Assembly: GCA_965267575.1 (NCBI GenBank)
Contig: OZ254086.1
Span: 1,088,001 to 1,152,000, forward strand
Direction of reading: 5' to 3'
Origin: Calditrichales bacterium
Lineage (GTDB): Bacteria > Calditrichota > Calditrichia > Calditrichales > J004
DNA: 64,000 nucleotides
Shown here in pieces: positions 1 to 64,000 of the stretch. How positions within the stretch are numbered: the first letter of the stretch is position 1; each line of letters starts with the position of its first letter. The notes below the pieces were generated by a model, which saw only the letters and a list, made by a program, of their open reading frames with translations, searched no databases and had not been told where the DNA came from. Made by a program: the position numbers and the translations under genes.

Positions 1-512
1 TTGGAAGGCGTGGGCGCAATGCGTCCGATAAGCGCCCGTATTTCCTGGGCGCTGCGGCTGTTGCCTACAAAATTGTGCCGTTCGCTCTGCAGCTCTTTAA
101 GTTGCTTTTTAAGACTGCGGTTTTCCATGGCCAGCTGGTGGCGCTCCAGCGCTTTGTCCACCACATGCAGAATATCCATTCTTTTAAACGGCTTGGTGAT
201 AAAATCATAGGCGCCGATGCGCATGGCCTCCACTGCTTTTTCGATCGTACCGTGGCCGGTGATCATGATGAATTCACTTTCGGGGTGCGACGTCCGGAGT
301 GAGCGCAACAGTTCCATGCCGTTCATTTCCGGCATATTCATATCGCTGATCACGAGTGCGATTTCGGTGCTGTCCAGGCAACGGCGGGCGGCTTTGCCAT
401 TAGCCGCTTCCAGTACATTATGCCCTTCGCGCTGCAAAACTTTTTTTAACGATTGTCTTACGGAATTCTCATCATCCACGACAAGTATGTTGTGGCCGGT
501 TAGGTCAGGCAT
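1..512 (-). CDS. NtrC-family sigma-54-dependent response regulator (N-terminal part; runs off the window start)
   Basis: Not in the ORF track. Manual translation gives MPDLTGHNILVVDDENSVRQSLKKVL...LVISDMNMPEMNG...MITGHGTIEKAVEAMRIGAYDFITKPF...NFVGNSRSAQEI, i.e. a receiver domain followed by the start of an AAA+ domain. The start overlaps the stop of the upstream kinase. Confidence 0.88.
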   Translation of the reverse strand, partial: MPDLTGHNILVVDDENSVRQSLKKVLQREGHNVLEAANGKAARRCLDSTEIALVISDMNMPEMNGMELLRSLRTSHPESEFIMITGHGTIEKAVEAMRIGAYDFITKPFKRMDILHVVDKALERHQLAMENRSLKKQLKELQSERHNFVGNSRSAQEIRALIGRIAPTPS

Positions 513-1596
513 TCTCATCCCCGCTTTTGCCGTTGGTGGGCAGGGTGATCACAAAATGCGCCCCTTCCGTGCTGTCATTCAGAATAATATCGCCACCGTG
601 TTCGCGCACCACCTGGCGCGTAATGGCCAGCCCCAGCCCCGTGCCCATGTCCTTGCTGGTAAAAAAGGGCTGGAAAACTTTGTCGCGAAAATTTTTGGGT
701 ATGCCTTTTCCACTGTCACGCACGTGGATATAAGCGTAGGGTGGGTGGTGTTCCAGTTTGACGTCAATGCGTCCTCCATCTGGTAAAGCTTCGATGCCAT
801 TGCGCAGCAGGTTGAGCATAACGCGGTGCATCTGACTGTGATCAAAGCTGGCGGAAATTTTGCTTTCCGGCTTTTCCAGGTGAATTCGCACTTCGTGGTT
901 TTCGGCTTCGTGGATCATAAAATGACAAACCTCGTGTAACAGGCTGCCAAGGTCATTAGCCTCCCTGCGTGATCGGGGCAGGCGCGAAAATTGAAGATAT
1001 TCGTTGGTCAGTTCGGCCAGCCGGTCCACCTCACGGATGATGGAGCGCAGCAGGGAAACGGCCTCGGCATGATCCATTTTTCGCGGATCGCTCAATTCAT
1101 CTTCAAGCAGTTCGGCATTCAGGCTGATGGAGGAAAGCGGATTGCGCACTTCGTGGGCTACTTTAGAAGCCATTTGGCCGATGGTCGCCAAACGTTCGGA
1201 ATGCGCCATTTGCTCCTGCTTTTTGAGCTTTTCCGTCAGGTCAATTTCGATGCCCATGTAGCCAATGCGTTCCCTCTCATGTACAATCGGCGTAATAGAT
1301 AACAGCACGGGTACCAGGTTGCCGTCTTTGCGCTTGTTGATGATCTCACCCTGCCAGTGTCCTTCTTTTTCTATGGATTCCCACATCTTTTTATAGAAAA
1401 GGTCGCTGGTGGCATCGGAGCGCAGAACGTTGGTCGTTTTCCCGATAAGCTCATCACGCTGCCAGCCAAAAATTTCCACGAAGGCGTCATTCACATCGGT
1501 GATGAGACCACGCAGGTCGGTTAGGATGATAGCGTCCGTGGAATGCTTGAAGGCACTGTAAACAAGGTGTTTTTTATCTTCTGACATATTTCTCAT
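505..1596 (-). CDS. PAS-domain sensor histidine kinase (NtrB-like)
   Basis: PAS/PAC N-terminus, H-box VAHEVRNPL, N-box NLLRNGIEA, G-boxes DSGKGI and GTGLGL. Start may be 1587. Confidence 0.92.
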   Translation of the reverse strand: MRNMSEDKKHLVYSAFKHSTDAIILTDLRGLITDVNDAFVEIFGWQRDELIGKTTNVLRSDATSDLFYKKMWESIEKEGHWQGEIINKRKDGNLVPVLLSITPIVHERERIGYMGIEIDLTEKLKKQEQMAHSERLATIGQMASKVAHEVRNPLSSISLNAELLEDELSDPRKMDHAEAVSLLRSIIREVDRLAELTNEYLQFSRLPRSRREANDLGSLLHEVCHFMIHEAENHEVRIHLEKPESKISASFDHSQMHRVMLNLLRNGIEALPDGGRIDVKLEHHPPYAYIHVRDSGKGIPKNFRDKVFQPFFTSKDMGTGLGLAITRQVVREHGGDIILNDSTEGAHFVITLPTNGKSGDENA

Positions 1597-1665
1597 GATC
1601 TAAAACAAAGATTGTGATATTACTAAATAGATAATGTTAAAACAAAACTTCCGACGCATCTCTTC

Positions 1666-2364
1666 CTATCCGTAAACAATCCCGGGAAAAAGAAAATTTA
1701 TAAAAAGTGTGTGCACGGGATCGAACACCCAATCGAAAACATACCAGGCAATAAAGATGCTGATAAACGGTGATGCCGGGTTGGAAATATAATCGAAAAT
1801 CTCATCGATATAAGAGCGGCTGAGAAAGAGGAAAAGCACATAACTGCCGTCAAAGCCGGGCATGGGCAGAAGATTGAACAGGAACAGGATCAGGTTTAGC
1901 GAAAACAGGATGCTTAAAAAGGACGTGGCGAAAGCCAGTTCCGGGGAAGCCGGATCGGCGATATGCGAAAAACCGATACTGTCCGGAGCATAAAACCAGC
2001 CGGCATAAAACCCGATGCGGATAATGACAATCGCCAAAATAACCAGCAGCAGGTTGGAGAGCGGTCCGGCCAGCGCCACCAGCGCGCTTTTGCGTGGATT
2101 GCTTCGTGCCCAGTTCACATTGTAGGGTGCAGAGGCCCAGCCGATCATCCAGCCCATCAGGAAATAGGCGGCAATGGGTACTACAACCGTTCCCACGGGT
2201 TCACGCTTTATGTGTGGAAGCGGGTTCAGCGTAACCTGTCCTCCGGCATATGCCGTGCTGTCGCCAAGACGCAATCCGCTCCAGGCGTGGGCCGCTTCGT
2301 GCAATACAATCGAAAAAATAAAAACGATATACCATATCACGGCCATGTGTAAATCGATTGACAT
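1666..2364 (-). CDS. Site-2 protease family (M50) membrane metalloprotease
   Basis: HEAAH zinc motif, AGPLSN, NLLPMPGFDG. Start moved to ATG 2364, which has a GGAG RBS. Confidence 0.88.
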   Translation of the reverse strand: MSIDLHMAVIWYIVFIFSIVLHEAAHAWSGLRLGDSTAYAGGQVTLNPLPHIKREPVGTVVVPIAAYFLMGWMIGWASAPYNVNWARSNPRKSALVALAGPLSNLLLVILAIVIIRIGFYAGWFYAPDSIGFSHIADPASPELAFATSFLSILFSLNLILFLFNLLPMPGFDGSYVLFLFLSRSYIDEIFDYISNPASPFISIFIAWYVFDWVFDPVHTLFINFLFPGIVYG

Positions 2365-2458
2365 GTTCAATCTCCGGATTTTAGGAAGGCTTAATTTCTG
2401 AAAATGTGCAAACAGAATCAAAGCACCGCAGGATTTATTAATCGGGAAGGGCGATGAC

Positions 2459-2493
2459 AAAAAAAAGCCGGGACACATTCTGCGCCCCGGCCT
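2459..2493 (-). terminator. Intrinsic terminator after gdhA
   Basis: GCCGGG-N13-CCCGGC stem followed by a T-run on the minus strand. Confidence 0.7.
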
Positions 2494-2519
2494 TGATAAA
2501 ATACTCGTCAGTTAAGATA

Positions 2520-3935
2520 TCACGGGAAAATACCCAGCTGCTCGTAGGATTTAGCCACCTTTTCCAGGGAACAAATAAACGCCGCAATGCGCATATCGAT
2601 GTTCTCTTTGGCGTGCTTGCGCTTAATTTCGTCAATCTGCAGGTAGGCATTTACCATCGTTTCTTCCAGGCCGGAAAAAACAAGCTCCTTTTCATCCGCC
2701 CCGACGGCGATTTCGCTGAAAACTTTCTGGTCCAGTTTTTTGCCGGTAAGCTTTTCCATAGCCTGCAGAATCTTCTTGTTACTATCCTCTTCAAAACGAC
2801 GGCTCATGCGGCCAAAACGCACGTGGGACAAATTTTTCAGCCATTCAAAATAAGAGACTGTCACACCGCCGGCATTTAAGTAAAGGTCGGGGATCACCAG
2901 CACGTTCTTCTCAGCCAGGTAGTTACTGGCATCGGCCGTTATGGGACCGTTCGCTGCCTCGCCGATAATCTTTGCTTTTATATTTTTCACATTGTCCATG
3001 GTAATCTGGTTTTCCAGCGCCGCCGGTATCAGGATATCACATTCCATCTCCAGGGCGTTTTTGGAAGGCTCTATATTCCTGGCTCCGGGAAAATTCAATA
3101 TTGATTCATTTTCCCTGCGGTGCTCCATCACCTCATCCACATCCAGGCCCTTCTCGCTATAGATGGCCCCTTCGTATTCAGCCAGGCAAACGATTTTAGC
3201 GCCACCTTCCTGGCAATATTTTGCGGCATGATAGCCCACGTTCCCGAGGCCCTGCACGATAACACGCTTGCCTTCCATGCCGGGCTTAAGGCCCAATTTT
3301 TTCATTTCGTCTTTTTGATTGCATGCCTCGCGGATGCCGAAAAATACCCCCTTACCGGTTGCTTCGGTGCGGCCGCGCACACCGCCCTGAGACAACGGTT
3401 TGGCCGTCACGCAAGCCAGGGCGTCCAGCGAATCATTGGTCAGCGACATATAGGTGTCGGCGATCCAGGCCATCTCGCGGGAGCTTGTACCGAAGTCAGG
3501 CGCCGGCACATCCACGCCCGGTCCGATGAAGTTTTTTTTGACCAGCTCAAAGGTGAACCGGCGCGTCAGGCGTTCCAGCTCGGCGTCTGAGTATTTCCAT
3601 TTTTGAATTTTTACGCCCCCTTTGGCTCCGCCGAAAGGTACATCGACAATCGCGCACTTATAGGTCATCAGCGAGGAGAGCGCCTTCACTTCGTCTTCGG
3701 TAACATTACCGGCGTAGCGGATACCTCCTTTGCCGGGCAGCTTGTGGTGCGAATGTTCCGCACGCCAGGCTTCTACCACTTCAATGCTGCCGTCATCTTT
3801 TTTAAGGGGAAAAGAAAAGTGGCAAACCGTATTAACCATCTTGATCTGCTTAAGAAGACCGGCGGGATACTTTGTGAAGCTGCTGGCCCTATCAAACGAT
3901 TTGTTTACTTCCTTAAAAAAACTGATCTTAGACAT
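2520..3935 (-). CDS. gdhA: Glu/Leu/Phe/Val dehydrogenase (glutamate dehydrogenase)
   Basis: [52 protein letters not shown]. Confidence 0.95.
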
Positions 3936-4063
3936 AATCGGGGACCTTTCTGTTGGTGGGACGATCTAATTCGAAAATAATCAGGCGACGTGCCACAAAA
4001 AATGCGTTTTTTTACACTCAATTGCAAAATCGAAATCAAAAAGCGTTCAGGTGAAAACAGAAA

Positions 4064-4390
4064 ATGGTGTTTAAGCGCGATTGGATGAAAGCGGTATGGG
4101 CCATCGCCGGAATGATTCCGCCGGGCAAGGTGATGACCTATGGCTCGATATCGGCTTTGCTGCCCGGTGTTACGGCGCGTATGGTGGGCGCGGCCATGGC
4201 TGCCTGTCCGGAGGATGGGGACATTCCCTGGTGGCGGGTAATCAACAGCCAGGGCAAGATCAGCCCAAGGCCGTCCGGACACCAGCACCTGCAGCGCAAC
4301 CTGCTGGAGGAAGAAGGATTGATCTTTTCTGCCGGAGGCCGGGTTGGCCTGCAGCGCTACCTGTTCAGGCCGCCAGACACACCAGCGTAA
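4064..4390 (+). CDS. MGMT-family alkyltransferase-like protein (ATL/YbaZ type)
   Basis: IPPGKVMTYG, ARMVG, PWWRVIN. Trp replaces the active-site Cys, as in ATL proteins. Confidence 0.88.
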   Translation: MVFKRDWMKAVWAIAGMIPPGKVMTYGSISALLPGVTARMVGAAMAACPEDGDIPWWRVINSQGKISPRPSGHQHLQRNLLEEEGLIFSAGGRVGLQRYLFRPPDTPA

Positions 4391-5270
4391 AGACTATATA
4401 TTCAATAAAGAAAAGCTTCCAGACAAACTGGTAAAAGGCCGTCATTTCTTTAGGATTTTCGGCTTGCAAACTTTTGCCGCGCAGCCAGAACCACAGTGCC
4501 AGCAGCAGATGGGCGATCGCCATGCTCCAGGGTTCCACGCCCGGCAGACCCGCCACCGCAAAAACCGCCAATAAAAGATATCCGCCGATTATAATCGTTT
4601 TGCCCCAGCTGAAAACCCGCTCCGCGCCAACCCGCAACGACAACGATCCGATTGAAAAGCGCTTGTCTCCGCGCATATCCGGGATATCCTTGAACCAGGC
4701 GATAACAACGCTTTGGCCAAACATAAAAACGGTCAGCAAAATAATTTTTAAAGGCAGGCCCTGCGTTGTTCCGTAGATGTGCTGGAAATGCAAAAACAGA
4801 AAAATGTTGACCAGCAGGCCGCGCACAGCAAGGATGCAAAAGGCTGCCCAAAAATGGAATCGTTTTAGGCGCACCGGAGGCAGCGAGTAAAGCGTGCCCA
4901 GAAGCAGGCTGCCAAACACCGTAATCATCAACCAGGCGCTTTGCAGCAGTGCCGTAATGATGGAAACGGCCAGCGCGCTGAAAATGATGATCCAGCCGCC
5001 GCGAATGGTGATGGCACCCGAAGCCAGCGGCAACCCGGGTTTGTTTATTTTATCGATTTCCACATCCGAAAGCTGGTTTAGGCCAACGATATAAATGTTT
5101 GCCCCCCAGCAGGAAACCAACGCCAGCAATAGCCCGCTAATGGCTTGCAGCGGATTTGCTGTAAACTGCGTATGGTCCCAGGCAATCACAGCCAGCGCGC
5201 TGACGCTGAGCGTGGTGCCAATAATCGTATGGGGGCGCGAAAAGGCCCACAGGTGACGCAGAAAGGTCAT
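4365..5270 (-). CDS. Homogentisate phytyl/prenyltransferase (UbiA superfamily, VTE2/HPT-like)
   Basis: FSRPHTIIGT, NIYIVGLNQLSDVEIDKINKPGLPLASG, FKDIPDMRGDK and FYQFVWKLFFIEY closely match plant and cyanobacterial HPT motifs. Start at ATG 5270, overlapping the upstream stop (ATGA). Confidence 0.9.
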   Translation of the reverse strand: MTFLRHLWAFSRPHTIIGTTLSVSALAVIAWDHTQFTANPLQAISGLLLALVSCWGANIYIVGLNQLSDVEIDKINKPGLPLASGAITIRGGWIIIFSALAVSIITALLQSAWLMITVFGSLLLGTLYSLPPVRLKRFHFWAAFCILAVRGLLVNIFLFLHFQHIYGTTQGLPLKIILLTVFMFGQSVVIAWFKDIPDMRGDKRFSIGSLSLRVGAERVFSWGKTIIIGGYLLLAVFAVAGLPGVEPWSMAIAHLLLALWFWLRGKSLQAENPKEMTAFYQFVWKLFFIEYIVFTLVCLAA

Positions 5271-6106
5271 GGTTTTTGCCCGCTTAGTACGACAAATCGA
5301 ATCAATCCCTGCTTGTAGCCTTTTATCATGCGTCGCACTGTAAGCGCGGCGAACAGCGCTTCCCTGCCGGCGGCAAGCGTGGCAACGATGCTTTTGGGCT
5401 TGAGGATAATACGCCATAACTGCTTCCAGAAAGGGGCTACGAACTCTGTCCAGTCGGCGTGTTTCAGATTAACAAAACCGGCCCTTTCGGCAGCGGCGGC
5501 CAGCATGCTTCCGCTGACCCATCGTGGCAGGTGGAAATGACGGTTGATTTTCTCAAGCAGCTTTTTTTCATCGCCGCTCAGCGTATCGCTGGTTTCTTTA
5601 TGGCACCAGGTGGCGCAGGCAAAGTGTCCGCCGGGCTGAAGCAGGTTGAAAAAAGTGCTGAACAGCGCGTCCTTATCGGGAGCATGCTCTGCGCTTTCCA
5701 TGGACCAGATAAAATCGAAACTGTTGTCTGGAAGCGGTGGCCGGGTCATGTCGGCCCGGAGAAATCGGCATGACTTTTCTACCTTGTTCTGTCGCGCCAG
5801 CTGTCCGGCGCGCCGGGCCTGCCGGGGGCTGAGTGTTAACCCAATGGTTCGCACCGACGGCCATTTTTCTTTGAGATAAAAGCTGCTGCCGCCGATACCA
5901 CATCCGGCATCAAGAATATGCTTCGGGCTGTTTTCGATTCCGGCAAAGGTCAGCAACTCTTCGATCATGCGCACCTGTGCGAGGATGGGATCTTTGTGCT
6001 GCCCGTTATAATAACCGTGATGCATATGTATGCCCCACTGGCTCTCCCACAAGGCCGAGGAACGATCGTAAAAGCGGGCGATATTACTGTTTAGCGAAGA
6101 AGCCAT
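5267..6106 (-). CDS. Gamma-tocopherol methyltransferase-like SAM-dependent methyltransferase (VTE4-like)
   Basis: IARFYDRSSALWESQWGIHMHHGYY, ILDAGCGIGGS, FDFIWSMESAEHAPDK, ATWCHK. Confidence 0.85.
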   Translation of the reverse strand: MASSLNSNIARFYDRSSALWESQWGIHMHHGYYNGQHKDPILAQVRMIEELLTFAGIENSPKHILDAGCGIGGSSFYLKEKWPSVRTIGLTLSPRQARRAGQLARQNKVEKSCRFLRADMTRPPLPDNSFDFIWSMESAEHAPDKDALFSTFFNLLQPGGHFACATWCHKETSDTLSGDEKKLLEKINRHFHLPRWVSGSMLAAAAERAGFVNLKHADWTEFVAPFWKQLWRIILKPKSIVATLAAGREALFAALTVRRMIKGYKQGLIRFVVLSGQKP

Positions 6107-6972
6107 AGACCTGCCGAGATGAGCAAGATGATCAGTGCGGAGAGAAATACGATCTGCTTGCGGTTGAACAGCTTAACACCGCGCAGTTCGGGACGCGTGA
6201 AACGCGCCCACACAGAGTAAACTACTGCTGCCGGTATAAACAATCCACCAAAAAGCGAACCAATAAAGAAGCGCAACCAGCCGGAAACACCCAGCTTGCT
6301 TGGCATCTCAGCAGGCGCTTTGGGGACAGTGGTTGATGCCGGTTTTCGGCCGCTAAGGGCAATGCCATATTTCTCATGGCGTATCCAGGGCGGGGCCACA
6401 TATTTTTTCTCGATGGATTCAAAGCCGGCCTCGCGGAACCACTGCTCGTACTCGTCTTCGGCGGGGAACAGCATCCAGACGCGGGCCACAAAACGGGCCA
6501 GCTTTTGGCGCGGCTCCAGCGGACCTATCATCAGCGCGGTGCCACCGGGTTTTACTACGCGCAGGGATTCACGGATGCCACGGGCCGGGTCGGGCCAGTA
6601 TTCGATGCTGCCCGCGGAAACGTAGCAATCAAAGGTGTTATCGGGGAAGGGCAGGTTTTCAGCATCACCGCGGGTGAAAGCCACGTTTTTCAGTTGCGGC
6701 TTTTTGATTGCTTTAGACATCTGGTGCGGGCTCTGGTCCATCCCGAAAACGCGTGCCGCCGGCAGCTTTTCGACGACGCCGCCGGTGGTAAAACCGGTGC
6801 CACAGCCCACATCAACAATCCGGGCCTCATCGGCATTCGGCGGATTAAGCAGGCTCAGGGCCTGGCTACGCATCTCCTCCGTCCAGAAAAAGGGATTGAC
6901 GTAATTATCATAAAAGCGCGAAAGGAAGCTGTAAAACCAAAAGGCCGCTTTTTTGTTTTGCACGTATCGCAT
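6091..6972 (-). CDS. Plant-type MPBQ/MSBQ methyltransferase (VTE3-like)
   Basis: QNKKAAFWFYSFLSRFYD..VNP..WTEEMR, VDVGCGTGFTT, DQSPHQM, GDAENLPFP, YVSAGSIEYWPDP.RGIRE, VWMLFP.E.EY..WF, plus C-terminal hydrophobic segments. Confidence 0.88.
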   Translation of the reverse strand: MRYVQNKKAAFWFYSFLSRFYDNYVNPFFWTEEMRSQALSLLNPPNADEARIVDVGCGTGFTTGGVVEKLPAARVFGMDQSPHQMSKAIKKPQLKNVAFTRGDAENLPFPDNTFDCYVSAGSIEYWPDPARGIRESLRVVKPGGTALMIGPLEPRQKLARFVARVWMLFPAEDEYEQWFREAGFESIEKKYVAPPWIRHEKYGIALSGRKPASTTVPKAPAEMPSKLGVSGWLRFFIGSLFGGLFIPAAVVYSVWARFTRPELRGVKLFNRKQIVFLSALIILLISAGLWLLR

Positions 6973-7024
6973 GGGGGTCTACCTGCCAGTTTAAGAATGA
7001 TTGATCAGCTTAACGCATGCTTTA

Positions 7025-7162
7025 GGAACCCATCCCCAAATCCCTTCCCTAAATTTTAGGGAAGGGACTTTTTCCGGTTGTCGTTATTCTGGTATTTATC
7101 AACAAAACGCCGTTTTTCTCCCCTTCCATTGGAACAAGGGAAGGGGCCGGGGGATGGGTTCA
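7025..7162. repeat. Paired palindromic REP-like element between VTE1 and VTE3
   Basis: GAACCCATCCCC...TCCCTTCCCTAAATTTTAGGGAAGGGA and CCCCTTCC...GGAAGGGG...GGGGATGGGTTC. Outer inverted repeat enclosing two hairpins. Confidence 0.7.
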
Positions 7163-7169
7163 ATATTTC

Positions 7170-8153
7170 TCAAATCACTTCCAAACCTTTATAATCCCCA
7201 ACGATCTCCGCGCCGCCGTGGCTGCTTTTATCTTTGAGTACGAGCCGGTCGTTTTTCCACAGGTGGATGGAAATATATCCATTAAGACACTCATCAATCT
7301 CCCGCAACATGCCTTTTTCCGTGGGTGCTTTCAGGATCGCGCTCTTGCCCGTTTCGGCGCGGAGCTGTAAACGATAGTGCTCGTTGATCAATTCCATCTC
7401 GATGACAGGCGGGTTCGTCACAAGCCGTTGGATGCGCGATTTGTTGTAGGTGGTGAATTGGATCAGCCCGTCGTCGGGTGTAAGCAGTCCGGCAATAAAG
7501 CCGTTAAAGTCGCCGCGTATCCAGGGCACATGGGCCACGGAGACAAACAGGCTAAGCGGCTGCACGCTGAAGTGATTGGCCTGCAGCCAGATCCAGTTGC
7601 GCGGGAAGGCTTTGCCCCAGTCTTTCTCGATGTAGCCGCGGCCTTTTTCAAAGTTCAGGGTTTTGCCGTTTTCAACCAGTTCGCCGTCCACAACATGATC
7701 CATGCTGACCACACCGTGATAGCACTGCATAAAGGGCATCCAGGCATACCAGCCCATGCAGCCGGGTGAACGCACACTGGACGGCCAGCGCTTGTTGCCG
7801 GAAAAGGTAAGCGAACCGTTCATGCTCCAGTCATCATCCTGCAGGTCCAGGTAGATAAAACCTTCAGTGAAACGATTGGGTCCGATGCTGATATCCAGCG
7901 ACGTGCCGTAGGAGCGGAAGTCGCCCGCGTCAAAGCGGATATAGCGGCTTTTGTTTTTTGCACCATCCAGGATTTGGATAAACGCTTCGCTGTACTCTTC
8001 GGCTGGACTTTTATAAATACCGGGGATTATAGCCAGGCTGTGACCGTTTTGGGCATCGACGCATTTGTAATACCAACCTTCAAAAAAGGGGCCGCTCTCC
8101 TTTTTACCGTGGTAGCCTGCGGGCTTAAGGATACCTTTTATGTGTTGCAGCAT
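7170..8153 (-). CDS. Tocopherol cyclase family protein (VTE1-like)
   Basis: GYHG...FFEGWYYK, GCMGWYAWMPFMQCYHGVVSMDH, GRGYIEKDWGKAFPRNWIWLQAN. Confidence 0.87.
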   Translation of the reverse strand: MLQHIKGILKPAGYHGKKESGPFFEGWYYKCVDAQNGHSLAIIPGIYKSPAEEYSEAFIQILDGAKNKSRYIRFDAGDFRSYGTSLDISIGPNRFTEGFIYLDLQDDDWSMNGSLTFSGNKRWPSSVRSPGCMGWYAWMPFMQCYHGVVSMDHVVDGELVENGKTLNFEKGRGYIEKDWGKAFPRNWIWLQANHFSVQPLSLFVSVAHVPWIRGDFNGFIAGLLTPDDGLIQFTTYNKSRIQRLVTNPPVIEMELINEHYRLQLRAETGKSAILKAPTEKGMLREIDECLNGYISIHLWKNDRLVLKDKSSHGGAEIVGDYKGLEVI

Positions 8154-8183
8154 GGATGAAATATAGGGAAAAAATTCCGCAAT

Positions 8184-8636
8184 TTAGCCTGCGGGAATCT
8201 TGTTTACCAAAACCTTTTCTTTTGATATTTGAATATTAAACCGGTGGCCTTGTATCTCGAAATCGAACGAATGATCTTTCTGCCACTTAATGAATTTAAG
8301 TCCCGATAACTCTCCTTCAAGTGAAAACTCTTTTGCAAACTGCATCATGTCAAACTGCTTGATATATTCAATTTTTTTGCAGCATCCCTCTTGCCCATAA
8401 GTAACTTTCTCAAAATACATCGAGTCATAGATTTCGGAAGTAGTTACAATAACTCTAAATGCAAATGATGTAACTTCCTCCTTTGTTTGCATTTTGAGCC
8501 AAATAGGCTCGCTTTCGCTAAGAAATGTTATCCATGGATAAATATCAGGTTGTGAAACGTCTTTAGTGTCTATCCATATCGATTGAGAATAGCAATTTAT
8601 TGTTAATATAGTGATAAATAGAAAAATTCTTTTCAT
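8184..8636 (-). CDS. Hypothetical secreted protein (AT-rich)
   Basis: Signal-peptide-like N-terminus and a 150 aa ORF; no family recognised. Confidence 0.6.
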   Translation of the reverse strand: MKRIFLFITILTINCYSQSIWIDTKDVSQPDIYPWITFLSESEPIWLKMQTKEEVTSFAFRVIVTTSEIYDSMYFEKVTYGQEGCCKKIEYIKQFDMMQFAKEFSLEGELSGLKFIKWQKDHSFDFEIQGHRFNIQISKEKVLVNKIPAG

Positions 8637-8788
8637 AATATTTAGTGAGAATAAGGTTAATATTTAGCCACACATTTAAACCATTGCTAAGTAGAAAATT
8701 CATTTAACACGCCTTGCTGAGGCTTACGTGATTTACTATTTAATCCACTTTTTAGCTAAATAAAATTTAGTGGCAAAAAAAGCAAACG

Positions 8789-9271
8789 TTATTTTACTTT
8801 TAGCTCCACTTTATAAAGAGGCAAAAAGCGACCCTTGATACTTTCCGATTCCCTTTCACCCGCGGGAGTTGCGCCCATGGCAATGTAAAACGGTCCCGCA
8901 TAGGGATCGGATTGAATCAGCATTGTTTTCGCCTCCATGTGCCGGGCCAGAGTTACGGCGTGGTCAAACAACATCCTGCCAATGCCCTTTCCAAAATGGG
9001 CGGGCTCTACAAATAACGCCTCCAGTTCCACGGTGCTGCTGTCAACCCGCTTCAGCGCGTAAAAGCCCACAATATCTGACGACCCCTCTTCCGCAAGATG
9101 GTAAGAAAAGGCCATGTTTTTAAGCTTTGCTTCGGTCACTTCCAGCTCGGCGCGGCAACGCTCCATAAAATCATCCGGATAGCCCCAGGATGCTTTTGAG
9201 CGCATAGCCAGGCCAGAGATTGTGGCCAGGTCACTCGGCTTAACCTGCCTTATAAAGATATTGCTCTTCAT
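8789..9271 (-). CDS. GNAT family N-acetyltransferase
   Basis: SKASWGY, LFVEPAHFGKGIGRML, SDPYAGPFY. Confidence 0.88.
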   Translation of the reverse strand: MKSNIFIRQVKPSDLATISGLAMRSKASWGYPDDFMERCRAELEVTEAKLKNMAFSYHLAEEGSSDIVGFYALKRVDSSTVELEALFVEPAHFGKGIGRMLFDHAVTLARHMEAKTMLIQSDPYAGPFYIAMGATPAGERESESIKGRFLPLYKVELKVK

Positions 9272-9298
9272 ATTTGGATTTGCTGCTCTTACAATAAT

Positions 9299-10102
9299 CT
9301 AAAACCGCAAAACAAAATGCACACCCGTTGGCGTTATGAAAAACTGTGATTGCTGCTTACTCGTTTCGCCGTCCGCCAGGTTTTTAAAACTTTGGCCGAC
9401 GCTCTTTCCGATGGAGTAGCCTAACAAAGCCCCGGCCACGAAATCCGAAAACCAGTGGATATTTGTGGAAATACTTAATCCTACAAAAGCGGCATAGGCC
9501 GCAGACGACGCCTTGATGGTACTGTTCTCCGGGTACATCTGCCACATAACCGTAGCCATGGCAAAAGCATTTGTGGTGTGTCCGCTTGGCCAGCCGTCAA
9601 AAATGCCGCGACGCATAAAGCCAAAGTTGAAATCATCACTGTAATCCACGTCTGTTCCGTATTCATCTTCCGGTGGCTTGCGCCCGGTGATGGCCTTGTA
9701 GGTAGAAGAGACCAGCAGACTTGTCATCACCGATTGTCCCAATGCCAGCCCGGTGTACATCAACCTGGCATCTTCATCTGCCTTTCCTGAAAAATAAAGG
9801 ATAATGGGTACCGTCAAAGGTACAAGCCCGCCGACGCTTACACCGGCAAAACCCGCATCGGATATGGCCTTATTCTCCTGCATGTAGAGCCAGTAATCCC
9901 AATCTGCCCCGCTTTCGATGATGGCATAGGACAAGCCAATTGCCGAGGCGTGATACAAACCGTAACCATTGCTGAAAGAGCTCAGCAGGTTTTTATCAAA
10001 TTCATGGAACAGGTCACCGGCTGTGGGTAAGTTTTTGTCGTTTTCGGATGCAACCAGGGTGATGTTTGCAGCAAGAAATAGAAGTATTGTGAGTGAACGC
10101 AT
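9299..10102 (-). CDS. PAP2 family phosphatase
   Basis: K..TGRKPP, WPSGHT, HWFSD motifs; signal peptide. Confidence 0.85.
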   Translation of the reverse strand: MRSLTILLFLAANITLVASENDKNLPTAGDLFHEFDKNLLSSFSNGYGLYHASAIGLSYAIIESGADWDYWLYMQENKAISDAGFAGVSVGGLVPLTVPIILYFSGKADEDARLMYTGLALGQSVMTSLLVSSTYKAITGRKPPEDEYGTDVDYSDDFNFGFMRRGIFDGWPSGHTTNAFAMATVMWQMYPENSTIKASSAAYAAFVGLSISTNIHWFSDFVAGALLGYSIGKSVGQSFKNLADGETSKQQSQFFITPTGVHFVLRF

Positions 10103-10365
10103 AATGATTTGGACCGTAATGGGATCGTTTGTTCTAATAAAGAACTAAAACCTATTGTTATTTCATTTGGCTTCCAAATCGCGTTCGCTATCGGAATCGA
10201 TTATTAAACGCCCTATTGGATAGACAGCCCTTCGTGAATAAAAGTCTCCTTTTTGCCGATCCCGATTACGATAACGATTTCAATCGGATTACGATTCGTA
10301 TGCAGATTAAATATGATATAGTCATTTCGTTAAAAGTACAATCGTAATAAAGAAAATGTTGGGGC

Positions 10366-10396
10366 AAAAAAAATGGCGGCCAATTCGACCGCCATT
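10366..10396 (-). terminator. Intrinsic terminator
   Basis: AATGGCGG-N-CCGCCATT stem with a T-tract on the minus strand. Confidence 0.75.
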
Positions 10397-10415
10397 GTTC
10401 AAAGTGGGATTATTT

Positions 10416-10928
10416 TTAAAGATTTATCTTGGCTTCGAAAGAGCCGTTTGTAACGTCCTTTACATCACTCTGGTCGGAGCCATTTAACGGCGCGTCAAAC
10501 GCAACGGTACCCTTCACGCTCGATTCGGAAAGCTCCGTAATCGTCACCGTGCCGCTTGTGGCCAGGTAGGTTTTTATATCCAGCGGGTCGCTTGCGCTGT
10601 TGGTTGTGTAGCGCCCGGTTGCTTGTCCGCCGATCAACGCAATGTTAAACGTACCGACGGCCGCGCCCTGCATAATGACTACCTGCATCTGCTGAGACAA
10701 ACCGCTGTTATCCGTATACTGGCCGGTAACCGTAAGCACGCCGCTGTTGCTGGTGGCTACAACGGCCGTATTGGCACTCCAGGACGTGCCGTTAATGTCG
10801 GCAGTAAAAGAGCCGTCTGTGTTGTTATTGTTGTTGCCTTCTTCATTGGAGCTGCTGCTGTCTTCCGAGCAGGCGGCCACAAATAAAAAGCTCAACATCA
10901 AAAAAAGTGAAAAGATACGCTTGAACAT
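10416..10928 (-). CDS. Beta-rich lipoprotein (DUF6252-like)
   Basis: Lipobox VAAC, FTADINGTSW, SGTVTITE...VKGT..F, VTNGSF; AGGAGG RBS. Confidence 0.75.
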   Translation of the reverse strand: MFKRIFSLFLMLSFLFVAACSEDSSSSNEEGNNNNNTDGSFTADINGTSWSANTAVVATSNSGVLTVTGQYTDNSGLSQQMQVVIMQGAAVGTFNIALIGGQATGRYTTNSASDPLDIKTYLATSGTVTITELSESSVKGTVAFDAPLNGSDQSDVKDVTNGSFEAKINL

Positions 10929-11074
10929 AGTTCCTCCTAAGGGTTATCGTAAAACATGTCTGCTCCTTAGAAGGCAACTGGCGGGCCAAAACGGATTTTA
11001 GCCGCCTCAGCCCCTTTTCTGTTTCATTGGCGCGACAATTTGTATGGATAGGAGCGTCGCGCGTATGCGACAGA

Positions 11075-12835
11075 TCATCCTGCGCCGCCACCACCGCCGC
11101 CGGCGGCTCCGGCTGCACCGGCACCCGCGGCACTGCCCGCGCTGCTCACGGCAACCGTGTTTGAAGTACTGGCTATAATGGCACCCATAAAGACAGCATA
11201 ATCCATATCGGCAATCTCACCCTGTTTGGTGGCCGGCAGCCAGCCAAGGTATTTTTCGCGCTCCGTTTGGGGGATCGCTTCGATAATGTTACGCATATTT
11301 TTTTCGCCCAGGCCCAAGGCCACAGCCCACACAAGATAACGGTCATAGGAGTCATAAATAACCGGATTAGTGGGATTGATCTTCTTGACGAAAGCTTTGA
11401 GCTGCTGCGCCCGCTTAAACATTTCCTTGCTTTCCGGCGTCATCCGCAAAACTGTAAAGGAGAGCGCGAACAGCACAAAACCACCGATAATCACAAAAGC
11501 GAGCGCTTTTCCGGCCATTACGGCAAACACAATGCCCAGCGCGGCGATGGCCAGCCCCACGACCGCCATCAATACGGTGCCTGTAATGCTGGCCCTGTCA
11601 TAAAAGGGCTGTTTCTTCAAAATTTCCTTAACCGATTTGTACCATTTCTCGTACCATTTGCGCACATCGCTTTTGCGCTTTTTCAGTGCGTCGCTGTGCA
11701 ACTCATCTCCGCCGGCAAGCTCATCGAAGAGGAAAGTAATCATCTGATTTTCAAAATCATGCAGGGTGCTTTGCGTGCTTTTCCAGTTGTCGCGCCGCAA
11801 ACGTAAAATAAACTTTTTAGGCTTGCGCGACTGCTCCCCGGCATCAATGCGGATGATTCCACGACGGGCCAGCTCCAGCAGGGTGGCCGCCACCGACCGG
11901 CCGCTGACCTGGTTCTGATTGGCGTGTCCGGCAAACAGCGCCGGATGCATATCAGGAAGCATCCCCTGCTGAGAGTGATCCACCCTTACTTCGAAGCCGC
12001 GGCCCAGACGGCCGTAAATAAACACGAGTGCCACAACTCCGGTAGCGAGGATCAGCCAACCCCAAGGGGTGAGTTCTTCCGCCAGTTGCTGTTTTTCTTC
12101 CTGCTCGCGGAAATAGGTTTCACGGCGCTGCTCACGTTCCATGGCCAGTTGCAGCTCCTCTCTGCTGATCGCATCACGGACGGCGTTGGGGCTTTGGGCA
12201 ACACCGGTCAGCATGTATTCCGGGAAAAGCAGGCGCATTAAGAACGGCGTCCTGCGGTCCAGGTTCGTGGTCTCGGCAATCACGCGATCATCCCGTGTTT
12301 CAATCGCGCCAAAAAGCGGCTGACGCAACCAGGCCTGCACCGTGCTGCGGCTTGGGGCTTCCTGTGGCAAAAAGACAGTCACACGCATAAAGCCGGTATC
12401 CTTGGGCCGGCTCTCTCCGGCAAAAGCAAAAAAGAGCTCACCCGCATCCTGGTGCCGTTTCACCACATCGTTCAGGGTAAAGGCCAGCGTGAAACGGCGG
12501 CTTTCTTTGCGCGCGCTGTAGTGCCATTTGATGTACAGTTCATCTTCGCTGATTTCGACCTGATAGGTGCCGTCGTCTTCGGAATCGTTTTGCAGATATG
12601 CCCGGCCGCCTTCACGAACGGCCACACCGGAAACATCGCCAATATCGCGCAGGGGAAGACTGTAATCGGCCCAGCTGAACGATCCTTTTTTGAAACGGAT
12701 TACGCGCGTATGCTTTATTTGCAGGGCACCATCCTCCGTTATCCGCGCCTGCACCAGGACGGAATCGATGCTGTAGCTTTTGGCTTGCAGGGAAAGGGGA
12801 AGGGCGATCAACATCGCCAGCAAGAGCTTTTTCAT
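11075..12835 (-). CDS. DUF2207 family membrane protein
   Basis: Signal peptide, extracytoplasmic N-domain, ATLLELARRG, YLVWAVALGL, Gly/Ala-rich C-terminus. Confidence 0.85.
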   Translation of the reverse strand: MKKLLLAMLIALPLSLQAKSYSIDSVLVQARITEDGALQIKHTRVIRFKKGSFSWADYSLPLRDIGDVSGVAVREGGRAYLQNDSEDDGTYQVEISEDELYIKWHYSARKESRRFTLAFTLNDVVKRHQDAGELFFAFAGESRPKDTGFMRVTVFLPQEAPSRSTVQAWLRQPLFGAIETRDDRVIAETTNLDRRTPFLMRLLFPEYMLTGVAQSPNAVRDAISREELQLAMEREQRRETYFREQEEKQQLAEELTPWGWLILATGVVALVFIYGRLGRGFEVRVDHSQQGMLPDMHPALFAGHANQNQVSGRSVAATLLELARRGIIRIDAGEQSRKPKKFILRLRRDNWKSTQSTLHDFENQMITFLFDELAGGDELHSDALKKRKSDVRKWYEKWYKSVKEILKKQPFYDRASITGTVLMAVVGLAIAALGIVFAVMAGKALAFVIIGGFVLFALSFTVLRMTPESKEMFKRAQQLKAFVKKINPTNPVIYDSYDRYLVWAVALGLGEKNMRNIIEAIPQTEREKYLGWLPATKQGEIADMDYAVFMGAIIASTSNTVAVSSAGSAAGAGAAGAAGGGGGGAG

Positions 12836-12848
12836 GATGGCTCCTTAT

Positions 12849-13229
12849 TTAACAGGTGGAATGGATCAACGCGCCTGTGGGTTTTCCGGCGCACAGCCGG
12901 TTGTAAATTTCCACAGCCCGTGCAGTGTTGGTCTGCTGATATGGTATAGCTTCTTTTTCCAGCCACTGTCGCGCGTCATCACTTAGTTGCAGGCGATCGT
13001 AAAAACCCTGTGAAAGGACCATGACCTGCGCGCCCTGCTCCCTGAGAAACTGCAGGTCGGCGATGAGGATACCCGGCTGGTGATGCGTGCCGCTGACTGT
13101 CCAGTCCCACTCTTTAGCGCCACCGGGAAAAAGCATAACATCTTTGAAGCGGTCGGTTTGATTTTCCACCCGCACAACACCCCATTCACAGGAAACTATA
13201 CGGGGAGAATTTGTCTTATTTTTAAACAT
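12849..13229 (-). CDS. Mth938-like (AAMDC/DUF498) domain protein
   Basis: WDW...GTHHQPGI, AVEIYNRL, C-terminal ALIHSTC. Confidence 0.88.
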   Translation of the reverse strand: MFKNKTNSPRIVSCEWGVVRVENQTDRFKDVMLFPGGAKEWDWTVSGTHHQPGILIADLQFLREQGAQVMVLSQGFYDRLQLSDDARQWLEKEAIPYQQTNTARAVEIYNRLCAGKPTGALIHSTC

Positions 13230-13326
13230 CTCGGTCTGTGGCTGAAGTTATTTAAAGCTGTTAATAAAATAAGCAGTAGAGCGCTATTTTAAAAGCCAGG
13301 AGAAGATTAGCGGCTCAACCGCCTAC

Positions 13327-15465
13327 CTATTTGACAAGGAGCATTTTGCGTGTTTGAGAATAGCTTTGGGCCGATAGCCTGTAGAAGTATACGCCGGATG
13401 AAAGCCTGCTTCCGTCAAAAACAGCCAGATGTCTGCCGGTGGGACGCTGTTCATCCAGCAGGGTTGTAATGTGGCGGCCGGCCGCGTCAAATATTTCGAG
13501 CTTTATGTGACCTGGCCGCGGCAGTTCAAAGGGGATACTGGTGAGCGGGTTAAAAGGGTTTGGATAATTAGCTCCCAGCGCTGGACGGGTTGGCAGCGCG
13601 TTTTCCGGGTTGCCCAGGGCCGTTAACAGGGTGTCAGTGCTTTTCCAGATGCCCTCGTTGGTGCCCAAATAGATATAGCCTTGCCGGTCATAAGCAATCG
13701 ATGCATATTCCAGCCTGGCCAGCTGATCGCCGATGTACGTCCAGTTGTTGCCCAGATCATCGGATAACCAGAACTCGCCCTCGCTGTAGCCGGCGGCAAT
13801 AAGCTCAAGCTGCGGTGTGGATGAGACTTTTAAAATGGCATCTTCAGTCAGGCCGGTGTTGGCCTCCTGCCACACATCGCCTTTATTGAAAGAGCGGTAG
13901 ACTCCGCCCCCGGCCAGCGAGCAATACAACATGCCATCGTCAGAAGCTTCGATAGATGTGATGCGGTGGTTTCGGGCCAGCCCGGTCGTAATCTCTTCCC
14001 AGGAATCGCCTTTATTCTTGGAGCGGAAAACCAGTCCGTTCTCCGTACCCATAAAAAGCGTACCCTGATCGTCTGACTCAAAACTGGAGATTGCGTTACT
14101 GCCCGATATTTTTGTCCAGGTTTGGGCATTGTCAGAAGACCGGAATAATTCACGCGTGGAAAGCCTGCAATAAAGGGTACCCTCAACATCTTCTTTTATA
14201 TCGAGTACAGGCGCGTCGCCAAACTCGCCCCACTTTGTCCAGCATAAGCTGTCCGTATTCCATTTAAACAATCCGCGTTGTATGGGGACTTGCAGCAGGT
14301 CCGGGCGTGCGATGCCCACAAACAATTCTCCGGATTGGGTGACCAGAATGGAGTGGATATCGGCCGTGCTTATGCCATTGCTCATGTTTAGCCAATCCGA
14401 GTCGTTTTCGCTTTTGTACACACCTGCCCGCCAAACAGCAGCGTAAATTGCACCGGACGCATCTATCGCCATGCCATTTATCTGGCTGTTAAAAATTCCG
14501 GCGCTCCATTCATGCCAGGAATGACCGTCGTCAAGCGAGCGCCACACAGCGCCGCCGCAGGTTGTAAGATACAGTATATTGCTTGAATCCAATAACAGGT
14601 TCGAGAAACAACCGTCCTCCGCCGGCCAGGGTATTTCGGAAAATGTGTAACTATAATCTTGAGACTTCAAAAGGCCACGGTAATAGGTTGTAACAAATAT
14701 TGTAGAATCATTTAAAACAACCATGTCATTGGCGAAGGAGTTACGAAGGTCATCCGTGAAGTCCGTTTCGATCCAGCTTTGACCAAAGTCGTTTGAAAGA
14801 AATGTCCCGACGTTTTCCGTCAAAGCATAAAAAGTGCTATCTTTATTGCGAACATACTTTACAGCATAATCATCTTTTAAGTAGCCTTTATCTACCCAGG
14901 TATTTCCACCGTTATCACTATAATACAATCCACTGTTTCCCGAAACAAAAAGTCGACCAATATTCGAGAAATATATGTCATTAATGGCCCCCAACTGGTT
15001 AGTTAATATTCGCGCCCATGTACTACCTTGGTTGACACTTCTAAAGACCTCTTCAGGGCTTTGCGCTGTCCCAACATATACTGTATTCATGTTATCTGTT
15101 TCAAGGCACCAATCTTTTTCTCCTGCCAAAAACCGCTCTTCAACCCAACTCATACCGTTATCACGAGAGACATAGGTACCCTCGGAAAAAACGGCGGCCC
15201 ATAGACCGCCGTCATAATTGTAAGCCAAATCTTCCACCCTATCTTCAAATATGTGTGGGCTGAGCAACCATGTGGAGCCGTTGTCAAAGCTGTAATAAAC
15301 CCGGCCATCTATTGTCCCAAGAGCCATTCGTCCATCCCCGTTCTTTGAAGTGGCCATAGAACGTACTACACCTCCTGGTGGACCAGGCAGCTTTTGCCAG
15401 ACTTCCTGGGCGCTTAATACCAAAGTTAATAAAAGTATAAACACATGAATGAGACGATAACGCAT
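13327..15465 (-). CDS. Secreted BNR/beta-propeller repeat protein with T9SS-like C-terminal domain
   Basis: Repeated SxDxGxTW motifs; NYPNPFNPLT...SGVYFYRL...RKMLLVK. Confidence 0.85.
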   Translation of the reverse strand: MRYRLIHVFILLLTLVLSAQEVWQKLPGPPGGVVRSMATSKNGDGRMALGTIDGRVYYSFDNGSTWLLSPHIFEDRVEDLAYNYDGGLWAAVFSEGTYVSRDNGMSWVEERFLAGEKDWCLETDNMNTVYVGTAQSPEEVFRSVNQGSTWARILTNQLGAINDIYFSNIGRLFVSGNSGLYYSDNGGNTWVDKGYLKDDYAVKYVRNKDSTFYALTENVGTFLSNDFGQSWIETDFTDDLRNSFANDMVVLNDSTIFVTTYYRGLLKSQDYSYTFSEIPWPAEDGCFSNLLLDSSNILYLTTCGGAVWRSLDDGHSWHEWSAGIFNSQINGMAIDASGAIYAAVWRAGVYKSENDSDWLNMSNGISTADIHSILVTQSGELFVGIARPDLLQVPIQRGLFKWNTDSLCWTKWGEFGDAPVLDIKEDVEGTLYCRLSTRELFRSSDNAQTWTKISGSNAISSFESDDQGTLFMGTENGLVFRSKNKGDSWEEITTGLARNHRITSIEASDDGMLYCSLAGGGVYRSFNKGDVWQEANTGLTEDAILKVSSTPQLELIAAGYSEGEFWLSDDLGNNWTYIGDQLARLEYASIAYDRQGYIYLGTNEGIWKSTDTLLTALGNPENALPTRPALGANYPNPFNPLTSIPFELPRPGHIKLEIFDAAGRHITTLLDEQRPTGRHLAVFDGSRLSSGVYFYRLSAQSYSQTRKMLLVK

Positions 15466-15607
15466 TTGCTTTCTGAGCTCGGATTTTGGGAAAAGACTTC
15501 AAAAAAATATAAACAGGCCTTCAGCAATTCAATGACGAAGTACTAAAAGGCTGTTATATAAGATTTAATTGCTTATACCGCCCGAATCGCCAAAAACCGG
15601 ATTAATA

Positions 15608-17305
15608 CTATTTTTTATATTTCACCTTCCCACCCACAATCGTATACAGCACCTGCGTCTCGCGGATCTGCTCTTCGGAAACGGTGAGCAGGTCATGCGA
15701 CAGCACGGTCAGGTCGGCCAGTTTGCCGGGACTGATGGTGCCTTTGATATCTTCCTCAAAAGCGGCATAGGCGTTGTAAATGGTCAGCGAGCGCAGGGCC
15801 TGTTCGCGGGTCATCGCCTCCTGCGGATAAAACTCCACATCGGGAGCCGTTTTGCGCGTGACCGACGCGTAAAAATTGGCAATGGGATCGATCGCTTCTA
15901 CCGGGGCATCTGTGCCGTTGGCCAGCCGGGCGCCGCTGTTCAGCAGGCTTTGCCAGGGATAGGCACCTTCACCGGCGCGCTCTTCGCCGATGCGTTTTAC
16001 CACCCACGGTCCATCCGAGGTGCAATGCACCGCCTGCACCGAAGCGATCACACCGTTTTGCACAAAGCGCGGCAAATCCACGGGATCAATATGCTGGGCA
16101 TGCTCGACGCGCCAGCGATGATCCTCGGTTACGTCGCGGCCCAAAACATCGCTGTAAATCTGCAGCACCTCGCGGTTGGCGCGGTCACCGATTGCGTGCG
16201 TGCAGAACTGGTAGCCGTGTTCTTTGGCAAGAGCAGCACGGGCGCGAATAGTGTCCAGCGGGGTAACAAGCTGCCCGCTGGTTGAAGGCATGTCGTTATA
16301 AGGCTCCAGCATCCAGGCCCCGCGGGCGCCCAGGGCGCCGTCGGCATACTCTTTTATGGCGCGCACGGTCAAATGGTTGTTGCCGTAGCCGACCATGTAA
16401 TATTTTTCCAACAGCGGACCTGTCAGCGTGTCATCGGCGGAAAGCATCACGTAGAGACGCACATCCAGTGTGGCGCTATCGGCCATGGCCTTAAACAGGT
16501 CAACGTCTTCCGTGCTGGAGCCGGCATTGTGGATCGAAGTAATACCGTTTTCCAGGCAATGCTCCATGGCGCTTTGCAGCTTGCGCCGCTCAATGGCCAG
16601 GCGCTGTTCATGGCTTAAACTTTTAAGGTGCCGATCGTATGCTTCCTCGATGAAATTCTCAGCGTTTTCCAGCAATACTCCTGTTGCCCGTCCACGATTG
16701 TCGCGCACAATGATACCGCCGTCGGGGTCCGGCGTATTGCGGTCGATGCCGCTCAGTTGCAGCGCCCTGGCATTGGCAAAAACGGCGTGGCCGCTGGCAT
16801 GATCCAGATAGACCGGGTTATTTGGCGAAATGGCCGAAAGAGCGTCGTGAACGGGGTAGCCCTGAACTTCCGGAGCCGGAACCGCGTCCCATTTTTCCTG
16901 GTGCCAGCCGCGACCCAGAATCCACTCGCCGGGTTCGGCCTTCTCCACCGCCTGCTCTACCTTGACAATTACTTCATCCCAGTTTTTGGCTGTTGTAAGA
17001 TCAAGGTTATTGAGAAATTTACCCAGCGTCATGATGTGAATGTGAGCGTCCGTCAACCCCGGTACCACGGTGGTGCTGTCCAGGTCTATCATTTCGGTGC
17101 GATCGCCCTGGTGGTCCATGATCGTTTCATTGCTGCCCACGGCAATAATAGAATCACCGGCAACTGCAACCGCCGACGCCCGGTCGATGCGATCATCCAG
17201 CGTGATGACCTTGCCGTTGTAAAGGATAAGATCGGCCTCCTGCTTTTGGGAACAGCCTGCGAGAATAAGAAGCAAAACCGAAAATGTCAGCAATCGGAAA
17301 AACAT
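15608..17305 (-). CDS. Amidohydrolase 3 (YtcJ-like) lipoprotein
   Basis: Lipobox LAGC, PGLTDAHIH, ADGALGARGA, HAIGDRAN, RVEHAQ, GTDAP, GKLADL. Confidence 0.9.
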   Translation of the reverse strand: MFFRLLTFSVLLLILAGCSQKQEADLILYNGKVITLDDRIDRASAVAVAGDSIIAVGSNETIMDHQGDRTEMIDLDSTTVVPGLTDAHIHIMTLGKFLNNLDLTTAKNWDEVIVKVEQAVEKAEPGEWILGRGWHQEKWDAVPAPEVQGYPVHDALSAISPNNPVYLDHASGHAVFANARALQLSGIDRNTPDPDGGIIVRDNRGRATGVLLENAENFIEEAYDRHLKSLSHEQRLAIERRKLQSAMEHCLENGITSIHNAGSSTEDVDLFKAMADSATLDVRLYVMLSADDTLTGPLLEKYYMVGYGNNHLTVRAIKEYADGALGARGAWMLEPYNDMPSTSGQLVTPLDTIRARAALAKEHGYQFCTHAIGDRANREVLQIYSDVLGRDVTEDHRWRVEHAQHIDPVDLPRFVQNGVIASVQAVHCTSDGPWVVKRIGEERAGEGAYPWQSLLNSGARLANGTDAPVEAIDPIANFYASVTRKTAPDVEFYPQEAMTREQALRSLTIYNAYAAFEEDIKGTISPGKLADLTVLSHDLLTVSEEQIRETQVLYTIVGGKVKYKK

Positions 17306-17589
17306 AATTCACCCCGGGGTTTAGTTGACGTGTAAGGGAAAATATAGCAGTTGTGAAGCTTTGATGCACCCCCTCGATGTCTTGAAGTCAGGAGGTCCTT
17401 TGTCGTGGGGTCAGGAAGTCTTCTTGATCCTGATCGTGATCTTTAGCGGGCGAATGCGGATAAAGAGAAAGATTATGAGAATGAAAAGGATTAATTTTGC
17501 TGCCCCTGTGGGGATCCCGGCGTGGCGTGGGAGGCCAGCCCCGAATAATGGCACCGGGGCAGCCGGGATCACAGAGTTCCGTGCAGATG

Positions 17590-20500
17590 CTATTTCACAA
17601 GCAGCATTTTGCGGCTTTGGATAAAATCACCGGCCGTGAGCCTGTAGTAATAAACACCGCTGGATAAGGCCCGACCGTCCACAAGAGCGGTATGTGCCCC
17701 GGCCTCCAAGCGCCGGTTCAGGATGGTGGCCACCCTGCGGCCAAGCACATCATAGAGTTCCAGCCTAACCTGAGCCGCGCGGGCCAATTCAAAAGGCACC
17801 GTGGTTTGCGGGTTAAACGGATTGGGGTAGTTGGCCCCCAGCGCGAATCGCCGTGCCTGTTGCGGTTTCTCGTCTTCAATTGAAGTGGGGAACGTATAGA
17901 TAACATAGGCGCTGTCGGGGCCGGGCCAGTCACTCAACGGACTCAGGTTTGTAACAACGCTTTGCGTCAGGCCGCTGCCCCCTGCGGCAATATCATAAAA
18001 ATGGTAATCGCCGCCAACGTGGTCTTTCAGGCCAATCATGGCGCCTATATCGCCACCGCCGAATGTACCCTGCTGCACCGGACCGTAGACAAATTCTATA
18101 TGCGAATCGCTTTCATGAATGTGCACCTGGAAGTTGAGACGTGTTGTCGTTTGGTTGGCATCAAAATAGGCGCGGACATTGTTGTATTCGATAACAAAAA
18201 CCCGGTTTGGCTCACTGCCCAGGGTTTGGTGCCCGACAAAACCGGCGCCAGCTCCCGTATCGGTATTCAGGTCTTCCCACCAGGGACCCAGCGTTTTTGT
18301 GGGCCGGCTGGTTGAGGCCAATGAGCCGTTCTGGTTAGCGCCGATACTGCCAATCTGCGAAGAGGTTGAAAGCCCGTAGGTCGTACCGTCCCCACCGCGG
18401 CCAAACTCCACCCAGCCATTCGTGCTGATCTGCACTTTATTATAGGTCTCATTATCAAAGGTCACCGAGAAGGGCAAATTCACATTGCTCTGCACATCGT
18501 CTCCACGCGGCAAAATAGTCGGATTGTCGAGGCTTGTATAGGCGCGGTAAATCTTGGATACCTGCGTCTGCGTAATCGTCGGCGGTGCAATGACGCTGGT
18601 AAGCAGGGTCACATCACGCTGCCCGTCGTTAAACACAATCCGGTAAGTGCCGGCATCTTCCACGCTGAACGGCTCATCCATCTGCCAGGGCAGGCTGCCT
18701 TGCGGATCGGCGCAGCACACCTGTTTTTCTTCCGCGTAAACCAGGTTATCCTGATCATCATACACATTTACGGAAAGCAGGGCTGCTGTTTGCTGATTGC
18801 CTCCTCCCGGATTTTGCAACGTTCCCGAAAAACGCAAATCGCTGCTGCCGGTGATGATCGTGGCCGGCAAGGGATCGAATGTAGCGACGTAATGCTCATC
18901 CGGCGTGTGGTATAATGGCCGCTCCCAAAAACCGTTGCCATGCGTGGCCAGACGCAGCTTACGGTTGGCGTTGGAAATATTCAGATCCATGGCGATCACC
19001 GCTTCCGGCAGATCGCGGCTGTAAATGTACCAGCTGTCGCCGCCATCGGGAGTGAGATAGACGCCCAGATCATTACCGGCATACACATGCTGCGGCTGCA
19101 ACGGATCAATAGCCAAAGCAAGCGTCGGTACATCGGGCAGGCTGCCTGTTATATCGGTCCAGCTTTGTCCGCCGTTGGTCGTTTTATAAACGTGGCCGCT
19201 GCCATAGCCGCCAATCGCAATATAAGCGGTTTGATTGTCCTGCGGGTGGATGGCGATATCCATCAAATAGCGGTCGGGCAGAATGCCGGTAATATCCGTC
19301 CAGGAATCGCCGCCGTCCTCGCTGCGGTAAACGTGGGCCCTTGAAGAGATAGGCGAAGTCGCTCCCATGATCACGTCGGCGTCATCGGCGGCCACATCCA
19401 TGGCCAGGAAAGGATTGTTGTCGAAGCTGGCGCCGGATGCTTTCAGCTGCCACAGATTTCCCAGGTTCTCCGTGCGGTAAATGCCCTGACGCCCCGAATA
19501 AAGCACATTAGGCTGCTCGCTGGCGACAACATAGGGCGCGATAAAGGCCCGCCGCTCCGACGACATGCCATTTGTTGCCGTTACAAAATTCTGTCCGCCG
19601 TCTTCCGAGCGCAGAATATTGTTGTATTGCCAGGAACCCCACATGATGTTGTGGTAAAGCGGATGGATTGCCGCCCAGGAGCCGTCACCGCCGATGACAC
19701 GGCGCCAGTTTTTACTGCCCTCGTAGATAACCGTGTTGTTATCCTGCAAGCCGCCGATGGCCAGAGTGGAGTCGGTCCAGGCGCTGGCGGTGCCGTTGTA
19801 AAACTGGCTGGTCACCAGTCCCTGTCCTATGTCCTTGTAAACGCGCCCGAAGTTGGCGCTGCGGTAAACGCCGCCGTCATTGGCAATGTACAGCACGTTG
19901 GGATTATTGGGATCTTTGGCGTAGTTGTGGTGGTCCACGTGTGGCCCGCTGATCTGGTCGAGACTCTGGCCGCCGTCACTGGAGGCATAAATCTGCACCC
20001 CGGCATGAACCACCTTTTGCTCATCAGTGGGGTGGACGGCAACAAAATGGGCAAAAAAGCCCTGGTACTGCGGCACGTCTACGCTATGAACAAGGCTCCA
20101 GCTTGTGCCAAAATCATTACTGCGGTAAAGGCCCTTGCCGTTGAGACTGTCGGCCACACTGGCAAACACCGTATCGGGACCGCTGTCAAAATAGTCGATC
20201 AGGGTTTTGCCGTGGAAAGAGGGTATTCCGTTTACTTTGGAAAAATTCTTGCCGCCATCGAGGCTGCGGTAAATGCCACTGTTGCTGCTGCCGAGGTTGC
20301 CGCAGGAGACCAGCACCTTCAGCGTATCATCGGGGTTAACGATGATGTCCTGCGCCATGGGAACATCCAGAACGGTGTTCCAGCTTGCGCCGCCGTTTGT
20401 GCTTTTAACCAGTCCTTCCGTTGTGGCGGCATAGACGCTGCTGCTGTTCTGGGGATTAATGACAATATCCTGTATACCGCGCTGTTGCGACTGTGTCCAG

Positions 20501-21102
20501 TCCAGCGCTTTGTTCCAGGTCTGGCCGCCATCGCTGCTTTTTAAAATGCCCACGCCATAGCTGCCACGGGTGGTGCGGATAACAAAGCCGCCGATCGATT
20601 TCTGGTAACCGTAAACTTCACCGCTGCCAATGTAAACGGTATTGCTGTCGGCCGGATCGATGGCAATAGCCATAACGCCCAGCACAGGATAGCCGGTTTC
20701 GATCTTGTGCCAGCCTGCGCCGGTGGATGCCTCATGGGTACGCCATAACCCCCCGCTGGCTGATCCGGCATAAAGCGTCTGGCTGTTTTGCGGGTTTACG
20801 GCCAGGGCGATCATCCGTCCGGGCACATTGTCCGGCCCCATGCTGCGCCAGCCGGCTCTTTCAAAATCAGGCTCCAAGCCGGTTTTGGAAAGGGATTGCC
20901 GTTTCTCCTTTTCAAAAGCGTCGAAGTAGGCTTTTTGCGGAATGTCGCGTCCCGGGTAAGCGCGCGATTCGGTCCACAGACGCAGGGCTTTGTAAGCGCC
21001 GGACAAGCGCTTTTCCTTTTGGGCAGGCTGTTCGGGTAGCAGCAAAAACACAACGCTGGCAATTAAGGCAATCGATAAAAGAGCAAAAAACAGACGGCGC
21101 AT
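17590..21102 (-). CDS. Large secreted VPS10/BNR-repeat protein with T9SS-like C-terminal domain
   Basis: WRSMGP..VPGR, many SxDGGxTW repeats, HVDHH, GGLQDN, GGDG; C-terminal NYPNPFNPQT. Confidence 0.87.
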   Translation of the reverse strand: MRRLFFALLSIALIASVVFLLLPEQPAQKEKRLSGAYKALRLWTESRAYPGRDIPQKAYFDAFEKEKRQSLSKTGLEPDFERAGWRSMGPDNVPGRMIALAVNPQNSQTLYAGSASGGLWRTHEASTGAGWHKIETGYPVLGVMAIAIDPADSNTVYIGSGEVYGYQKSIGGFVIRTTRGSYGVGILKSSDGGQTWNKALDWTQSQQRGIQDIVINPQNSSSVYAATTEGLVKSTNGGASWNTVLDVPMAQDIIVNPDDTLKVLVSCGNLGSSNSGIYRSLDGGKNFSKVNGIPSFHGKTLIDYFDSGPDTVFASVADSLNGKGLYRSNDFGTSWSLVHSVDVPQYQGFFAHFVAVHPTDEQKVVHAGVQIYASSDGGQSLDQISGPHVDHHNYAKDPNNPNVLYIANDGGVYRSANFGRVYKDIGQGLVTSQFYNGTASAWTDSTLAIGGLQDNNTVIYEGSKNWRRVIGGDGSWAAIHPLYHNIMWGSWQYNNILRSEDGGQNFVTATNGMSSERRAFIAPYVVASEQPNVLYSGRQGIYRTENLGNLWQLKASGASFDNNPFLAMDVAADDADVIMGATSPISSRAHVYRSEDGGDSWTDITGILPDRYLMDIAIHPQDNQTAYIAIGGYGSGHVYKTTNGGQSWTDITGSLPDVPTLALAIDPLQPQHVYAGNDLGVYLTPDGGDSWYIYSRDLPEAVIAMDLNISNANRKLRLATHGNGFWERPLYHTPDEHYVATFDPLPATIITGSSDLRFSGTLQNPGGGNQQTAALLSVNVYDDQDNLVYAEEKQVCCADPQGSLPWQMDEPFSVEDAGTYRIVFNDGQRDVTLLTSVIAPPTITQTQVSKIYRAYTSLDNPTILPRGDDVQSNVNLPFSVTFDNETYNKVQISTNGWVEFGRGGDGTTYGLSTSSQIGSIGANQNGSLASTSRPTKTLGPWWEDLNTDTGAGAGFVGHQTLGSEPNRVFVIEYNNVRAYFDANQTTTRLNFQVHIHESDSHIEFVYGPVQQGTFGGGDIGAMIGLKDHVGGDYHFYDIAAGGSGLTQSVVTNLSPLSDWPGPDSAYVIYTFPTSIEDEKPQQARRFALGANYPNPFNPQTTVPFELARAAQVRLELYDVLGRRVATILNRRLEAGAHTALVDGRALSSGVYYYRLTAGDFIQSRKMLLVK

Positions 21103-21214
21103 GGCTCCCCCAGGTGAAAAAATGGAATGGGCCTATAATAACGGTTTTTTTGAAAAATGAAGGTGATAATGAGTAAAACGCAGATGCGCAAAATAAGCGG
21201 CAGGCATCGCGTTG

Positions 21215-21847
21215 TTAATCGCAAACGGCTATCGCACGGACGGGAGCGCCGTCTGCCCGGACTGTCTTGAGCGGCAGGCAGCTAAAGGTGAATATTTGGC
21301 GAGGTAGCGCGTCAAGATTGGTCAGGTTTTCAATAATTAAAATGTCGCGCTGCAACAAAAGATGGTGGTTTTGCAGATCGGAAGAATCCAGGGCATCGGG
21401 GGAGATAGTGTCAAAGCCAACGCCCTTTATTGGGATGCCGCATAACCAGCGCGCGGCTTCAGCAGTCAAAACGGGATAACCGTTGAAGTAAGCCGCTGTT
21501 TTCCATTTTGGCGCCCAGCCGCAGTTGAAAATGATGAAATCCAACGCCTCGGGCTTTTCGATCGCCTCCTGCAGGAAGGCTTTTTCTACGGCTTTCTTTC
21601 CGCGGCAATCCACAACGCGCGCCCGGCCGATAAATTTTTCCACAGGAAAATCACCCAGCGTTTTGCCACCCTCGAGGATGTGGCACGGCGCATCGATGTG
21701 CGTAGCGTGATGGCTGAACAGCGTGAGACGCTTTTCGGCATAACCGTTTTCTGCAATGGAGGCCACATCTTCAAACAAAGGCCGGTCGCTGCCGGGATAA
21801 ACGGAAATGTCTTCTTCAATGGTGTGGGAGAGATCGATGATGCGCAT
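21215..21847 (-). CDS. Cyclase family protein (kynurenine formamidase-like)
   Basis: IIDLSH, HHATHIDAPCH, GFDTISPD, IIENL, DGAPVRAIA. Confidence 0.88.
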   Translation of the reverse strand: MRIIDLSHTIEEDISVYPGSDRPLFEDVASIAENGYAEKRLTLFSHHATHIDAPCHILEGGKTLGDFPVEKFIGRARVVDCRGKKAVEKAFLQEAIEKPEALDFIIFNCGWAPKWKTAAYFNGYPVLTAEAARWLCGIPIKGVGFDTISPDALDSSDLQNHHLLLQRDILIIENLTNLDALPRQIFTFSCLPLKTVRADGAPVRAIAVCD

Positions 21848-21907
21848 GGCTGAATTTAAGAAATCTCAAATAGCAAAAAACAAATCCGAAACAATAATAC
21901 CCTGTTT

Positions 21908-22333
21908 TCATTTGGCTTCAATGCCCATGGCACGCGCAATAAGTTCGAAATCGTGGTGATTAATCTCGAACAGGGAGCGGCGAAATCTTACGCCCCAATA
22001 ACGCTTGTCCTTAATGAAAGAAAGGTCATCCAGCAGCGGCTGTATTTTGGCGGGGCGCACCTTGGCGTAAGCCACATTCCGGCGCCAGGGCGCAAAGCCA
22101 CCGGGAAGCTCGACCTGATAGGGCTGCCCGGCCCGAATCTGGCCGAGAGCCACAAAGGCCTGCACTTTTTCGCCGTTCTTCAGCGTCGTGCGCGGCGCAT
22201 AATAGATCAGCCAGTCGCCGCTGTTAAGCCGCCTGATGTGCGTGAGCCGGCCGTGGCCCAGCTGGCAAAATTTACCACGCACGCCAAGCATAATATGCTC
22301 TTTGGCTGCTACTCCTATCCAATACTTTGACAT
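21908..22333 (-). CDS. EVE domain protein (UPF0310-like)
   Basis: YWIGVA..EH...G, QLGHG, GDWLIYYAP, PWRR.V, WG..FR..LFEI...DF. Confidence 0.88.
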   Translation of the reverse strand: MSKYWIGVAAKEHIMLGVRGKFCQLGHGRLTHIRRLNSGDWLIYYAPRTTLKNGEKVQAFVALGQIRAGQPYQVELPGGFAPWRRNVAYAKVRPAKIQPLLDDLSFIKDKRYWGVRFRRSLFEINHHDFELIARAMGIEAK

Positions 22334-22368
22334 AAAACGGGGTTTGTTTTTATTACTGGTTTTGGGTT

Positions 22369-22590
22369 AACCACAGAGAGCACGGAGCGGTTCACAGAAG
22401 GCATGGAGAAAATCTTTTAATGGAGTTTGGCGCAAAAATTCGTTCCCCCTTAAAAAAGGGGGCCAGTGGGTTGTCCTTTGCAAAAAAAGGCAAAGGCTGC
22501 ATACACAACCCCTTAATCCCCTTTGTTAAGGGGAAATCAACCTTTTTAACCACAGAGAGCACGGAGGGCTTCACATAGTACGCTGAGGAT
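22369..22590. repeat. AACCACAGAGAGCAC repeat copies plus a CCCCTT...AAGGGG palindrome pair
   Basis: AACCACAGAGAGCACGGAG at about 22369 and 22548; TTCCCCCTTAAAAAAGGGGG and TCCCCTTTGTTAAGGGGA lie between them. Confidence 0.7.
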
Positions 22591-22625
22591 TTTCTATAAA
22601 ATTATCCGCGCCGCGGTGATTAACG

Positions 22626-22996
22626 CTATTGGTTGACCTCTTTTTGAATACTGATAACCGCCCTTTTTAGTCCGAGGATTTTCTCATCACAAATATTGAA
22701 AACCACTTCTGCATCCAGATCAAAATAATGGTGGCTCAAAAAATCCCGGACGCCTTTTGCACCCTTCCAGTCAATTTCCGGATGTTCGTCGAAAAATTTT
22801 TTGCCACCTTTTTTTCAAAATTTTTAAGGCTCTCACCAATCGCTATCAGCATCATGCCTATCGCGTCAAGACGATCTAAGCCATCATCCGCTAAAAAGTC
22901 TTCTGGTGAATTAATACCGGAGAAACGTCGCTCTATCTTGGAAATGCCTTCCAAAATCTGGCTTATTATTTCTGCAAGCAGAGCTCTATCAGACAT
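22626..22996 (-). pseudogene. HEPN/DUF86 (HepT-like) ribonuclease toxin, split by a -1 frameshift at about 22809-22815
   Basis: Frame 0 gives ...LIAIGESLKNFEKK then stops at 22736. The -1 frame continues GGKKFFDEHPEIDWKGAKGVRDFLSHHYFDLDAEVVF...EVNQ* (stop 22626) and contains the HEPN Rx4HxY motif. Confidence 0.85.
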
Positions 22997-23276
22997 AGAT
23001 GGCTTCGGAATCGATGCGTTTTTTTAGAAAGGCATTCATGTGTTTACGGTATCGTATCAGATCAACAGAGGAGTGGAGTTCCTTTTCAAGTTTTTCCTTG
23101 ATATGAACCATCGCGTACAAATCGGGTGGCATTTCCACAACGATATCAACATCATTGTTAGTAACGCCTTTTCCGCCCGCGGCAGAACCAAAAAGCCCCA
23201 GGCGCTGAACACCGTACTTGCTGCGCAGTTCAGGAACCAGTGTTTTTAATTTTGCCAATATTTCTTCTTTGCTCAT
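22989..23276 (-). CDS. Minimal nucleotidyltransferase (MNT) antitoxin
   Basis: YGVQRLGLFGS, DVDIVVE, VDLI; overlaps the HEPN start. Confidence 0.88.
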   Translation of the reverse strand: MSKEEILAKLKTLVPELRSKYGVQRLGLFGSAAGGKGVTNNDVDIVVEMPPDLYAMVHIKEKLEKELHSSVDLIRYRKHMNAFLKKRIDSEAIYV

Positions 23277-23338
23277 GATCTCTTTCTCAAACCTTACCTA
23301 AAATCGACAGGCAAATACGGGTTTGTCAAACTTTTCTA

Positions 23339-23447
23339 AACCACAGAGAGCACAGAGCAGGTTCACGGAGAACACAGAGAAATGTTCTTTTGATATTTAA
23401 AATAAAACTTTGTGGCCTCTGTGAGAGCCTCTGCACCCTCTGTGGTT
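23339..23447. repeat. Inverted AACCACAGAG repeat pair
   Basis: AACCACAGAGAGCACAGAG...CACAGAG followed by the inverted CTCTGTG...CTCTGTGGTT. Confidence 0.72.
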
Positions 23448-23453
23448 ATCCTC

Positions 23454-25730
23454 CTACTTCAGTAAAAGCATTTTGCGGGCACGGGTTTCGCCATTGGCGC
23501 GCAGCACGTAAAAATAACTGCCGCTGGCCAGGTTGCGGGCATCCCATAAAACGCGGTAGCTGCCCGGCTGCTTTTTGCCATCCACCAGCGTGGCCACCTT
23601 CTGTCCCAAAACATTGAAAATATCCAGCCGTACCTGCCCCGCTTTTTCCAGCCGGTAGCGGATGGTAGTCGTGGGGTTAAACGGGTTGGGATAGTTGGGT
23701 AAAAGCTCCATGCTTAGCGGAGCGTTCAGTTTTTCCTGAGCGATATCGGAGACGAAATCGCCGCTGGTGTTAAAAGCGAAAACATCTTCGGATGTCACCG
23801 GGCGACGCGTGTAGACGAAGTTGGTATCACCGGGTTGGGGGTAAAGCACATCGCCGTCCGGGGCCAGGGCGATAATCTGCGCGTGTGTGTTGTTGCTGGA
23901 TTCGCGGTACTGCTCAGGCGTCAGCATGACCACATCTTCGGTGGGCTCCCAGCGTGTGTTTTGCAGCTTGTTGTCTTCGGCCACAAACAGCTCCAAGCGT
24001 TCACCGTCGGTGAGGTTCCATGCATAAAAAGGCACCGGCACATCACCGAAATAGCCCTGGGCGGTGTCGCTGGGCTGTGCAAACGTACCATCGGAAAGTG
24101 TGTCGGTGTTGCCCCAGATAATGGCCACATCGATCGGCGCCAGCAGGTACGTACCCAACGTCGGTTCGCCGATTTCAAAGGCCAGGTTGCTGCCGCTGTT
24201 GTTCTCGAAATAGCTGTTGGCGTAATCGAGGTCAAAATCAAAAACGGGCTTCATCTCCACGGCGATGCCTTCAAACACCTCACTGATGTAGAACATATTT
24301 TCGCCCCCGTTCAACGGCAGCGACTCCACAACCACGGCATCATCTGTCAGGTTTCTTATCTGGGCCGTGGCTTCGCTTTCGCCGGCCTGCGGAAAGCTGA
24401 TTTCGTAATTGGCGTCTTTCACATCATCGGGATTGACCACGTGTACGGTAAAGCGAAACGACGAATTGCCTGCCGTTTGCTGCTGTTTGGAATCGGCAAA
24501 ATAACCCACCGGCGCGATGGGCGTCAGGCGGCGGCCGATCACCTCGTAGTCGGCGTCAAACTGGCCCCAACTGGACCAGGCAAAGAGCCACTCGCCGTCA
24601 TTGTCCGTGGGCAGCAGATCCGGTTCCCACTGAAAATTATCGGTGTAAAGGTTCAGCGGTGTTTCAAAAGCATGCTTGCGGATTTCGGTTTCGCCGCGGC
24701 GAAAAACCTGGGCCACCACCCCTTCACGGCTGCCATCCTGCTCAAAGCTGCCCCAGGCCACGGCAAAGGTGCTGTCGTTGCTTTTTTGGATGCGCGGCAG
24801 CCACTGGTAGTGATGCGTTGTCTCGTTGACCTGCAGTTCGTTGCCCAACTTGCTGCCGGCGTTGTCAAACTGCTGCAGGTAGATGCCACCCTTGTCGCCG
24901 TCCTGCTGCCAGGAGCACCACACGGCCACCCAGTTGCCGTCGCTAAAAGTCTCCACATCGCCCAGCCACTGGTAGTCGTTGGTGTAGCTGTTGATGCCGG
25001 TCTCGGCGGTCAGTGCTTCGCCGCTGGCGCTGAAAACGCGACCCAGTTGGCCGTAGCCCGAAGGCGTCGCCACATCCTGCTTGAACGATTCCCAAACCAC
25101 CACAAAACTGCCATCGTCAAAATAGCGCAGCGCGGGATGGGCCTGGCTGTAGGCGGTGCGATTGTTCACACGGAATTCATCCGTGGCTGCTGTGCCGTCG
25201 CTGTTGAACATACGCGCGTAAACGCCGCGATCGCTGCCATCCTGGTACCACGATTCCCAGGCAATGGTAAAACTGCCGTCGCTGTGCATTGCCACGGCCG
25301 GGTTGGTCTGGCTTTCGGCGGTGACCTGGTTGACCAGGAATTCATCACCCCAGTTTGCACCATCGTAGAGGCGCGCTTTCACATCAAAAATAGATTCCAT
25401 GCCGTTGTGCGTCACCCAGGTGACAATCAACCGGCCTTCGCCGTCGCCGGCGATGCGCGCTTTTTCCTGCTCACCATCTGTGATTTGGTTGACGACAATG
25501 GGATCGCCGTTTTTATTGTCATTACTTATACTGAGATACTGCAGCATAATATCGCCACTGTCGAAATCATGACTGTTATTCCAGGCAACAACGTACTCCG
25601 TGCTGTTTATACGAGCCAGCTGTGGGTCGCGCTGGACGCCGATAATTTCCGTGTTGACCCGGAATTCTTCGCCGGCCCATGCGGCAATCGCCACAAAAAG
25701 AAAGAGTGTAATTTTAAAAAAGGTTTTCAT
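23454..25730 (-). CDS. Secreted protein with tandem 'EFxVN...Q..P' beta-repeats and a T9SS-like C-terminal domain
   Basis: Signal peptide; repeated EF.VN...Q..P.VA...G.F.V.W.S..QDG units; NYPNPFNPTT. Confidence 0.82.
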   Translation of the reverse strand: MKTFFKITLFLFVAIAAWAGEEFRVNTEIIGVQRDPQLARINSTEYVVAWNNSHDFDSGDIMLQYLSISNDNKNGDPIVVNQITDGEQEKARIAGDGEGRLIVTWVTHNGMESIFDVKARLYDGANWGDEFLVNQVTAESQTNPAVAMHSDGSFTIAWESWYQDGSDRGVYARMFNSDGTAATDEFRVNNRTAYSQAHPALRYFDDGSFVVVWESFKQDVATPSGYGQLGRVFSASGEALTAETGINSYTNDYQWLGDVETFSDGNWVAVWCSWQQDGDKGGIYLQQFDNAGSKLGNELQVNETTHHYQWLPRIQKSNDSTFAVAWGSFEQDGSREGVVAQVFRRGETEIRKHAFETPLNLYTDNFQWEPDLLPTDNDGEWLFAWSSWGQFDADYEVIGRRLTPIAPVGYFADSKQQQTAGNSSFRFTVHVVNPDDVKDANYEISFPQAGESEATAQIRNLTDDAVVVESLPLNGGENMFYISEVFEGIAVEMKPVFDFDLDYANSYFENNSGSNLAFEIGEPTLGTYLLAPIDVAIIWGNTDTLSDGTFAQPSDTAQGYFGDVPVPFYAWNLTDGERLELFVAEDNKLQNTRWEPTEDVVMLTPEQYRESSNNTHAQIIALAPDGDVLYPQPGDTNFVYTRRPVTSEDVFAFNTSGDFVSDIAQEKLNAPLSMELLPNYPNPFNPTTTIRYRLEKAGQVRLDIFNVLGQKVATLVDGKKQPGSYRVLWDARNLASGSYFYVLRANGETRARKMLLLK

Positions 25731-25743
25731 GGCCACGTCCTTG

Positions 25744-26370
25744 TTATTTCATCTGGAAGTCGAGCAGCGGGTAGCTTTTGGCCGGCACGTAGGAGTAGTG
25801 CCACCACTCGACGGAGTAGAGTTCGAAGTTGTATTTCAGCATCAGGTTTTTAAGCAGCGCGCGGTTGCTGTTGACCTCGTCACTGTGGCCGGTGTAATTG
25901 TGTCCGGCTTCGGGTCCGAAGAAATCGAAATCGGTGCCCATGTCAAGCTCCTCGCCGGTGGCTTTATCGATGATGGTGAGATCGACCGCGGAGCCTTTGT
26001 TGTGGTTGGAGCCGTTTGCCGGATTGGCCACGTAGGGCGGCCCGACGATGTCGTACATCAGGTATTGCACCGTGTGCGGGCGGTAGGCGTCGAAGATCTT
26101 CAGCCCCAGCCCCTCGGGACGCTGGATGCCGTTGTGCTCGCTGATACCGGCCAGCTCATCCTGGATTTTTTGCAGCTGTTTGATGCCGCCGATGGAGTAG
26201 AAACATTCATCGGTGCTGTAGAGCTTTTGATCGGTAAAATTGTTGGTGCCGTTGTAGCGGATATCGATGGCGATGTCGGGGATCAGGTCTTTGACGTTGA
26301 CCAGCTCGTCGTTGGCGCTTTGGGCCATCAGCCCGCCGGCCAGCAGCAGAAAAAGAACAAAACGATGCAT
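25744..26370 (-). CDS. D-alanyl-D-alanine dipeptidase (M15D, VanX/DdpX-like)
   Basis: DIRY...NNF, IFDAYRP, SNHNKGSAVDLT, MGTDFD, EWWHY. Confidence 0.9.
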   Translation of the reverse strand: MHRFVLFLLLAGGLMAQSANDELVNVKDLIPDIAIDIRYNGTNNFTDQKLYSTDECFYSIGGIKQLQKIQDELAGISEHNGIQRPEGLGLKIFDAYRPHTVQYLMYDIVGPPYVANPANGSNHNKGSAVDLTIIDKATGEELDMGTDFDFFGPEAGHNYTGHSDEVNSNRALLKNLMLKYNFELYSVEWWHYSYVPAKSYPLLDFQMK

Positions 26371-26454
26371 AACACATTTTCCTGTTTATTAATGGTGTTT
26401 TAGAAATATAAGGGATTGCGGGGAGAAGTGCAGGGGAATATAAGAATGAATTTT

Positions 26455-27189
26455 TTGCGTCTCTACGTTGGTGCTGCCATAAAATTAACAAGCTTATAGC
26501 GTTTTATACAATTCATCCTCTTCCCATCGCGCCGGGTTATTGACGATATATTGACTAATTTTATCGTAATCCCTTTGGTCGCGAATAATATGATCCCAAT
26601 AACGGGCCTGCCAGCCAAAAGGTATGTCCTTTTCTCGCGCGTATTTTGTTACACCTATTTTAAATCCGCGGATAATAGATGCCAGGTTTTGGGATTGTGG
26701 ACCGAAGCGGTTTTGAGGTTTGGAGGTGTTTTTAGACGCAACATTTTGCGTCTCTACATTTTGTGGTTTGTCAATTATGAGTATCCCATGAATATGATTA
26801 GGCATGATGATATATTCGCCAGGAATTACAAAAGGGAAATGTACAGGAATTTCCTGCCAGCAGCGCTTGGCCCATGCGCCTAAATCCGATAATTGCATTT
26901 TTGCGGATACTATTTCTCCAAAACAACACATCCTGTCCTTTGTACAGATCGTGACGTAATATGGCGCGTTTTCACCGTAATCCCAGGATGTCAGCCTGGC
27001 GGAAGGAATGCGGTATTTGTTTTTGTAAAGGTTCATGGCAAACCCCAAACGTAGAGACGAAAGATTTTGCGTATCGGATTGCGATTGACCAAAAATACGT
27101 TAATTGGCGACAAATGAAAGCAGGTGGCGGGGTGAAGATTTTATTTTTTTTTCACGTGTTTCGGAAGACGCAAGATGTTGCGTCTCTAC
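26455..27189. repeat. GTAG-type REPs (GTAGAGACGCAA-N-TTGCGTCTCTAC) around and inside the RAYT gene
   Basis: Copies or half-copies at about 26455-26466, 26733-26757 (inside the CDS), 27051-27074 and 27166-27189. Confidence 0.82.
26494..27036 (-). mobile_element. REP-associated tyrosine transposase (RAYT, Y1/HUH)
   Basis: R.PSARL..WDY, YYVTICT, IMPNHIHGI (HUH), WQARYWDHIIR, YIVNNP..W. Confidence 0.88.
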
Positions 27190-27319
27190 GTTTTTTTGAT
27201 CACGATCAGGAGCACGATCATGATCAAGATTGTAAAACCTGAATACATGAACACTTGAACACGCATTAACACACTCTCTTCTTTTTGCACCCATACTTTG
27301 CAAGCACTAACTTCCCAGC

Positions 27320-27922
27320 ATGAATAAAAATCCCGATACGTACCAGGTGCCGACGGAGAGCTATAGCGCCGAGATCAAGGTCAAGGGCTCGCGTTTTCTG
27401 GCGACGGTTGTGGCGGTTGCTTCGGTGAAAGACGCGGAGCAGCGCTATGCCGAAATCGCCAAAAAGTATTACGACGCCACGCACAACTGCTACGCCTGGC
27501 GCGTCGCTGCGGATACCTTTCGCATTTCCGATGACGGCGAACCATCGGGTACGGCGGGACGGCCCATTCTGCAGGCGATTGAAGGCAGCGAACTTTTGGA
27601 AATACTGGTGGTGGTAACGCGCTACTTTGGCGGCACAAAGCTGGGCACAGGCGGACTGCTGCGCGCTTACGGTGATGCCGCGGCCCTGGCGCTGAAAGAT
27701 GTGCCGCGCAAAACGAAGATCCGCGTGCAACAGATTGCCCTGCGTTTTGACTACGCGCTGGAAAAGACCGTGCGCCACCTGCTGGACAATTTTGGCGGAC
27801 GCATCGCCGCCAGCGATTACAGCGCCGGGGTAAAAATGGAAGTGCTTGTGCCGCAAAGCCGGATTGACGATTTTAAGGATCGGCTTTTGGAAATGACCCA
27901 CTCGGCGGTGGAACTGGAGTAA
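27320..27922 (+). CDS. yigZ: YigZ/IMPACT family protein
   Basis: KGSRF, DATHNCYA, SDDGEPSGTAGRP, VVTRYFGGTKLGTGGLLRAY. Confidence 0.93.
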   Translation: MNKNPDTYQVPTESYSAEIKVKGSRFLATVVAVASVKDAEQRYAEIAKKYYDATHNCYAWRVAADTFRISDDGEPSGTAGRPILQAIEGSELLEILVVVTRYFGGTKLGTGGLLRAYGDAAALALKDVPRKTKIRVQQIALRFDYALEKTVRHLLDNFGGRIAASDYSAGVKMEVLVPQSRIDDFKDRLLEMTHSAVELE

Positions 27923-27924
27923 GC

Positions 27925-28890
27925 ATGGCGGACAAAAAAGAGAAAAAACCTGCAGGCGCCAAAGACAAAGCGCTGGAAGTTAAGAACGTCTCCAAGGCGC
28001 TGGCCGACAGCATGGTGATCGATGACCTCTCCTTTACCGTGCGCGGCGGCGAAACATTCGGATTGCTGGGCCCCAATGGCGCCGGCAAAACCACGATGAT
28101 GCGCATGATCATGAATATCATCCGGCCGGATGAAGGCGAGATTGTTTTTGACGGCAATGAACGCGGCAAGATTAAAGCGATCCATTTTGGCTACCTGCCG
28201 GAAGAGCGCGGCCTCTACCCCTACGCCACCGTGCTGGATACCTTGATCTACTTCGGCACACTTAACAATCTCAGTAAGCGCAAAGCAGAGGTAGAAGCGA
28301 TCCGCTACCTGGACCGCCTTGGTCTGGTGGATTTTACCGATAGTAAGATCAACACGCTTTCCAAGGGCATGCAGCAAAAAATCCAGTTTATCAGCGCCTT
28401 CCTGCACGATCCCGATGTACTGATCCTCGATGAGCCCTTCTCCGGCCTGGACCCGATCAACCAGATCGTGCTGCGCGACATCCTGCGCGAGTACAAGGAA
28501 AAACGCAAGATCCTGATCATCTCAACGCACATGATGGACGTGGCCGAAAAAATGTGCGACCACATCTGCCTGATGAACCGCGGGCGCACGGTACTGGATG
28601 GACGCATCGCGGACATAAAAAAGAAATACCGCGAAGACGCCTACTTTCTCGATGCCGACGACACGCTGGCTTTTCTGCAGAGTCACAGCGGCGTGGAGGT
28701 GCTCGAAGAGTACAACACGGCCTACAAATTCCGCTTTATCGATCCCAAAATAGACGTGGCCGATTTTCTGAAAAACGCCGGCTCTAAAATCCGTATCCGC
28801 CGCTTTGAGGTCGTCGAACCGTCGCTGCATGATATTTTCCTGGACATCATTCACAATTCCGGCGGCGCCGAAAACAGTGTACAGAAATAG
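27925..28890 (+). CDS. ABC transporter ATP-binding protein (NatA-like)
   Basis: GPNGAGKTT, GYLPEERGLY, LSKGMQQK, ILDEPFSGLDP, EPSLHDIF. Confidence 0.92.
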   Translation: MADKKEKKPAGAKDKALEVKNVSKALADSMVIDDLSFTVRGGETFGLLGPNGAGKTTMMRMIMNIIRPDEGEIVFDGNERGKIKAIHFGYLPEERGLYPYATVLDTLIYFGTLNNLSKRKAEVEAIRYLDRLGLVDFTDSKINTLSKGMQQKIQFISAFLHDPDVLILDEPFSGLDPINQIVLRDILREYKEKRKILIISTHMMDVAEKMCDHICLMNRGRTVLDGRIADIKKKYREDAYFLDADDTLAFLQSHSGVEVLEEYNTAYKFRFIDPKIDVADFLKNAGSKIRIRRFEVVEPSLHDIFLDIIHNSGGAENSVQK

Positions 28891-28917
28891 GCAATCAGGC
28901 ATGAGGCAAAATGACAG

Positions 28918-29024
28918 ACCGGGAGATCCTTCGTGGAGCTCAGGATGACAGGAGCGCATACTGTCATCCCGGCCTGTCCCGATGCCATTTATCGGGGTTT
29001 GGCGCAGCCAACACCGGGATCTCC
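28918..29024. repeat. GTCATCC-type REP pair with a nested CCCGAT...ATCGGG palindrome
   Basis: GATCCT...CAGGATGACA followed by TGTCATCCCGG[CCTGTCCCGATGCCATTTATCGGGG...]CCGGGATCT. Confidence 0.65.
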
Positions 29025-29065
29025 AGACGCACCCATGCTTCTCATGGTGAAAAAAAGGAAATAAA

Positions 29066-30568
29066 ATGAAAAACATTCTACGAATCGCCCGCTGGGAATT
29101 TATCAGCCGTCTGCGTTCCCGCGCCTTCATTTTCAATACCTTTATCTCGCCGCTGATCTTTGCGCTGATCCTGCTCCTGCCGGTCTATTTTATCGCCTAC
29201 GATGAGGATGTCTCCGTCAAACTTGTCGGCGTCGTCGATCTCTCCGATAAAAACATGGGCGTGGAACTGCAAAACGCCCTCAGCCGCGAATACCGTCTGG
29301 ACAACCGCCTGGCCGAATACGAAGTATTCAACATCAACGTCAACAACTCGCCCATTTACCGCTCAATGAATTTCGAATACCAGGATATCAACAATCAGGT
29401 CGATTCGATCAGCGCCTTGCTGAATCAGATCAAGGAAGAGCGCGAGGGCATCTATAAAAACCAGTCCACGCCCAACCGCCAGTTCCGGCTGGATCAATCC
29501 TACGAACGGCTGGTCGAGGTACGCGACGAGAAGCAGCTCCTGGAAATTGAAAAACAGCGTTACAAGGTGGCGCTGGACAGCGTTTACCTACAGCAGGCGC
29601 GCATCATGGCCGATTCGATGATTGCCAGGGGCGTGCTAAGCTCCTATCTCGTTTTTCCGCAGGATTTTGTCCGCACCGGCGAGGTGGAGTACCATTCGCG
29701 CACACCGGGAGACCTGCTGGATACGGAGCGTCTGGAAAAGGCATTGCAGAATATTGTGCTGCGTAAACGGTTAGCAGATATTCGCATAGACCGCCGCGAC
29801 ATGCGTGACCTGTTGCGGCCGGTGGAGCTGGAGAAATACACCATGAGCGGCGGCATGGCCGAGGAATGGAATCTTTATGCCCAGTTTTACGGCCCGCTGA
29901 TCGCCGTATTCCTTTTGTTTGTGGCCATCTTTACCACCGGCGGCCACCTGTTCAGCGGCGTTCTCAACGAAAAGACCAACCGCGTTATGGAAGTGCTGAT
30001 GTCCTACGCCAGTGGCACGCAGATCATGGGCGGAAAAATTCTGGGCATGGGCAGCCTGGGCCTGTTCCAGATCTTCTGCTGGTTCCTGCTCACCATTATC
30101 CTGCTGGGTCTGGGCGTCATCAGCGGCAGCGGACTGAGTTACCTTAATGCCACCAACGCTTTTTACTTTATCTTCTACTTCGCGCTGGGCTTTCTTTTTT
30201 ACGGTTCGATTTTTATCACGGTGGCGTCTGTATTTTCCAGTGAATACGACGCCCAGCAGGTGAATCAGGTATTGCGCACGCTGGCCATTATGCCGGCCCT
30301 GTTATCGCTGCTTGTACTCAACGATCCCAATGGGACGCTGGTGCGCGTGCTCAGCTACATTCCCTTTCTCACGCCTTCGTTCATGATCCTGCGTATCCCG
30401 CTCAGCAGCGAACCCCTGCAGACGGACATCGCCATCACCGCCATCATCATGCTGATATCGATCCTGTTTATGATTGTTATTGCCGGCAGGCTCTTCCGCG
30501 TCAACACGCTGATGATGGGCAAAAAACCCACCTGGAAAGAGATCCTGCGCTGGCTGCAGCAAGCCTGA
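29066..30568 (+). CDS. ABC-2 transporter permease (NatB-like)
   Basis: IARWEF..R.RSRAF, EKTNRVMEVLMS, IMGGKILG, LSYIPFLTP; contains a long periplasmic coiled insertion. Confidence 0.9.
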   Translation: MKNILRIARWEFISRLRSRAFIFNTFISPLIFALILLLPVYFIAYDEDVSVKLVGVVDLSDKNMGVELQNALSREYRLDNRLAEYEVFNINVNNSPIYRSMNFEYQDINNQVDSISALLNQIKEEREGIYKNQSTPNRQFRLDQSYERLVEVRDEKQLLEIEKQRYKVALDSVYLQQARIMADSMIARGVLSSYLVFPQDFVRTGEVEYHSRTPGDLLDTERLEKALQNIVLRKRLADIRIDRRDMRDLLRPVELEKYTMSGGMAEEWNLYAQFYGPLIAVFLLFVAIFTTGGHLFSGVLNEKTNRVMEVLMSYASGTQIMGGKILGMGSLGLFQIFCWFLLTIILLGLGVISGSGLSYLNATNAFYFIFYFALGFLFYGSIFITVASVFSSEYDAQQVNQVLRTLAIMPALLSLLVLNDPNGTLVRVLSYIPFLTPSFMILRIPLSSEPLQTDIAITAIIMLISILFMIVIAGRLFRVNTLMMGKKPTWKEILRWLQQA

Positions 30569-30644
30569 TGCTGAAATGCTGCAAATACCAAAAAATCATA
30601 CCAAACTTCACGCAGGTATAATTTGGAATCCGCCGGATTTGCGT

Positions 30645-30802
30645 TAACCCACGACTTCAGTCGTGGGACTTTGGCAAACGCAATACTTTCCAGTAACGGA
30701 TTCATCGGTTTCAAAGCAGCCCAGTCTCAAAAAACCGATAATGAATCGGTTTGCCGCAGTATAATTTCCCGAAGCAACGTCCCATGACTGAAGTCATGGG
30801 TA
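30645..30802. repeat. Inverted pair of CCCACGACTTCAGTCGTGGG palindromes (IS200/REP-like)
   Basis: CCCACGACTTCAGTCGTGGG at about 30648 and CCCATGACTGAAGTCATGGG at 30781. Confidence 0.72.
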
Positions 30803-30905
30803 AATGTAACAGGCTTATTCACGGGTTAACAACCTCGTTGCTGGCTTTAGACTTGATCTTTAGAGTTTATTTGAGATTTGGGATTTGTATTTTGGAATTT
30901 TCTTC

Positions 30906-32876
30906 TTAGAAGTTCCAGGCCAGTTGGGCGCGCAACTCACGGTCCAGGTCATAGCCCGGTCTGCCGTATCGTCCTGTTTCTTCCCGCGCCTGGTAGCGCC
31001 ACTTCAACCACACATCGATATTTTCATACAGCTTCTGGCGCAGCCGGATGTAGAATTTGTAGCCGTTGCCGTAAAGCGCGCGGTTGGCAAAACTGCCCGG
31101 CAAGTCATGCTCATACTCATAAATGCGGCTGGTGTAGGAATCGGTCTTAAACAGCGTCAGCCGCGTACTGATCTCCGTGTTTCGCGCCGCCTGGAAACGC
31201 ACATCCTGGAAAAGCAGCGTGCCCTTTTCGCGGTAATGGCTGATTTGCGTATGCTGCCAGCGGCTGCGCAGCTGCACGTCACGCGAAAGCACAAAACGCC
31301 CCTCCACGCGCCATTCGTTTTGCAGCGGCTGCACCCGTTGTTGCGGCCCATCTTGTTCAATAAATATTTGCGATTGTTTTTGCCGCCAGCGCGCGCTCAG
31401 TTCATTTTTATTCAGCTTCCAGTCCACCTGCACCAGGCCGTCACTCTGCTGCATCGGCAGCTCATCAAAAAAGCTGCGCCAGATCTCCTTTTCCAGCAGG
31501 CGGTAGCCGCTCAAGGTCACTTGCCGGACAGGCCGGAAGCGTAGCGTGGCATAGAGAGCCTGCGCGCCCTGCGGGGCGTCACTGCTGCTGTCGAACAGGT
31601 TGCCGTCAACGGCCTGCCATTTCTTGTCCAGATGGGTAAAAAGCAAACCCGCCTGCCAATCATCCTTCCTCAGCAACAACGACTGAAAAAGCGCCGGGCT
31701 GCTGTTGTGATCGATGGCCGCTTCACCGGTCCATTGCAGCGGACCCAATCCGGCACTGTAAAAAAAGCTGATGTGCTGTGCCCTGCTTCCGCTGAAGGCA
31801 AAACGCTGCCGGCGCCACTCGTTTTCGCTAATAACCGGGGGCCGCGCTTCAAAGGATTTGTTATAGCTGTAATTGTCCCACAGCAGACCAACGTCAACTT
31901 TTCCCAACCGTGCCGTGGCTGCCATACCCAGCAGAGTCTCGTCAATTCCCCGGTAGCCGTTGATCTCATTGGCGCTGCGGTGGTAGCCGTCGTTGCGCAG
32001 CGAAACCGGTGTATCGCCTTCAAAACGCACATCGCGGGCAGTGCGTGCCGCAAACAGGTGAAGTTCGATGTTTAACGGTAAAGCCCCGCCGACATAGATG
32101 CCGCGCTTACCCGCATTCTCCGAGCTGCTGATATGGGGCCGGGCGCGCACGCCGCGGAAGCGCAACGAGTAGGAGGGCAGCAAACTTTTGCGCTTCCCGA
32201 AGGAGCCGCCCATTACCAAGCCGGAAGCCCACTGCACGTTGTAATCCCCGGCAATAATGCGCCAATTTTTTAAATCACCTTCTACCGCAAAATTAAAGTG
32301 GTCGGTGTAGCTTTCTTCGCCGGGATCTTTTTGGGCAATGGCCGCCAGCGACCACTGCCGGTTCCATTCAAAATTCAGCCGCGTGTAGCTGTAGAAAGCG
32401 TCCCCGGCATAACGGCCATCCTCAATCTGCGGGATTTTCTCAATCTTGTATGTCTGGCGCTGCACAACCTGGCGTCGCAGAGGCCGGGCCGGACGTGTAT
32501 CCAGCAAATCGCCCAGCAGGCCGTAGTATTCGTCACCCAAGATTGCGCGCAATGTACGCCGGCCATCTACTTCACCATTGCGCTCGCGCCAGGCCAGGAT
32601 GGAATCGGCCGCCCACTGCGGCATAAACGGTATATCCAGCAATTGCCCGCGATTGGCCTCGTTAACGCGCACCGGATTGCTCTTGTAATAATAGAACAGT
32701 TCGCTGCTGCCATCATCGTCATCATCGCTCAATTCAGGCAATAAAACACCCAGGCTGTCACTCTGTCCATAAAGAGACGAGGCAATCAGCAAAGAGGCGA
32801 AAGCCAGCCGCGTGAGGAAAAAGGAACAAATTCCGTATTGCTTAGAAAAAGTGAAACAACTATATTGAAACTTCAT
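30906..32876 (-). CDS. Helix-hairpin-helix domain outer-membrane protein (FCB type)
   Basis: PVRVNEANRGQLLDIP (HhH), KDPGE, GDY...W..GL, GYHRS..E, RIYEYEHD; C-terminal Phe. Start uncertain. Confidence 0.78.
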   Translation of the reverse strand: MKFQYSCFTFSKQYGICSFFLTRLAFASLLIASSLYGQSDSLGVLLPELSDDDDDGSSELFYYYKSNPVRVNEANRGQLLDIPFMPQWAADSILAWRERNGEVDGRRTLRAILGDEYYGLLGDLLDTRPARPLRRQVVQRQTYKIEKIPQIEDGRYAGDAFYSYTRLNFEWNRQWSLAAIAQKDPGEESYTDHFNFAVEGDLKNWRIIAGDYNVQWASGLVMGGSFGKRKSLLPSYSLRFRGVRARPHISSSENAGKRGIYVGGALPLNIELHLFAARTARDVRFEGDTPVSLRNDGYHRSANEINGYRGIDETLLGMAATARLGKVDVGLLWDNYSYNKSFEARPPVISENEWRRQRFAFSGSRAQHISFFYSAGLGPLQWTGEAAIDHNSSPALFQSLLLRKDDWQAGLLFTHLDKKWQAVDGNLFDSSSDAPQGAQALYATLRFRPVRQVTLSGYRLLEKEIWRSFFDELPMQQSDGLVQVDWKLNKNELSARWRQKQSQIFIEQDGPQQRVQPLQNEWRVEGRFVLSRDVQLRSRWQHTQISHYREKGTLLFQDVRFQAARNTEISTRLTLFKTDSYTSRIYEYEHDLPGSFANRALYGNGYKFYIRLRQKLYENIDVWLKWRYQAREETGRYGRPGYDLDRELRAQLAWNF

Positions 32877-32903
32877 TTGACCTGACTCGCGAGGATTGTA
32901 TTT

Positions 32904-33137
32904 ATGGCAAAAGGAACGCCCAAAAATAAGAAATCTGCATCTAACGTCCAAAGCTTCACTTTTGGCCGCCGCAACCTGATGCTGCTTGGTTTAGGTATAC
33001 TGGTCATTGCAATAGGATTTGTTTTAATGGCCCAGCCTCCTGTGGATGGCTTTTTATCGCGCACACTGGCCCCTATTCTTCTGGTGGTTGCCTACCTGGT
33101 CATCATCCCGATTTCAATCCTTGCGAAAAATAAATGA
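32904..33137 (+). CDS. DUF3098 small membrane protein
   Basis: F.F.RRN..L...G...I..GF.LM...TLAPILLV..Y. Confidence 0.75.
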   Translation: MAKGTPKNKKSASNVQSFTFGRRNLMLLGLGILVIAIGFVLMAQPPVDGFLSRTLAPILLVVAYLVIIPISILAKNK

Positions 33138-33207
33138 CAGGTATTGAAAAAAAATAAAAAGGTCAGTATCTTAAAAGTCTTGATTTTGAGTAAATAGCTC
33201 AATACCT

Positions 33208-33260
33208 GGGCGCTTAGCTCAGCTGGTCTAGAGCATCCCGATTTACATCGGGAGGGTCAT
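33208..33260 (+). pseudogene. Truncated tRNA-Val-like 5' copy with palindrome-replaced anticodon arm
   Basis: Identical to the first 28 nt of tRNA-Val, then TCCCGATTTACATCGGGA, GGGTCA; no T-arm. Confidence 0.7.
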
Positions 33261-33284
33261 TGACCGGCAAAAAACGAAAATCTT

Positions 33285-33359
33285 GGGCGCTTAGCTCAGC
33301 TGGTCTAGAGCACCTGCCTTACAAGCAGGGGGTCACTGGTTCGAATCCAGTAGCGCCCA
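33285..33359 (+). tRNA. tRNA-Val(TAC)
   Basis: Acceptor GGGCGCT/AGCGCCC, D-arm, anticodon arm CCTGC-CTTACAA-GCAGG, T-arm ACTGG-TTCGAAT-CCAGT. CCA is not encoded. Confidence 0.95.
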
Positions 33360-33408
33360 CACCAAACCCCGGTCCAATGGTGCCGGGGTTTTTTATTTTG
33401 GAGGATGT

Positions 33409-33657
33409 ATGTACTGGACCTACGTCATATACTCCCCATCTCATGATATCTTCTATATCGGCCAAACCAATAATCTGCAAGACCGCCTGCTGCGCCACAA
33501 CCAAAACAGAAATAAATACACAAAAGGCAAAGGACCCTGGCAGCTCTTTTTCTCTAAAGCCTTTGATACACGAGCGGAAGCAGTGCAACTGGAGCAAAAA
33601 CTAAAACGCTACAAAAACAAAGACTACCTAAAGGAGCGCTTGGCTGACCTGGTCTAG
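33409..33657 (+). CDS. Small GIY-YIG nuclease family protein (copy 1)
   Basis: YVIY...FYIGQTNNL..RL.RHN...YTK.KGPW.L...A..LE..LK; GGAGG RBS. Confidence 0.87.
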   Translation: MYWTYVIYSPSHDIFYIGQTNNLQDRLLRHNQNRNKYTKGKGPWQLFFSKAFDTRAEAVQLEQKLKRYKNKDYLKERLADLV

Positions 33658-33759
33658 GGCATCCCGATTACTATCGGGAGGGCCACCTGGTTCGAATCCA
33701 GTAGCGCCCACACCAAACCCCGGTCAAATGGTGCCGGGGTTTTTTAGTTTGGAGGATGT

Positions 33760-34008
33760 ATGTACTGGACCTACGTCATATACTCCCCTTCTCATGATAT
33801 CTTCTACATCGGCCAAACCAATAATCTGCAAGACCGCCTGCTGCGCCACAACCAAAACAGAAATAAATACACAAAAGGCAAAGGACCCTGGCAGCTCTTT
33901 TTCTCAAAAGCCTTTGATACACGAGCGGAAGCAGTGCAACTGGAGCAAAAACTAAAACGCTACAAAAACAAAGACTACCTGAAGGAGCGCTTGGCTGAGC
34001 TGGTCTAG
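33760..34008 (+). CDS. Small GIY-YIG nuclease family protein (copy 2)
   Basis: Differs from copy 1 by one residue (D to E near the C-terminus). Confidence 0.87.
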   Translation: MYWTYVIYSPSHDIFYIGQTNNLQDRLLRHNQNRNKYTKGKGPWQLFFSKAFDTRAEAVQLEQKLKRYKNKDYLKERLAELV

Positions 34009-34110
34009 GGCATCCCGATTACTAACGGGAGGGCCACCTGGTTCGAATCCAGTAGCGCCCACACCAAACCCCGGTCCAATGGTGCCGGGGTTTTTTATTT
34101 TGGAGGATGT

Positions 34111-34446
34111 ATGTACTGGACCTACTTCATAAACTCCCCATCTCATGATATCTTCTACATCGGCCAAACCAATAATCTGCAAGACCGCTTGCTGCGCCAC
34201 AACCAAAACAGAAATAAATACACAAAGGGCAAAGGACTGCGGCAATTGTACTTCTCCAAAGCTTTCGGAAACTGCGGAGATGTGATACGGCATGAAAGAA
34301 AATTGAAATACTACTATCCACATTTGATTTTTGCTTCTTTACATTTTTATAATTTGACGTTTCATCTTTTACATATAGCATCAGCTTATGCGCTTAACTT
34401 TTCTCGCTGTCTTATATTTTATAATGGGCAGTTTTTTGAATGTTGA
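34111..34446 (+). pseudogene. Degenerate GIY-YIG copy 3
   Basis: First ~50 aa are similar to copies 1 and 2; the ORF then diverges and reads into unrelated AT-rich sequence. Confidence 0.7.
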
Positions 34447-37400
34447 AGCATTCAATGATATTAAAATTGAACGGCTCCCACTTGATGATCCTTTGAAGGG
34501 AGCATTCACATTAGACATTCTTCAGGATAAGTATGGGTTTTTATGGTTTGCTACCGATAGGGGGCTTGTCCGATATAATGGGTACAACTTTCACATTTAC
34601 AAAAACCAAGTGCAAGACACTACCTCATTGTCGTCTAATCACGTGCTTTCGCTTTTTGAGGACAATTCAGGTTCGATTTGGGCCGGAACTTTGATTCACG
34701 GCTTGAACAGGTTAGACCGCACGACTGGAAAGTTTATCCGATATGTCGGAAAGCGGGATACCAGCACAACCAACCCCTATGAATTGGGCGCTAACCAGAT
34801 TTTAGATATATATGAAGACAGCCAAAACAATTTTTGGGTCGGTACTACATTAGGTTTATTGCGCCTGGAAAAGGGAAAATATAAAAAATTTCTACCGGAC
34901 AATGAAAACCCGAACTCTATCAGCGAAGGGCCCGTTACGTGTGTACATGAAGATAGCCGCGGAAGGCTTTGGATTGGTACAAATAGCGGCTTAAATCTTT
35001 ACGATAGAAAACAAAATAAATTCTCCTACTTTGATAACGCCAGCATGACCCGCCTACAAAAGGCCATTAACTGTATGACCGAGGACAGGAAGGGCAATTT
35101 ATGGATAGGGACATATGATGGATTGATCAGGTTTAATCCGGAAACGAAAACATTTAAGATTTTCAGACAGGAACCTGAAAACTCACAAGGTCTCAACAAT
35201 AATGTAATTTGGGACATACAGGAAGTCCGCTCCGGGCAATTATGGATAGGTACAGAGGGCGGTGGCGTTAATATCCTAAATCCAAAAACAAATGTATTCA
35301 GCTATGTAAAACATGACCCCGAAGATCCATATAGTCTTAACTCAGATTATGTCACCGCCATTTACGAAGACCGTACAGGGATAATATGGATTGGCACGGG
35401 AAGCATGTGGGGACGTGCCAAAGGCAAGGGTTTTGGTATTAATAAGTATGATCCGGACAAAAAACAATTTCATAACATTTCTATTAATCCTTTCTATACG
35501 GACTCGACGGTTTATATCGATGCGTATTCAGTATTAGTAGACCATTTAGGAGTTTTGTGGATTGGAACTAACGGCCAGGGCCTTATTAGCTATGATGAAT
35601 CAACGGACGAATATAACAGATATCTTCACGATCCTTCTGACGAATCCACCATCAGCGAAAACGGTATTATGGGTATGTATGAAGACAAAGCCGGCAAGCT
35701 TTGGTTTGGAACCTGGAACAGTGGATTAAATCTGTTTAATCGAGAAACAAAATCTTTCAGGCGCTATCAACATGATCCCAACGATCCTTTAAGCATCAGC
35801 TCCAATCGTATAAACGAAATGCTCGAAGATAGTAAGGGGCGTTTCTGGATTGCGACTTTTTATGGAGGGTTGAATCTATTTGATCGTGAAAATGACACAT
35901 TCAGACATTACGTTCGAAATCCTCAAGACCCAAATAGCATCAGTACAAACCAAACCAGCAGGTTGTTCGAGGATCATTTTGGTAACTTGTGGATATCTAC
36001 CTGGAGCGGAGGCTTAAATAAATTTAATTTTGAGGAAAACAAATTTGTCCGCTTTATGCACGACCCTAAAGACCCGAAAAGCATCAGCCACAATATTGTA
36101 AGAACAGTGGTTGAAGATGAAACATATGATCTTTGGGTAGCTACTGCGGGTGGACTTAATAAATTTAGTCGCTCTACAGGGACATTTAATTGTATTACAG
36201 AAAAAGACGGTCTTTTAAATAACCAAATTTCAGGTATCCTAAAAGATGACAGTGGCAGTTTATGGATTCAGGCGCGATATGGAATAAGCCGTTTTAATCC
36301 TACAACCCAAAAAATAAAGAATTATGACACTAATGACGGTTTAGTCAACTCCGCCTATTTAAGTGGGCCACCATATAAAAACAAAGCAGGAGAAATGTTT
36401 TTTCCCGGAAGATCAGGTGTGGACTTTTTTCATCCTGACAGCATAAAAGACAACCCTCATATTCCACCGATCGTCATAACTCGTCTGACCAAATATAACA
36501 GTGAAGTCAAAAAAAATGAACCACTCATTATTGATGATTTTTCTGGGAAAAAATCTCTCTTTCTTACGTATAAAGACCGCATATTGAATTTCGAGTTTGC
36601 TGCTCTTAACTACAGAAATCCTGCAAAAAACCAATATGCCTATAAACTCGATGGCTTTAACGATTCCTGGATTCAGCTTGGTACAAAACACGATGTCACC
36701 TTTACTGACCTTTCTCCGGGAAATTATACGCTGCATGTCCGCGGCTCCAACAACGACGGCGTTTGGAACATGGAGGGCACATCCCTGGAGATATATATTG
36801 CCCCGCCCTGGTGGCGCACCTACTGGGCATACGGCCTCTATTTTGCCATTGTGCTGGCCGCGCTGTTGAGTATCCGGGCCTATGAACTAAAAAGGCAGCG
36901 CCTTAAATACGATCTGAAAATGGAGCATGAACAGGCTGAAACCCTGAAAGAACTGGATCGGATGAAGTCACGCTTCTTTGCCTCCATCTCGCATGAATTC
37001 CGCACACCGCTCACGCTGATCAGCGGGCCCGTTGAACGGCTGCTTAAAAAGGGCCGGGCAGATCAGATAAAAGATCTAAAGCGTATTCAAAGTAATGCCG
37101 GCCAAATGGACAAGCTGGTAAAAATGTATCTTGAGCTGTCAAAACTGGAAAGCGGCAAGCTTGTTCTGCATCGGGAAAAATGCGAACTCATCTCGCTGCT
37201 GAAGATCGTGCTGGCCGCTTTTGAATCCCGGGCTGAAGCTGAGAATAAAAATCTGCGCTTTAAGACAGATCTTGCCCGTGCCATGGGGCAGGTTGATAAA
37301 GATATGTTTGCGCTAATCATGAACAACCTGCTTTCCAACGCTTTTAAATTCACCGCTGAAAACGGGGAGATTGAAGTATCCGCGCAGCTGAAACCCGGGG

Positions 37401-38500
37401 CAACTGAAAAAGAGAAAAAAGACCATATTGAAATAGCCGTTAAGGATAGCGGTATTGGCATAGCGCCGGAGCAGCAGCAGCGTATTTTCGAAATGTATTT
37501 TCAGGTGGACAATGAAATTAACAAGCGCATCAGCGGAACAGGCATTGGGCTGGCCATGGTTAAGGAGTTGGTGGAAATGCATGAAGGAGAGCTGGCATTA
37601 GAAAGCACGCCCGGCAGGGGTAGCAGATTCAGTATTGTATTGCCCATCATGGAAGCACAAAAGCAAAGCGGAATAGCCGAAGCGTTGGAAGAAAAACCAT
37701 CGCTGAGCGAGAAAGAACAATCAGACATTTCAACAGAACAATCCACACAACCGCGTATTTTGATTGTAGAAGATAACCATCAAATGCTGGATTATATTAA
37801 GAGCCATCTGGAAGAAAAATATAAAACACAAAGCGCTTCCGATGGCCGCAGAGGATTCGAAAAAGCGCTGAAATTTAATCCACAGCTTATCGTAAGTGAT
37901 GTGATGATGCCGGAAATGGACGGCTTTGAGTTTTGCGCCAGACTGAAACAGGATTTCCGTACCAGCCATATCCCGGTTATTCTGCTTACGGCAAAAATCC
38001 AGGAACAGGATATGTATAAAGGACTGGAAACCGGCGCGGATACCTACATCACAAAGCCCTTTAAAGCCCGGGAACTGCTGATTCGAATCGGCAACCTTAT
38101 AGAAAACAGGCAAAGGCTGCACAAAAAGTTTCTTACCGAAAAACATGTTGATTTTGGCGAAATAAATATTACATCCGCGGATCAACGCTTTTTGGAGCAT
38201 TGCCGCCGGGTTGTAGAAACCCACCTTTCCGACGAAGACTTTACAGTTGATGCCTTTGCCAAAGAAGTGGCTTTTAGCCGCGTGCAGCTGCACCGCAAAC
38301 TCAACGCTTTGACCGGTCTTTCCGCTTCGGCATTTATCAAAACGATGCGTCTTAAGAAAGCGGCTATACTTCTTAAATCCGGTTTTGGTAACATTGCACA
38401 GGTAGCTTTCGAAGTGGGTTTCTCCAACCCCTCCCATTTTTCCAGTGCCTTTAAAAAGATGTATGCAATGGCTCCTTCCGATTACGTCCGCAAAGGCTAA
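34388..38500 (+). CDS. Hybrid two-component system (beta-propeller/Y_Y_Y sensor, histidine kinase, receiver, AraC HTH)
   Basis: Repeated ED..G.LWIGT..GL, YAYKLDGF (Y_Y_Y), APPWW, SHEFRTPL, GTGIGL, SDVMMP, VAFEVGFSNPSHFS. Confidence 0.95.
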   Translation: MRLTFLAVLYFIMGSFLNVEAFNDIKIERLPLDDPLKGAFTLDILQDKYGFLWFATDRGLVRYNGYNFHIYKNQVQDTTSLSSNHVLSLFEDNSGSIWAGTLIHGLNRLDRTTGKFIRYVGKRDTSTTNPYELGANQILDIYEDSQNNFWVGTTLGLLRLEKGKYKKFLPDNENPNSISEGPVTCVHEDSRGRLWIGTNSGLNLYDRKQNKFSYFDNASMTRLQKAINCMTEDRKGNLWIGTYDGLIRFNPETKTFKIFRQEPENSQGLNNNVIWDIQEVRSGQLWIGTEGGGVNILNPKTNVFSYVKHDPEDPYSLNSDYVTAIYEDRTGIIWIGTGSMWGRAKGKGFGINKYDPDKKQFHNISINPFYTDSTVYIDAYSVLVDHLGVLWIGTNGQGLISYDESTDEYNRYLHDPSDESTISENGIMGMYEDKAGKLWFGTWNSGLNLFNRETKSFRRYQHDPNDPLSISSNRINEMLEDSKGRFWIATFYGGLNLFDRENDTFRHYVRNPQDPNSISTNQTSRLFEDHFGNLWISTWSGGLNKFNFEENKFVRFMHDPKDPKSISHNIVRTVVEDETYDLWVATAGGLNKFSRSTGTFNCITEKDGLLNNQISGILKDDSGSLWIQARYGISRFNPTTQKIKNYDTNDGLVNSAYLSGPPYKNKAGEMFFPGRSGVDFFHPDSIKDNPHIPPIVITRLTKYNSEVKKNEPLIIDDFSGKKSLFLTYKDRILNFEFAALNYRNPAKNQYAYKLDGFNDSWIQLGTKHDVTFTDLSPGNYTLHVRGSNNDGVWNMEGTSLEIYIAPPWWRTYWAYGLYFAIVLAALLSIRAYELKRQRLKYDLKMEHEQAETLKELDRMKSRFFASISHEFRTPLTLISGPVERLLKKGRADQIKDLKRIQSNAGQMDKLVKMYLELSKLESGKLVLHREKCELISLLKIVLAAFESRAEAENKNLRFKTDLARAMGQVDKDMFALIMNNLLSNAFKFTAENGEIEVSAQLKPGATEKEKKDHIEIAVKDSGIGIAPEQQQRIFEMYFQVDNEINKRISGTGIGLAMVKELVEMHEGELALESTPGRGSRFSIVLPIMEAQKQSGIAEALEEKPSLSEKEQSDISTEQSTQPRILIVEDNHQMLDYIKSHLEEKYKTQSASDGRRGFEKALKFNPQLIVSDVMMPEMDGFEFCARLKQDFRTSHIPVILLTAKIQEQDMYKGLETGADTYITKPFKARELLIRIGNLIENRQRLHKKFLTEKHVDFGEINITSADQRFLEHCRRVVETHLSDEDFTVDAFAKEVAFSRVQLHRKLNALTGLSASAFIKTMRLKKAAILLKSGFGNIAQVAFEVGFSNPSHFSSAFKKMYAMAPSDYVRKG

Positions 38501-38528
38501 ATGTAACCTGTAGAATTGAAAATGTAAC
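38499..38528 (+). promoter_or_regulatory. Putative HTCS operator (AAATGTAAC direct repeat, 21-bp period)
   Basis: AAATGTAAC at 38499 and 38520, upstream of the 38627 gene. Confidence 0.55.
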
Positions 38529-38626
38529 GTATCTGTTAGAGTACACTCCCCAACACCTCCTAAAATTTAATCAAAGGCGCTGTCAAAGTTGACGGCGTCT
38601 GGCTCAAACCAAATTGGGAGGTTGTC

Positions 38627-41209
38627 ATGTTTCAATTCACTAATTATATAATATCCTGTGTTTCCGGGAAAAACGGATATTTTGCCTTTACCCGCAGTAA
38701 ATGGACGCTTTTCTTAGTATTATGCTTTTTTTCCTTTTCTCATTCTCAGAATGTAGAACTGCTTGCACACTTTGATGAACACTCTTTTAGTGACGTATGG
38801 GGATATGATTCTGAAGATGACGGGCATTTTGTGATTGCGGGTGCGACAGAAGGAACATACGTCTACGATGTATCAGATGCGGCTTCGGGAGAAATTACTG
38901 AAATTGCTTTTTTCCCTGGTCCTGGTTCCAGGTGGCGTGATATAAAGACTTACAAAAACTACGCATACGTCGTTAATGATGATGGTGACGGTGAGCTCTT
39001 GATACTTAACATGTCATACATACCTGACAGTGTGATTATTGTTAGCCAGAAAAGCATTAATAATTATCATAACCTTTTTATTGACGAAACAAATGGCCTC
39101 ATGTATTGGGCAGATGATTCACAAGATGGCAAGACAATTATTATGTCATTGGAAGATCCGGAAAATCCTGTATACGTCGGCGAATTTGGAACAGAAACTC
39201 ATGACATATTTGTACGTGGCGGACTGGCATTTACAGCTGAGGGCAGAAAAGGATCCGTTGGTATTTTTGATGTTTCAAAGTCGGATTCTGTGAGCGAAAT
39301 AACCAAGCTACCAATCCCAGATCCAGGATATGTGCACAATACCTGGACAAATTCTGATAACTCAATCTTAATTACAACAGAAGAAACCAGATTCAAAACA
39401 ATTAAAATTTGGGATATAAATGATCTTCAAAATATCGAGCTCTTATCTACTCATATAGGCCCAAGCTTTTTGCCTCATAATGCCCATATTGAAGGTGATT
39501 ATGCATACGTTTCACACTACAGGGCAGGCATGATCGTCATTGACTTAAAAGATCCGCGCAAAAGCGGTATTGTCGGTAGATATGATACCCACTTGGAAAA
39601 TGATGAGCCTCAGTTTGGTGGAAACTGGGGTGTTTATCCGCATAGCTCCTCAGGAAACATCTACCTTAGTGGGGAAAACGGCCTTTTTGTAGTTAAGTTT
39701 AACGGCACAGGTGTTCATCATTTCTCCGGAAATATAATCGATGCAGAAACCAACGAATTTGTTGGAGATGCGCGCATAGATATTAAAGACTTCTGGCATT
39801 CCTTTTACAGCGATTTTAATGGGAATTTCGGTTTCGGATACGGGATTTCAGATTCAATCGAATTTACTATTGGTGCTTTTGGCTACATACAAGAAAACGT
39901 TAAAAAAGAAATTGTAAGCCATACTTACGAAAAACTAAACGTTTCCCTTAAGCCCGCACCGCGCAGTGATCTTAGAGGCATCATAAAAAATATGGAAAAC
40001 CAACCTATTTTAAATGCAAGGGTTAGCATTACCGTCAATGATATTTATTTAGATGATCCGATAACCTATCAAACATTTACTAATGAAAACGGCTTCTATT
40101 TATTCGAAAACCTTCCAGTAAGTGAGGAAAATGTAAGATTTTATACAAACTTCACTGTGGACAGATCATTTCCTTTCGCACCATTAACAATAGATACTTT
40201 AAGTATTCCAGATATCGGGGAAACGGTGGTAGATGTGAGTCTTTCGACCGCGGATGTTTTAGTAATTAACTTAGATTCTTCTAATGATTATAGCACTTTC
40301 GTAACGTCAAGCCTAAAAGAATTAGGCAAAACTGCTACAGTTATTACCGAACAAAGCAGACTCGACTCATTAAGTTCCGGCGACTTAAGCCTGCCCAATG
40401 AAAATTATATCATCGTTATCAGTGGCGACGCGGAAACAGGATTTATCAGTGAAAGCGCATTGGATACCCTTCAAGCTTACGTAGAGAGTGGCGGGAACTT
40501 TATCTTAAGTGGTCAAAACTTTGCCGAATTCCTGAGTACTGCGGATTCTAATTTTCTTAACTGGCTTAACATAGGCTTTGAAGGTAACAGTGATGCAAAA
40601 ATGCTTACCGGACTCCCTTTTACCTCTATCGGAGAAAACGTAAACCGCCTGGGACTTCTATCCACAGAATCTGCTGACAACCAGGAATCACCGGAAATTT
40701 TGAATATTCTTGATAGTGTAAACACAGTACCCATTTTGGAATATCGGGGCTCTGATGGTGAATACGGCGCTGTCGGGACAAAATTTGGTGAAGAACAGGG
40801 ACGCGTGTTTTTTGCCGGCTTTGGTTTGGAAGGCGTCTCAGCAGGAAGTCCGGCTTTCACTAACCGTGCTCAGTTAATTGATTTGATTGAGGATTGGTTT
40901 CAGGAGCCGTTTACAACCATACCTATCGGGGAAACAGGCACCGTAATCAAATTTGAACTTGAACAAAATTTTCCAAATCCCTTCAATCCCTCAACAACAA
41001 TTCGTTATACGCTTGCAAAGCCCGGACACGTGAAAGTAGACATATATACAATCACAGGTAAAAAAGTTGTTCGGTTGTTTGACGGGATGCAACAGGCGGG
41101 CACACACTCTCTGGTTTTTGATGCGTCGGACCTGGCCTCCGGACTCTATTTTTATAATCTCCAAACGCCTCAGTTTAAAGCTACGCAAAAGATGCTATTA
41201 GTACGATAG
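38627..41209 (+). CDS. Secreted LVIVD-repeat/choice-of-anchor B protein with T9SS-like C-terminal domain
   Basis: SDVWGY, WRDIKTY..YAYVV, YHN, HD, HN motifs, SHYRAG, GNWGVYP; QNFPNPFNPST. Start uncertain. Confidence 0.83.
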   Translation: MFQFTNYIISCVSGKNGYFAFTRSKWTLFLVLCFFSFSHSQNVELLAHFDEHSFSDVWGYDSEDDGHFVIAGATEGTYVYDVSDAASGEITEIAFFPGPGSRWRDIKTYKNYAYVVNDDGDGELLILNMSYIPDSVIIVSQKSINNYHNLFIDETNGLMYWADDSQDGKTIIMSLEDPENPVYVGEFGTETHDIFVRGGLAFTAEGRKGSVGIFDVSKSDSVSEITKLPIPDPGYVHNTWTNSDNSILITTEETRFKTIKIWDINDLQNIELLSTHIGPSFLPHNAHIEGDYAYVSHYRAGMIVIDLKDPRKSGIVGRYDTHLENDEPQFGGNWGVYPHSSSGNIYLSGENGLFVVKFNGTGVHHFSGNIIDAETNEFVGDARIDIKDFWHSFYSDFNGNFGFGYGISDSIEFTIGAFGYIQENVKKEIVSHTYEKLNVSLKPAPRSDLRGIIKNMENQPILNARVSITVNDIYLDDPITYQTFTNENGFYLFENLPVSEENVRFYTNFTVDRSFPFAPLTIDTLSIPDIGETVVDVSLSTADVLVINLDSSNDYSTFVTSSLKELGKTATVITEQSRLDSLSSGDLSLPNENYIIVISGDAETGFISESALDTLQAYVESGGNFILSGQNFAEFLSTADSNFLNWLNIGFEGNSDAKMLTGLPFTSIGENVNRLGLLSTESADNQESPEILNILDSVNTVPILEYRGSDGEYGAVGTKFGEEQGRVFFAGFGLEGVSAGSPAFTNRAQLIDLIEDWFQEPFTTIPIGETGTVIKFELEQNFPNPFNPSTTIRYTLAKPGHVKVDIYTITGKKVVRLFDGMQQAGTHSLVFDASDLASGLYFYNLQTPQFKATQKMLLVR

Positions 41210-41245
41210 CATCCCGTAATTATCTGAATCAAGAAGGTGATAAGT

Positions 41246-42628
41246 ATGAGAGTTCTTCTTACTACATTTTTAGCTTCTTTCGTTTCTCTATACAATTGTA
41301 GCGAAAATGAAGACTCTGTTAACGAAGGGGCCATTAGCTATAACACTGTAGACAGCATTATATATTCGAAACATGTAAATCCGTTATTGGTTGAGGCATC
41401 GGCCACTTTAGTACAAAATGGTATATATCCTGAAGGACTTAAAGTGGATACATGGGAAAACCTGATTAGCGGTTTTAGCGGTGGTGAAGTTTTGATACCT
41501 TATGATGCGGAAAATAGTTTGCTTATTGAGTTATTATCGAAAATGGATTTAGGCGACGATGCGCCAGACACTTCTGAAATAAACTTTTTGAAACGCTGGA
41601 TTAATGAAGGCGCGAAAAATGATGCCGGCGAAGTTCCCTATGAAAACAGCAGCGATTTGGTCTATGTCTGCAACCAGGGTGACGCCAGTGTTTCGGTGAT
41701 CGACGCGCAGGCGCAGCTGGTTATCCGGCGCATTGACCTGCAGGAACTGGGCTATTCGGCAAGCGCCAAACCGCACCACATTGCCGTGGAAGCCGATGGC
41801 AGCGCCTGGTACGTCAGCCTGATTGGCGAAAACAGGGTGCTCAAATTCAACCGCGCCAACCAAATGCTAGGATCGGTTGAGACACAGGTGCCCGGACTGC
41901 TCTATATACATCCCATAAGCAGTAAACTTTATGTGGGCCGCTCCATGTCCGCCGTAAACCCGCCTTCGTCCATCGCCGTGGTTAACCGCGATCAGATGAC
42001 GCTAATGACGGAAATCCCGCTGGTGTTTGACAGGCCCCACGCGCTGCTGGCACAATCCAACGGCAAATATCTCTTTTCGGCCAGCCTCGCCGAGAACCGA
42101 ATCGCCATAATCGATGTGGCGACGGATGAAGTGGAAGATTACTTTACCGACAGCGGCGACGCTTTTGTTTATGTGCACTTTTCGGAATCGGCCGACAACG
42201 GCAAACTCTACGCGACGGGTCAGGTAAGCAACAAGCTGCACATTTACAACGTTTCCGCTTCCGGCGAAATCAGCGTTGCCAATACGGTTGATGCGGATAT
42301 GGCGCCGTGGCATCCGCTGACGCTCGCCGATGGCAATGTTGTCTTTGGCAACCAGAAATCCAATACGGTCAGCATCGTTGATCCGGCCATGGCCTCAATC
42401 AGCAAAACAATCAGCGGCAATGGTTTGTCTATGCCTCACGGCAGCGCCATCAGCAACGACGGGCGCTATCTGTTTATCTCCAGTCGCAACATCAACGGCG
42501 GCTATACACCACGCTACCCGTTTGATGTTGCCGCGGAAACGGGTACAGTGGCGGTGATTGACCTGCAGACGCAGAGCCTGGTAAAAGTGCTGGAAATCGG
42601 CGCGCAACCCAGCGGCATGGGAGGTTAA
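41246..42628 (+). CDS. Lipoprotein with a cytochrome-c-like N-domain and YncE/YVTN beta-propeller
   Basis: Signal peptide ending in Cys; LKRWINEGAKND; VYVCNQG..SVSVID, PHH, PHA and PHG repeats. Confidence 0.78.
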   Translation: MRVLLTTFLASFVSLYNCSENEDSVNEGAISYNTVDSIIYSKHVNPLLVEASATLVQNGIYPEGLKVDTWENLISGFSGGEVLIPYDAENSLLIELLSKMDLGDDAPDTSEINFLKRWINEGAKNDAGEVPYENSSDLVYVCNQGDASVSVIDAQAQLVIRRIDLQELGYSASAKPHHIAVEADGSAWYVSLIGENRVLKFNRANQMLGSVETQVPGLLYIHPISSKLYVGRSMSAVNPPSSIAVVNRDQMTLMTEIPLVFDRPHALLAQSNGKYLFSASLAENRIAIIDVATDEVEDYFTDSGDAFVYVHFSESADNGKLYATGQVSNKLHIYNVSASGEISVANTVDADMAPWHPLTLADGNVVFGNQKSNTVSIVDPAMASISKTISGNGLSMPHGSAISNDGRYLFISSRNINGGYTPRYPFDVAAETGTVAVIDLQTQSLVKVLEIGAQPSGMGG

Positions 42629-42863
42629 AGCGATTGCTGTTAAGTCCCTTATTTTCCTTATGACCTAAATTAGTTCTGTTTCAAAACCTCCGGCAGGATC
42701 TGTTGTTTTACATATCTTCTGTTCCCCACCGGGCGTAAAGCGCTCAGATCCTGCCTTTTATTGCCAATAAAGCATTAAAATCTTCTTAAAAAGTAGGTGA
42801 TGCCTATGATTGTGAAAATTTGATTTTGTGAAAACATACTAACTTTAAACTTTGAGGTTAACC

Positions 42864-43190
42864 ATGAAATCCAGTTTAAATTCTTTAATTAAATATTTGT
42901 TTGTATTAATGCTCATAGCCTGATGTATGCAGGATCCATCACCGGTATCATCAGATTCCGCTGAGTCAAATAAAGATTCACAAATTCATGAAGCTCTGAC
43001 TGAACTGGAAGAAACCGCCTCTGAGATCAATAGCAGCATATTAAATAAAAAGTCCGTCAGCGGAATGGTTATTCTACCGGCGGGTTCGGCTGACGGCCTT
43101 AAGAGCGCTGTTGACAAGGCGGGGCCACACGGAATAGTACTTGTCAAATCGGGCCTACACGTAGATACTTCTGTTGATCCATGTTTTTAA
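42864..43190 (+). pseudogene. Lipoprotein gene remnant (in-frame TGA in the lipobox, truncated)
   Basis: GAGG RBS, then MKSSLNSLIKYLFVLMLIA*CMQDPSP..., with TGA at 42921. Confidence 0.65.
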
Positions 43191-43230
43191 AATGATACCC
43201 GGACTTTGATTTAGAACGATTTGAAAAAAT

Positions 43231-43264
43231 AAAAGCCCCGGCTTCTTAACGTCCGGGGCTTATT
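43231..43264. terminator. Terminator-like hairpin
   Basis: AAGCCCCGG-N-CCGGGGCTT. Confidence 0.6.
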
Positions 43265-43400
43265 AATTTGGCGAAGAATGTATTATTTTCCAGCAGGAAG
43301 TATCCTCTTTACTTAGAGTCTCGCAGATACATTCCCATTTCAATTTGTCAGATTATTTTCGTATTATCCCTGCCTCGAATATTAATGGAAATACACTTTC

Positions 43401-44582
43401 ATGAGCACACACGATTACGGATCCGATGTCCACGTTGTGGAACAGGAAGGGCGGCAATTTATTATTGTCGGGACGGCGCATATTTCACAGCAAAGCGCCG
43501 ACCTGGTACGAAAAGTCATAGAACAGGAAAAACCGGACACGGTTTGCGTGGAGCTGGATACACAGCGCTATAAGTCTTTAAAGGAAGAAAGTCGCTGGGA
43601 AAACCTGGATCTGAAAACCGTTATCCGCGAAAAACAGCTTTCCACATTGCTGATTAATTTATTGCTGGGATCGTATCAAAAGCGGCTGGGCAAAAAACTG
43701 GGCGTTAACCCCGGCGTGGAATTGCTGGAGGCAACAAAGGCCGCCGACGAAAATGACATCCCGGTGGAGCTGTGCGACCGTGATGTGCGCATTACTTTAA
43801 AACGCGCCTGGGGCCATCTTTCATTTATGGAAAAAATGGGGCTGCTTTCATCCGGATTGGCCGGTTTGCTGAGTGATGAAGAGATCAGCGAGGAGCGGCT
43901 GGCGGAGATACGACAAAAAGACGTATTGAACGAAATGATGCGTGAGCTGGGTGAAGCCATGCCCAGCCTGAAGCACGTGCTGATCGATGAGCGCGACCAG
44001 TACATCAGCGAGAAGATGAGCCTTGCCGGGGGCAAGAAAATCGTAAGCGTTGTTGGCGCGGGCCACGTGGAAGGAATTCTGAAAACGCTGCAGGACAAAA
44101 GCGAAACCGACATGGAAGCGATCGAACAGATACCGCCGCCAAGTCCATGGCCAAAGGTAATTGGCTGGGCCATACCGGTCGTTATCCTGGCATCCATCGC
44201 TTACATCGGTTTTACGCAGGGCGCGGGGCGCGCGGGAGACAACGCGTTGTTCTGGGTTCTGGCCAATGGTATCCCCAGCGGAATCGGCGTGCTGGCCGCG
44301 CTTGGCCACCCCATCACGGTGATAACGGCCTTTCTTGCCGCACCCTTTACGAGTTTGACACCCCTTATCGGCGCGGGCTATGTGGCTGCTTTTGTTCAAG
44401 CCTACGTGCAACCGCCGCTTGTGAAAGAATTTAAAACCGTTATGGATGACGCGGCTAAAATAGCATCGTGGTGGAAGAACCGCCTGCTTCGTGTTTTTCT
44501 TGTATTCATCCTGGCATCTTTGGGCAGCGTTGTCGGCACATACGTTGGCGCCTACGAGATCATCAGCAATCTCTTCCGCTGA
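43401..44582 (+). CDS. TraB/GumN (PrgY-like) family protein
   Basis: IVGTAHIS, VCVELD..R, PGVEL, DRDVRITLKRAW, LIDERD, VVGAGHVEG; C-terminal TM segments. Confidence 0.9.
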   Translation: MSTHDYGSDVHVVEQEGRQFIIVGTAHISQQSADLVRKVIEQEKPDTVCVELDTQRYKSLKEESRWENLDLKTVIREKQLSTLLINLLLGSYQKRLGKKLGVNPGVELLEATKAADENDIPVELCDRDVRITLKRAWGHLSFMEKMGLLSSGLAGLLSDEEISEERLAEIRQKDVLNEMMRELGEAMPSLKHVLIDERDQYISEKMSLAGGKKIVSVVGAGHVEGILKTLQDKSETDMEAIEQIPPPSPWPKVIGWAIPVVILASIAYIGFTQGAGRAGDNALFWVLANGIPSGIGVLAALGHPITVITAFLAAPFTSLTPLIGAGYVAAFVQAYVQPPLVKEFKTVMDDAAKIASWWKNRLLRVFLVFILASLGSVVGTYVGAYEIISNLFR

Positions 44583-44700
44583 TTTGGCGCTTATAAAGCG
44601 TAAATTATATGACAGAATTTCTGTTCTTCTGTCAGACCTGCGCGACATCGTTCTGCACGCTAAGCAGGCCTCGGTATATTGCAATCACAAAAAAGACCAT

Positions 44701-44760
44701 TAACTTGTTGATTATTAATAACTTAAATGCACGCCCTTTATAAGTGGCACAGAAATTGAT
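44701..44760 (+). promoter_or_regulatory. Putative sigma-54 promoter with IHF site upstream of groES
   Basis: TGGCAC-AGAAA-TTGAT at 44745-44760; 44701-44713 reverse-complements to AATCAACAAGTTA (IHF consensus WATCAANNNNTTR). Confidence 0.5.
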
Positions 44761-44832
44761 AAAAGAAGGAACGTCTTGTTATAAAATTTGGCAGACCTGA
44801 AACAACTAAAAAAATAACAAAGGAGAACAAGA

Positions 44833-45123
44833 ATGAACATCAGACCATTAGGTGATCGTCTGTTGGTAAAACCGGCATCTGAAGAAACCAAGACAGCCGG
44901 TGGAATTATTGTTCCGGACACCGCGAAAGAAAAGCCCATGCGTGGCGAAGTTGTTGCGGCCGGTCCCGGAAAACTGGGCGATGACGGCAAGCGCCAGCCC
45001 ATGGATGTAAAAAAAGGCGATATGGTTATGTACGGCAAGTACGCCGGAACCGAGTTTAAAATGGATAATACCGATTATTTAATACTCTCGCAAAGCGATA
45101 TTTTCGCAATCGTTGAAAAGTAA
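44833..45123 (+). CDS. groES: Co-chaperonin GroES
   Basis: IRPLGDR, TAGGIIVPDTAKEKP..GEVVAAGPG, YGKYAGTE. Confidence 0.98.
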   Translation: MNIRPLGDRLLVKPASEETKTAGGIIVPDTAKEKPMRGEVVAAGPGKLGDDGKRQPMDVKKGDMVMYGKYAGTEFKMDNTDYLILSQSDIFAIVEK

Positions 45124-45156
45124 ACCCCATTCACATAAAAATAAAAGAGGTTGAAA

Positions 45157-46794
45157 ATGGCTAGTAAAGATATACTTTTTGATCAGGAAGCTTTTAATAA
45201 GCTTAAAAAAGGTATCGATGTGCTTGCCCGGACCGTTAAAGTAACATTAGGTCCCAAAGGCAAAAACGTTGTTATCGATAAGAAATTCGGTGCGCCGACC
45301 GTAACTAAAGACGGCGTAACCGTTGCCAAGGAAATTGAACTGGAAGATCCGTTTGAAAACATGGGCGCCCAGATGGTTAAAGAAGTTGCGTCCAAAACAA
45401 GCGATGTGGCCGGTGACGGTACCACAACCGCTACGGTTCTGGCCCAGGCTATTTTTACGCAAGGTCTGAAAAACGTCACCGCCGGTTCCAATCCTACCGA
45501 ACTGAAGCGCGGTATTGATGCTGCTGTTCTTAAAGTTGTTGCGCATCTGCGCAGCATGTCCCGTGAAGTTTCCGGCAAGAAAGAGATTGCCCAGGTGGGT
45601 ACGATTTCTGCCAACAACGACAAAACGATCGGCGAACTGATTGCTGACGCCATGGACAAAGTAGGCAAAGACGGCGTTATCACCGTTGAAGAAGCCAAGT
45701 CCATTGAAACCACCCTCGATGTGGTTGAAGGTATGCAGTTCGACCGCGGTTATGTTTCCCCTTACTTCGTAACAGACAGCGAAACTATGGAAGCTGTTCT
45801 GGACAATCCCAACATTCTCATTTATGACAAAAAGATCAGCGCCATGAAGGACCTGCTGCCGATACTTGAAAAATCGGCCCAGAGCGGCAAGCCTCTCGTA
45901 ATTATCGCTGAAGACATCGAAGGCGAAGCGCTGGCTACACTGGTTGTTAACAAGCTGCGCGGCACATTGAAAGTAGCCGCCGTTAAAGCACCCGGTTTTG
46001 GTGATCGTCGTAAAGCCATGCTGGAAGACATTGCCATCCTGACCGGTGGTCGCGTTATCAGCGAAGAGACCGGCTTCAAGCTGGAAAGCGCTTCTTTGGA
46101 TGATCTGGGTACGGCTGCCCGCATCACGATCGATAAAGAGAATACAACGATCGTTGAAGGCGCCGGCTCCAGCGAAGATATCAAAGGCCGTGTGGCTCAG
46201 ATACGCAGCCAGATTGAAAACACGACCAGCGACTACGACCGCGAAAAACTGCAGGAACGTTTGGCCAAGCTGGCCGGCGGTGTTGCCGTGATCAAAATCG
46301 GTGCCGCTACCGAAGTTGAAATGAAGGAAAAGAAAGCCCGCGTGGAAGATGCTTTGCATGCAACCCGCGCCGCTGTGGAAGAAGGCATCGTTCCGGGTGG
46401 TGGTGTGGCCCTGCTGCGCTGCCTGAGCGTTCTGGAAAACATGGAGCTGGAAGGCGACCAGCAGATTGGTGTTGAGATCGTGCGCCGCGCCCTTGAAGAG
46501 CCGCTGCGTCAGATCGTCGCCAACGCAGGCCTGGAAGGTTCCGTGATCGTACAGAAAGTTAAGGAAGGTAAAGATGATTACGGCTTTAACGCAGCCACCG
46601 AAGAGTTCGAAGGTCTGCTGGAAGCCGGTGTTATCGACCCGACCAAGGTAACACGCAGCGCCCTGGAAAACGCTTCGTCCGTATCCGGCCTGCTGCTGAT
46701 GACCGAAGCGGTTATCGCCGAACATCCGGAAGACGAGCCTGCAACACCTGCGGGTGGCGGTATGCCTCCGGGCGGTATGGGCGGAATGTACTAA
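45157..46794 (+). CDS. groEL: Chaperonin GroEL
   Basis: [40 protein letters not shown] tail. Confidence 0.99.
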
Positions 46795-46813
46795 AATCCA
46801 ACCGCTTAAAAGC

Positions 46814-46844
46814 AAAAAGGCAGTCCATCGGGCTGCCTTTTTTT
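46814..46844 (+). terminator. Intrinsic terminator after groEL
   Basis: AGGCAG-N-CTGCCT followed by a T-run. Confidence 0.85.
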
Positions 46845-47198
46845 GTTTGGGGAAGATTTGGAACTTTCAAATATCAAAATTCAAATAACAAATAAATTTT
46901 AAATACCAAAAAGAATAACGTCAATTGGCATTGTCATCTCGAAGGGCTACTGCCCGAGAGAACCCGCTCGCGTACACCGATCTGTAAAAATCTTCTCTGC
47001 GGAACAACTGACTAGTTTTTCTACCTTTGCAGATCAATTACAATTTTTACCTCGAGTGTACTAGCGGTGAATTCTTTAATCGTTTTGAACAATAGATTCG
47101 TCTACTGGTGAGATGACGTAGTCAGCAGATTTCACCTTGTTCATTTCCATGAAAGACTGAGCATCCACCCGACGTTCCCACAAATATATCCATGTTTT

Positions 47199-47585
47199 CT
47201 AATTGGATATTTTTTGAACAAATGGTCTGCTAGTGGAACTGGATAAGACCATAAACAGCCCCGATATATCCGGATTTTTGCTTGTCATGATTATTTCTTC
47301 AAAAATAAAATTGATATGAATGCGAATAACGAAACCACAAATAAATAAATCAGAATTTTTTCGCCAAAAACAACCATACAAAAAACTCCAACAACGAGTG
47401 TCGAAAAAATAAGGCAAAAGTAGTCCCAGCTTTTTTAGTTTAATCTTAATAGTGCCTTTAATTAAGCTGAATACTACAAAACTATTTCTTACAGTTGTTA
47501 TAACAGAATAAAAAAACAAGACCAGCATAATTAGTGCTTTGAGAGAATACTCATACCAAATAAAAAGTGATACCGATACCATCAA
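47199..47585 (-). CDS. Hypothetical AT-rich membrane protein or remnant
   Basis: Hydrophobic ORF in very AT-rich DNA; may be a degraded fragment. Confidence 0.3.
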   Translation of the reverse strand: MMVSVSLFIWYEYSLKALIMLVLFFYSVITTVRNSFVVFSLIKGTIKIKLKKLGLLLPYFFDTRCWSFLYGCFWRKNSDLFICGFVIRIHINFIFEEIIMTSKNPDISGLFMVLSSSTSRPFVQKISN

Positions 47586-47696
47586 GATAGCTTTTATAAA
47601 TATCTCAAGTGCTTGATTGCTTTTGTATTTTTACAAAACGCTTATTTTTTATCATTACTATCTAAATCTCACATCGCGGTGTGGTTAAACGGCCAA

Positions 47697-47813
47697 CCTC
47701 GATAAAAAAATCGGGACAGGCCGGATTGGCAGATGTTAATGTCATCCCGGCCTTAGCGCCGGGATCTTTTCCCAGTTTCCCAAATACTATCCTGCCGACG
47801 TACCGCGATGACA
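47697..47813. repeat. CCCGAT-type palindrome and GTCATCC-type REP
   Basis: CCTCGATAAAAAAATCGGGACAGG; TGTCATCCCGGCCTTAGCGCCGGGATCT...GATGACA. Confidence 0.6.
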
Positions 47814-47857
47814 AATTTCAGAATAAGACAATAATTCTTAATTCCTAATTCTTTGAT

Positions 47858-48775
47858 TCACTCCAGCTCCGTATCAAACTTCTTCTCCTCCACATAAGTC
47901 ACCTTCATGATGCTGTAAAAAAGAATGGCAACGCCCAACCACTGCACGGGTCCCAAAATGTTATCGCGTAAGAAAAATTCCAGCAGCACGGCGGTAAGCG
48001 GAAAGGCCAGCTCGCAAATGGTTGCCACGGAGGCCTTGATCCGTTTGAGTCCGTAATAGTACAGAAAAATCCCCGGGCCGCCGGTAAGAAAAGCGATGAT
48101 CAGGAAAACCGTCCATTGCTCGCTGCTAACCTGGCCGACCTGCGTAATGGTGCCGCTGCTGCCGGAGACAACCAGCATAACCATAGCGGTAAAAAGGAAG
48201 CGCAGGTAAGTGGCGTCTTTAAATTCCACGTTTTTTAAGGCGCGCTTGCTCAGCACGGTGGAAGAGGCAAAACCCAGCGTGGCCAGGATGGCAAAAAACG
48301 CAGCCATCAGCGTTTGATTGTCATCATCCAGAACAGGAAGCTTAAAGCCGAAAGTCATGATATAAGCGCCGATAACGGCCAGCACCGCCCAAATGTAAAA
48401 AGCGCGTCCCGGCTTTTCTTTCAGCAGGATGGAAGCCAGGATGATGGCAAAAACCGGCTGCAATTTCTGGATCAGCACCACGATGGACAGGTTGACGTAG
48501 TTGACGTAAAACAAAGCCTTGGTGATAGCCATCGTGCCCACGGCGCCGCCCATGATGGCCACGCCGAGAAAGGCCAGCCAGTCGTTGCGTTTAAGCTTTT
48601 TAAATAGCCGGAAAGAGCGATACAAAAACGGCGATAATATTATCGTGATAATAAAACTTTCCACAAACACCACCATGGAAACGGGCAGCGTGTAGAGATA
48701 AGGTCTCAGGAAAACGCCATCCACGCCCCACAGCGTTGCAGCAATAATGACAAACAAAGCAGCTATGCGATCCAT
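47858..48775 (-). CDS. EamA/DMT family transporter
   Basis: AATLWG, QKLQPVFAI.LA..LLKE, YYGLKRIKAS.A...EL.FP; ten TM segments. Confidence 0.9.
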   Translation of the reverse strand: MDRIAALFVIIAATLWGVDGVFLRPYLYTLPVSMVVFVESFIITIILSPFLYRSFRLFKKLKRNDWLAFLGVAIMGGAVGTMAITKALFYVNYVNLSIVVLIQKLQPVFAIILASILLKEKPGRAFYIWAVLAVIGAYIMTFGFKLPVLDDDNQTLMAAFFAILATLGFASSTVLSKRALKNVEFKDATYLRFLFTAMVMLVVSGSSGTITQVGQVSSEQWTVFLIIAFLTGGPGIFLYYYGLKRIKASVATICELAFPLTAVLLEFFLRDNILGPVQWLGVAILFYSIMKVTYVEEKKFDTELE

Positions 48776-48914
48776 ACAATCTCCGCAGGATAATGCAATA
48801 AAATATCCTTAACGTTAATGAAATATGCAAAAACGAGTTGCAGTTTTGACATAATTAATCGAAAATAAACGGTTTTGTAAATAATTAAGGAATTTAAGGA
48901 AAGGATTTTATTAA

Positions 48915-50483
48915 ATGCGCGCTCTTTTAGCTTTTATTTTGATCGTATTTTTGCTGGCCGGATGCAGCGGCTCCGCAAGACAGGGCGAGATTTCAGCGCT
49001 GCAGCATGACAGCCACGCCAACATCAAGTCCAACCTGGAATTTCTGGCATCCGATGAGCTTGAAGGCCGCGAAGCCACACGACGCGGTGAAAGGATCGCC
49101 GGCGAATTTATCGCTACCCGCCTGCAGCAATACGGCGTTAAGCCTTTCGGAGATAACGGCACTTACTTTCAGAGCTTCAACCTGGAGTTGTTTCAGTATT
49201 CGCAGGATTCAAAAATCTATTTAAGCTCGGATGACGGACAGACGGATACACTGGCCTTTGGCAGCGGCTTTGTACCGCGCTACGAAATGGACAGCACTGC
49301 GGCGACGGCCCAAACAGATTTGGTTTACATGCGCTACGGCATCGAAGCCCCGGAGCTGGACTATAATGATTACAAAGATGTTGATGTGAGCGGCAAAACG
49401 ATCGTTGTTCTTGGCGATGTGCCCTTTTACGAGCAGGACACAACGGCTTTCAACAAATACGCCGGCTCCCGTGATCGAAGGGATATGGCCGCCGATAAAG
49501 GGGTTACTTCCGTCGTATACATTTTGTCACCCAAGTGGCTGCGCTTTTTTACGCGCCTTGGCATGCGTGTGAGCGGCGAGAGCTTTAACTATCCCTACGA
49601 CCGTGAAAGCAAGCCCGCTGTTGTCTACGTGGATTCCACGTCGGTTAAAAAACTGTTCGGCAAAACCGACATGACCTACGACCAGGTTTTTGAATGGCTC
49701 AAAGGTGATCCTCTGCCGGCAGGTCATGATCTCGGCTTTGATATGGATTTCGATATTTCCTTTAGCGCCAAACTGGCTGAAGCCCGCAATGTCATCGGCA
49801 TTGTAGAAGGCAACGATCCGAATGTGGCCGACCAGTATGTCAGCGTCGGCGCGCACTATGATCATGTGGGCATGCGCGAAGTGCCGGGCTCCCCACCGAT
49901 TGTGTATAACGGCGCGGATGATAACGCCTCCGGTACCACGGCCATTATGGAAGCGGCGCGTATTATGGCAGCGACAAAATCGAACAAACGTCCGGTAGTG
50001 TTTATGTTTTTCAGCGCGGAAGAGAAGGGTTTACTGGGCGCGCGTTATTTGGCTGAAAACTGGGAGCACACGGACAATGTCATCGTCAACATCAATATGG
50101 ACATGGTGGGCCGTGAGCATCCCGATACCATGTTTGTTATCGGATCCGGCAAATTGAGCAGCGAATTTTATGATATTGTTGAAGAGGCTAATAAAGCTTC
50201 GGTCAATTTTGCCTTTGATTACACGTTGGACGACGAAGGCCACCCGGAACGCATCTATTACCGCAGCGACCACTGGCAGTTTGCCAAGCGCGGCATCCCT
50301 GTTGTATTCCTGACCGACTATCACGACGAGGATTATCACCGCCCCACGGATGACGCGGATAAAATCAAATATGAGAAAGTGGTTAAAACCTCGTATCTGA
50401 CGGTTGAGATTGCGAAACGCGTGGCTAACCTGGGCCATAAGCTCAAAGTGGATAAACCTGTCGTATACGAAGGCGGCCGATAA
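48915..50483 (+). CDS. M28 family aminopeptidase lipoprotein with PA domain
   Basis: Lipobox LAGC, LASDELEGR, GAHYDH, NGADDNASG, AEEKGLLG, NMDMVG, SDH, DYH.PTD. Confidence 0.92.
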   Translation: MRALLAFILIVFLLAGCSGSARQGEISALQHDSHANIKSNLEFLASDELEGREATRRGERIAGEFIATRLQQYGVKPFGDNGTYFQSFNLELFQYSQDSKIYLSSDDGQTDTLAFGSGFVPRYEMDSTAATAQTDLVYMRYGIEAPELDYNDYKDVDVSGKTIVVLGDVPFYEQDTTAFNKYAGSRDRRDMAADKGVTSVVYILSPKWLRFFTRLGMRVSGESFNYPYDRESKPAVVYVDSTSVKKLFGKTDMTYDQVFEWLKGDPLPAGHDLGFDMDFDISFSAKLAEARNVIGIVEGNDPNVADQYVSVGAHYDHVGMREVPGSPPIVYNGADDNASGTTAIMEAARIMAATKSNKRPVVFMFFSAEEKGLLGARYLAENWEHTDNVIVNINMDMVGREHPDTMFVIGSGKLSSEFYDIVEEANKASVNFAFDYTLDDEGHPERIYYRSDHWQFAKRGIPVVFLTDYHDEDYHRPTDDADKIKYEKVVKTSYLTVEIAKRVANLGHKLKVDKPVVYEGGR

Positions 50484-50488
50484 AAAGT

Positions 50489-50517
50489 AAAGGCGCTCCA
50501 GACGGGGCGCCTTTTTT
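50489..50517. terminator. Bidirectional terminator
   Basis: AAAGGCGC-N-GCGCCTTT between convergent genes. Confidence 0.8.
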
Positions 50518-50526
50518 GTTTGCAGG

Positions 50527-52596
50527 TTATTTGAGCAAGACCATCTTGCGCGTTTCAATGTGCGCGCCGGCCCGGAGCCGGTAGAAATATATGCCGCTGG
50601 CCAGGTGCGATGCATCAAAGCTAAGGTAGTGCCGCCCGGCTTCCATACGGCCGTTGAACAAACTGGCCACCTGACGACCAAGACGATCAAAAACGGCTAC
50701 TTCAACTTCAGCGGCAGCGGGCAATTCCAAAGGAATGGTTGTGCGCGGGTTAAAAGGATTGGGATAATTGGCCAAAAGCCTGATGCTTTGCGGAAGCACA
50801 CGCCAGGGGTCATCACCAATGTCCGCATTGCTCTGTTCGTAAAAGACGATCTCTTCCAGTGAGACGCCATCATCCGCGCTGATCATAACGGTCAAGCCAT
50901 CATCATGAAATAGCTGGTACGGCAGGCTGAAACCGGCTGCGGCTTTTTCCAGCAAAATACCATTCGCTTCAACTTCAAGTCCCTCGATATCCCGGCCATG
51001 CAGCAGAAAGGCATATTCACCCTGCTTGTTTACATCCGGCAAACCGACAATAATCATCTCCTCATCGTAGATTACAGGAATTCCGTCTTTATCAATTTGT
51101 TTGCCTTGCAAAATTTCAATCGGGCTGCTTTTCGTTTTCGCGTTTGCGGAAAAATTGTAATAAAGCGGTAGTTCAACCGTGCTTTGGACTGTTAAGGGTT
51201 TTTGGCGGTAGGCGTCACGCAGCTCAATTTCCACTGAGTAACTTCCGGGTGCCACCTGCTGATTTTCGTTGTCAAGACGCTGCCAGGCCCACTGCGCATT
51301 GCCCGACGCTTTCCATTCCGCAGGCGATTCATAAACGGTTTCCCCGTTTTCATTTCGTACGATTACCTTTGCCATGGCGTAATCGCTGAGAAAAGCGGAA
51401 AGACTGATTGCGGCGTTATACTGCGTCATACCAAGGGCAACATCGCGGGCTTTCAGACCCATTTCAAAACGGTAAGCGCCGTTGTTATCAGCCCACTTGT
51501 CCAGCGCGATCAACTGGTCAAAAGCGCCGTAAAAAACGGTGCCGCTGCCATCACGGACGCTTCCCGATGGAATATGCACCGTCGTCAGCGCAGCGGCGTC
51601 AACCGCCATTTCATCAAGCTTTTGCAGCGAGGCGTTATATTTTAGCAGGCGCTTTGCGGCACCGTCCGCCACGTAAAGCTGCCCGAAGTAATCGCAGGAA
51701 ATACTGCCGAAGACAGACCCGGGCCTGGCCATTATCTGCTGCTGAAGCGTAAAATTGCCGTCCTTATAATTCAAGCGGCTCAGCCGGCGATCGTATTTAT
51801 CCACCACGAAAACGGAAACCGTGCCATCATCATGCGTGTAGCTCGCGATGGCCCGTGGAGAGAGCAGGTCTTTTTCTAAAACTGCAACGCCGGCGCCCGA
51901 TGCCGCGGCCTCAAAAACGGCAATAGTATTGGCCGATGCATCGGTCACAAACAGCAGGTCATCGCCGCTTTGCTGAGCGGTTCCGTTATCGCTGTACGCC
52001 AAACCGGCGGGTGTCTTCAACCCTTCAATATAGCCAAGCAACTCCAGGCGCGGCTCGTCAGCGGCACGCTCAATACGCAACACCCGGATGCGCTGGCGGC
52101 CTTCCTCGGCCACAAACAAAACGCCATCCGGCCCGATCGCCATGGCGCCCGGGGATTGAATCTCATCATATACTTTCATATTACCGCCAAGTCTGCCATA
52201 CACAACGCGGCCCCAGCCCGGATCGGATACAAACTGTATATAATCTCCAACGGGTGTAACGTCGTCATCCAGTTTCATCTCGAACCAGGTGGCCGTATGC
52301 TGCGGCTGGTAAAACAGATCGCGTTCCAGCCAGCGTTGCGCTGTACTGCGCGTAAACGCGTCGATGCCCAGGCCCTCATCAAAGGGGACGCGCCGCAGCG
52401 TATAACCGACCCCGGCGGCATGCACCGTGTCCGACGTGGAGACAGCGGCGCTTTTTGACAAGGCGGCGTTGCTGCTCTGCTGCGGCAGAGGCACATTGTA
52501 AATCAGTTTTGCGCCAAAGTCCTGCGGTGCGGTTTTGGGACGATCCCCCGCAACCAGAAATACAATCAGCAAAAGAACGATGGTAGCATAACGCAT
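50527..52596 (-). CDS. Secreted NHL-repeat protein with FlgD-like Ig and T9SS-like C-terminal domain
   Basis: LFVAE.G.QRI, LFVTD...NTI, LYVAD; VAPGSY; NYPNPFNPRT. Confidence 0.78.
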   Translation of the reverse strand: MRYATIVLLLIVFLVAGDRPKTAPQDFGAKLIYNVPLPQQSSNAALSKSAAVSTSDTVHAAGVGYTLRRVPFDEGLGIDAFTRSTAQRWLERDLFYQPQHTATWFEMKLDDDVTPVGDYIQFVSDPGWGRVVYGRLGGNMKVYDEIQSPGAMAIGPDGVLFVAEEGRQRIRVLRIERAADEPRLELLGYIEGLKTPAGLAYSDNGTAQQSGDDLLFVTDASANTIAVFEAAASGAGVAVLEKDLLSPRAIASYTHDDGTVSVFVVDKYDRRLSRLNYKDGNFTLQQQIMARPGSVFGSISCDYFGQLYVADGAAKRLLKYNASLQKLDEMAVDAAALTTVHIPSGSVRDGSGTVFYGAFDQLIALDKWADNNGAYRFEMGLKARDVALGMTQYNAAISLSAFLSDYAMAKVIVRNENGETVYESPAEWKASGNAQWAWQRLDNENQQVAPGSYSVEIELRDAYRQKPLTVQSTVELPLYYNFSANAKTKSSPIEILQGKQIDKDGIPVIYDEEMIIVGLPDVNKQGEYAFLLHGRDIEGLEVEANGILLEKAAAGFSLPYQLFHDDGLTVMISADDGVSLEEIVFYEQSNADIGDDPWRVLPQSIRLLANYPNPFNPRTTIPLELPAAAEVEVAVFDRLGRQVASLFNGRMEAGRHYLSFDASHLASGIYFYRLRAGAHIETRKMVLLK

Positions 52597-52641
52597 GATA
52601 ATCTCCGCGGTTTGGTGTCAATAATTTGTAAGTGGCGCAAC

Positions 52642-53790
52642 TCATATCCCCAGGCTGAGACTGCCCTGGAAAATATCAGCCGAAAAATCCAGGCTGTTGG
52701 AGTAACGCAGGTAACGCAGCTCAAACGAGGCCTCTTCCAGAAAAGCCCATTTGGGGTTGTCCCGGCCAAGCGCACGCAGCAAAAAGCTAAGGCTGATGCC
52801 AAAGGTGTTGGAATCAAAGGAGCGTAACTTGTAGTCGGCGCTGTAAAACGCACCCGGCACGATATCGGCGGTGCGGTAGCGCTCTTTGCTGAATTCCGCC
52901 GCGCTTTGTGTGTAGTAACGATAGCTGAATCCGGCAATAAGGTCCTGCAGCACATAGGTGTTAACGCGGCCTTCGACGGTGTGAGATTTTACTTCCCAGT
53001 CATCAAAATAGTAGCGGTAAAAAGCGATTGTCGACGCCTGCATCGGCTCGATGTATTGGCTCAGGCGTAGGCTGCCGGCGTAACGTTCGCGGCTCTGCGG
53101 ATGCACTTCCGGCTCCAGCGTGAAGGCATTGTTGGCGTCAAAAACCTGCACCTTGCGGTACGGGTCGCTCAGAAAACCGTTTAGTCTTACCCCGTCGGCG
53201 GTCAGTTCCAGCAGGGTTGTCGGCGATAGCGTCTGGCTTATGCTGAGCATGGCGGTATAACTTGTTTTATCGCGATTGCTTATGTCGCCGTTATCAAGTA
53301 TTTCTCCAACCCGGTCCTCGTTGTACTGGGCGCGCAGAGTCAACGTGGTATTTTTCTGAAACAGGTCCTGGCTCAGCGTTACGATGGCGGCATTGGAAAG
53401 ATAGTCGATCTCCTGGCTGCGATAGACGTTGAGCGCGACGGAGGTGTTGGAGCCCAGCCCCTGTTCGATGCCGGCGATCACCTGGCCGCGGTTTTTCTCA
53501 AAGCGCTCATTGCTGCGCCGCGTAGGCCGCGTGGCCCCGGTTGATCCGTCGATGGGCGGAATGATCACTTTGTCAAGCTCAATATCCAGCAGCAAAATAG
53601 TGCGCCCGATAAGACGCTTTGCCAGGCTGAACGATGTTGTCATCACCTGGTTGCTGCCGGAATCCTCAAAAAAGTAAGCCGTGTAACCGATGCGGTCATC
53701 GCCGTCCGGCACAGCAAATATTAGCCAGGGGCAAAAAAGAAAGAGGATGAAAGCGCGTATCGCTTTGGATTTTATCATTTTTTCAGGCAA
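52642..53790 (-). CDS. DUF3570 family outer-membrane beta-barrel
   Basis: DGSTGAT, SQEIDYLS, GFLSDPYRKV, YRYYFDDWEVKSHT, YRYYTQSAA, SADYKL..F. Probable TTG start at 53790 with an AGGAG RBS. Confidence 0.82.
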   Translation of the reverse strand: MPEKMIKSKAIRAFILFLFCPWLIFAVPDGDDRIGYTAYFFEDSGSNQVMTTSFSLAKRLIGRTILLLDIELDKVIIPPIDGSTGATRPTRRSNERFEKNRGQVIAGIEQGLGSNTSVALNVYRSQEIDYLSNAAIVTLSQDLFQKNTTLTLRAQYNEDRVGEILDNGDISNRDKTSYTAMLSISQTLSPTTLLELTADGVRLNGFLSDPYRKVQVFDANNAFTLEPEVHPQSRERYAGSLRLSQYIEPMQASTIAFYRYYFDDWEVKSHTVEGRVNTYVLQDLIAGFSYRYYTQSAAEFSKERYRTADIVPGAFYSADYKLRSFDSNTFGISLSFLLRALGRDNPKWAFLEEASFELRYLRYSNSLDFSADIFQGSLSLGI

Positions 53791-54012
53791 ATCTATCTCC
53801 TGCTTGTTCAGGTTAATTTGCAAGGCGTTACGAAGATCGCATGCGCTTAACTTCATAACGAGTGGCAACACGTAGCGCGGCATAACACGGCGCTGCGGAA
53901 TCCACATGTATTATAACTGTTTTCACACTTTAGCACAGCGCAGAGGACCGGTCTGATCAGGGAGCATATGGGGTGGGAACCGATCCTCTATAAATGCGCC
54001 GGCTATTTGGTT

Positions 54013-54228
54013 TTACTTGGCGCAGCCGCAGCCGCCGCCAATGCCACCAGAGCCTCCGAGACTTCCTTCCCGCGTGGAGAAAAACTTTTCATCCAGCTTT
54101 TGCTTGGCAAACTGGCTGCGAGGCTCCATCAACGGATCAGCCAGCTTTTCGCGCTGCCAAGGTTTAACCGCAACGCAGGAAACAAAAACGATCGTAAACA
54201 ACAGAAAAACAATCAGACGTTTTTTCAA
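54013..54228 (-). CDS. DUF4266 family small lipoprotein
   Basis: SCVAVKPWQREKLADPLM, REGS.GG.G..GGGCGC. Confidence 0.88.
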   Translation of the reverse strand: MKKRLIVFLLFTIVFVSCVAVKPWQREKLADPLMEPRSQFAKQKLDEKFFSTREGSLGGSGGIGGGCGCAK

Positions 54229-54301
54229 AATACCTCCGGGTTATCGTAATTCAGGATCTCAGCAACAGGACGCTGAAAAAAATTCAGCACGACGGCTATG
54301 A

Positions 54302-54802
54302 TCAGCGCATGTCCACAAGACCGCGCACGGCAAATTCCAGCTTGCGCACGCTCTCTTCGTTATAGCCGGTGTGCACATATTGGATTTTGCCGTATTGGTC
54401 CACCAAAACAGCGGTTGGCATGGCCGGAATATTGTAAGCGTTGACGACCTCTTTTTGCGCGTCATGCACTACTGTCAGCGAAACGCCCATTTCCTTCAGG
54501 AAGCGGCGGGCGTTTTCTTTTTCGTCGTCAATGTTTACGGTAATCAGGTGTAGATCCTTAAAACGCCGGTCCAGGTCTTGCATGTAAGGCAGTGACTTTT
54601 TACAGGGCGCGCACCACGATGCCCAGAAATCGATGAGCACCACTTTACCGCGGTAATCCGAAAGCGCAATAGAGTCGTCACCATCCAGCAGCGGCAGCTT
54701 AAAAGCGGGCGCCGGTGTACCGGGGTTTAGCTTTTTGTCGGTTGCCGCAGCCACGGCCAGCAATGCAATCAAAAACAAAGACAGTTTTTTCAGAAGGCCC
54801 AT
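54302..54802 (-). CDS. TlpA-family thiol-disulfide oxidoreductase
   Basis: APAFKL, GKVVLIDFWASWCAPC, MPT..LVD. Confidence 0.92.
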   Translation of the reverse strand: MGLLKKLSLFLIALLAVAAATDKKLNPGTPAPAFKLPLLDGDDSIALSDYRGKVVLIDFWASWCAPCKKSLPYMQDLDRRFKDLHLITVNIDDEKENARRFLKEMGVSLTVVHDAQKEVVNAYNIPAMPTAVLVDQYGKIQYVHTGYNEESVRKLEFAVRGLVDMR

Positions 54803-54810
54803 ATTTCCTC

Positions 54811-57027
54811 CTAAGGTTGAATTGTATTTGAATACTGCGCGCCCAGGTCAATCCACTCGATCAGCACCAGCAGGTCGCTGTTTGCCGCCAGGAAAGGATC
54901 GATCCTGCCAAAACCGTCCTTTTGCCACAGCGTGCTGTGATCGTAGGAAAGAGCACGGAATTCATCGTCATCACCATCTAGCTGGCGGTTAAACAGCACC
55001 CACATCAGCGGGCTGTTGCGCGCGCCGCGCCTCGTCACCAGGTCGTCATCCCCGCCATCCGCGGTGCGGTAGCGGAAATCATCCATCAGGATATCATAGA
55101 CAGACGTGCGGTCATTACCGTTGTCATCGCCGGAGGGCGTGCGGTCTTCGGCCAGATTGGCCAGACGCAGTCCGGCGTCCGGGTTGCCGCTCCCGTGGCA
55201 GGAAACACAATTACGGTCCAGAACAGCCTGTACAGTGTTGGCGCGGTTCGGGCGCAGGCGGTCAAAAAAGTCGATCGTATCAGGGCGGGCGGCGGCGTGC
55301 TCGGTGACACGTACGGCGTTGTCAAAACCGGAGGCGTAGTTATGGCCGCTGGCCCGGTTAAGCACGCTCAGGTCGCTCTGAATTTCCAGATCGTTGATGA
55401 TCTTATCGCGATCATGCGAATCGTGGCAGCCGGTACAAAGGCGCCTTTCACCCGGCATTACCTGGATCCATGTCATCTGGTTTACCAGCATCAGGCCGTT
55501 TTCATCCAGCGTCTGCAGGTGCAGCGAGCGGTTGGCCGGCACCTCGATGGAAAATGAGCCGTCTGCGCGCACCGGGGCGTAACCGATCACGCGTTGCTTC
55601 TCAAAATTGGTATCGCCGATATCGCCACCGCGGCGGTCCCTGTCACGCGGCAGGGGAATGGCTTCAATCACGCGGACATGACGAACTTCGCCGCTGCTGC
55701 CGTCTTTGTTAAGGTGGTTGGGATTGGGACGCGGCTGGCCGTCGTTGGGCGCGCGGTCGTACACGTTGCCATCGAAGAACATGCCTGTTTGCACGCCGCT
55801 GTTCAACGCCTGCTGAACGTTGCTGTCCACCGGGCGCACCTGTGGAATGCCCGCCGGTAGCTCATCGCGCGGCAGCAACGGCACGGGATCAATGTCGTTG
55901 TAATCGGGATCGTTAAAAACCATGCGGATGTTGGAGCCGTCTTTGTTCATCACGTAAAGACCGTAATCCACCTGTTCTTCCTGTCCGTCCACGATGGCCA
56001 GCGGCGAAACCGCCACAACGATCTTCTCTTTTTCGCCTGCGGGCGCGGACTTATCAAATAGCGGATGCGGTGTTTTGTAGAGGGCGCCGGCATCATTGCG
56101 CGTGTTGTTAAAAGGCACATCGGATGGTGTGATAAACGTCAGGTTGTCATCGGATTTGGAAATATCGATCACGGCGATGGCCCCGCCTTCAAATGGCGAA
56201 TTGCGTTCCATGACCGAGCAGACGATACCGCCGTCACTCAGTTCGCGCGGCTCCAGGAAAACGCGGCTGCCGCTCTCCCGCGGGGAATGGTTGCCGTACA
56301 AAACAAACGGCCTCGTCCCGTCCGGGTCGATCACAAAAAGCGGAAATTTGTTGGGGTCACCCAGATGTTCCCAGCGGCTGTAAAAGACTTTGCCGCTACT
56401 GTGCACCATCGGGTTTGCGTCGTGGCTCTGGTTAAATGAAATCTGGCGGATGTTAATAAGCCGGCCGTCCTGGCCGCGTTCCGCGACATGCAGCAGCGGA
56501 GATGTGCGCCGCTCGTATTCATCCACAATTTGGCTGCGCGTGCTTGTAAAAATAATGCGTCCGTCGGGCAGGTAGGCCGGGTCCATGTCATCGCCCACTT
56601 TCTGGTCGGTAAGCTGCAAGAGGTTCCCGCCGTCACGGTCCATTTCATACAGATGCCAGTTGCTGTCGCGGTTTTTGCGCATCGAAAAGAGGATTTTTTT
56701 GCCGTCGTAGGAGACTTCAGGGTCGCAGGCATGGCCATAGCGGTCACTGCGGCTTTGGCCGGCGCGCGTGTATTGGGCCGTAAGATTACGCACGTCGCCC
56801 TGGGGAGAAATCGGTTCCAGGATAAAAATGTCCGTACCGGGGTAATACTCGTCGGCGTTGCTGCGCATGGCATTGCTGCGATTGTTTTCACGGCTGTTCT
56901 CGCGCACAAACACAAGCGCCGCCTGGCCCGATTTTTCCAGGATCACATCGGGTGGCGCGTTGCCGCATGATGCGAAAAAAAGCATCGCGAGCGTAATGGC
57001 AATCGTTTTAAAAAGCGTTTTATCCAC
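54811..57027 (-). CDS. HzsA-related (hydrazine synthase alpha middle domain) beta-propeller lipoprotein with two CxxCH haem motifs
   Basis: Lipobox FASC; DP.VSYDGKKILFS, DP.YLPDGRI.F.STR, YSRWEH; APV.ADGSF..EVPA...LQTLD..G; PGERRLCTGCH; CVSCH; WIDLGA. Confidence 0.82.
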   Translation of the reverse strand: MDKTLFKTIAITLAMLFFASCGNAPPDVILEKSGQAALVFVRENSRENNRSNAMRSNADEYYPGTDIFILEPISPQGDVRNLTAQYTRAGQSRSDRYGHACDPEVSYDGKKILFSMRKNRDSNWHLYEMDRDGGNLLQLTDQKVGDDMDPAYLPDGRIIFTSTRSQIVDEYERRTSPLLHVAERGQDGRLINIRQISFNQSHDANPMVHSSGKVFYSRWEHLGDPNKFPLFVIDPDGTRPFVLYGNHSPRESGSRVFLEPRELSDGGIVCSVMERNSPFEGGAIAVIDISKSDDNLTFITPSDVPFNNTRNDAGALYKTPHPLFDKSAPAGEKEKIVVAVSPLAIVDGQEEQVDYGLYVMNKDGSNIRMVFNDPDYNDIDPVPLLPRDELPAGIPQVRPVDSNVQQALNSGVQTGMFFDGNVYDRAPNDGQPRPNPNHLNKDGSSGEVRHVRVIEAIPLPRDRDRRGGDIGDTNFEKQRVIGYAPVRADGSFSIEVPANRSLHLQTLDENGLMLVNQMTWIQVMPGERRLCTGCHDSHDRDKIINDLEIQSDLSVLNRASGHNYASGFDNAVRVTEHAAARPDTIDFFDRLRPNRANTVQAVLDRNCVSCHGSGNPDAGLRLANLAEDRTPSGDDNGNDRTSVYDILMDDFRYRTADGGDDDLVTRRGARNSPLMWVLFNRQLDGDDDEFRALSYDHSTLWQKDGFGRIDPFLAANSDLLVLIEWIDLGAQYSNTIQP

Positions 57028-57038
57028 AGGCCCTCCGA

Positions 57039-57677
57039 TTAATAGAAATATTCCAGGTTGAGCGTAAAGATGAGGTTGTGCGCCAGGAAGCTGGAGCCGC
57101 GGTTAAAGCGCTGCGTTAACAGATGATCGCGCAGTTCGTAGCGCAGACCCAGTTTGCTGGAGCCAAACAGTTTTTTGAAATAAAGCCGGTTTCCGATACC
57201 CAGTACCGCGGCAAACTTGCTTTGCCCGCCCTGGTTAAGCCCGGCCACACCGGCAAGAAAATAGGGCGTGCTGCTCCACATGCGTGGATCGTAGCCATAA
57301 ACAATCTCATAACTTATCAGGCGATTGCTTTCAAACAGCTTTGCGCCGGATACGCTCTCCAGCACCTGCGAACGCAAACTGGACAAACCCAGACCCATTT
57401 CCACAAAGTGACGCCCCTGGCTGAAATACTGGTTGTAGCGCAAGGCGCCGTAGGGATTTACGCCAAAGCCTTCTGAGGCATAGACACCTGTTGAAAGTGT
57501 TATCCCCCTGTCCGACGGAAGCTGTGAAAAGGCCGGTCTCGGCATGAGAATCCCGAACAGTGCGGCCAGTAAAAGAAAGCGCAAAAGGCGCAGCGGAGGC
57601 CCTGTCTGCGACAAGCGGCAGCGCCCAAGGCTGAACACAATACAGGCCAGGTTTAAAAAATGCGGTATAAAGATCAT
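57039..57677 (-). CDS. Small outer-membrane beta-barrel protein
   Basis: Amphipathic strands, PYFLAG.G, LRYELRD, C-terminal YFY. Start uncertain. Confidence 0.65.
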   Translation of the reverse strand: MIFIPHFLNLACIVFSLGRCRLSQTGPPLRLLRFLLLAALFGILMPRPAFSQLPSDRGITLSTGVYASEGFGVNPYGALRYNQYFSQGRHFVEMGLGLSSLRSQVLESVSGAKLFESNRLISYEIVYGYDPRMWSSTPYFLAGVAGLNQGGQSKFAAVLGIGNRLYFKKLFGSSKLGLRYELRDHLLTQRFNRGSSFLAHNLIFTLNLEYFY

Positions 57678-57684
57678 AGGCTTC

Positions 57685-58203
57685 CTATTTGATTACAAAG
57701 ATGACACCCAGACTCACTTCCTGAAAAATGAGCAGTTCTTTGCGCTCATCACGGCGGTTGCGAATGTCTGTCAGATACTGGCTTACACCGAGCCGCAACC
57801 CGAATTTTTCATTGATGTAATAGCGCAGGCCGCCGCCAAAATTGATGCCGGGGCTGCTTACGCTCTCGCTGCCGATGGCGTTTGTGGGAACGGTGAGCAG
57901 AAGACCGCCGCCCACATGCGCGTAAGGCACCACCTCTTTATTGGAACTGAGATTAAACACCAGGTTAACCAACAGCGGATACATATCGGCGGCCTCACCA
58001 ATCACCTGGGCTGCACTGAATTCCAGGTTTATGGCTGAATAACGCAGGGAAAGATCGGCACCAAATTCGGCGCTGCCGTCCATAAAACCGCTGTGCGGAG
58101 AAAGCTCGATGTTTTGCGCTGCAAGCGGCAGGCAAAGAAGCAGGACGATAAGTCCGGTCTTAATCTTATAATACAATGGCGATCCCCCCGCTGAGACGGC
58201 CAT
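57685..58203 (-). CDS. Outer-membrane beta-barrel protein (OMP_b-brl-like)
   Basis: PYAHVGGG, GINFGGGLRYYINEKFGLRL. Start uncertain. Confidence 0.72.
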   Translation of the reverse strand: MAVSAGGSPLYYKIKTGLIVLLLCLPLAAQNIELSPHSGFMDGSAEFGADLSLRYSAINLEFSAAQVIGEAADMYPLLVNLVFNLSSNKEVVPYAHVGGGLLLTVPTNAIGSESVSSPGINFGGGLRYYINEKFGLRLGVSQYLTDIRNRRDERKELLIFQEVSLGVIFVIK

Positions 58204-58723
58204 TAAGCCACCATTTTTCCTGGTTCCATCCTTCCAGTGCCGGTTCCGCAAAAAGCTTCAGGCCGTCCGTCATGCGCCAGCTCAGTTGTGTTGCAAGCGC
58301 TCCGTAAAAACCGATGCCCCCTGCTTCAGGCGCGCTATAAATGCCCACTCCGGGAAGTGCCACGGACCACGACGCCCGTTGCCAGAAACGCCAGCCCAAA
58401 GCCGGACCCGCCGCTATTTGAAAATGCCGGGAATTATGCACCAGGTGTAAAGCCTGAAAAGAGAACGTATAAATAGTTACGGCCAGCTCGCTTGAACCGG
58501 AAGGCAGCAGAATCGTCTGCCGGGTTCTTGAGCGTTCTGCCGCGAGGGAAACATTCCAGGCCGGGGCCAATTCGCTTGAAAAGCGCAGGCCATAACCGGC
58601 CGACGGCTGATACTTTAAAGCATTATCCCAATGCCGGCCGCTCACTAAAAGCTGGATTTCACTTTGGCCAAAGAGCGGCAAGGTCAACAAAAATGCGATC
58701 GTAAACGCCAGGCGATTTAACAA
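58166..58723 (-). CDS. Putative outer-membrane beta-barrel protein
   Basis: TTG start with an AAGGGG RBS, signal peptide, alternating strands. Confidence 0.62.
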   Translation of the reverse strand: MLNRLAFTIAFLLTLPLFGQSEIQLLVSGRHWDNALKYQPSAGYGLRFSSELAPAWNVSLAAERSRTRQTILLPSGSSELAVTIYTFSFQALHLVHNSRHFQIAAGPALGWRFWQRASWSVALPGVGIYSAPEAGGIGFYGALATQLSWRMTDGLKLFAEPALEGWNQEKWWLNGRLSGGIAIVL

Positions 58724-58764
58724 TGAATTCCCCTTTGTGCGGTTGTATCCCCTGGCCCTCTTTA

Positions 58765-58825
58765 CTCAAGCGCCGTACCAAGTCAGTAAGACGGCACAAG
58801 GCAGAGAAAATATATCCTGTTGATT
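58765..58825 (-). promoter_or_regulatory. Putative sigma-54 promoter with IHF-like site for the 58723-50527 operon
   Basis: Minus strand TGGTAC-GGCGC-TTGAG (58780-58765); AATCAACAGGATA upstream. Confidence 0.4.
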
Positions 58826-59089
58826 TTATTGAAATTACGGCATTAAAAATATTTCATTTGCAGTCCGGGTAAAGGGAGGCGGTTGAACGCGGGCGTTCGC
58901 GTTCCTGTGAAAAATTGATACAGATTGACGTGTCGCTATAAGGGATTTTTTTTGTTTGCCGCCGGCAAAAAACGCTTCTTTGGACTCTATCTGCGGATTG
59001 AAGATTTTTGCTTAACACACGATAAATGTGGAATTGGATGAGGGTCTTAAAATAGCTACATTTCGCCAAACATAAAGGAGAATGCTTCT

Positions 59090-60151
59090 ATGTCCAAAGC
59101 GATCGGAATTCTTACTGCCGGCGGAGACACACCCGGCCTCAATGCGGCGATCAGGGGAATCGGTAAGGCCGCCATGAACGATCCCGTGGAACTGATTGGT
59201 TTTAAGGATGGTTTTCGCGGGTTGATGGAAAACCGCATCATTCGGCTTGACCCCAGAGCTTTGTCGGGCATTCTTTCTTTAGGTGGAACCATCCTTGGCA
59301 CCAGCCGCGACAAGCCGCATAAAATGCCGGTCGGCGGCAAAGAGATGGACATGACCGATGTTATCCTGCACAATTACCACAAGCACCACCTGGATTGCCT
59401 TGTCTGCATCGGCGGCGGCGGCACGCAGAAAAACGCCCTTAAGCTCAAGGAAAAGGGCATGAATATCATCACCCTGCCTAAAACCATAGACAATGATATC
59501 GCCATGACCGACGTGACTTTTGGTTTTGACACGGCGCTGGGTATTGCCACCAACGCGATCGACCGGTTGCATACGACGGCACACAGCCACCACCGCATTA
59601 TTGTTGTGGAGATTATGGGGCACAAGGTCGGCTGGCTGGCGCTTGGCGCTGGCATGGCAGGCGGCGCAGATGTGGTTCTTATCCCGGAAATCCCCTATGA
59701 CGTCAAGAAAATTTCAGAGTCTATTTTAAGACGCAGTCGCGCCGGAAAGAACTTCAGCATTGTGGCCGTGGCCGAGGGTGCTGTAAACAAAGCCGACCTG
59801 GAAGAGGCCGAAGAAAACGGCAAGAAGAAAAAGAAAGACGTGGAATCTTCAACGCTGGAACTGGCGCGTAAGCTGGAAAAACTAACCGGTCTGGAGTCGC
59901 GCGTAACCATCTTGGGGCATCTTCAGCGCGGTGGCACGCCAAGCGCCCGGGACAGACTGATGGCGACGCAGCTGGGTACGACCTGTCGCCGTCTTATTGC
60001 AGAGCGTACGTTCGGCGGCATGATAGGCATAAAGGGAGAGGAGACAATAGTGGTACCCCTGGAAGATGTGGCCGGTAAGCGTAAATATGTCCCGCTCGAT
60101 CATCCGCTGGTACAAAGCGCACGCACTCTGGGTGTAAGTCTCGGCGACTAA
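59090..60151 (+). CDS. pfkA: 6-phosphofructokinase
   Basis: [51 protein letters not shown]. Confidence 0.95.
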
Positions 60152-60227
60152 ACGGGTTGCATCATTTATGGCTTAATTTCTATCTTGCCCCTTTTTTAAA
60201 ATCATCACAACAAATCAGGGATGTTTT

Positions 60228-61469
60228 ATGGAGCCGCTCTTTACCAACGACGCGATTGTACTCGGCATACTTATGGCCATACTGGCCTTTGTCTTCAAAA
60301 CCTCGCACAGCGACCGACCTTTTTGGCAAAAGTTTTATACGTATGTGCCGTCACTTTTGCTCTGTTATTTTATCCCGTCGCTTTTTAACTCTGCCGGCAT
60401 TATCTCAGGTGATGAGTCCAACCTCTATTATGTCTCGTCCCGCTACCTGCTGCCGGCCAGCCTTATTCTGCTGACGCTAAGCATTGATTTGCCGGGTGTG
60501 ATGCGCCTGGGCCCCAAAGCGCTGATCATGTTTTTTACGGCCACGGTAGGCATCATGATTGGCGGGCCGCTGGCCATTTTTATTGTTTCTCTTTTTGCTC
60601 CGGAGATCGTTGGCGGTGCCGGACCCGATGCCGTATGGCGCGGCTTAACGACCGTAGCAGGAAGCTGGATCGGCGGCGGCGCCAACCAGACCGCGATGAA
60701 AGAGGTATTCGATGTAGGCGATGACCTTTTCTCTGCGATGATCACCGTTGACGTTATTGTAGCCAACATCTGGATGGCCTTTTTGCTTTACGGCGCGGGC
60801 ATCTCCAAGCGAATTGACAAAAAGTTTCACGCAGATTCCAGCGCCATTGATGAAGTGCGCCGCAAGGTGGAAAACTATCGCGCCAGTATCGCGCGCATAC
60901 CCAACCTCACCGACGTGACGGTCATTATGGCTATTGGCTTTGGGCTAACGGCGGTTGCCCACTTCGGCGCGGACAACATTGCTCCTTTTATCCAGGAAAA
61001 TATGCCTTATCTTGATAAATATAGCCTCACATCGCCTTTCTTCTGGATTGTCGTGATCGCCACAACAGGTGGTTTGATTCTCAGCTTTACGAAGGCACGT
61101 CAATTGGAAGGCGCGGGCGCTTCAACCATGGGCAGTCTGCTGCTTTATGTGCTGGTGGCTTCCATCGGCATGAAAATGGACATTCTGGCCATCTTTGACA
61201 ATCCCGGCCTTTTTCTGGTAGGCCTGATCTGGATGGCTGTCCATGTAACATTGTTGCTGACTGTCGGCAAGCTGATCAAGGCGCCGTTTTTCTTTACCGC
61301 GGTAGGCAGCCAGGCCAACGTAGGTGGCGCGGCATCCGCTCCGATTGTGGCATCGGCGTTTCATCCGGCATTGGCGCCCGTGGGTGTTTTACTGGCTGTT
61401 CTCGGCTATGCCCTTGGCACCTACTGCGCCTGGTTTACCGGTATCATGATGCAGGCGGTGGCGCCATAG
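60228..61469 (+). CDS. DUF819 family membrane protein
   Basis: AGSWIGGGANQ, SQANVGGAASAP, PVGVLLAVLGYALGTY. Confidence 0.9.
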   Translation: MEPLFTNDAIVLGILMAILAFVFKTSHSDRPFWQKFYTYVPSLLLCYFIPSLFNSAGIISGDESNLYYVSSRYLLPASLILLTLSIDLPGVMRLGPKALIMFFTATVGIMIGGPLAIFIVSLFAPEIVGGAGPDAVWRGLTTVAGSWIGGGANQTAMKEVFDVGDDLFSAMITVDVIVANIWMAFLLYGAGISKRIDKKFHADSSAIDEVRRKVENYRASIARIPNLTDVTVIMAIGFGLTAVAHFGADNIAPFIQENMPYLDKYSLTSPFFWIVVIATTGGLILSFTKARQLEGAGASTMGSLLLYVLVASIGMKMDILAIFDNPGLFLVGLIWMAVHVTLLLTVGKLIKAPFFFTAVGSQANVGGAASAPIVASAFHPALAPVGVLLAVLGYALGTYCAWFTGIMMQAVAP

Positions 61470-61519
61470 ATGTGTTAAAGTGTTAAGGTGTTTAGGGCTT
61501 TGTTCTGGTTTTTAAATAG

Positions 61520-61548
61520 AAAAGGCGGCTCAGGCAGAGCCGCCTTTT
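61520..61548. terminator. Bidirectional terminator
   Basis: AAAAGGCGGCTC-N-GAGCCGCCTTTT. Confidence 0.85.
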
Positions 61549-61553
61549 GTTTA

Positions 61554-63695
61554 TTATTTAAGCAATAGAAGCTTTTTCTTGAAGACTTTGTCTTTCACTT
61601 TTACGATAAGAAAATAAGTACCGCTGGAAAGATTATTACCTGCCTGATTTTTTCCATCCCAGACAAGACGAATCTCATTTCCGTTTTCTGAAGAGAGATT
61701 GAATTTATAAATCGCCTGTCCAAGAATATTGTAAATCGAAGCACTCACATCATTGGGATTTGTCTTTTCGCTCAGTGTTAACAATATGGTGGTTTGATTG
61801 TTGAAGGGATTGGGAGATACCTGTATCAGGCTGTCAGCAAAGTTTTTGGCCTGTACATCGGTTAAAGCCGTCAGGCCGGACTCATCGCGGCAGTCCAGAC
61901 ACGGCTGAACCGTATCGCTCGGCTCTAGGGCCAAAAAGGCCGTATATTGAGACAAAACCCGTTCGGAGATGCTTACATCGAGAATCTCGGAAATGATATC
62001 GGAGGTTTGCTCCGACCTTTCAAGGGCGCTGATATAATTACCAGCCCACATCTCTTCAACTAATGAATCAGACTGGCTGATGTGCTGTTCATCTTTTGTA
62101 ATTTTCTGCGAAAACGGTTGCCCGTCAAAAATTCCGTTTATCTGTAATTCGAAAGGAAATGAGCCAAAAAATTTGCCAACCTGCATGATCGGACTATCGA
62201 GATAAACCGTTTCGCTCGAGCCTGACAACGTCTGCCGCCCAAAACAGAAACCATCGGAGAGGGTCGTATATAAGTCAAAAGATGTAACAAATCCGCTTAC
62301 ACGTTTATAGAGATTGTGGTACGCTTCAGCATAGCCGGAATTGTCAACACGCAGCCAGTCACCATACGTACGGCGGCTCAGGTTGGAGTAAAAATACTCA
62401 TTGCCATAATGGTAGCGTCCGTTGAAATAATAGTATTCGCGATTCTTATTGCAGTAATCCAGAATATATACAGGTAAAGTATTGTCCATCGTCTCCAGCA
62501 GATCATCTATAATTGGATTTGCCGTTGAATACCAACCCTGTTGGTCGGTAGCACTCATGGTAAATAACACGCCTTTATCGCCATTATTCTTAACAAATTC
62601 GATACCGCTTGCCAAAAGAGAAGGGAGATTACTGTAATCTGAAATGGGATCACTTCCGGCAGTTGCAAACGCCTGTTCAACACTGGCTGAATCAGCGGGT
62701 ATCCAGGCACTGCTGATGAGTCTGTTTGAAATGCCTGAAAATATCAGATTAAAGGAATCTTTTGCAGAAAAATTATTTAGCAGGTTGTTTTTGACGGTAT
62801 TTAAAACCGTGCTTTTATTATAAGTCGTCTTGTTTGGATCGTAGTCGAACAGGAAGGCTACCTTTTTGTTGATATTTATATCCAGCAGCTCGGACGGCAG
62901 CAATGCCATCTGGTAGTAGTCGTCCTCGCCGGAGCTAAAACGGCTTAGAAAAACACCATCCTGCATCGGGCTCGTGGCGGAAATGTTGGCTGCCGTTTCA
63001 ATACCTTCATCCATAAGATCACAACGCTGATACAGTCCAAACTCGGGATCGGTGAGCTTCTCAAATTGTACATCGGGCAGCTCATCTATCTTTGGGTTTT
63101 CCCATTGTTCACCGCCCCAAAACAGCACATGAAATGTTTCCGGATGATATCCGGAATCGCGGACCAGGTGAATTGGCAGAGAAGCACTTACCCGTTCATT
63201 ATACCAGCTTACCGGTACCAGGTAGGTTAGCTTTATCTTACGTGACTGATCCCCCAACATGGGATAAATGCGCAACTCATAGCGGGTGCTGCTGCGTTTA
63301 AAGAGAATGGCCGGATCGCGGCGGCGGTCTACGATGTCCTCGTAAATGGCGGAAGCAGTCCATTTGTCAAGGATTGTCGCACGCATAATATCCTCTCCGA
63401 CCCATAGCCATAAATCATGTATGATCGCCTCTTCAGGCAAATCAAAAAAGGAGAATATTTCGTACTGGGTCTGAGCATTGAGATTTGCACTGCGCCCTGA
63501 GAGCGTAATGTATAAGCCCATTTCCATGTAAATGCCTTTCGGCTTTACAGATAAAACCGCTTCCTCCACATTTACAGAATAGTAGTACCAGGGCCGGTCA
63601 GGATCTATAATACGGGAATAGACGTACTGGCTAAACGCCGAAGAGGTAAACAAAAAAAACAGGACTGCGGCAGCCAGAACATTTCGTTTACACAT
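61554..63695 (-). CDS. Secreted VIT-domain (vWA-like) protein with T9SS/FlgD-like C-terminal domain
   Basis: F.LPE.A.I..L.LW, A..IYE.IV.RRRDPAIL, ELRIYPM, VLSQYTAFLALE; SPNPFN...WDGKN.AG..LSSGTYF. Confidence 0.83.
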   Translation of the reverse strand: MCKRNVLAAAVLFFLFTSSAFSQYVYSRIIDPDRPWYYYSVNVEEAVLSVKPKGIYMEMGLYITLSGRSANLNAQTQYEIFSFFDLPEEAIIHDLWLWVGEDIMRATILDKWTASAIYEDIVDRRRDPAILFKRSSTRYELRIYPMLGDQSRKIKLTYLVPVSWYNERVSASLPIHLVRDSGYHPETFHVLFWGGEQWENPKIDELPDVQFEKLTDPEFGLYQRCDLMDEGIETAANISATSPMQDGVFLSRFSSGEDDYYQMALLPSELLDININKKVAFLFDYDPNKTTYNKSTVLNTVKNNLLNNFSAKDSFNLIFSGISNRLISSAWIPADSASVEQAFATAGSDPISDYSNLPSLLASGIEFVKNNGDKGVLFTMSATDQQGWYSTANPIIDDLLETMDNTLPVYILDYCNKNREYYYFNGRYHYGNEYFYSNLSRRTYGDWLRVDNSGYAEAYHNLYKRVSGFVTSFDLYTTLSDGFCFGRQTLSGSSETVYLDSPIMQVGKFFGSFPFELQINGIFDGQPFSQKITKDEQHISQSDSLVEEMWAGNYISALERSEQTSDIISEILDVSISERVLSQYTAFLALEPSDTVQPCLDCRDESGLTALTDVQAKNFADSLIQVSPNPFNNQTTILLTLSEKTNPNDVSASIYNILGQAIYKFNLSSENGNEIRLVWDGKNQAGNNLSSGTYFLIVKVKDKVFKKKLLLLK

Positions 63696-63784
63696 GGTGT
63701 CCCCCTGTGTTCTTTAATAAAAGGTATAGTCCAATCAGAAAGTACGAAGAATAAACAGATATAAAAAGAAAAAAACTGATTATT

Positions 63785-64000
63785 TCACTTCACAAGCAGC
63801 ATTTTTATCATACGTGAGGATTGGTCGCTGTCGAGGCGCAGGTAGTAGACGCCGCTGGACCACCCGGAAGCATTAAGCCGGAAGAGGTGCTCTCCCGCCG
63901 GATGATAACCTTTCGTGAGCGTAGCCGTAAGACGGCCCTGAATATCATAAACACGCAGGCGCACATCGGCTGGAGCAGGTAAAGCGTAGCGAATAACCGT
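63785..64000 (-). CDS. C-terminal end of a secreted protein with a T9SS-like domain (partial)
   Basis: Manual translation TVIRYALPAPADVRLRVYDIQGRL...SSGVYYLRL...KMLLVK*. Confidence 0.85.
   Translation of the reverse strand, partial: TVIRYALPAPADVRLRVYDIQGRLTATLTKGYHPAGEHLFRLNASGWSSGVYYLRLDSDQSSRMIKMLLVK

Follow-up and report, generated by a model that had tools for sequence, protein, structure and literature searches.

A candidate tocochromanol gene cluster with a non-canonical cyclase in a non-photosynthetic member of the Calditrichota

Introduction

Reviews describe tocochromanols as products of photosynthetic organisms only (PMC9515888, PMC5745509, PMC6602966), and vitamin E synthesis is credited there to plants, algae and cyanobacteria. 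The genome of a Calditrichales bacterium (GCA_965267575.1) raises the question of whether a bacterium lacking photosynthesis genes may carry such a pathway of its own. Within a 64,000-nucleotide stretch of this genome (OZ254086.1:1088001-1152000; hereafter the window), a first-pass annotation made from the DNA alone had proposed a four-gene tocopherol operon in a probably non-photosynthetic host. Our analysis upheld the gene families, their order and the non-phototrophic host, but not a canonical cyclase; the cyclase gene is also not translationally coupled to the other three. We lean towards the reading that the locus encodes a working, membrane-associated pathway to a methylated tocochromanol (tocopherol- or tocotrienol-like) that uses a non-canonical cyclase. 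Across the literature we searched, with most subscription journals and supplements outside its reach, we found neither such an operon nor a report of tocopherol in these taxa.

Organization of the locus

The cluster is read from the minus strand, beginning with a cyclase-like gene and ending with a homogentisate prenyltransferase (HPT) gene; two methyltransferase genes, here MT1 and MT2, lie between them. The features are as follows:

4064..4390, plus strand: Ogt-like gene, convergent, overlapping the 3' end of the HPT gene by 26 bp; cluster boundary
4365..5270, minus strand: HPT, a UbiA prenyltransferase (301 aa) of the homogentisate prenyltransferase (HPT/VTE2) type
5267..6106, minus strand: MT2 (279 aa), gamma-tocopherol-methyltransferase-family enzyme
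6091..6972, minus strand: MT1 (293 aa), candidate plant-type (VTE3-like) MPBQ/MSBQ methyltransferase with a hydrophobic C-terminal tail
6973..7169, minus strand: spacer of 197 bp with REP-like palindromic repeat units, from the cyclase gene to MT1
7170..8153, minus strand: cyclase-like gene (327 aa), bacterial subfamily of the tocopherol-cyclase family; putative chromanol-ring cyclase
8194..8177, minus strand: terminator-like hairpin immediately upstream of the cyclase gene

All four open reading frames share one strand as first described, with overlaps of 16 bp between MT1 and MT2 and of 4 bp (ATGA) between MT2 and HPT. Translational coupling, which had been proposed from these overlaps, applies to MT1, MT2 and HPT but not to the cyclase gene, because the 197-bp REP-bearing spacer intervenes. 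Parts of the spacer gave 16 further blastn hits in the genome, its predicted RNA fold has an energy of -72.9 kcal/mol, and no T-tailed terminator was detected in it on the transcribed strand. We also considered a longer HPT reading frame of 350 aa starting at 5417, which was unsupported, since alignments with homologues begin at residue 1-2 of the shorter, 301-aa protein.

The GC and GC3 values of the four genes fell between the 62nd and 90th percentiles among 2065 long ORFs of the genome; their base composition is thus not atypical, and it gave no signal of recent transfer. Synteny offered no view of an empty insertion site, as relatives in the family lack an orthologue of the flanking glutamate dehydrogenase (38-40% identity).

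The host lacks phototrophy genes

The host genome, assembled as one closed contig (4,732,520 bp, completeness 98.2%, contamination 0.1%), belongs to the Calditrichota, a sediment phylum of the FCB group. Searches of this closed genome with the reaction-centre models PF00124 and PF00223 and with the BchH model TIGR02025 returned no match; all three models detected a cyanobacterial control genome. The UbiA family model PF01040 matched at nine places in the host, including the cluster HPT, and the host has eight full-length genes of this family. The chlorophyll synthase cut-off was reached neither by the cluster HPT nor by any of the six full-length UbiA paralogues scanned; a further pair of PF01040 matches, both partial, lies at 2.17 Mb. 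MenA, for menaquinone, is present. The host is thus a non-phototroph, as had been suspected from the window.

Three enzymes similar to those of plants and cyanobacteria

The prenyltransferase scored 356 bits against NCBIfam NF009525, the curated homogentisate phytyltransferase equivalog (cut-off 226), which is 130 bits above the cut-off; the next best NCBIfam model, chlorophyll synthase, gave 66.9 bits against a cut-off of 313. UbiA-type enzymes carry the Asp-rich motifs NQxxDxxxD and KDxPDxxGD, and in the window HPT the residues N65, Q66, D69 and D73 and K194, D195, P197, D198, G201 and D202 are present and invariant across 36 HPT relatives. The protein keeps 73 of 75 family-conserved positions and is 47% identical to a protein labelled Oscillatoria HPT and 46% identical to the HPT that adjoins a canonical cyclase in metagenome locus L192. 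The stem carrying it in the HPT tree is unusually long, and an HPT 95% identical to it occurs on an independent metagenome contig (P0002). The VTE2-like assignment therefore holds at the family level, and by sequence the protein is at orthologue-level similarity to cyanobacterial-type HPTs.

MT1 has a Methyltransf_11/UbiE-type domain and is a class-I SAM methyltransferase. It falls under all NCBIfam cut-offs (MenG/UbiE, 68.9 bits against 158). Many of its homologues are named "MPBQ/MSBQ methyltransferase" by JGI, and 69% of its length aligns to a Trifolium protein at 50% identity; it keeps 92 of 98 family-conserved positions. MT1 is thus a candidate VTE3-type enzyme at the family level.

MT2, likewise a class-I SAM methyltransferase with no NCBIfam model above cut-off, is 39-43% identical to the plant proteins listed among its matches (query cover 99-100%) and 42-47% identical to the cyanobacterial homologues listed. 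Some of the plant proteins bear the name gamma-tocopherol methyltransferase or tocopherol O-methyltransferase. It is placed by tree within the gamma-tocopherol methyltransferase (gamma-TMT) family on a long branch, and it keeps 56 of 58 family-conserved positions. These identities and the tree placement bear out the VTE4-like label at the family level. In cyanobacteria, MPBQ is methylated by a gamma-TMT paralogue, sll0418. By sequence, MT2 is a member of the gamma-TMT family, and its cyanobacterial counterpart may be either gamma-TMT or the MPBQ-methyltransferase paralogue.

The cyclase-like protein is a remote relative of canonical cyclases

The VTE1-like label was correct only in part. The cyclase-like protein does belong to the PF14249 (Tocopherol_cycl) superfamily, scoring 97.7 bits (cut-off 26.6), but the match covers profile positions 142-335 only, the C-terminal half, and the protein is not an orthologue of canonical cyclases. 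We took canonical cyclases for comparison from metagenome contigs; those adjoining HPT in loci L189 and L192 matched PF14249 at positions 2-335 with 511 bits. The window protein is 24% identical to one canonical cyclase over nearly its full length, a branch of length about 10 parts window-type from canonical cyclases in the tree, and the window cyclase itself sits on an unusually long branch. No NCBIfam model matches it. These comparisons indicate that it is a remote, paralogue-level relative. Motifs common to the window and canonical cyclase are GYH..FFEGWY, Y-x-EK-D/N-WG and PTEKG; residues Y174, E176, K177, D178, W179 and G180 are invariant in 40 relatives, and all family-conserved positions are kept (54/54). 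Across the four proteins together, 275 of 285 such positions are kept. In evolutionary terms, then, three of the four enzymes appear to be orthologue-level similar to plant or cyanobacterial ones, and only a distant relative stands in the place of the cyclase.

The AlphaFold model of this protein (pLDDT 94.8) has an AttH/kievitone-hydratase-like fold. This fold is used by enzymes acting on prenyl double bonds. The PDB copy that we searched held no tocopherol cyclase structure.

The bacterial cyclase-like family is large, with at least 575 relatives in the genome collection, and is found mostly in genomes without HPT. The cluster was present at three of its best 80 genome loci, and HPT was absent from all nine tested genomes with a stand-alone copy. 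Among 143 neighbouring ORFs at 36 loci we found no conserved partner of stand-alone cyclase-like genes, whose neighbourhoods are heterogeneous. HPT-linked cyclases were not recovered as one clade in trees. The plasmid collection yielded no HPT, and cyclase-family genes there occurred only in records labelled with Bacillota genera. The control cyanobacterium of the genome search gave no HPT or cyclase-family match above cut-off.

Conservation of gene order in other genomes

We compared gene order in 17 other Calditrichota genomes with an HPT over the cut-off. The order MT1-MT2-HPT was found in 11 of them, seven with the cyclase gene (TC) directly upstream (TC-MT1-MT2-HPT) and four without a cyclase gene in the fetched stretch. 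In two others MT2-HPT was followed by the contig end, and the remaining four had HPT alone. A geranylgeranyl-reductase (GGR) gene lies directly 3' of HPT in three genomes. In Latescibacterota, where HPT occurred in only 1 of 168 genomes, it belongs to a six-gene cluster, GGR-HPPD-TC-MT1-MT2-HPT, with both GGR and HPPD above their NCBIfam cut-offs. The gene order first noticed in the window is thus conserved elsewhere, in full in seven Calditrichota genomes and one genome of Latescibacterota, and as MT1-MT2-HPT in four more Calditrichota.

Among 86 Calditrichota genomes, which are kin and not independent, the cyclase family was found in 14 of 18 HPT-positive versus 12 of 68 HPT-negative genomes, and HPPD in 16 of 18 versus 21 of 68. 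Four of the 18 HPT-positive genomes lack the cyclase family altogether. Two genomes have the MT1-MT2-HPT core with a cyclase-family gene placed elsewhere, on a different contig (G068) or 1.9 Mb away (G218). Within the order of the host, HPT exceeded the cut-off in the host alone (1/39 genomes; 0/9 in the family and 0/29 in the rest of the order).

In a metagenome scan, a window-type cyclase occurred at 1 of 80 HPT loci (L172, directly upstream). In L189 and L192, a canonical cyclase gene comes directly after HPT, with MT2-like and HPPD-like genes present in L192 too; the pathway genes, which had been called typically scattered in cyanobacteria, are therefore not always scattered outside this cluster. 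Synechocystis slr1736 and slr1737 are neighbouring genes as well. Homologues were also found in records whose labels give cultured species of Saprospirales type, namely Flavilitoribacter nigricans, Phaeodactylibacter luteus and Lewinella sp. W8.

A proposed pathway

Homogentisate could be supplied by an HPPD encoded in the host genome elsewhere than the cluster (448 bits, cut-off 277). The HPPD gene adjoins an FAA hydrolase gene, with a weak HmgA-like match nearby, and its placement looks catabolic, as for tyrosine breakdown. Four genes of the GG-reductase superfamily are present in the host, each 24-29% identical to the cluster-linked reductase of other genomes. Because none is a close homologue of that reductase, we state the tail of the product only as phytyl or geranylgeranyl.

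In the pathway that we propose, HPPD would furnish homogentisate in the course of tyrosine breakdown, and HPT would condense it with a C20 prenyl diphosphate, releasing CO2, to form 2-methyl-6-prenyl-benzoquinol. The second methyl group on the ring would come from MT1 as a VTE3-type enzyme. The cyclase-like protein would then protonate the first side-chain double bond, and the phenolic oxygen would close the chromanol ring, after which MT2 would add the last methyl as a gamma-TMT-type enzyme. If the genes are expressed, the product may act as a membrane antioxidant.

Alternative explanations

The main rival to this pathway is that MT1-MT2-HPT is the conserved unit and makes an uncyclised methylated phytyl- or geranylgeranyl-benzoquinol or quinone, with the upstream cyclase-like gene acting separately on another isoprenoid substrate. 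Such a lipid would resemble a plastoquinone with a short tail or a tocopherolquinone, and would serve as electron carrier or antioxidant. We consider this unlikely, though deserving of serious weight. The three overlapping genes form an invariant core that the REP-bearing spacer sets apart from the cyclase gene, and the core stands without an adjoining cyclase gene in G068 and G218; both of these genomes, however, have a cyclase-family gene elsewhere. Similarly, the family is widespread without HPT and missing from four HPT-positive Calditrichota, yet it is far commoner in HPT-positive relatives than in HPT-negative ones, and its gene lies directly upstream of the core in seven other Calditrichota, in the Latescibacterota cluster and in L172. 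That the host already has MenA for menaquinone also argues against this rival. A second rival, which we judge improbable, keeps the enzyme families and changes the substrate: with a different aromatic acid as acceptor or a longer polyprenyl tail, the locus would make a specialised prenylated metabolite and not vitamin E. Sequence does not reveal substrate specificity, there is no curated model for MT1, MT2 or the cyclase, the window proteins lie on long branches, and cyclase-like genes paired with a UbiA gene that is not HPT do exist (L005, L013). Against such a substrate stand the HPT equivalog score well over its cut-off, the HPPD gene inside the Latescibacterota cluster, the enrichment of HPPD in HPT-positive genomes and the GG reductase linked in several of them.

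The long branches and the position of the host as sole HPT carrier among the 39 genomes of its order would also suit a decaying or silent relic of lateral transfer with no product. This seems very improbable given four intact frames, the conserved positions kept in all four proteins, the 95%-identical HPT on an independent contig, a composition fully adapted to the genome, and preserved translational coupling. We give almost no credence to an artefact, in which the contig would be chimeric or the organism a cyanobacterium or other phototroph. Nothing spoke in its favour: the genome is one closed contig with 0.1% contamination, relatives of the same class carry the same cluster, cluster composition is typical of the host, and reaction centres, BchH and chlorophyll synthase were all unmatched.

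Implications

Beyond this one locus, we tentatively propose, as something that may well hold, that non-phototrophs (Calditrichota, scattered Bacteroidota, Latescibacterota and others) natively make vitamin E-type chromanols, with a cyclase recruited from a large bacterial AttH-like family and not canonical VTE1. If this is true, the photosynthetic-only rule for tocochromanols ends, and the widespread "tocopherol cyclase-like" family would gain its first assigned substrate and its first testable function. Non-phototrophs would then possess a compact tocochromanol gene set of their own that is laterally mobile, and biotechnology would gain ready bacterial operons without transit peptides. Bacteria of this kind would contribute vitamin E to sediments and marine particles, and would come into view as a source of sedimentary tocopherols. 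The same might apply to methylated phytyl-chromans (MTTCs), the origin of which remains under debate (PMC8280644).

Comparison with known systems

One of the closest known systems is the cyanobacterial and plastid tocopherol pathway, in which HPPD likewise provides homogentisate and the same four enzyme families act (HPT/VTE2, MPBQ-MT/VTE3, cyclase/VTE1 and gamma-TMT/VTE4). The window differs in that its host has no photosynthesis genes, its candidate MPBQ methyltransferase is plant-type, and its four genes, three of them translationally coupled, lie at one locus. Its cyclase differs as well, being 24% identical with a partial PF14249 match in contrast to the full-length match of the L189 and L192 enzymes.

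The window cyclase-like protein belongs to the bacterial "tocopherol cyclase-like" proteins of heterotrophs, whose function was left open by Gabruk et al. 2016, judging from the available portion of that paper (PMC4963081). It retains both the Y-x-EK-x-WG motif, highlighted there in true cyclases, and the FP-x-W-x-W-x-Q-x-N-x-F region. The same portion reports no linkage of the group to HPT or methyltransferase genes, whereas in the present genomes some family members are physically linked to a complete prenylquinol gene set. In predicted structure, a double beta-barrel, the protein resembles AttH, kievitone hydratase and Fsa2-Phm7-CghA (PDB 2ich, 7a0t, 7e5t, 7e5u, 6kaw). Foldseek matched its model to AttH/kievitone-hydratase-type structures with E values of 1e-10 to 3e-9 and TM scores of 0.48-0.57, but sequence identity to them is 9-14% and none is a chromanol cyclase. 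Kievitone hydratase, by its name, adds water onto a prenyl double bond, and this chemistry would be related to the proposed proton-initiated ring closure.

Finally, an engineered delta-tocotrienol pathway in E. coli shows that HPPD, HPT and a cyclase, together with a supply of GGPP, suffice for a tocochromanol in a heterotroph (Albermann et al. 2008, as summarized in PMC13084219). Both cases thus concern a non-photosynthetic bacterium with a comparable gene set. The E. coli pathway is artificial and built from phototroph genes, whereas the genes in the window are native and the two methyltransferases are among them.

Gene content and layout of the cluster

The first-pass annotation had proposed a four-gene tocopherol operon at 4365..8153 in a probably non-photosynthetic bacterium. 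We located four minus-strand ORFs in the order given there, with the described overlaps of 16 bp (MT1/MT2) and ATGA (MT2/HPT), and with 197 bp between TC and MT1.

Features of the locus
8153..7170, minus strand: TC, tocopherol-cyclase-family gene (327 aa)
6972..6091, minus strand: MT1, VTE3-like methyltransferase (293 aa)
6106..5267, minus strand: MT2, gamma-TMT/VTE4-like methyltransferase (279 aa)
5270..4365, minus strand: HPT, UbiA prenyltransferase of the VTE2 type (301 aa)
4064..4390, plus strand: Ogt-like gene, convergent with HPT and overlapping its 3' end by 26 bp

To characterize these genes, we compared their products with protein family models and homologues. HPT scored 356 bits on the NCBIfam homogentisate phytyltransferase equivalog NF009525 (cut-off 226), and none of the other UbiA models in NCBIfam came near its own cut-off. 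The plant proteins among the MT2 hits, some of which are annotated as gamma-tocopherol or tocopherol O-methyltransferase, shared 39-43% identity with it at 99-100% query cover; for cyanobacterial homologues the identity was 42-47%. In a 40-sequence tree, plants formed one clade, cyanobacteria formed one clade among copies from heterotrophs, and the window copy lay on a long branch. MT1 belongs to the UbiE-like methyltransferases and has a hydrophobic tail; JGI names its homologues MPBQ/MSBQ methyltransferase. It was 50% identical to a Trifolium protein across 69% of MT1 and fell far under the cut-offs of the MenG/UbiE models.

The four genes had GC and GC3 values ordinary for this genome. The spacer between TC and MT1 contains REP-like palindromes that recur at other genome sites (16 additional hits by blastn) and has a predicted fold of -72.9 kcal/mol, and a terminator-like hairpin stands immediately upstream of TC. 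The ORF directly upstream of the cluster, at 8184-8636 (minus strand), encodes 150 aa without any match in Pfam and has a GC of 34% and a GC3 of 35%, versus genome means of 51% and 58%; it may be a recent insertion. The Ogt/Atl-like product of 4064-4390 (plus strand; 108 aa) consists solely of the DNA-binding domain of 6-O-methylguanine DNA methyltransferase. The glutamate dehydrogenase at 2520-3935 (minus strand) is a second, divergent copy in the genome; relatives in the family have only a homologue 38-40% identical to it, the counterpart of the copy located at 2.20 Mb in the genome. At 33285-34062 (plus strand), ARAGORN called a tRNA-Val and two more tRNA-like genes, spaced about 350 bp, with anticodon loops called as 2-base and 4-base; Rfam supports the first gene only.

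Host genome and precursor supply

The host is a member of Calditrichota, and its genome is one closed contig (4,732,520 bp, GC 49.6%, 98.2% complete). Its presumed non-photosynthetic nature was upheld: no match to PF00124, PF00223 or BchH was found in the closed genome, while a control cyanobacterium was detected in each search. Nor did the remaining full-length UbiA-family genes include a chlorophyll synthase: they encode heme o synthase, MenA, a pair of GGGP-synthase-like enzymes, one DPPR-transferase-like enzyme and one protein without assignment.

HPPD, the enzyme making homogentisate, is encoded in the genome (448 bits, cut-off 277). Its gene adjoins an FAA hydrolase, with a weak HmgA-like match close by, and this neighborhood points to a role in tyrosine catabolism. 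Four genes of the geranylgeranyl (GG) reductase superfamily were found, none of them close to the reductase that is cluster-linked in other genomes (24-29% identity). These four genes and the two GGGP-synthase-like paralogues lie at 2.17-2.19 Mb, 2.50 Mb and 3.36 Mb, two of the reductase genes being less than 4 kb apart with a split UbiA-like gene nearby. This gene set may point to additional isoprenoid-lipid chemistry.

Distribution of the cluster

HPT exceeded its cut-off in 18 of 86 Calditrichota genomes. The window's genome is the sole carrier of its order, and the rest come from families f7 (13/16) and f8 (4/17), both different from its own but within the same class. The proposed search for the same synteny elsewhere recovered TC-MT1-MT2-HPT in seven of the 17 other Calditrichota carriers and within a Latescibacterota locus.

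Gene content at HPT loci
Other Calditrichota carriers (17):
TC-MT1-MT2-HPT: 7
MT1-MT2-HPT, no TC within the stretch examined: 4, two of them cut close to MT1
MT2-HPT, then contig end: 2
HPT alone: 4
Latescibacterota chromosome (L011, 3340-9632):
GG reductase-HPPD-TC-MT1-MT2-HPT, a six-gene cluster; the reductase and HPPD pass NCBIfam cut-offs
Metagenome loci (80; counts are lower bounds because many contigs are short):
HPT alone: 46
MT2-HPT: 23
GG reductase with HPT: 4
MT1-MT2-HPT: 5, three of them with GG reductase and one with a window-type TC
GG reductase, MT2 and HPT: 1
HPPD-like gene, MT2 and HPT: 1

A GG reductase gene directly follows HPT in 3 of the 17 other Calditrichota carriers. The TC family was present in 14/18 HPT-positive versus 12/68 HPT-negative Calditrichota genomes, and HPPD in 16/18 versus 21/68; as these genomes are kin, the contrasts are descriptive rather than statistical. 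HPT occurred in 1 of 168 Latescibacterota genomes and in 3 of 401 sampled Bacteroidota genomes, one of which has MT1-MT2-HPT with TC 1.9 Mb distant. In this closed genome, the HPT match (G218:C1:1663998-1664897, locus L140) has two in-frame TAA codons and may be a pseudogene or reflect sequence errors.

We collected 2906 HPT relatives (E <= 1e-20), with source labels of Rhodothermales, Aliifodinibius, Saprospiraceae, Tectomicrobia, Chloroflexota, Calditrichaeota and one Oscillatoria MAG. Among cultured species, the source labels on homologues of cluster genes name Flavilitoribacter nigricans, Phaeodactylibacter luteus and Lewinella sp. W8. Phyla were intermixed in the HPT tree. A long stem, placed outside the main clade of Calditrichota clusters, carries the window copy and a metagenome protein 95% identical to it. 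This pattern is compatible with lateral spread, the tree giving no direction. Solitary HPT genes in f8 (L122, L129, L131 and L102, lacking MT1, MT2 and TC) make up a clade of their own, placed with a sequence labelled cyanobacterial (SH-aLRT 87).

The cyclase-family protein and competing explanations

TC is the weak link of the pathway reading. It passes PF14249 (97.7 bits), with the match confined to the C-terminal half of the profile, and in trees the HPT-linked TCs formed no single clade. The AlphaFold model (pLDDT 94.8) has structural matches in AttH, kievitone hydratase and the Fsa2/Phm7/CghA cyclases. Enzymes with this fold act on double bonds of prenyl or polyene chains; the modelled fold is compatible with ring closure without being proof of it.

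A working tocochromanol pathway is the most likely reading of the cluster, at somewhat better than even chances on the genomic evidence. HPPD would supply homogentisate, HPT would prenylate it, MT1 would methylate the quinol, the TC-like protein would close the chromanol ring and MT2 would add the final methyl. The presence of the genes, their order, family membership and conservation are observed directly; from these we infer each catalytic step, the prenyl tail, expression and an antioxidant role. The main rival, which we consider appreciably less probable, is that MT1, MT2 and HPT by themselves produce a methylated prenylquinol or quinone, with TC acting on another substrate. Scanning a single genome for each species recovered at least 575 TC relatives, most of them in Anaerolineae, Calditrichia, KSB1, Flavobacteriaceae and other groups, and MT1, MT2 and HPT were also present at only 3 of the 80 best TC-relative loci. 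HPT was absent from all nine tested genomes with a stand-alone TC copy, and no common partner surrounded 36 such copies, a few of which adjoin carotenoid genes, another UbiA enzyme, peroxiredoxin or heliorhodopsin.

That the cluster enzymes use a different substrate set seems improbable; the Latescibacterota locus, with all precursor and core steps adjacent, provides the strongest argument, by gene context, for homogentisate and a reduced C20 tail as the likely substrates. A silent relic is very unlikely: positions at least 95% conserved among relatives are retained at 73/75 (HPT), 92/98 (MT1), 56/58 (MT2) and 54/54 (TC). An artefact, set beside the synteny in other genomes, is hardly credible.

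Among stand-alone TC-like genes, one in an Anaerolinea MAG has a heliorhodopsin gene two genes upstream (L053, 4503-6948). In two other MAGs (L005, 5035-6966; L013, 4883-6975), a non-HPT UbiA prenyltransferase gene is immediately upstream of a TC-like gene near the window TC in the tree; the two genes may form a further pairing of a prenyl-aromatic enzyme with a cyclase.

Comparison with known tocochromanol systems

Passages in three reviews describe tocochromanol synthesis as restricted to photosynthetic organisms (PMC9515888, PMC5745509, PMC6602966), and non-photosynthetic bacteria figure only as engineered hosts in the relevant part of a 2026 review (PMC13084219). Cyclase-like proteins in heterotrophic bacteria have been described, with their function left open in the portion concerned (Gabruk et al. 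2016, PMC4963081). Full-text searches, in a collection with few of the subscription journals, turned up neither a description of such an operon nor one of tocopherol in these taxa. Public annotation pipelines already name many cluster-type proteins, so the genes carry database labels, yet no discussion of them was found in the literature searched.

Our metagenome scan with HPT yielded three loci with a distant TC-like match directly after HPT, and a Pfam scan identified two of these matches as canonical cyclases of the VTE1/slr1737 clade (511 bits, whole profile), at loci L192 (3791-8278) and L189 (7983-10040). Upstream in L192 lies an MT2-like gene, and an HPPD-like gene is present in divergent orientation. 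The window TC shares 24% identity with this type over nearly its entire length. The two have the GYH..FFEGWY, Y-x-EK-D/N-WG and PTEKG regions in common. Canonical and bacterial TC-like proteins are parted in the tree by a branch of length about 10. The first-pass annotation's VTE1-like cyclase thus stands as a PF14249 family member and, given this identity, the half-profile match and the branch, not as a canonical cyclase. Its tocopherol operon stands for genes, order, families and non-phototrophic host, with cyclase step and product putative. With that qualification, the cluster is at odds with the textbook statement on tocochromanol synthesis, and what is new relative to the known pathway is the non-phototrophic host, the operon arrangement and the non-canonical cyclase.

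Follow-up and report, generated by a model that had tools for sequence, protein, structure and literature searches.

The locus considered here raises the question of whether a bacterium can encode the plant type of a vitamin E methyltransferase, in which pathway such an enzyme would act, and what its relatives indicate about the origin of the plastid enzyme. It lies in a 64,000-nucleotide stretch of DNA from a Calditrichales bacterium (the window). Plant VTE3 and the cyanobacterial enzyme Sll0418 are reportedly non-orthologous, a view attributed to Cheng and co-workers in 2003, and the original prediction for the window was that its methyltransferase is of the plant type and not of the cyanobacterial type.

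Identity of the methyltransferase

In the predicted protein, P0001 (Table 1), a lid helix at the N-terminus precedes a class I SAM-methyltransferase core, and the C-terminus is formed by two membrane helices. The VTE3 motifs listed in the original prediction were all present in the open reading frame at 6091-6972, namely at residues 7-35 (KKAAFWFYSFLSRFYDNYVNPFFWTEEMR), 79-84 (DQSPHQ), 117-135 (YVSAGSIEYWPDPARGIRE) and 165-179 (VWMLFPAEDEYEQWF), as was the hydrophobic C-terminus, with Kyte-Doolittle segments at approximately 233-255 and 271-293. An AlphaFold model (pLDDT 89.1) contained a class I methyltransferase core and helices at 230-259 and 271-292, and the C-terminal membrane anchor by which the VTE3 family is recognised is present in P0001.

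BLASTP alignment of P0001 with Arabidopsis thaliana At3g63410 (P0187), which is given as VTE3 in a table in PMC12649381, revealed 48% identity (122/256 residues, E 6e-72); identity to a Trifolium VTE3-like protein was 50%. P0001 and At3g63410 are reciprocal best hits: plant VTE3 proteins were within the top matches of P0001 in the forward search, and a reverse search of the bacterium's genome with At3g63410 gave 241.9 bits at 6091-6972 and 33.1 bits for the next best match. P0001 was collinear with VTE3 over its full length, and the alignment showed 35 columns that were invariant across bacteria, plants and algae, including M34, R35, D79, G121, I123, Y125, P127, P129 and F169. The conserved blocks present in P0001 were the N-terminal FWFY..LS..YD..NP..WT..MR helix, DQSP.Q, SAGSIEYWP.P and WMLFP. 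Judged by these alignments, the likeness to plant VTE3 is far beyond chance and spans the entire mature plant protein.

Many bacterial homologues have already been named 'MPBQ/MSBQ methyltransferase' by JGI. PDB sequence and Foldseek searches with P0001 returned just generic class I methyltransferases and no solved VTE3. With an Sll0418-type query, the cyanobacterial orthologues scored 346-752 bits versus 41 bits for P0001 (35% identity over ~136 residues), and P0001 was rejected as an Sll0418-type orthologue. The prediction of a plant-type, non-cyanobacterial enzyme is thus upheld by the identity to At3g63410, the reciprocal best hit and the low score against the Sll0418 type. P0001 belongs to the VTE3 (APG1/IEP37) family and, on the reciprocal best hit, is predicted to be a bacterial counterpart of the plant MPBQ/MSBQ methyltransferase, a membrane-anchored, SAM-dependent C-methyltransferase.

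Gene cluster and genome context

The gene had been predicted to sit in a tocopherol operon, and the genes for the cyclase-like protein, the VTE3-type enzyme, gamma-TMT and HPT were indeed found adjacent to one another (Table 1). The gamma-TMT gene starts with an ATG at 6106 and overlaps the end of the VTE3-type gene by 16 nt. The gamma-TMT stop and the likely HPT start, the ATG at 5270-5268, share the sequence ATGA; at its longest, the HPT open reading frame reaches 5417.

Table 1. Features of the cluster and its flank, with window coordinates
Feature	Coordinates	Strand	Details and basis
Homogentisate phytyl/prenyl-transferase (HPT), UbiA family	4365..5270	minus	NF009525, PF01040
Gamma-tocopherol methyltransferase (gamma-TMT), VTE4/Slr0089 type	5267..6106	minus	279 aa; homology and tree
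Predicted VTE3-type (plant-type) prenyl-benzoquinol C-methyltransferase	6091..6972	minus	293 aa, P0001
Spacer between cyclase-like and VTE3-type genes	6973..7169		197 nt; 12-bp inverted repeat at 7041-7067
Tocopherol-cyclase-like protein, first gene of cluster	7170..8153	minus	327 aa; PF14249, E 9.3e-28
Terminator-like hairpin, after unrelated upstream ORF 8184-8636	8177..8194	minus	consensus scan

HPT matched NF009525 from residue 45 with 359.7 bits (cut-off 226). The best named matches of gamma-TMT were plant gamma-TMTs (41-43% identity), its cyanobacterial homologues showed 44-47% identity, and in a tree it was set apart from Sll0418-type proteins (100 SH-aLRT). The PF14249 match of the cyclase-like protein was limited to profile positions 142-335, half of the profile. 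This protein was 22% identical to a cyanobacterial cyclase and retained FFEGWYY, YIEKDWG..FP..W.W and PTEKGM, cyclase motifs that are named in PMC4963081; it is a divergent member of the family. The operon probably extends upstream no further than the hairpin, which comes from a promoter and terminator consensus scan whose site count was not above that of shuffled controls.

Elsewhere in the genome, HPPD was found (448 bits, cut-off 277), along with four geranylgeranyl-reductase-family genes above cut-off. An Sll0418 orthologue was absent, the best match in the genome (114.5 bits) being the cluster's own gamma-TMT. The 98.2%-complete, single-contig genome gave no Photo_RC or PsaA/B match, that is, no photosynthetic reaction centre.

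Distribution of the cassette among bacteria

Close relatives of P0001 were encoded at the best 80 loci, which bore at least eight phylum labels, some of which (the MAG labels Nitrospira and Myxococcaceae) may be binning errors. Among these best 80 loci, gamma-TMT was directly downstream at 57 and HPT was present at 56; of the 63 loci for which 2.8 kb or more of downstream sequence was available, 41 had both. Nine of the 80 loci themselves encoded a cyclase homologue scoring 150 bits or more. Eight of nine Actinomycetota loci encoded the VTE3-type protein and a UbiA transferase without gamma-TMT. The genomes of Phaeodactylibacter and Solirubrobacter had a PF14249 match above cut-off, elsewhere or nearby.

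The VTE3-type gene was found in none of the 40 nearest relatives of this genome, including none of nine from its own family, and because of this it was probably acquired laterally here. One other family among the organism's kin carried it in 12 of 16 genomes. The gene is not special to this organism; it is part of a widespread cassette of VTE3-type, gamma-TMT and HPT genes with a patchy distribution across many bacterial phyla. A literature search covering main texts, which is not proof of absence, retrieved no report of VTE3 in bacteria, nor of tocopherol gene clusters in Saprospiraceae, Calditrichota or Solirubrobacterales.

Predicted pathway and product

The gene content suggests a pathway that would begin with homogentisate made by HPPD, to which the UbiA-type transferase would attach a prenyl chain from a C20 diphosphate, giving a 2-methyl-6-prenyl-1,4-benzoquinol; the chain may be phytyl, geranylgeranyl or another. 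The VTE3-type enzyme would then add the C-3 methyl to form the 2,3-dimethyl compound, the cyclase-like protein would close the chromanol ring, and gamma-TMT would add the last methyl, so that this non-phototroph would make an antioxidant resembling alpha-tocopherol or tocotrienol. Substrate and product are thus predictions, and ring closure, and with it the tocochromanol product, is the weakest step because of the low identity and half-profile match of the cyclase-like protein.

The best explanation of the whole, to which we give a probability of about 0.8, is that P0001 is a VTE3-family methyltransferase in a bacterial tocochromanol operon, and that this operon is an instance of the patchy bacterial cassette. 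An unlikely, though not negligible, alternative is that P0001 is a true VTE3-family enzyme but that the end product of the cassette is not vitamin E; it could be, for example, a dimethyl-prenyl-benzoquinone (plastoquinone-like) electron carrier or a new chromanol with a different side chain, with the cyclase-like protein catalysing another reaction. The divergence of that protein, the few loci with a cyclase homologue and the Actinomycetota loci without gamma-TMT are all consistent with such a product, and plant VTE3 itself also methylates MSBQ, leading to plastoquinol (PMC13084219). Set against these points, the window holds the four core tocopherol genes together, the cyclase-like protein retains the catalytic motifs, gamma-TMT groups with genuine tocopherol methyltransferases, and Phaeodactylibacter and Solirubrobacter do have PF14249 proteins above cut-off.

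VTE3-type and Sll0418-type genes in cyanobacteria

VTE3-type genes were rare in the cyanobacterial phylum, occurring in 4 of the 301 genomes searched, which agrees with the earlier statement that VTE3 is not of cyanobacterial origin. Three of the cyanobacterial VTE3-type copies formed one clade with Actinomycetota sequences, as their sister branch (100/98). The phototrophic draft genomes G086 and G246 had an intact VTE3-type gene and no Sll0418-type match. A third draft genome, G093, had a VTE3-type copy with two in-frame stops and had kept Sll0418 (574 bits). In the ordinary cyanobacteria G090, G096 and G099, Sll0418 was present and the VTE3 type absent. The four draft genomes with VTE3-type genes and three controls form a pattern of natural replacement of Sll0418 by the VTE3 type. 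This mutual exclusion, together with the pathway neighbours of P0001, is indirect evidence that the VTE3-type enzyme may methylate MPBQ/MSBQ at C-3.

Phylogeny and the origin of eukaryotic VTE3

A careful maximum-likelihood tree was constructed with IQ-TREE from 59 rows, 53 from the VTE3 clade and six from the outgroup. The divergent group P0259 and P0347, plus P0251, had very long branches in a first tree and was omitted, as were five far outgroup rows (P0378, P0381, P0339, P0334 and P0315). Of the 58 Bacteroidota loci, 14 were kept, and the high-GC, frameshifted-looking representatives P0271, P0288, P0317 and P0345 were never used. The named outgroup or algal-like representatives were Cyanidium, Picocystis, Adiantum, one MMETSP entry and one EukProt entry.

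Bacteria and eukaryotes formed one VTE3 clade separate from the short archaeal-like methyltransferases (100/98), with P0001 as its first branch, at the basal end opposite the eukaryotes. All 17 eukaryotic rows formed a single clade (100/100) with no bacterial sequence inside it and P0001 outside it. The eukaryotes were nested among bacteria, distant from P0001, and were nearest to Actinomycetota, Myxococcota and Nitrospirota sequences through a joining branch of just 89/89. A 4-residue insertion, LIMG (in HGLIMG, after the conserved HG), was present in 6/6 eukaryotic rows displayed and filled at this point and missing in 13/13 bacterial and 6/6 outgroup rows displayed; P0001 does not have it. 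Outside the eukaryotic clade and without the insertion, P0001 was rejected as a member of the eukaryotic (plastid) VTE3 subclade. AU tests rejected neither monophyletic bacteria (p 0.27) nor a grouping of the window protein with the eukaryotes (p 0.19, delta lnL 17).

The original prediction had offered two origins for a bacterial VTE3, a transfer back from algae or descent from the donor of plastid VTE3. The first, in which P0001 and the other bacterial genes would come from algae or plants, is very improbable. It would fit the 48-50% identity to plant proteins, and the AU result for a single bacterial clade would permit an ancient transfer from a stem eukaryote to a bacterium. A recent algal transfer back is nevertheless unsupported because both the bacteria and the archaeal-like outgroup are without the eukaryotic insertion; the eukaryotic clade contains no bacteria, the next relatives are prokaryotic, and the bacterial clade, with its at least eight phylum labels, has deep branches. 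The second origin, taken as donation by this organism's own lineage, has an equally slim chance. The AU test does not reject a grouping of the window protein with the eukaryotes, but the maximum-likelihood tree places the protein far from them and the gene was found in none of the organism's 40 nearest relatives.

To our knowledge, no origin of VTE3 other than an archaeal one has been proposed in print; that proposal is attributed to Cheng and co-workers in 2003, who are said to have taken two archaeal sequences as the sole prokaryotic VTE3-like proteins. The explanation that we favour at about 0.8 includes a bacterial clade, not the cyanobacteria, that would contain or be sister to the source lineage of eukaryotic VTE3. 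A wider reading of the direction of transfer, which we hold tentatively and at somewhat less than even odds, is that plastid VTE3 came from bacteria that were neither cyanobacterial nor photosynthetic and were already using a tocochromanol cassette of VTE3, gamma-TMT and HPT.

Comparison with related methyltransferases

Arabidopsis VTE3/APG1/IEP37 (At3g63410), the plastid inner-envelope MPBQ/MSBQ methyltransferase, has the same motifs, N-terminal helix and class I core as P0001 (48% over 256 residues). The two also have in common a C-terminal membrane anchor, at 302-327 in Arabidopsis, and the partners HPT, tocopherol cyclase (cyclase-like for P0001) and gamma-TMT. Unlike the Arabidopsis protein, P0001, which is known from sequence, has no transit peptide and no LIMG, has two C-terminal helices rather than one, and is operon-encoded. 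The Synechocystis Sll0418 type, a paralogue of gamma-TMT that forms a branch separate from the gamma-TMT clade (support 100), is presumed to carry out the same reaction. The short relatives (~205-230 aa), called archaeal-like after Atlas clusters (Archaea/Methanobacteriota) and not after the individual sequences in the tree, are 41-50% identical to P0001 over the catalytic core and form the nearest outgroup, but they are without C-terminal membrane helices and stand apart from the VTE3 clade (100/98).

UbiE, MenG and Coq5, which C-methylate a prenylated quinol ring, belong to the same superfamily and have the same fold as P0001 (yeast Coq5, 4obw, was at Foldseek rank 15), whereas P0001 falls below every curated cut-off and has a different pathway context. 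That P0001 is a generic UbiE/MenG-type menaquinone/ubiquinone C-methyltransferase with a superficial likeness to VTE3 is extremely improbable: it matches Pfam Ubie_methyltran (E 5.5e-15), its best NCBIfam match is TIGR01934 MenG/UbiE and JGI labels the short archaeal-like relatives demethylmenaquinone methyltransferases, but TIGR01934 reached 68.9 bits versus a cut-off of 158.35, all UbiE/MenG equivalog models were far below their cut-offs, the reciprocal best hit is VTE3, and the neighbours are cyclase-like, gamma-TMT and HPT genes with no men or ubi genes among them. In the tree, P0001 grouped with plant and algal VTE3 and apart from the outgroup methyltransferases (100/98). MpqE, the methyl-plastoquinone methyltransferase (NF052510), was also rejected as an assignment for P0001 (37.3 bits versus a cut-off of 335).

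Significance

According to a review abstract, vitamin E is made solely by photosynthetic organisms (PMC5745509), and the word 'bacteria' is absent from the accessible text of a 2026 review of the field (PMC13084219). The plant-type enzyme is common in bacterial cassettes that carry the rest of the core pathway, and its presence in a non-photosynthetic bacterium bears on where plants obtained theirs. The cultured, tractable cassette carriers Phaeodactylibacter and Neolewinella are test systems for bacterial tocochromanol synthesis, the bacterial sequences provide a concrete sister group with which the origin of plastid VTE3 can be rooted and dated, and the compact bacterial operons could serve microbial vitamin E production. 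If plastid VTE3 did come from a bacterial lineage already using the cassette, heterotrophic bacteria of many phyla would make vitamin-E-type antioxidants, and plants would owe part of their vitamin E and plastoquinone pathway to a bacterial gene that took the place of cyanobacterial Sll0418. A few cyanobacteria would show this displacement today, and the VTE3-VTE4 fusion proteins of some algae would be a relic of the old operon order.

Identity of the VTE3-type protein

The original prediction held that the methyltransferase is of the plant (VTE3) type and not of the cyanobacterial type, and analysis of the encoded protein (P0001) bore this out. All of the VTE3-like motifs that had been claimed were present, in blocks at residues 7-35, 79-84, 117-135 and 165-179, and the C-terminal end carried two hydrophobic segments (about 233-255 and 271-293). 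Alignment with Arabidopsis thaliana At3g63410 (P0187), which appears as VTE3 in a table of PMC12649381, revealed 122/256 identities (E 6e-72). The reverse search of At3g63410 against the window's own single-contig genome (4.73 Mb) gave 241.9 bits for the P0001 locus and 33.1 bits for the runner-up. A cyanobacterial Sll0418-type protein (from locus L123) reached P0001 at only 41 bits.

Pfam analysis of P0001 found only generic class I SAM-methyltransferase domains. With the best NCBIfam model, MenG/UbiE (TIGR01934), the score was 68.9 bits (cut-off 158.35), and with MpqE (methyl-plastoquinone) it was 37.3 bits (cut-off 335). In the 59-row tree described below, P0001 lay in the VTE3 clade, which was separated from the outgroup with branch support of 100/98; this speaks against a generic UbiE/MenG protein.

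A confident AlphaFold model of P0001 (pLDDT 89.1, pTM 0.86; input alignment of 32 rows) predicted a Rossmann-type core, preceded by an extended N-terminal helix (7-29) and followed by two long helices at the C-terminal end (230-259 and 271-292). Foldseek matched the model to generic class I methyltransferases only, with yeast Coq5 at rank 15, and neither Foldseek nor a sequence search, which agreed with it, found a solved VTE3 structure in the PDB.

The tocochromanol-type gene cluster and its genome

P0001 is a true VTE3-family protein from a bacterium, and its gene sits in an operon of the tocochromanol type in a non-phototrophic organism. The four genes of the cluster were arranged head to tail, all on the minus strand. 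The gamma-tocopherol methyltransferase (gamma-TMT) gene started 16 nt inside the VTE3-type gene, and its stop overlapped the start of the homogentisate phytyltransferase (HPT) gene as ATGA.

Genes of the tocochromanol-type cluster
Feature	Position	Strand	Basis
Tocopherol-cyclase-like	7170-8153	-	PF14249 E 9.3e-28, only C-terminal half of profile
VTE3-type methyltransferase P0001, 293 aa	6091-6972	-	Motifs and At3g63410 match
gamma-TMT-like methyltransferase	5267-6106	-	Best named matches and quick tree
Homogentisate phytyltransferase	4365-5270	-	NF009525 359.7 bits, cut-off 226

Among the best named matches of the gamma-TMT-like protein were gamma-tocopherol methyltransferases of plants (41-43%) and homologues from cyanobacteria (44-47%); in a quick tree it fell in the gamma-TMT clade, which was separated from four Sll0418-type proteins with an SH-aLRT of 100. 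The cyclase-like protein was divergent, with 22% identity to a true cyanobacterial cyclase, and retained FFEGWYY, YIEKDWG followed by FP..W.W, and PTEKGM. The middle motifs (YIEKDWG and FP..W.W) are described in PMC4963081 as proposed catalytic motifs.

Elsewhere in the genome, HPPD was found at 448 bits (cut-off 277), as were four genes of the geranylgeranyl-reductase family over cut-off. Four is many for one bacterium, and two of them were approximately 3 kb apart (G000:C1:2184849-2185781 and 2188499-2189401). Searches of this genome for Photo_RC and PsaA/PsaB gave zero matches, a Synechococcus control being positive for both. The genome is that of a non-phototroph and has all the core genes for a tocochromanol. 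When it was searched with the Sll0418-type protein from L123, the best match was the adjoining gamma-TMT-like gene, a paralogue cross-hit at 114.5 bits, whereas cyanobacterial orthologues scored 346-752 bits with the same query; the genome is therefore without an Sll0418 orthologue. The VTE3-type protein is its sole candidate for methylating MPBQ.

The cyclase-like and VTE3-type genes were separated by a 197-nt spacer with a perfect 12-bp inverted repeat at 7041-7067 (TCCCTTCCCTAA.. ..TTAGGGAAGGGA), which might serve as a processing site, an attenuator or an internal terminator. A 150-aa ORF (8184-8636, minus strand) without a Pfam or NCBIfam match lay immediately upstream of the cluster, in a stretch of 38.6% GC compared to about 52-55% in the operon. 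Additionally, two large BNR/sortilin-type repeat proteins (13327-15465 and 17590-21102, minus strand) carried type IX secretion C-terminal sorting domains, consistent with an FCB-group bacterium.

Distribution of VTE3-type genes and cassettes

The best matches of P0001 in a 5.8-billion-protein collection were bacterial (47-57% identity), their source labels including Bacteroidota, Phaeodactylibacter, Lewinella, Chitinophagales and Rhodothermales; a clover VTE3-like protein ranked eighth. Proteins of this kind have already been named by automatic annotation, as many of these matches carried the JGI name 'MPBQ/MSBQ methyltransferase'. No description of bacterial VTE3, or of cassettes with the gene order VTE3-type, gamma-TMT, HPT, was found in searches of the literature.

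Species-representative genomes contained at least 80 related loci (E 3e-93 to 2e-73). Among the matches listed, at least 58 were labelled Bacteroidota (Saprospiraceae, Lewinellaceae, Haliscomenobacteraceae), at least nine Actinomycetota (Solirubrobacterales), at least six Calditrichota, at least two Nitrospirota and at least one each Latescibacterota, Rhodothermota, Myxococcota and Cyanobacteriota, with one unlabelled; these counts are lower bounds, and the labels of MAGs may include binning errors. The loci kept a common order of genes. A full gamma-TMT homologue lay directly downstream in 57/80 of the listed loci and an HPT homologue downstream in 56/80, both being present in 41 of the 63 listed loci with at least 2.8 kb of downstream sequence. 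A cyclase homologue (≥150 bits) was within the locus in 9/80 listed, mainly in Calditrichota and Latescibacterota. The Actinomycetota loci (L081-L093) encoded the VTE3-type protein followed by a UbiA transferase, without gamma-TMT in 8/9 listed. This Solirubrobacterales transferase shared only 35-41% identity with the HPT of the window, and the pair may belong to a different prenylquinol pathway. A divergent VTE3-like group (P0259, P0282, P0347 and P0348) began with MPLEGLCSQTEA.WFYWGWS, and its branch in the first tree was very long (2.9).

Three eukaryote-like fusion proteins were assigned domains by reading the sequences of family representatives. In P0244 (680 aa, a length shared by three cluster members) and in P0247 (EukProt, 750 aa), the VTE3-type domain preceded a gamma-TMT domain, and P0251 (1197 aa) had VTE3-type, UbiA-type and polyprenyl-synthase-like parts in that order. 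The order of fused domains was the same as the gene order of the bacterial cassette.

Among the 40 nearest relatives of the window's genome, none was found to have the VTE3-type gene (0/9 in the same family, 0/29 others in the order and 0/2 further in the class), in a search of 41 genomes that included the window's own and of which 28 were at least 90% complete. Across the phylum sample it was present in 13/86 genomes, namely the window's and 12/16 of one other family, whose loci were labelled Calditrichaceae/Calditrichota. HPT over cut-off followed a similar pattern (18/86: the window's genome, 13/16 of the VTE3-bearing family and 4/17 of a further family). The four HPT matches of this further family (f5) scored 371-405 bits, and these genomes had no VTE3-type gene at E ≤ 1e-30. 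Given the patchy occurrence of the VTE3-type gene, the window's genome either acquired the cluster laterally or is one of the few to have kept it through many losses.

Phylogeny and origin of eukaryotic VTE3

A careful tree was built with IQ-TREE (LG+C20+F+G4 PMSF) from 59 rows: P0001, 35 bacterial ORFs (14 of them a thinned set of Bacteroidota), 17 eukaryotic or eukaryote-like sequences (including five streptophytes, Cyanidium, Picocystis, one MMETSP and one EukProt entry) and six outgroup rows, taken from the short archaeal-like proteins and from one other group. Two earlier quick trees were consistent with it. The eukaryotic rows formed a single clade (100/100), and three cyanobacterial VTE3-type sequences formed one clade with the Actinomycetota rows (100/98), as their sister. 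The eukaryotes shared a 28-row group with this clade and with a pair from Myxococcota and Nitrospirota, but its support (89/89) was not decisive as to the closest bacterial relatives of eukaryotic VTE3. P0001 branched off first after the outgroup root (92/80), and next came a grade of Calditrichota, Latescibacterota and Rhodothermota. On this tree, eukaryotic VTE3 appears to be one derived clade beside or within the bacterial cassette clade.

The suggestion that this organism's lineage was the donor of plastid VTE3 is not supported, given the first-branching position of P0001; constraining the window's protein together with the eukaryotes was not rejected by the AU test (delta lnL 17.0, p 0.19), and nor was constraining all bacteria together (delta lnL 6.1, p 0.27). 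The other origin that had been put forward, a transfer back from algae, is not supported either: by the tree, the bacterial VTE3-type proteins are not derived from within the sampled eukaryotes, no bacteria falling inside the eukaryotic clade. A 4-residue insertion (HGLIMG) agreed with the tree, being present in six displayed eukaryotic rows (all displayed ones filled there) and absent from all 13 bacterial and six outgroup rows displayed.

VTE3-type and Sll0418 in cyanobacteria

A VTE3-type match at E ≤ 1e-30 was found in 4/301 genomes of the cyanobacterial phylum, non-photosynthetic classes included (G086, G246, G093 and G338; loci L107-L110, L114-L118 and L126). G086 and G246, whose VTE3-type copies were intact, encoded D1/D2 and are therefore phototrophs; neither of two Sll0418-type queries found a match in them. 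The VTE3-type copy of G093 had two in-frame stops, and this genome retained Sll0418 at 574 bits. G338 was without a reaction-centre match and without Sll0418. Three ordinary cyanobacteria had gamma-TMT and Sll0418, and the VTE3-type gene was absent from them. Because plastoquinone synthesis requires the MPBQ/MSBQ methylation step, this pattern of presence and absence, from small numbers of draft genomes, suggests that Sll0418 can be replaced by the bacterial VTE3 type, and looks like non-orthologous displacement.

The VTE3-type gene itself adds to an already known kind of enzyme. The interesting and testable part is the wider picture of a common bacterial cassette, a single derived eukaryotic clade and, in a few cyanobacteria, the apparent displacement of Sll0418.
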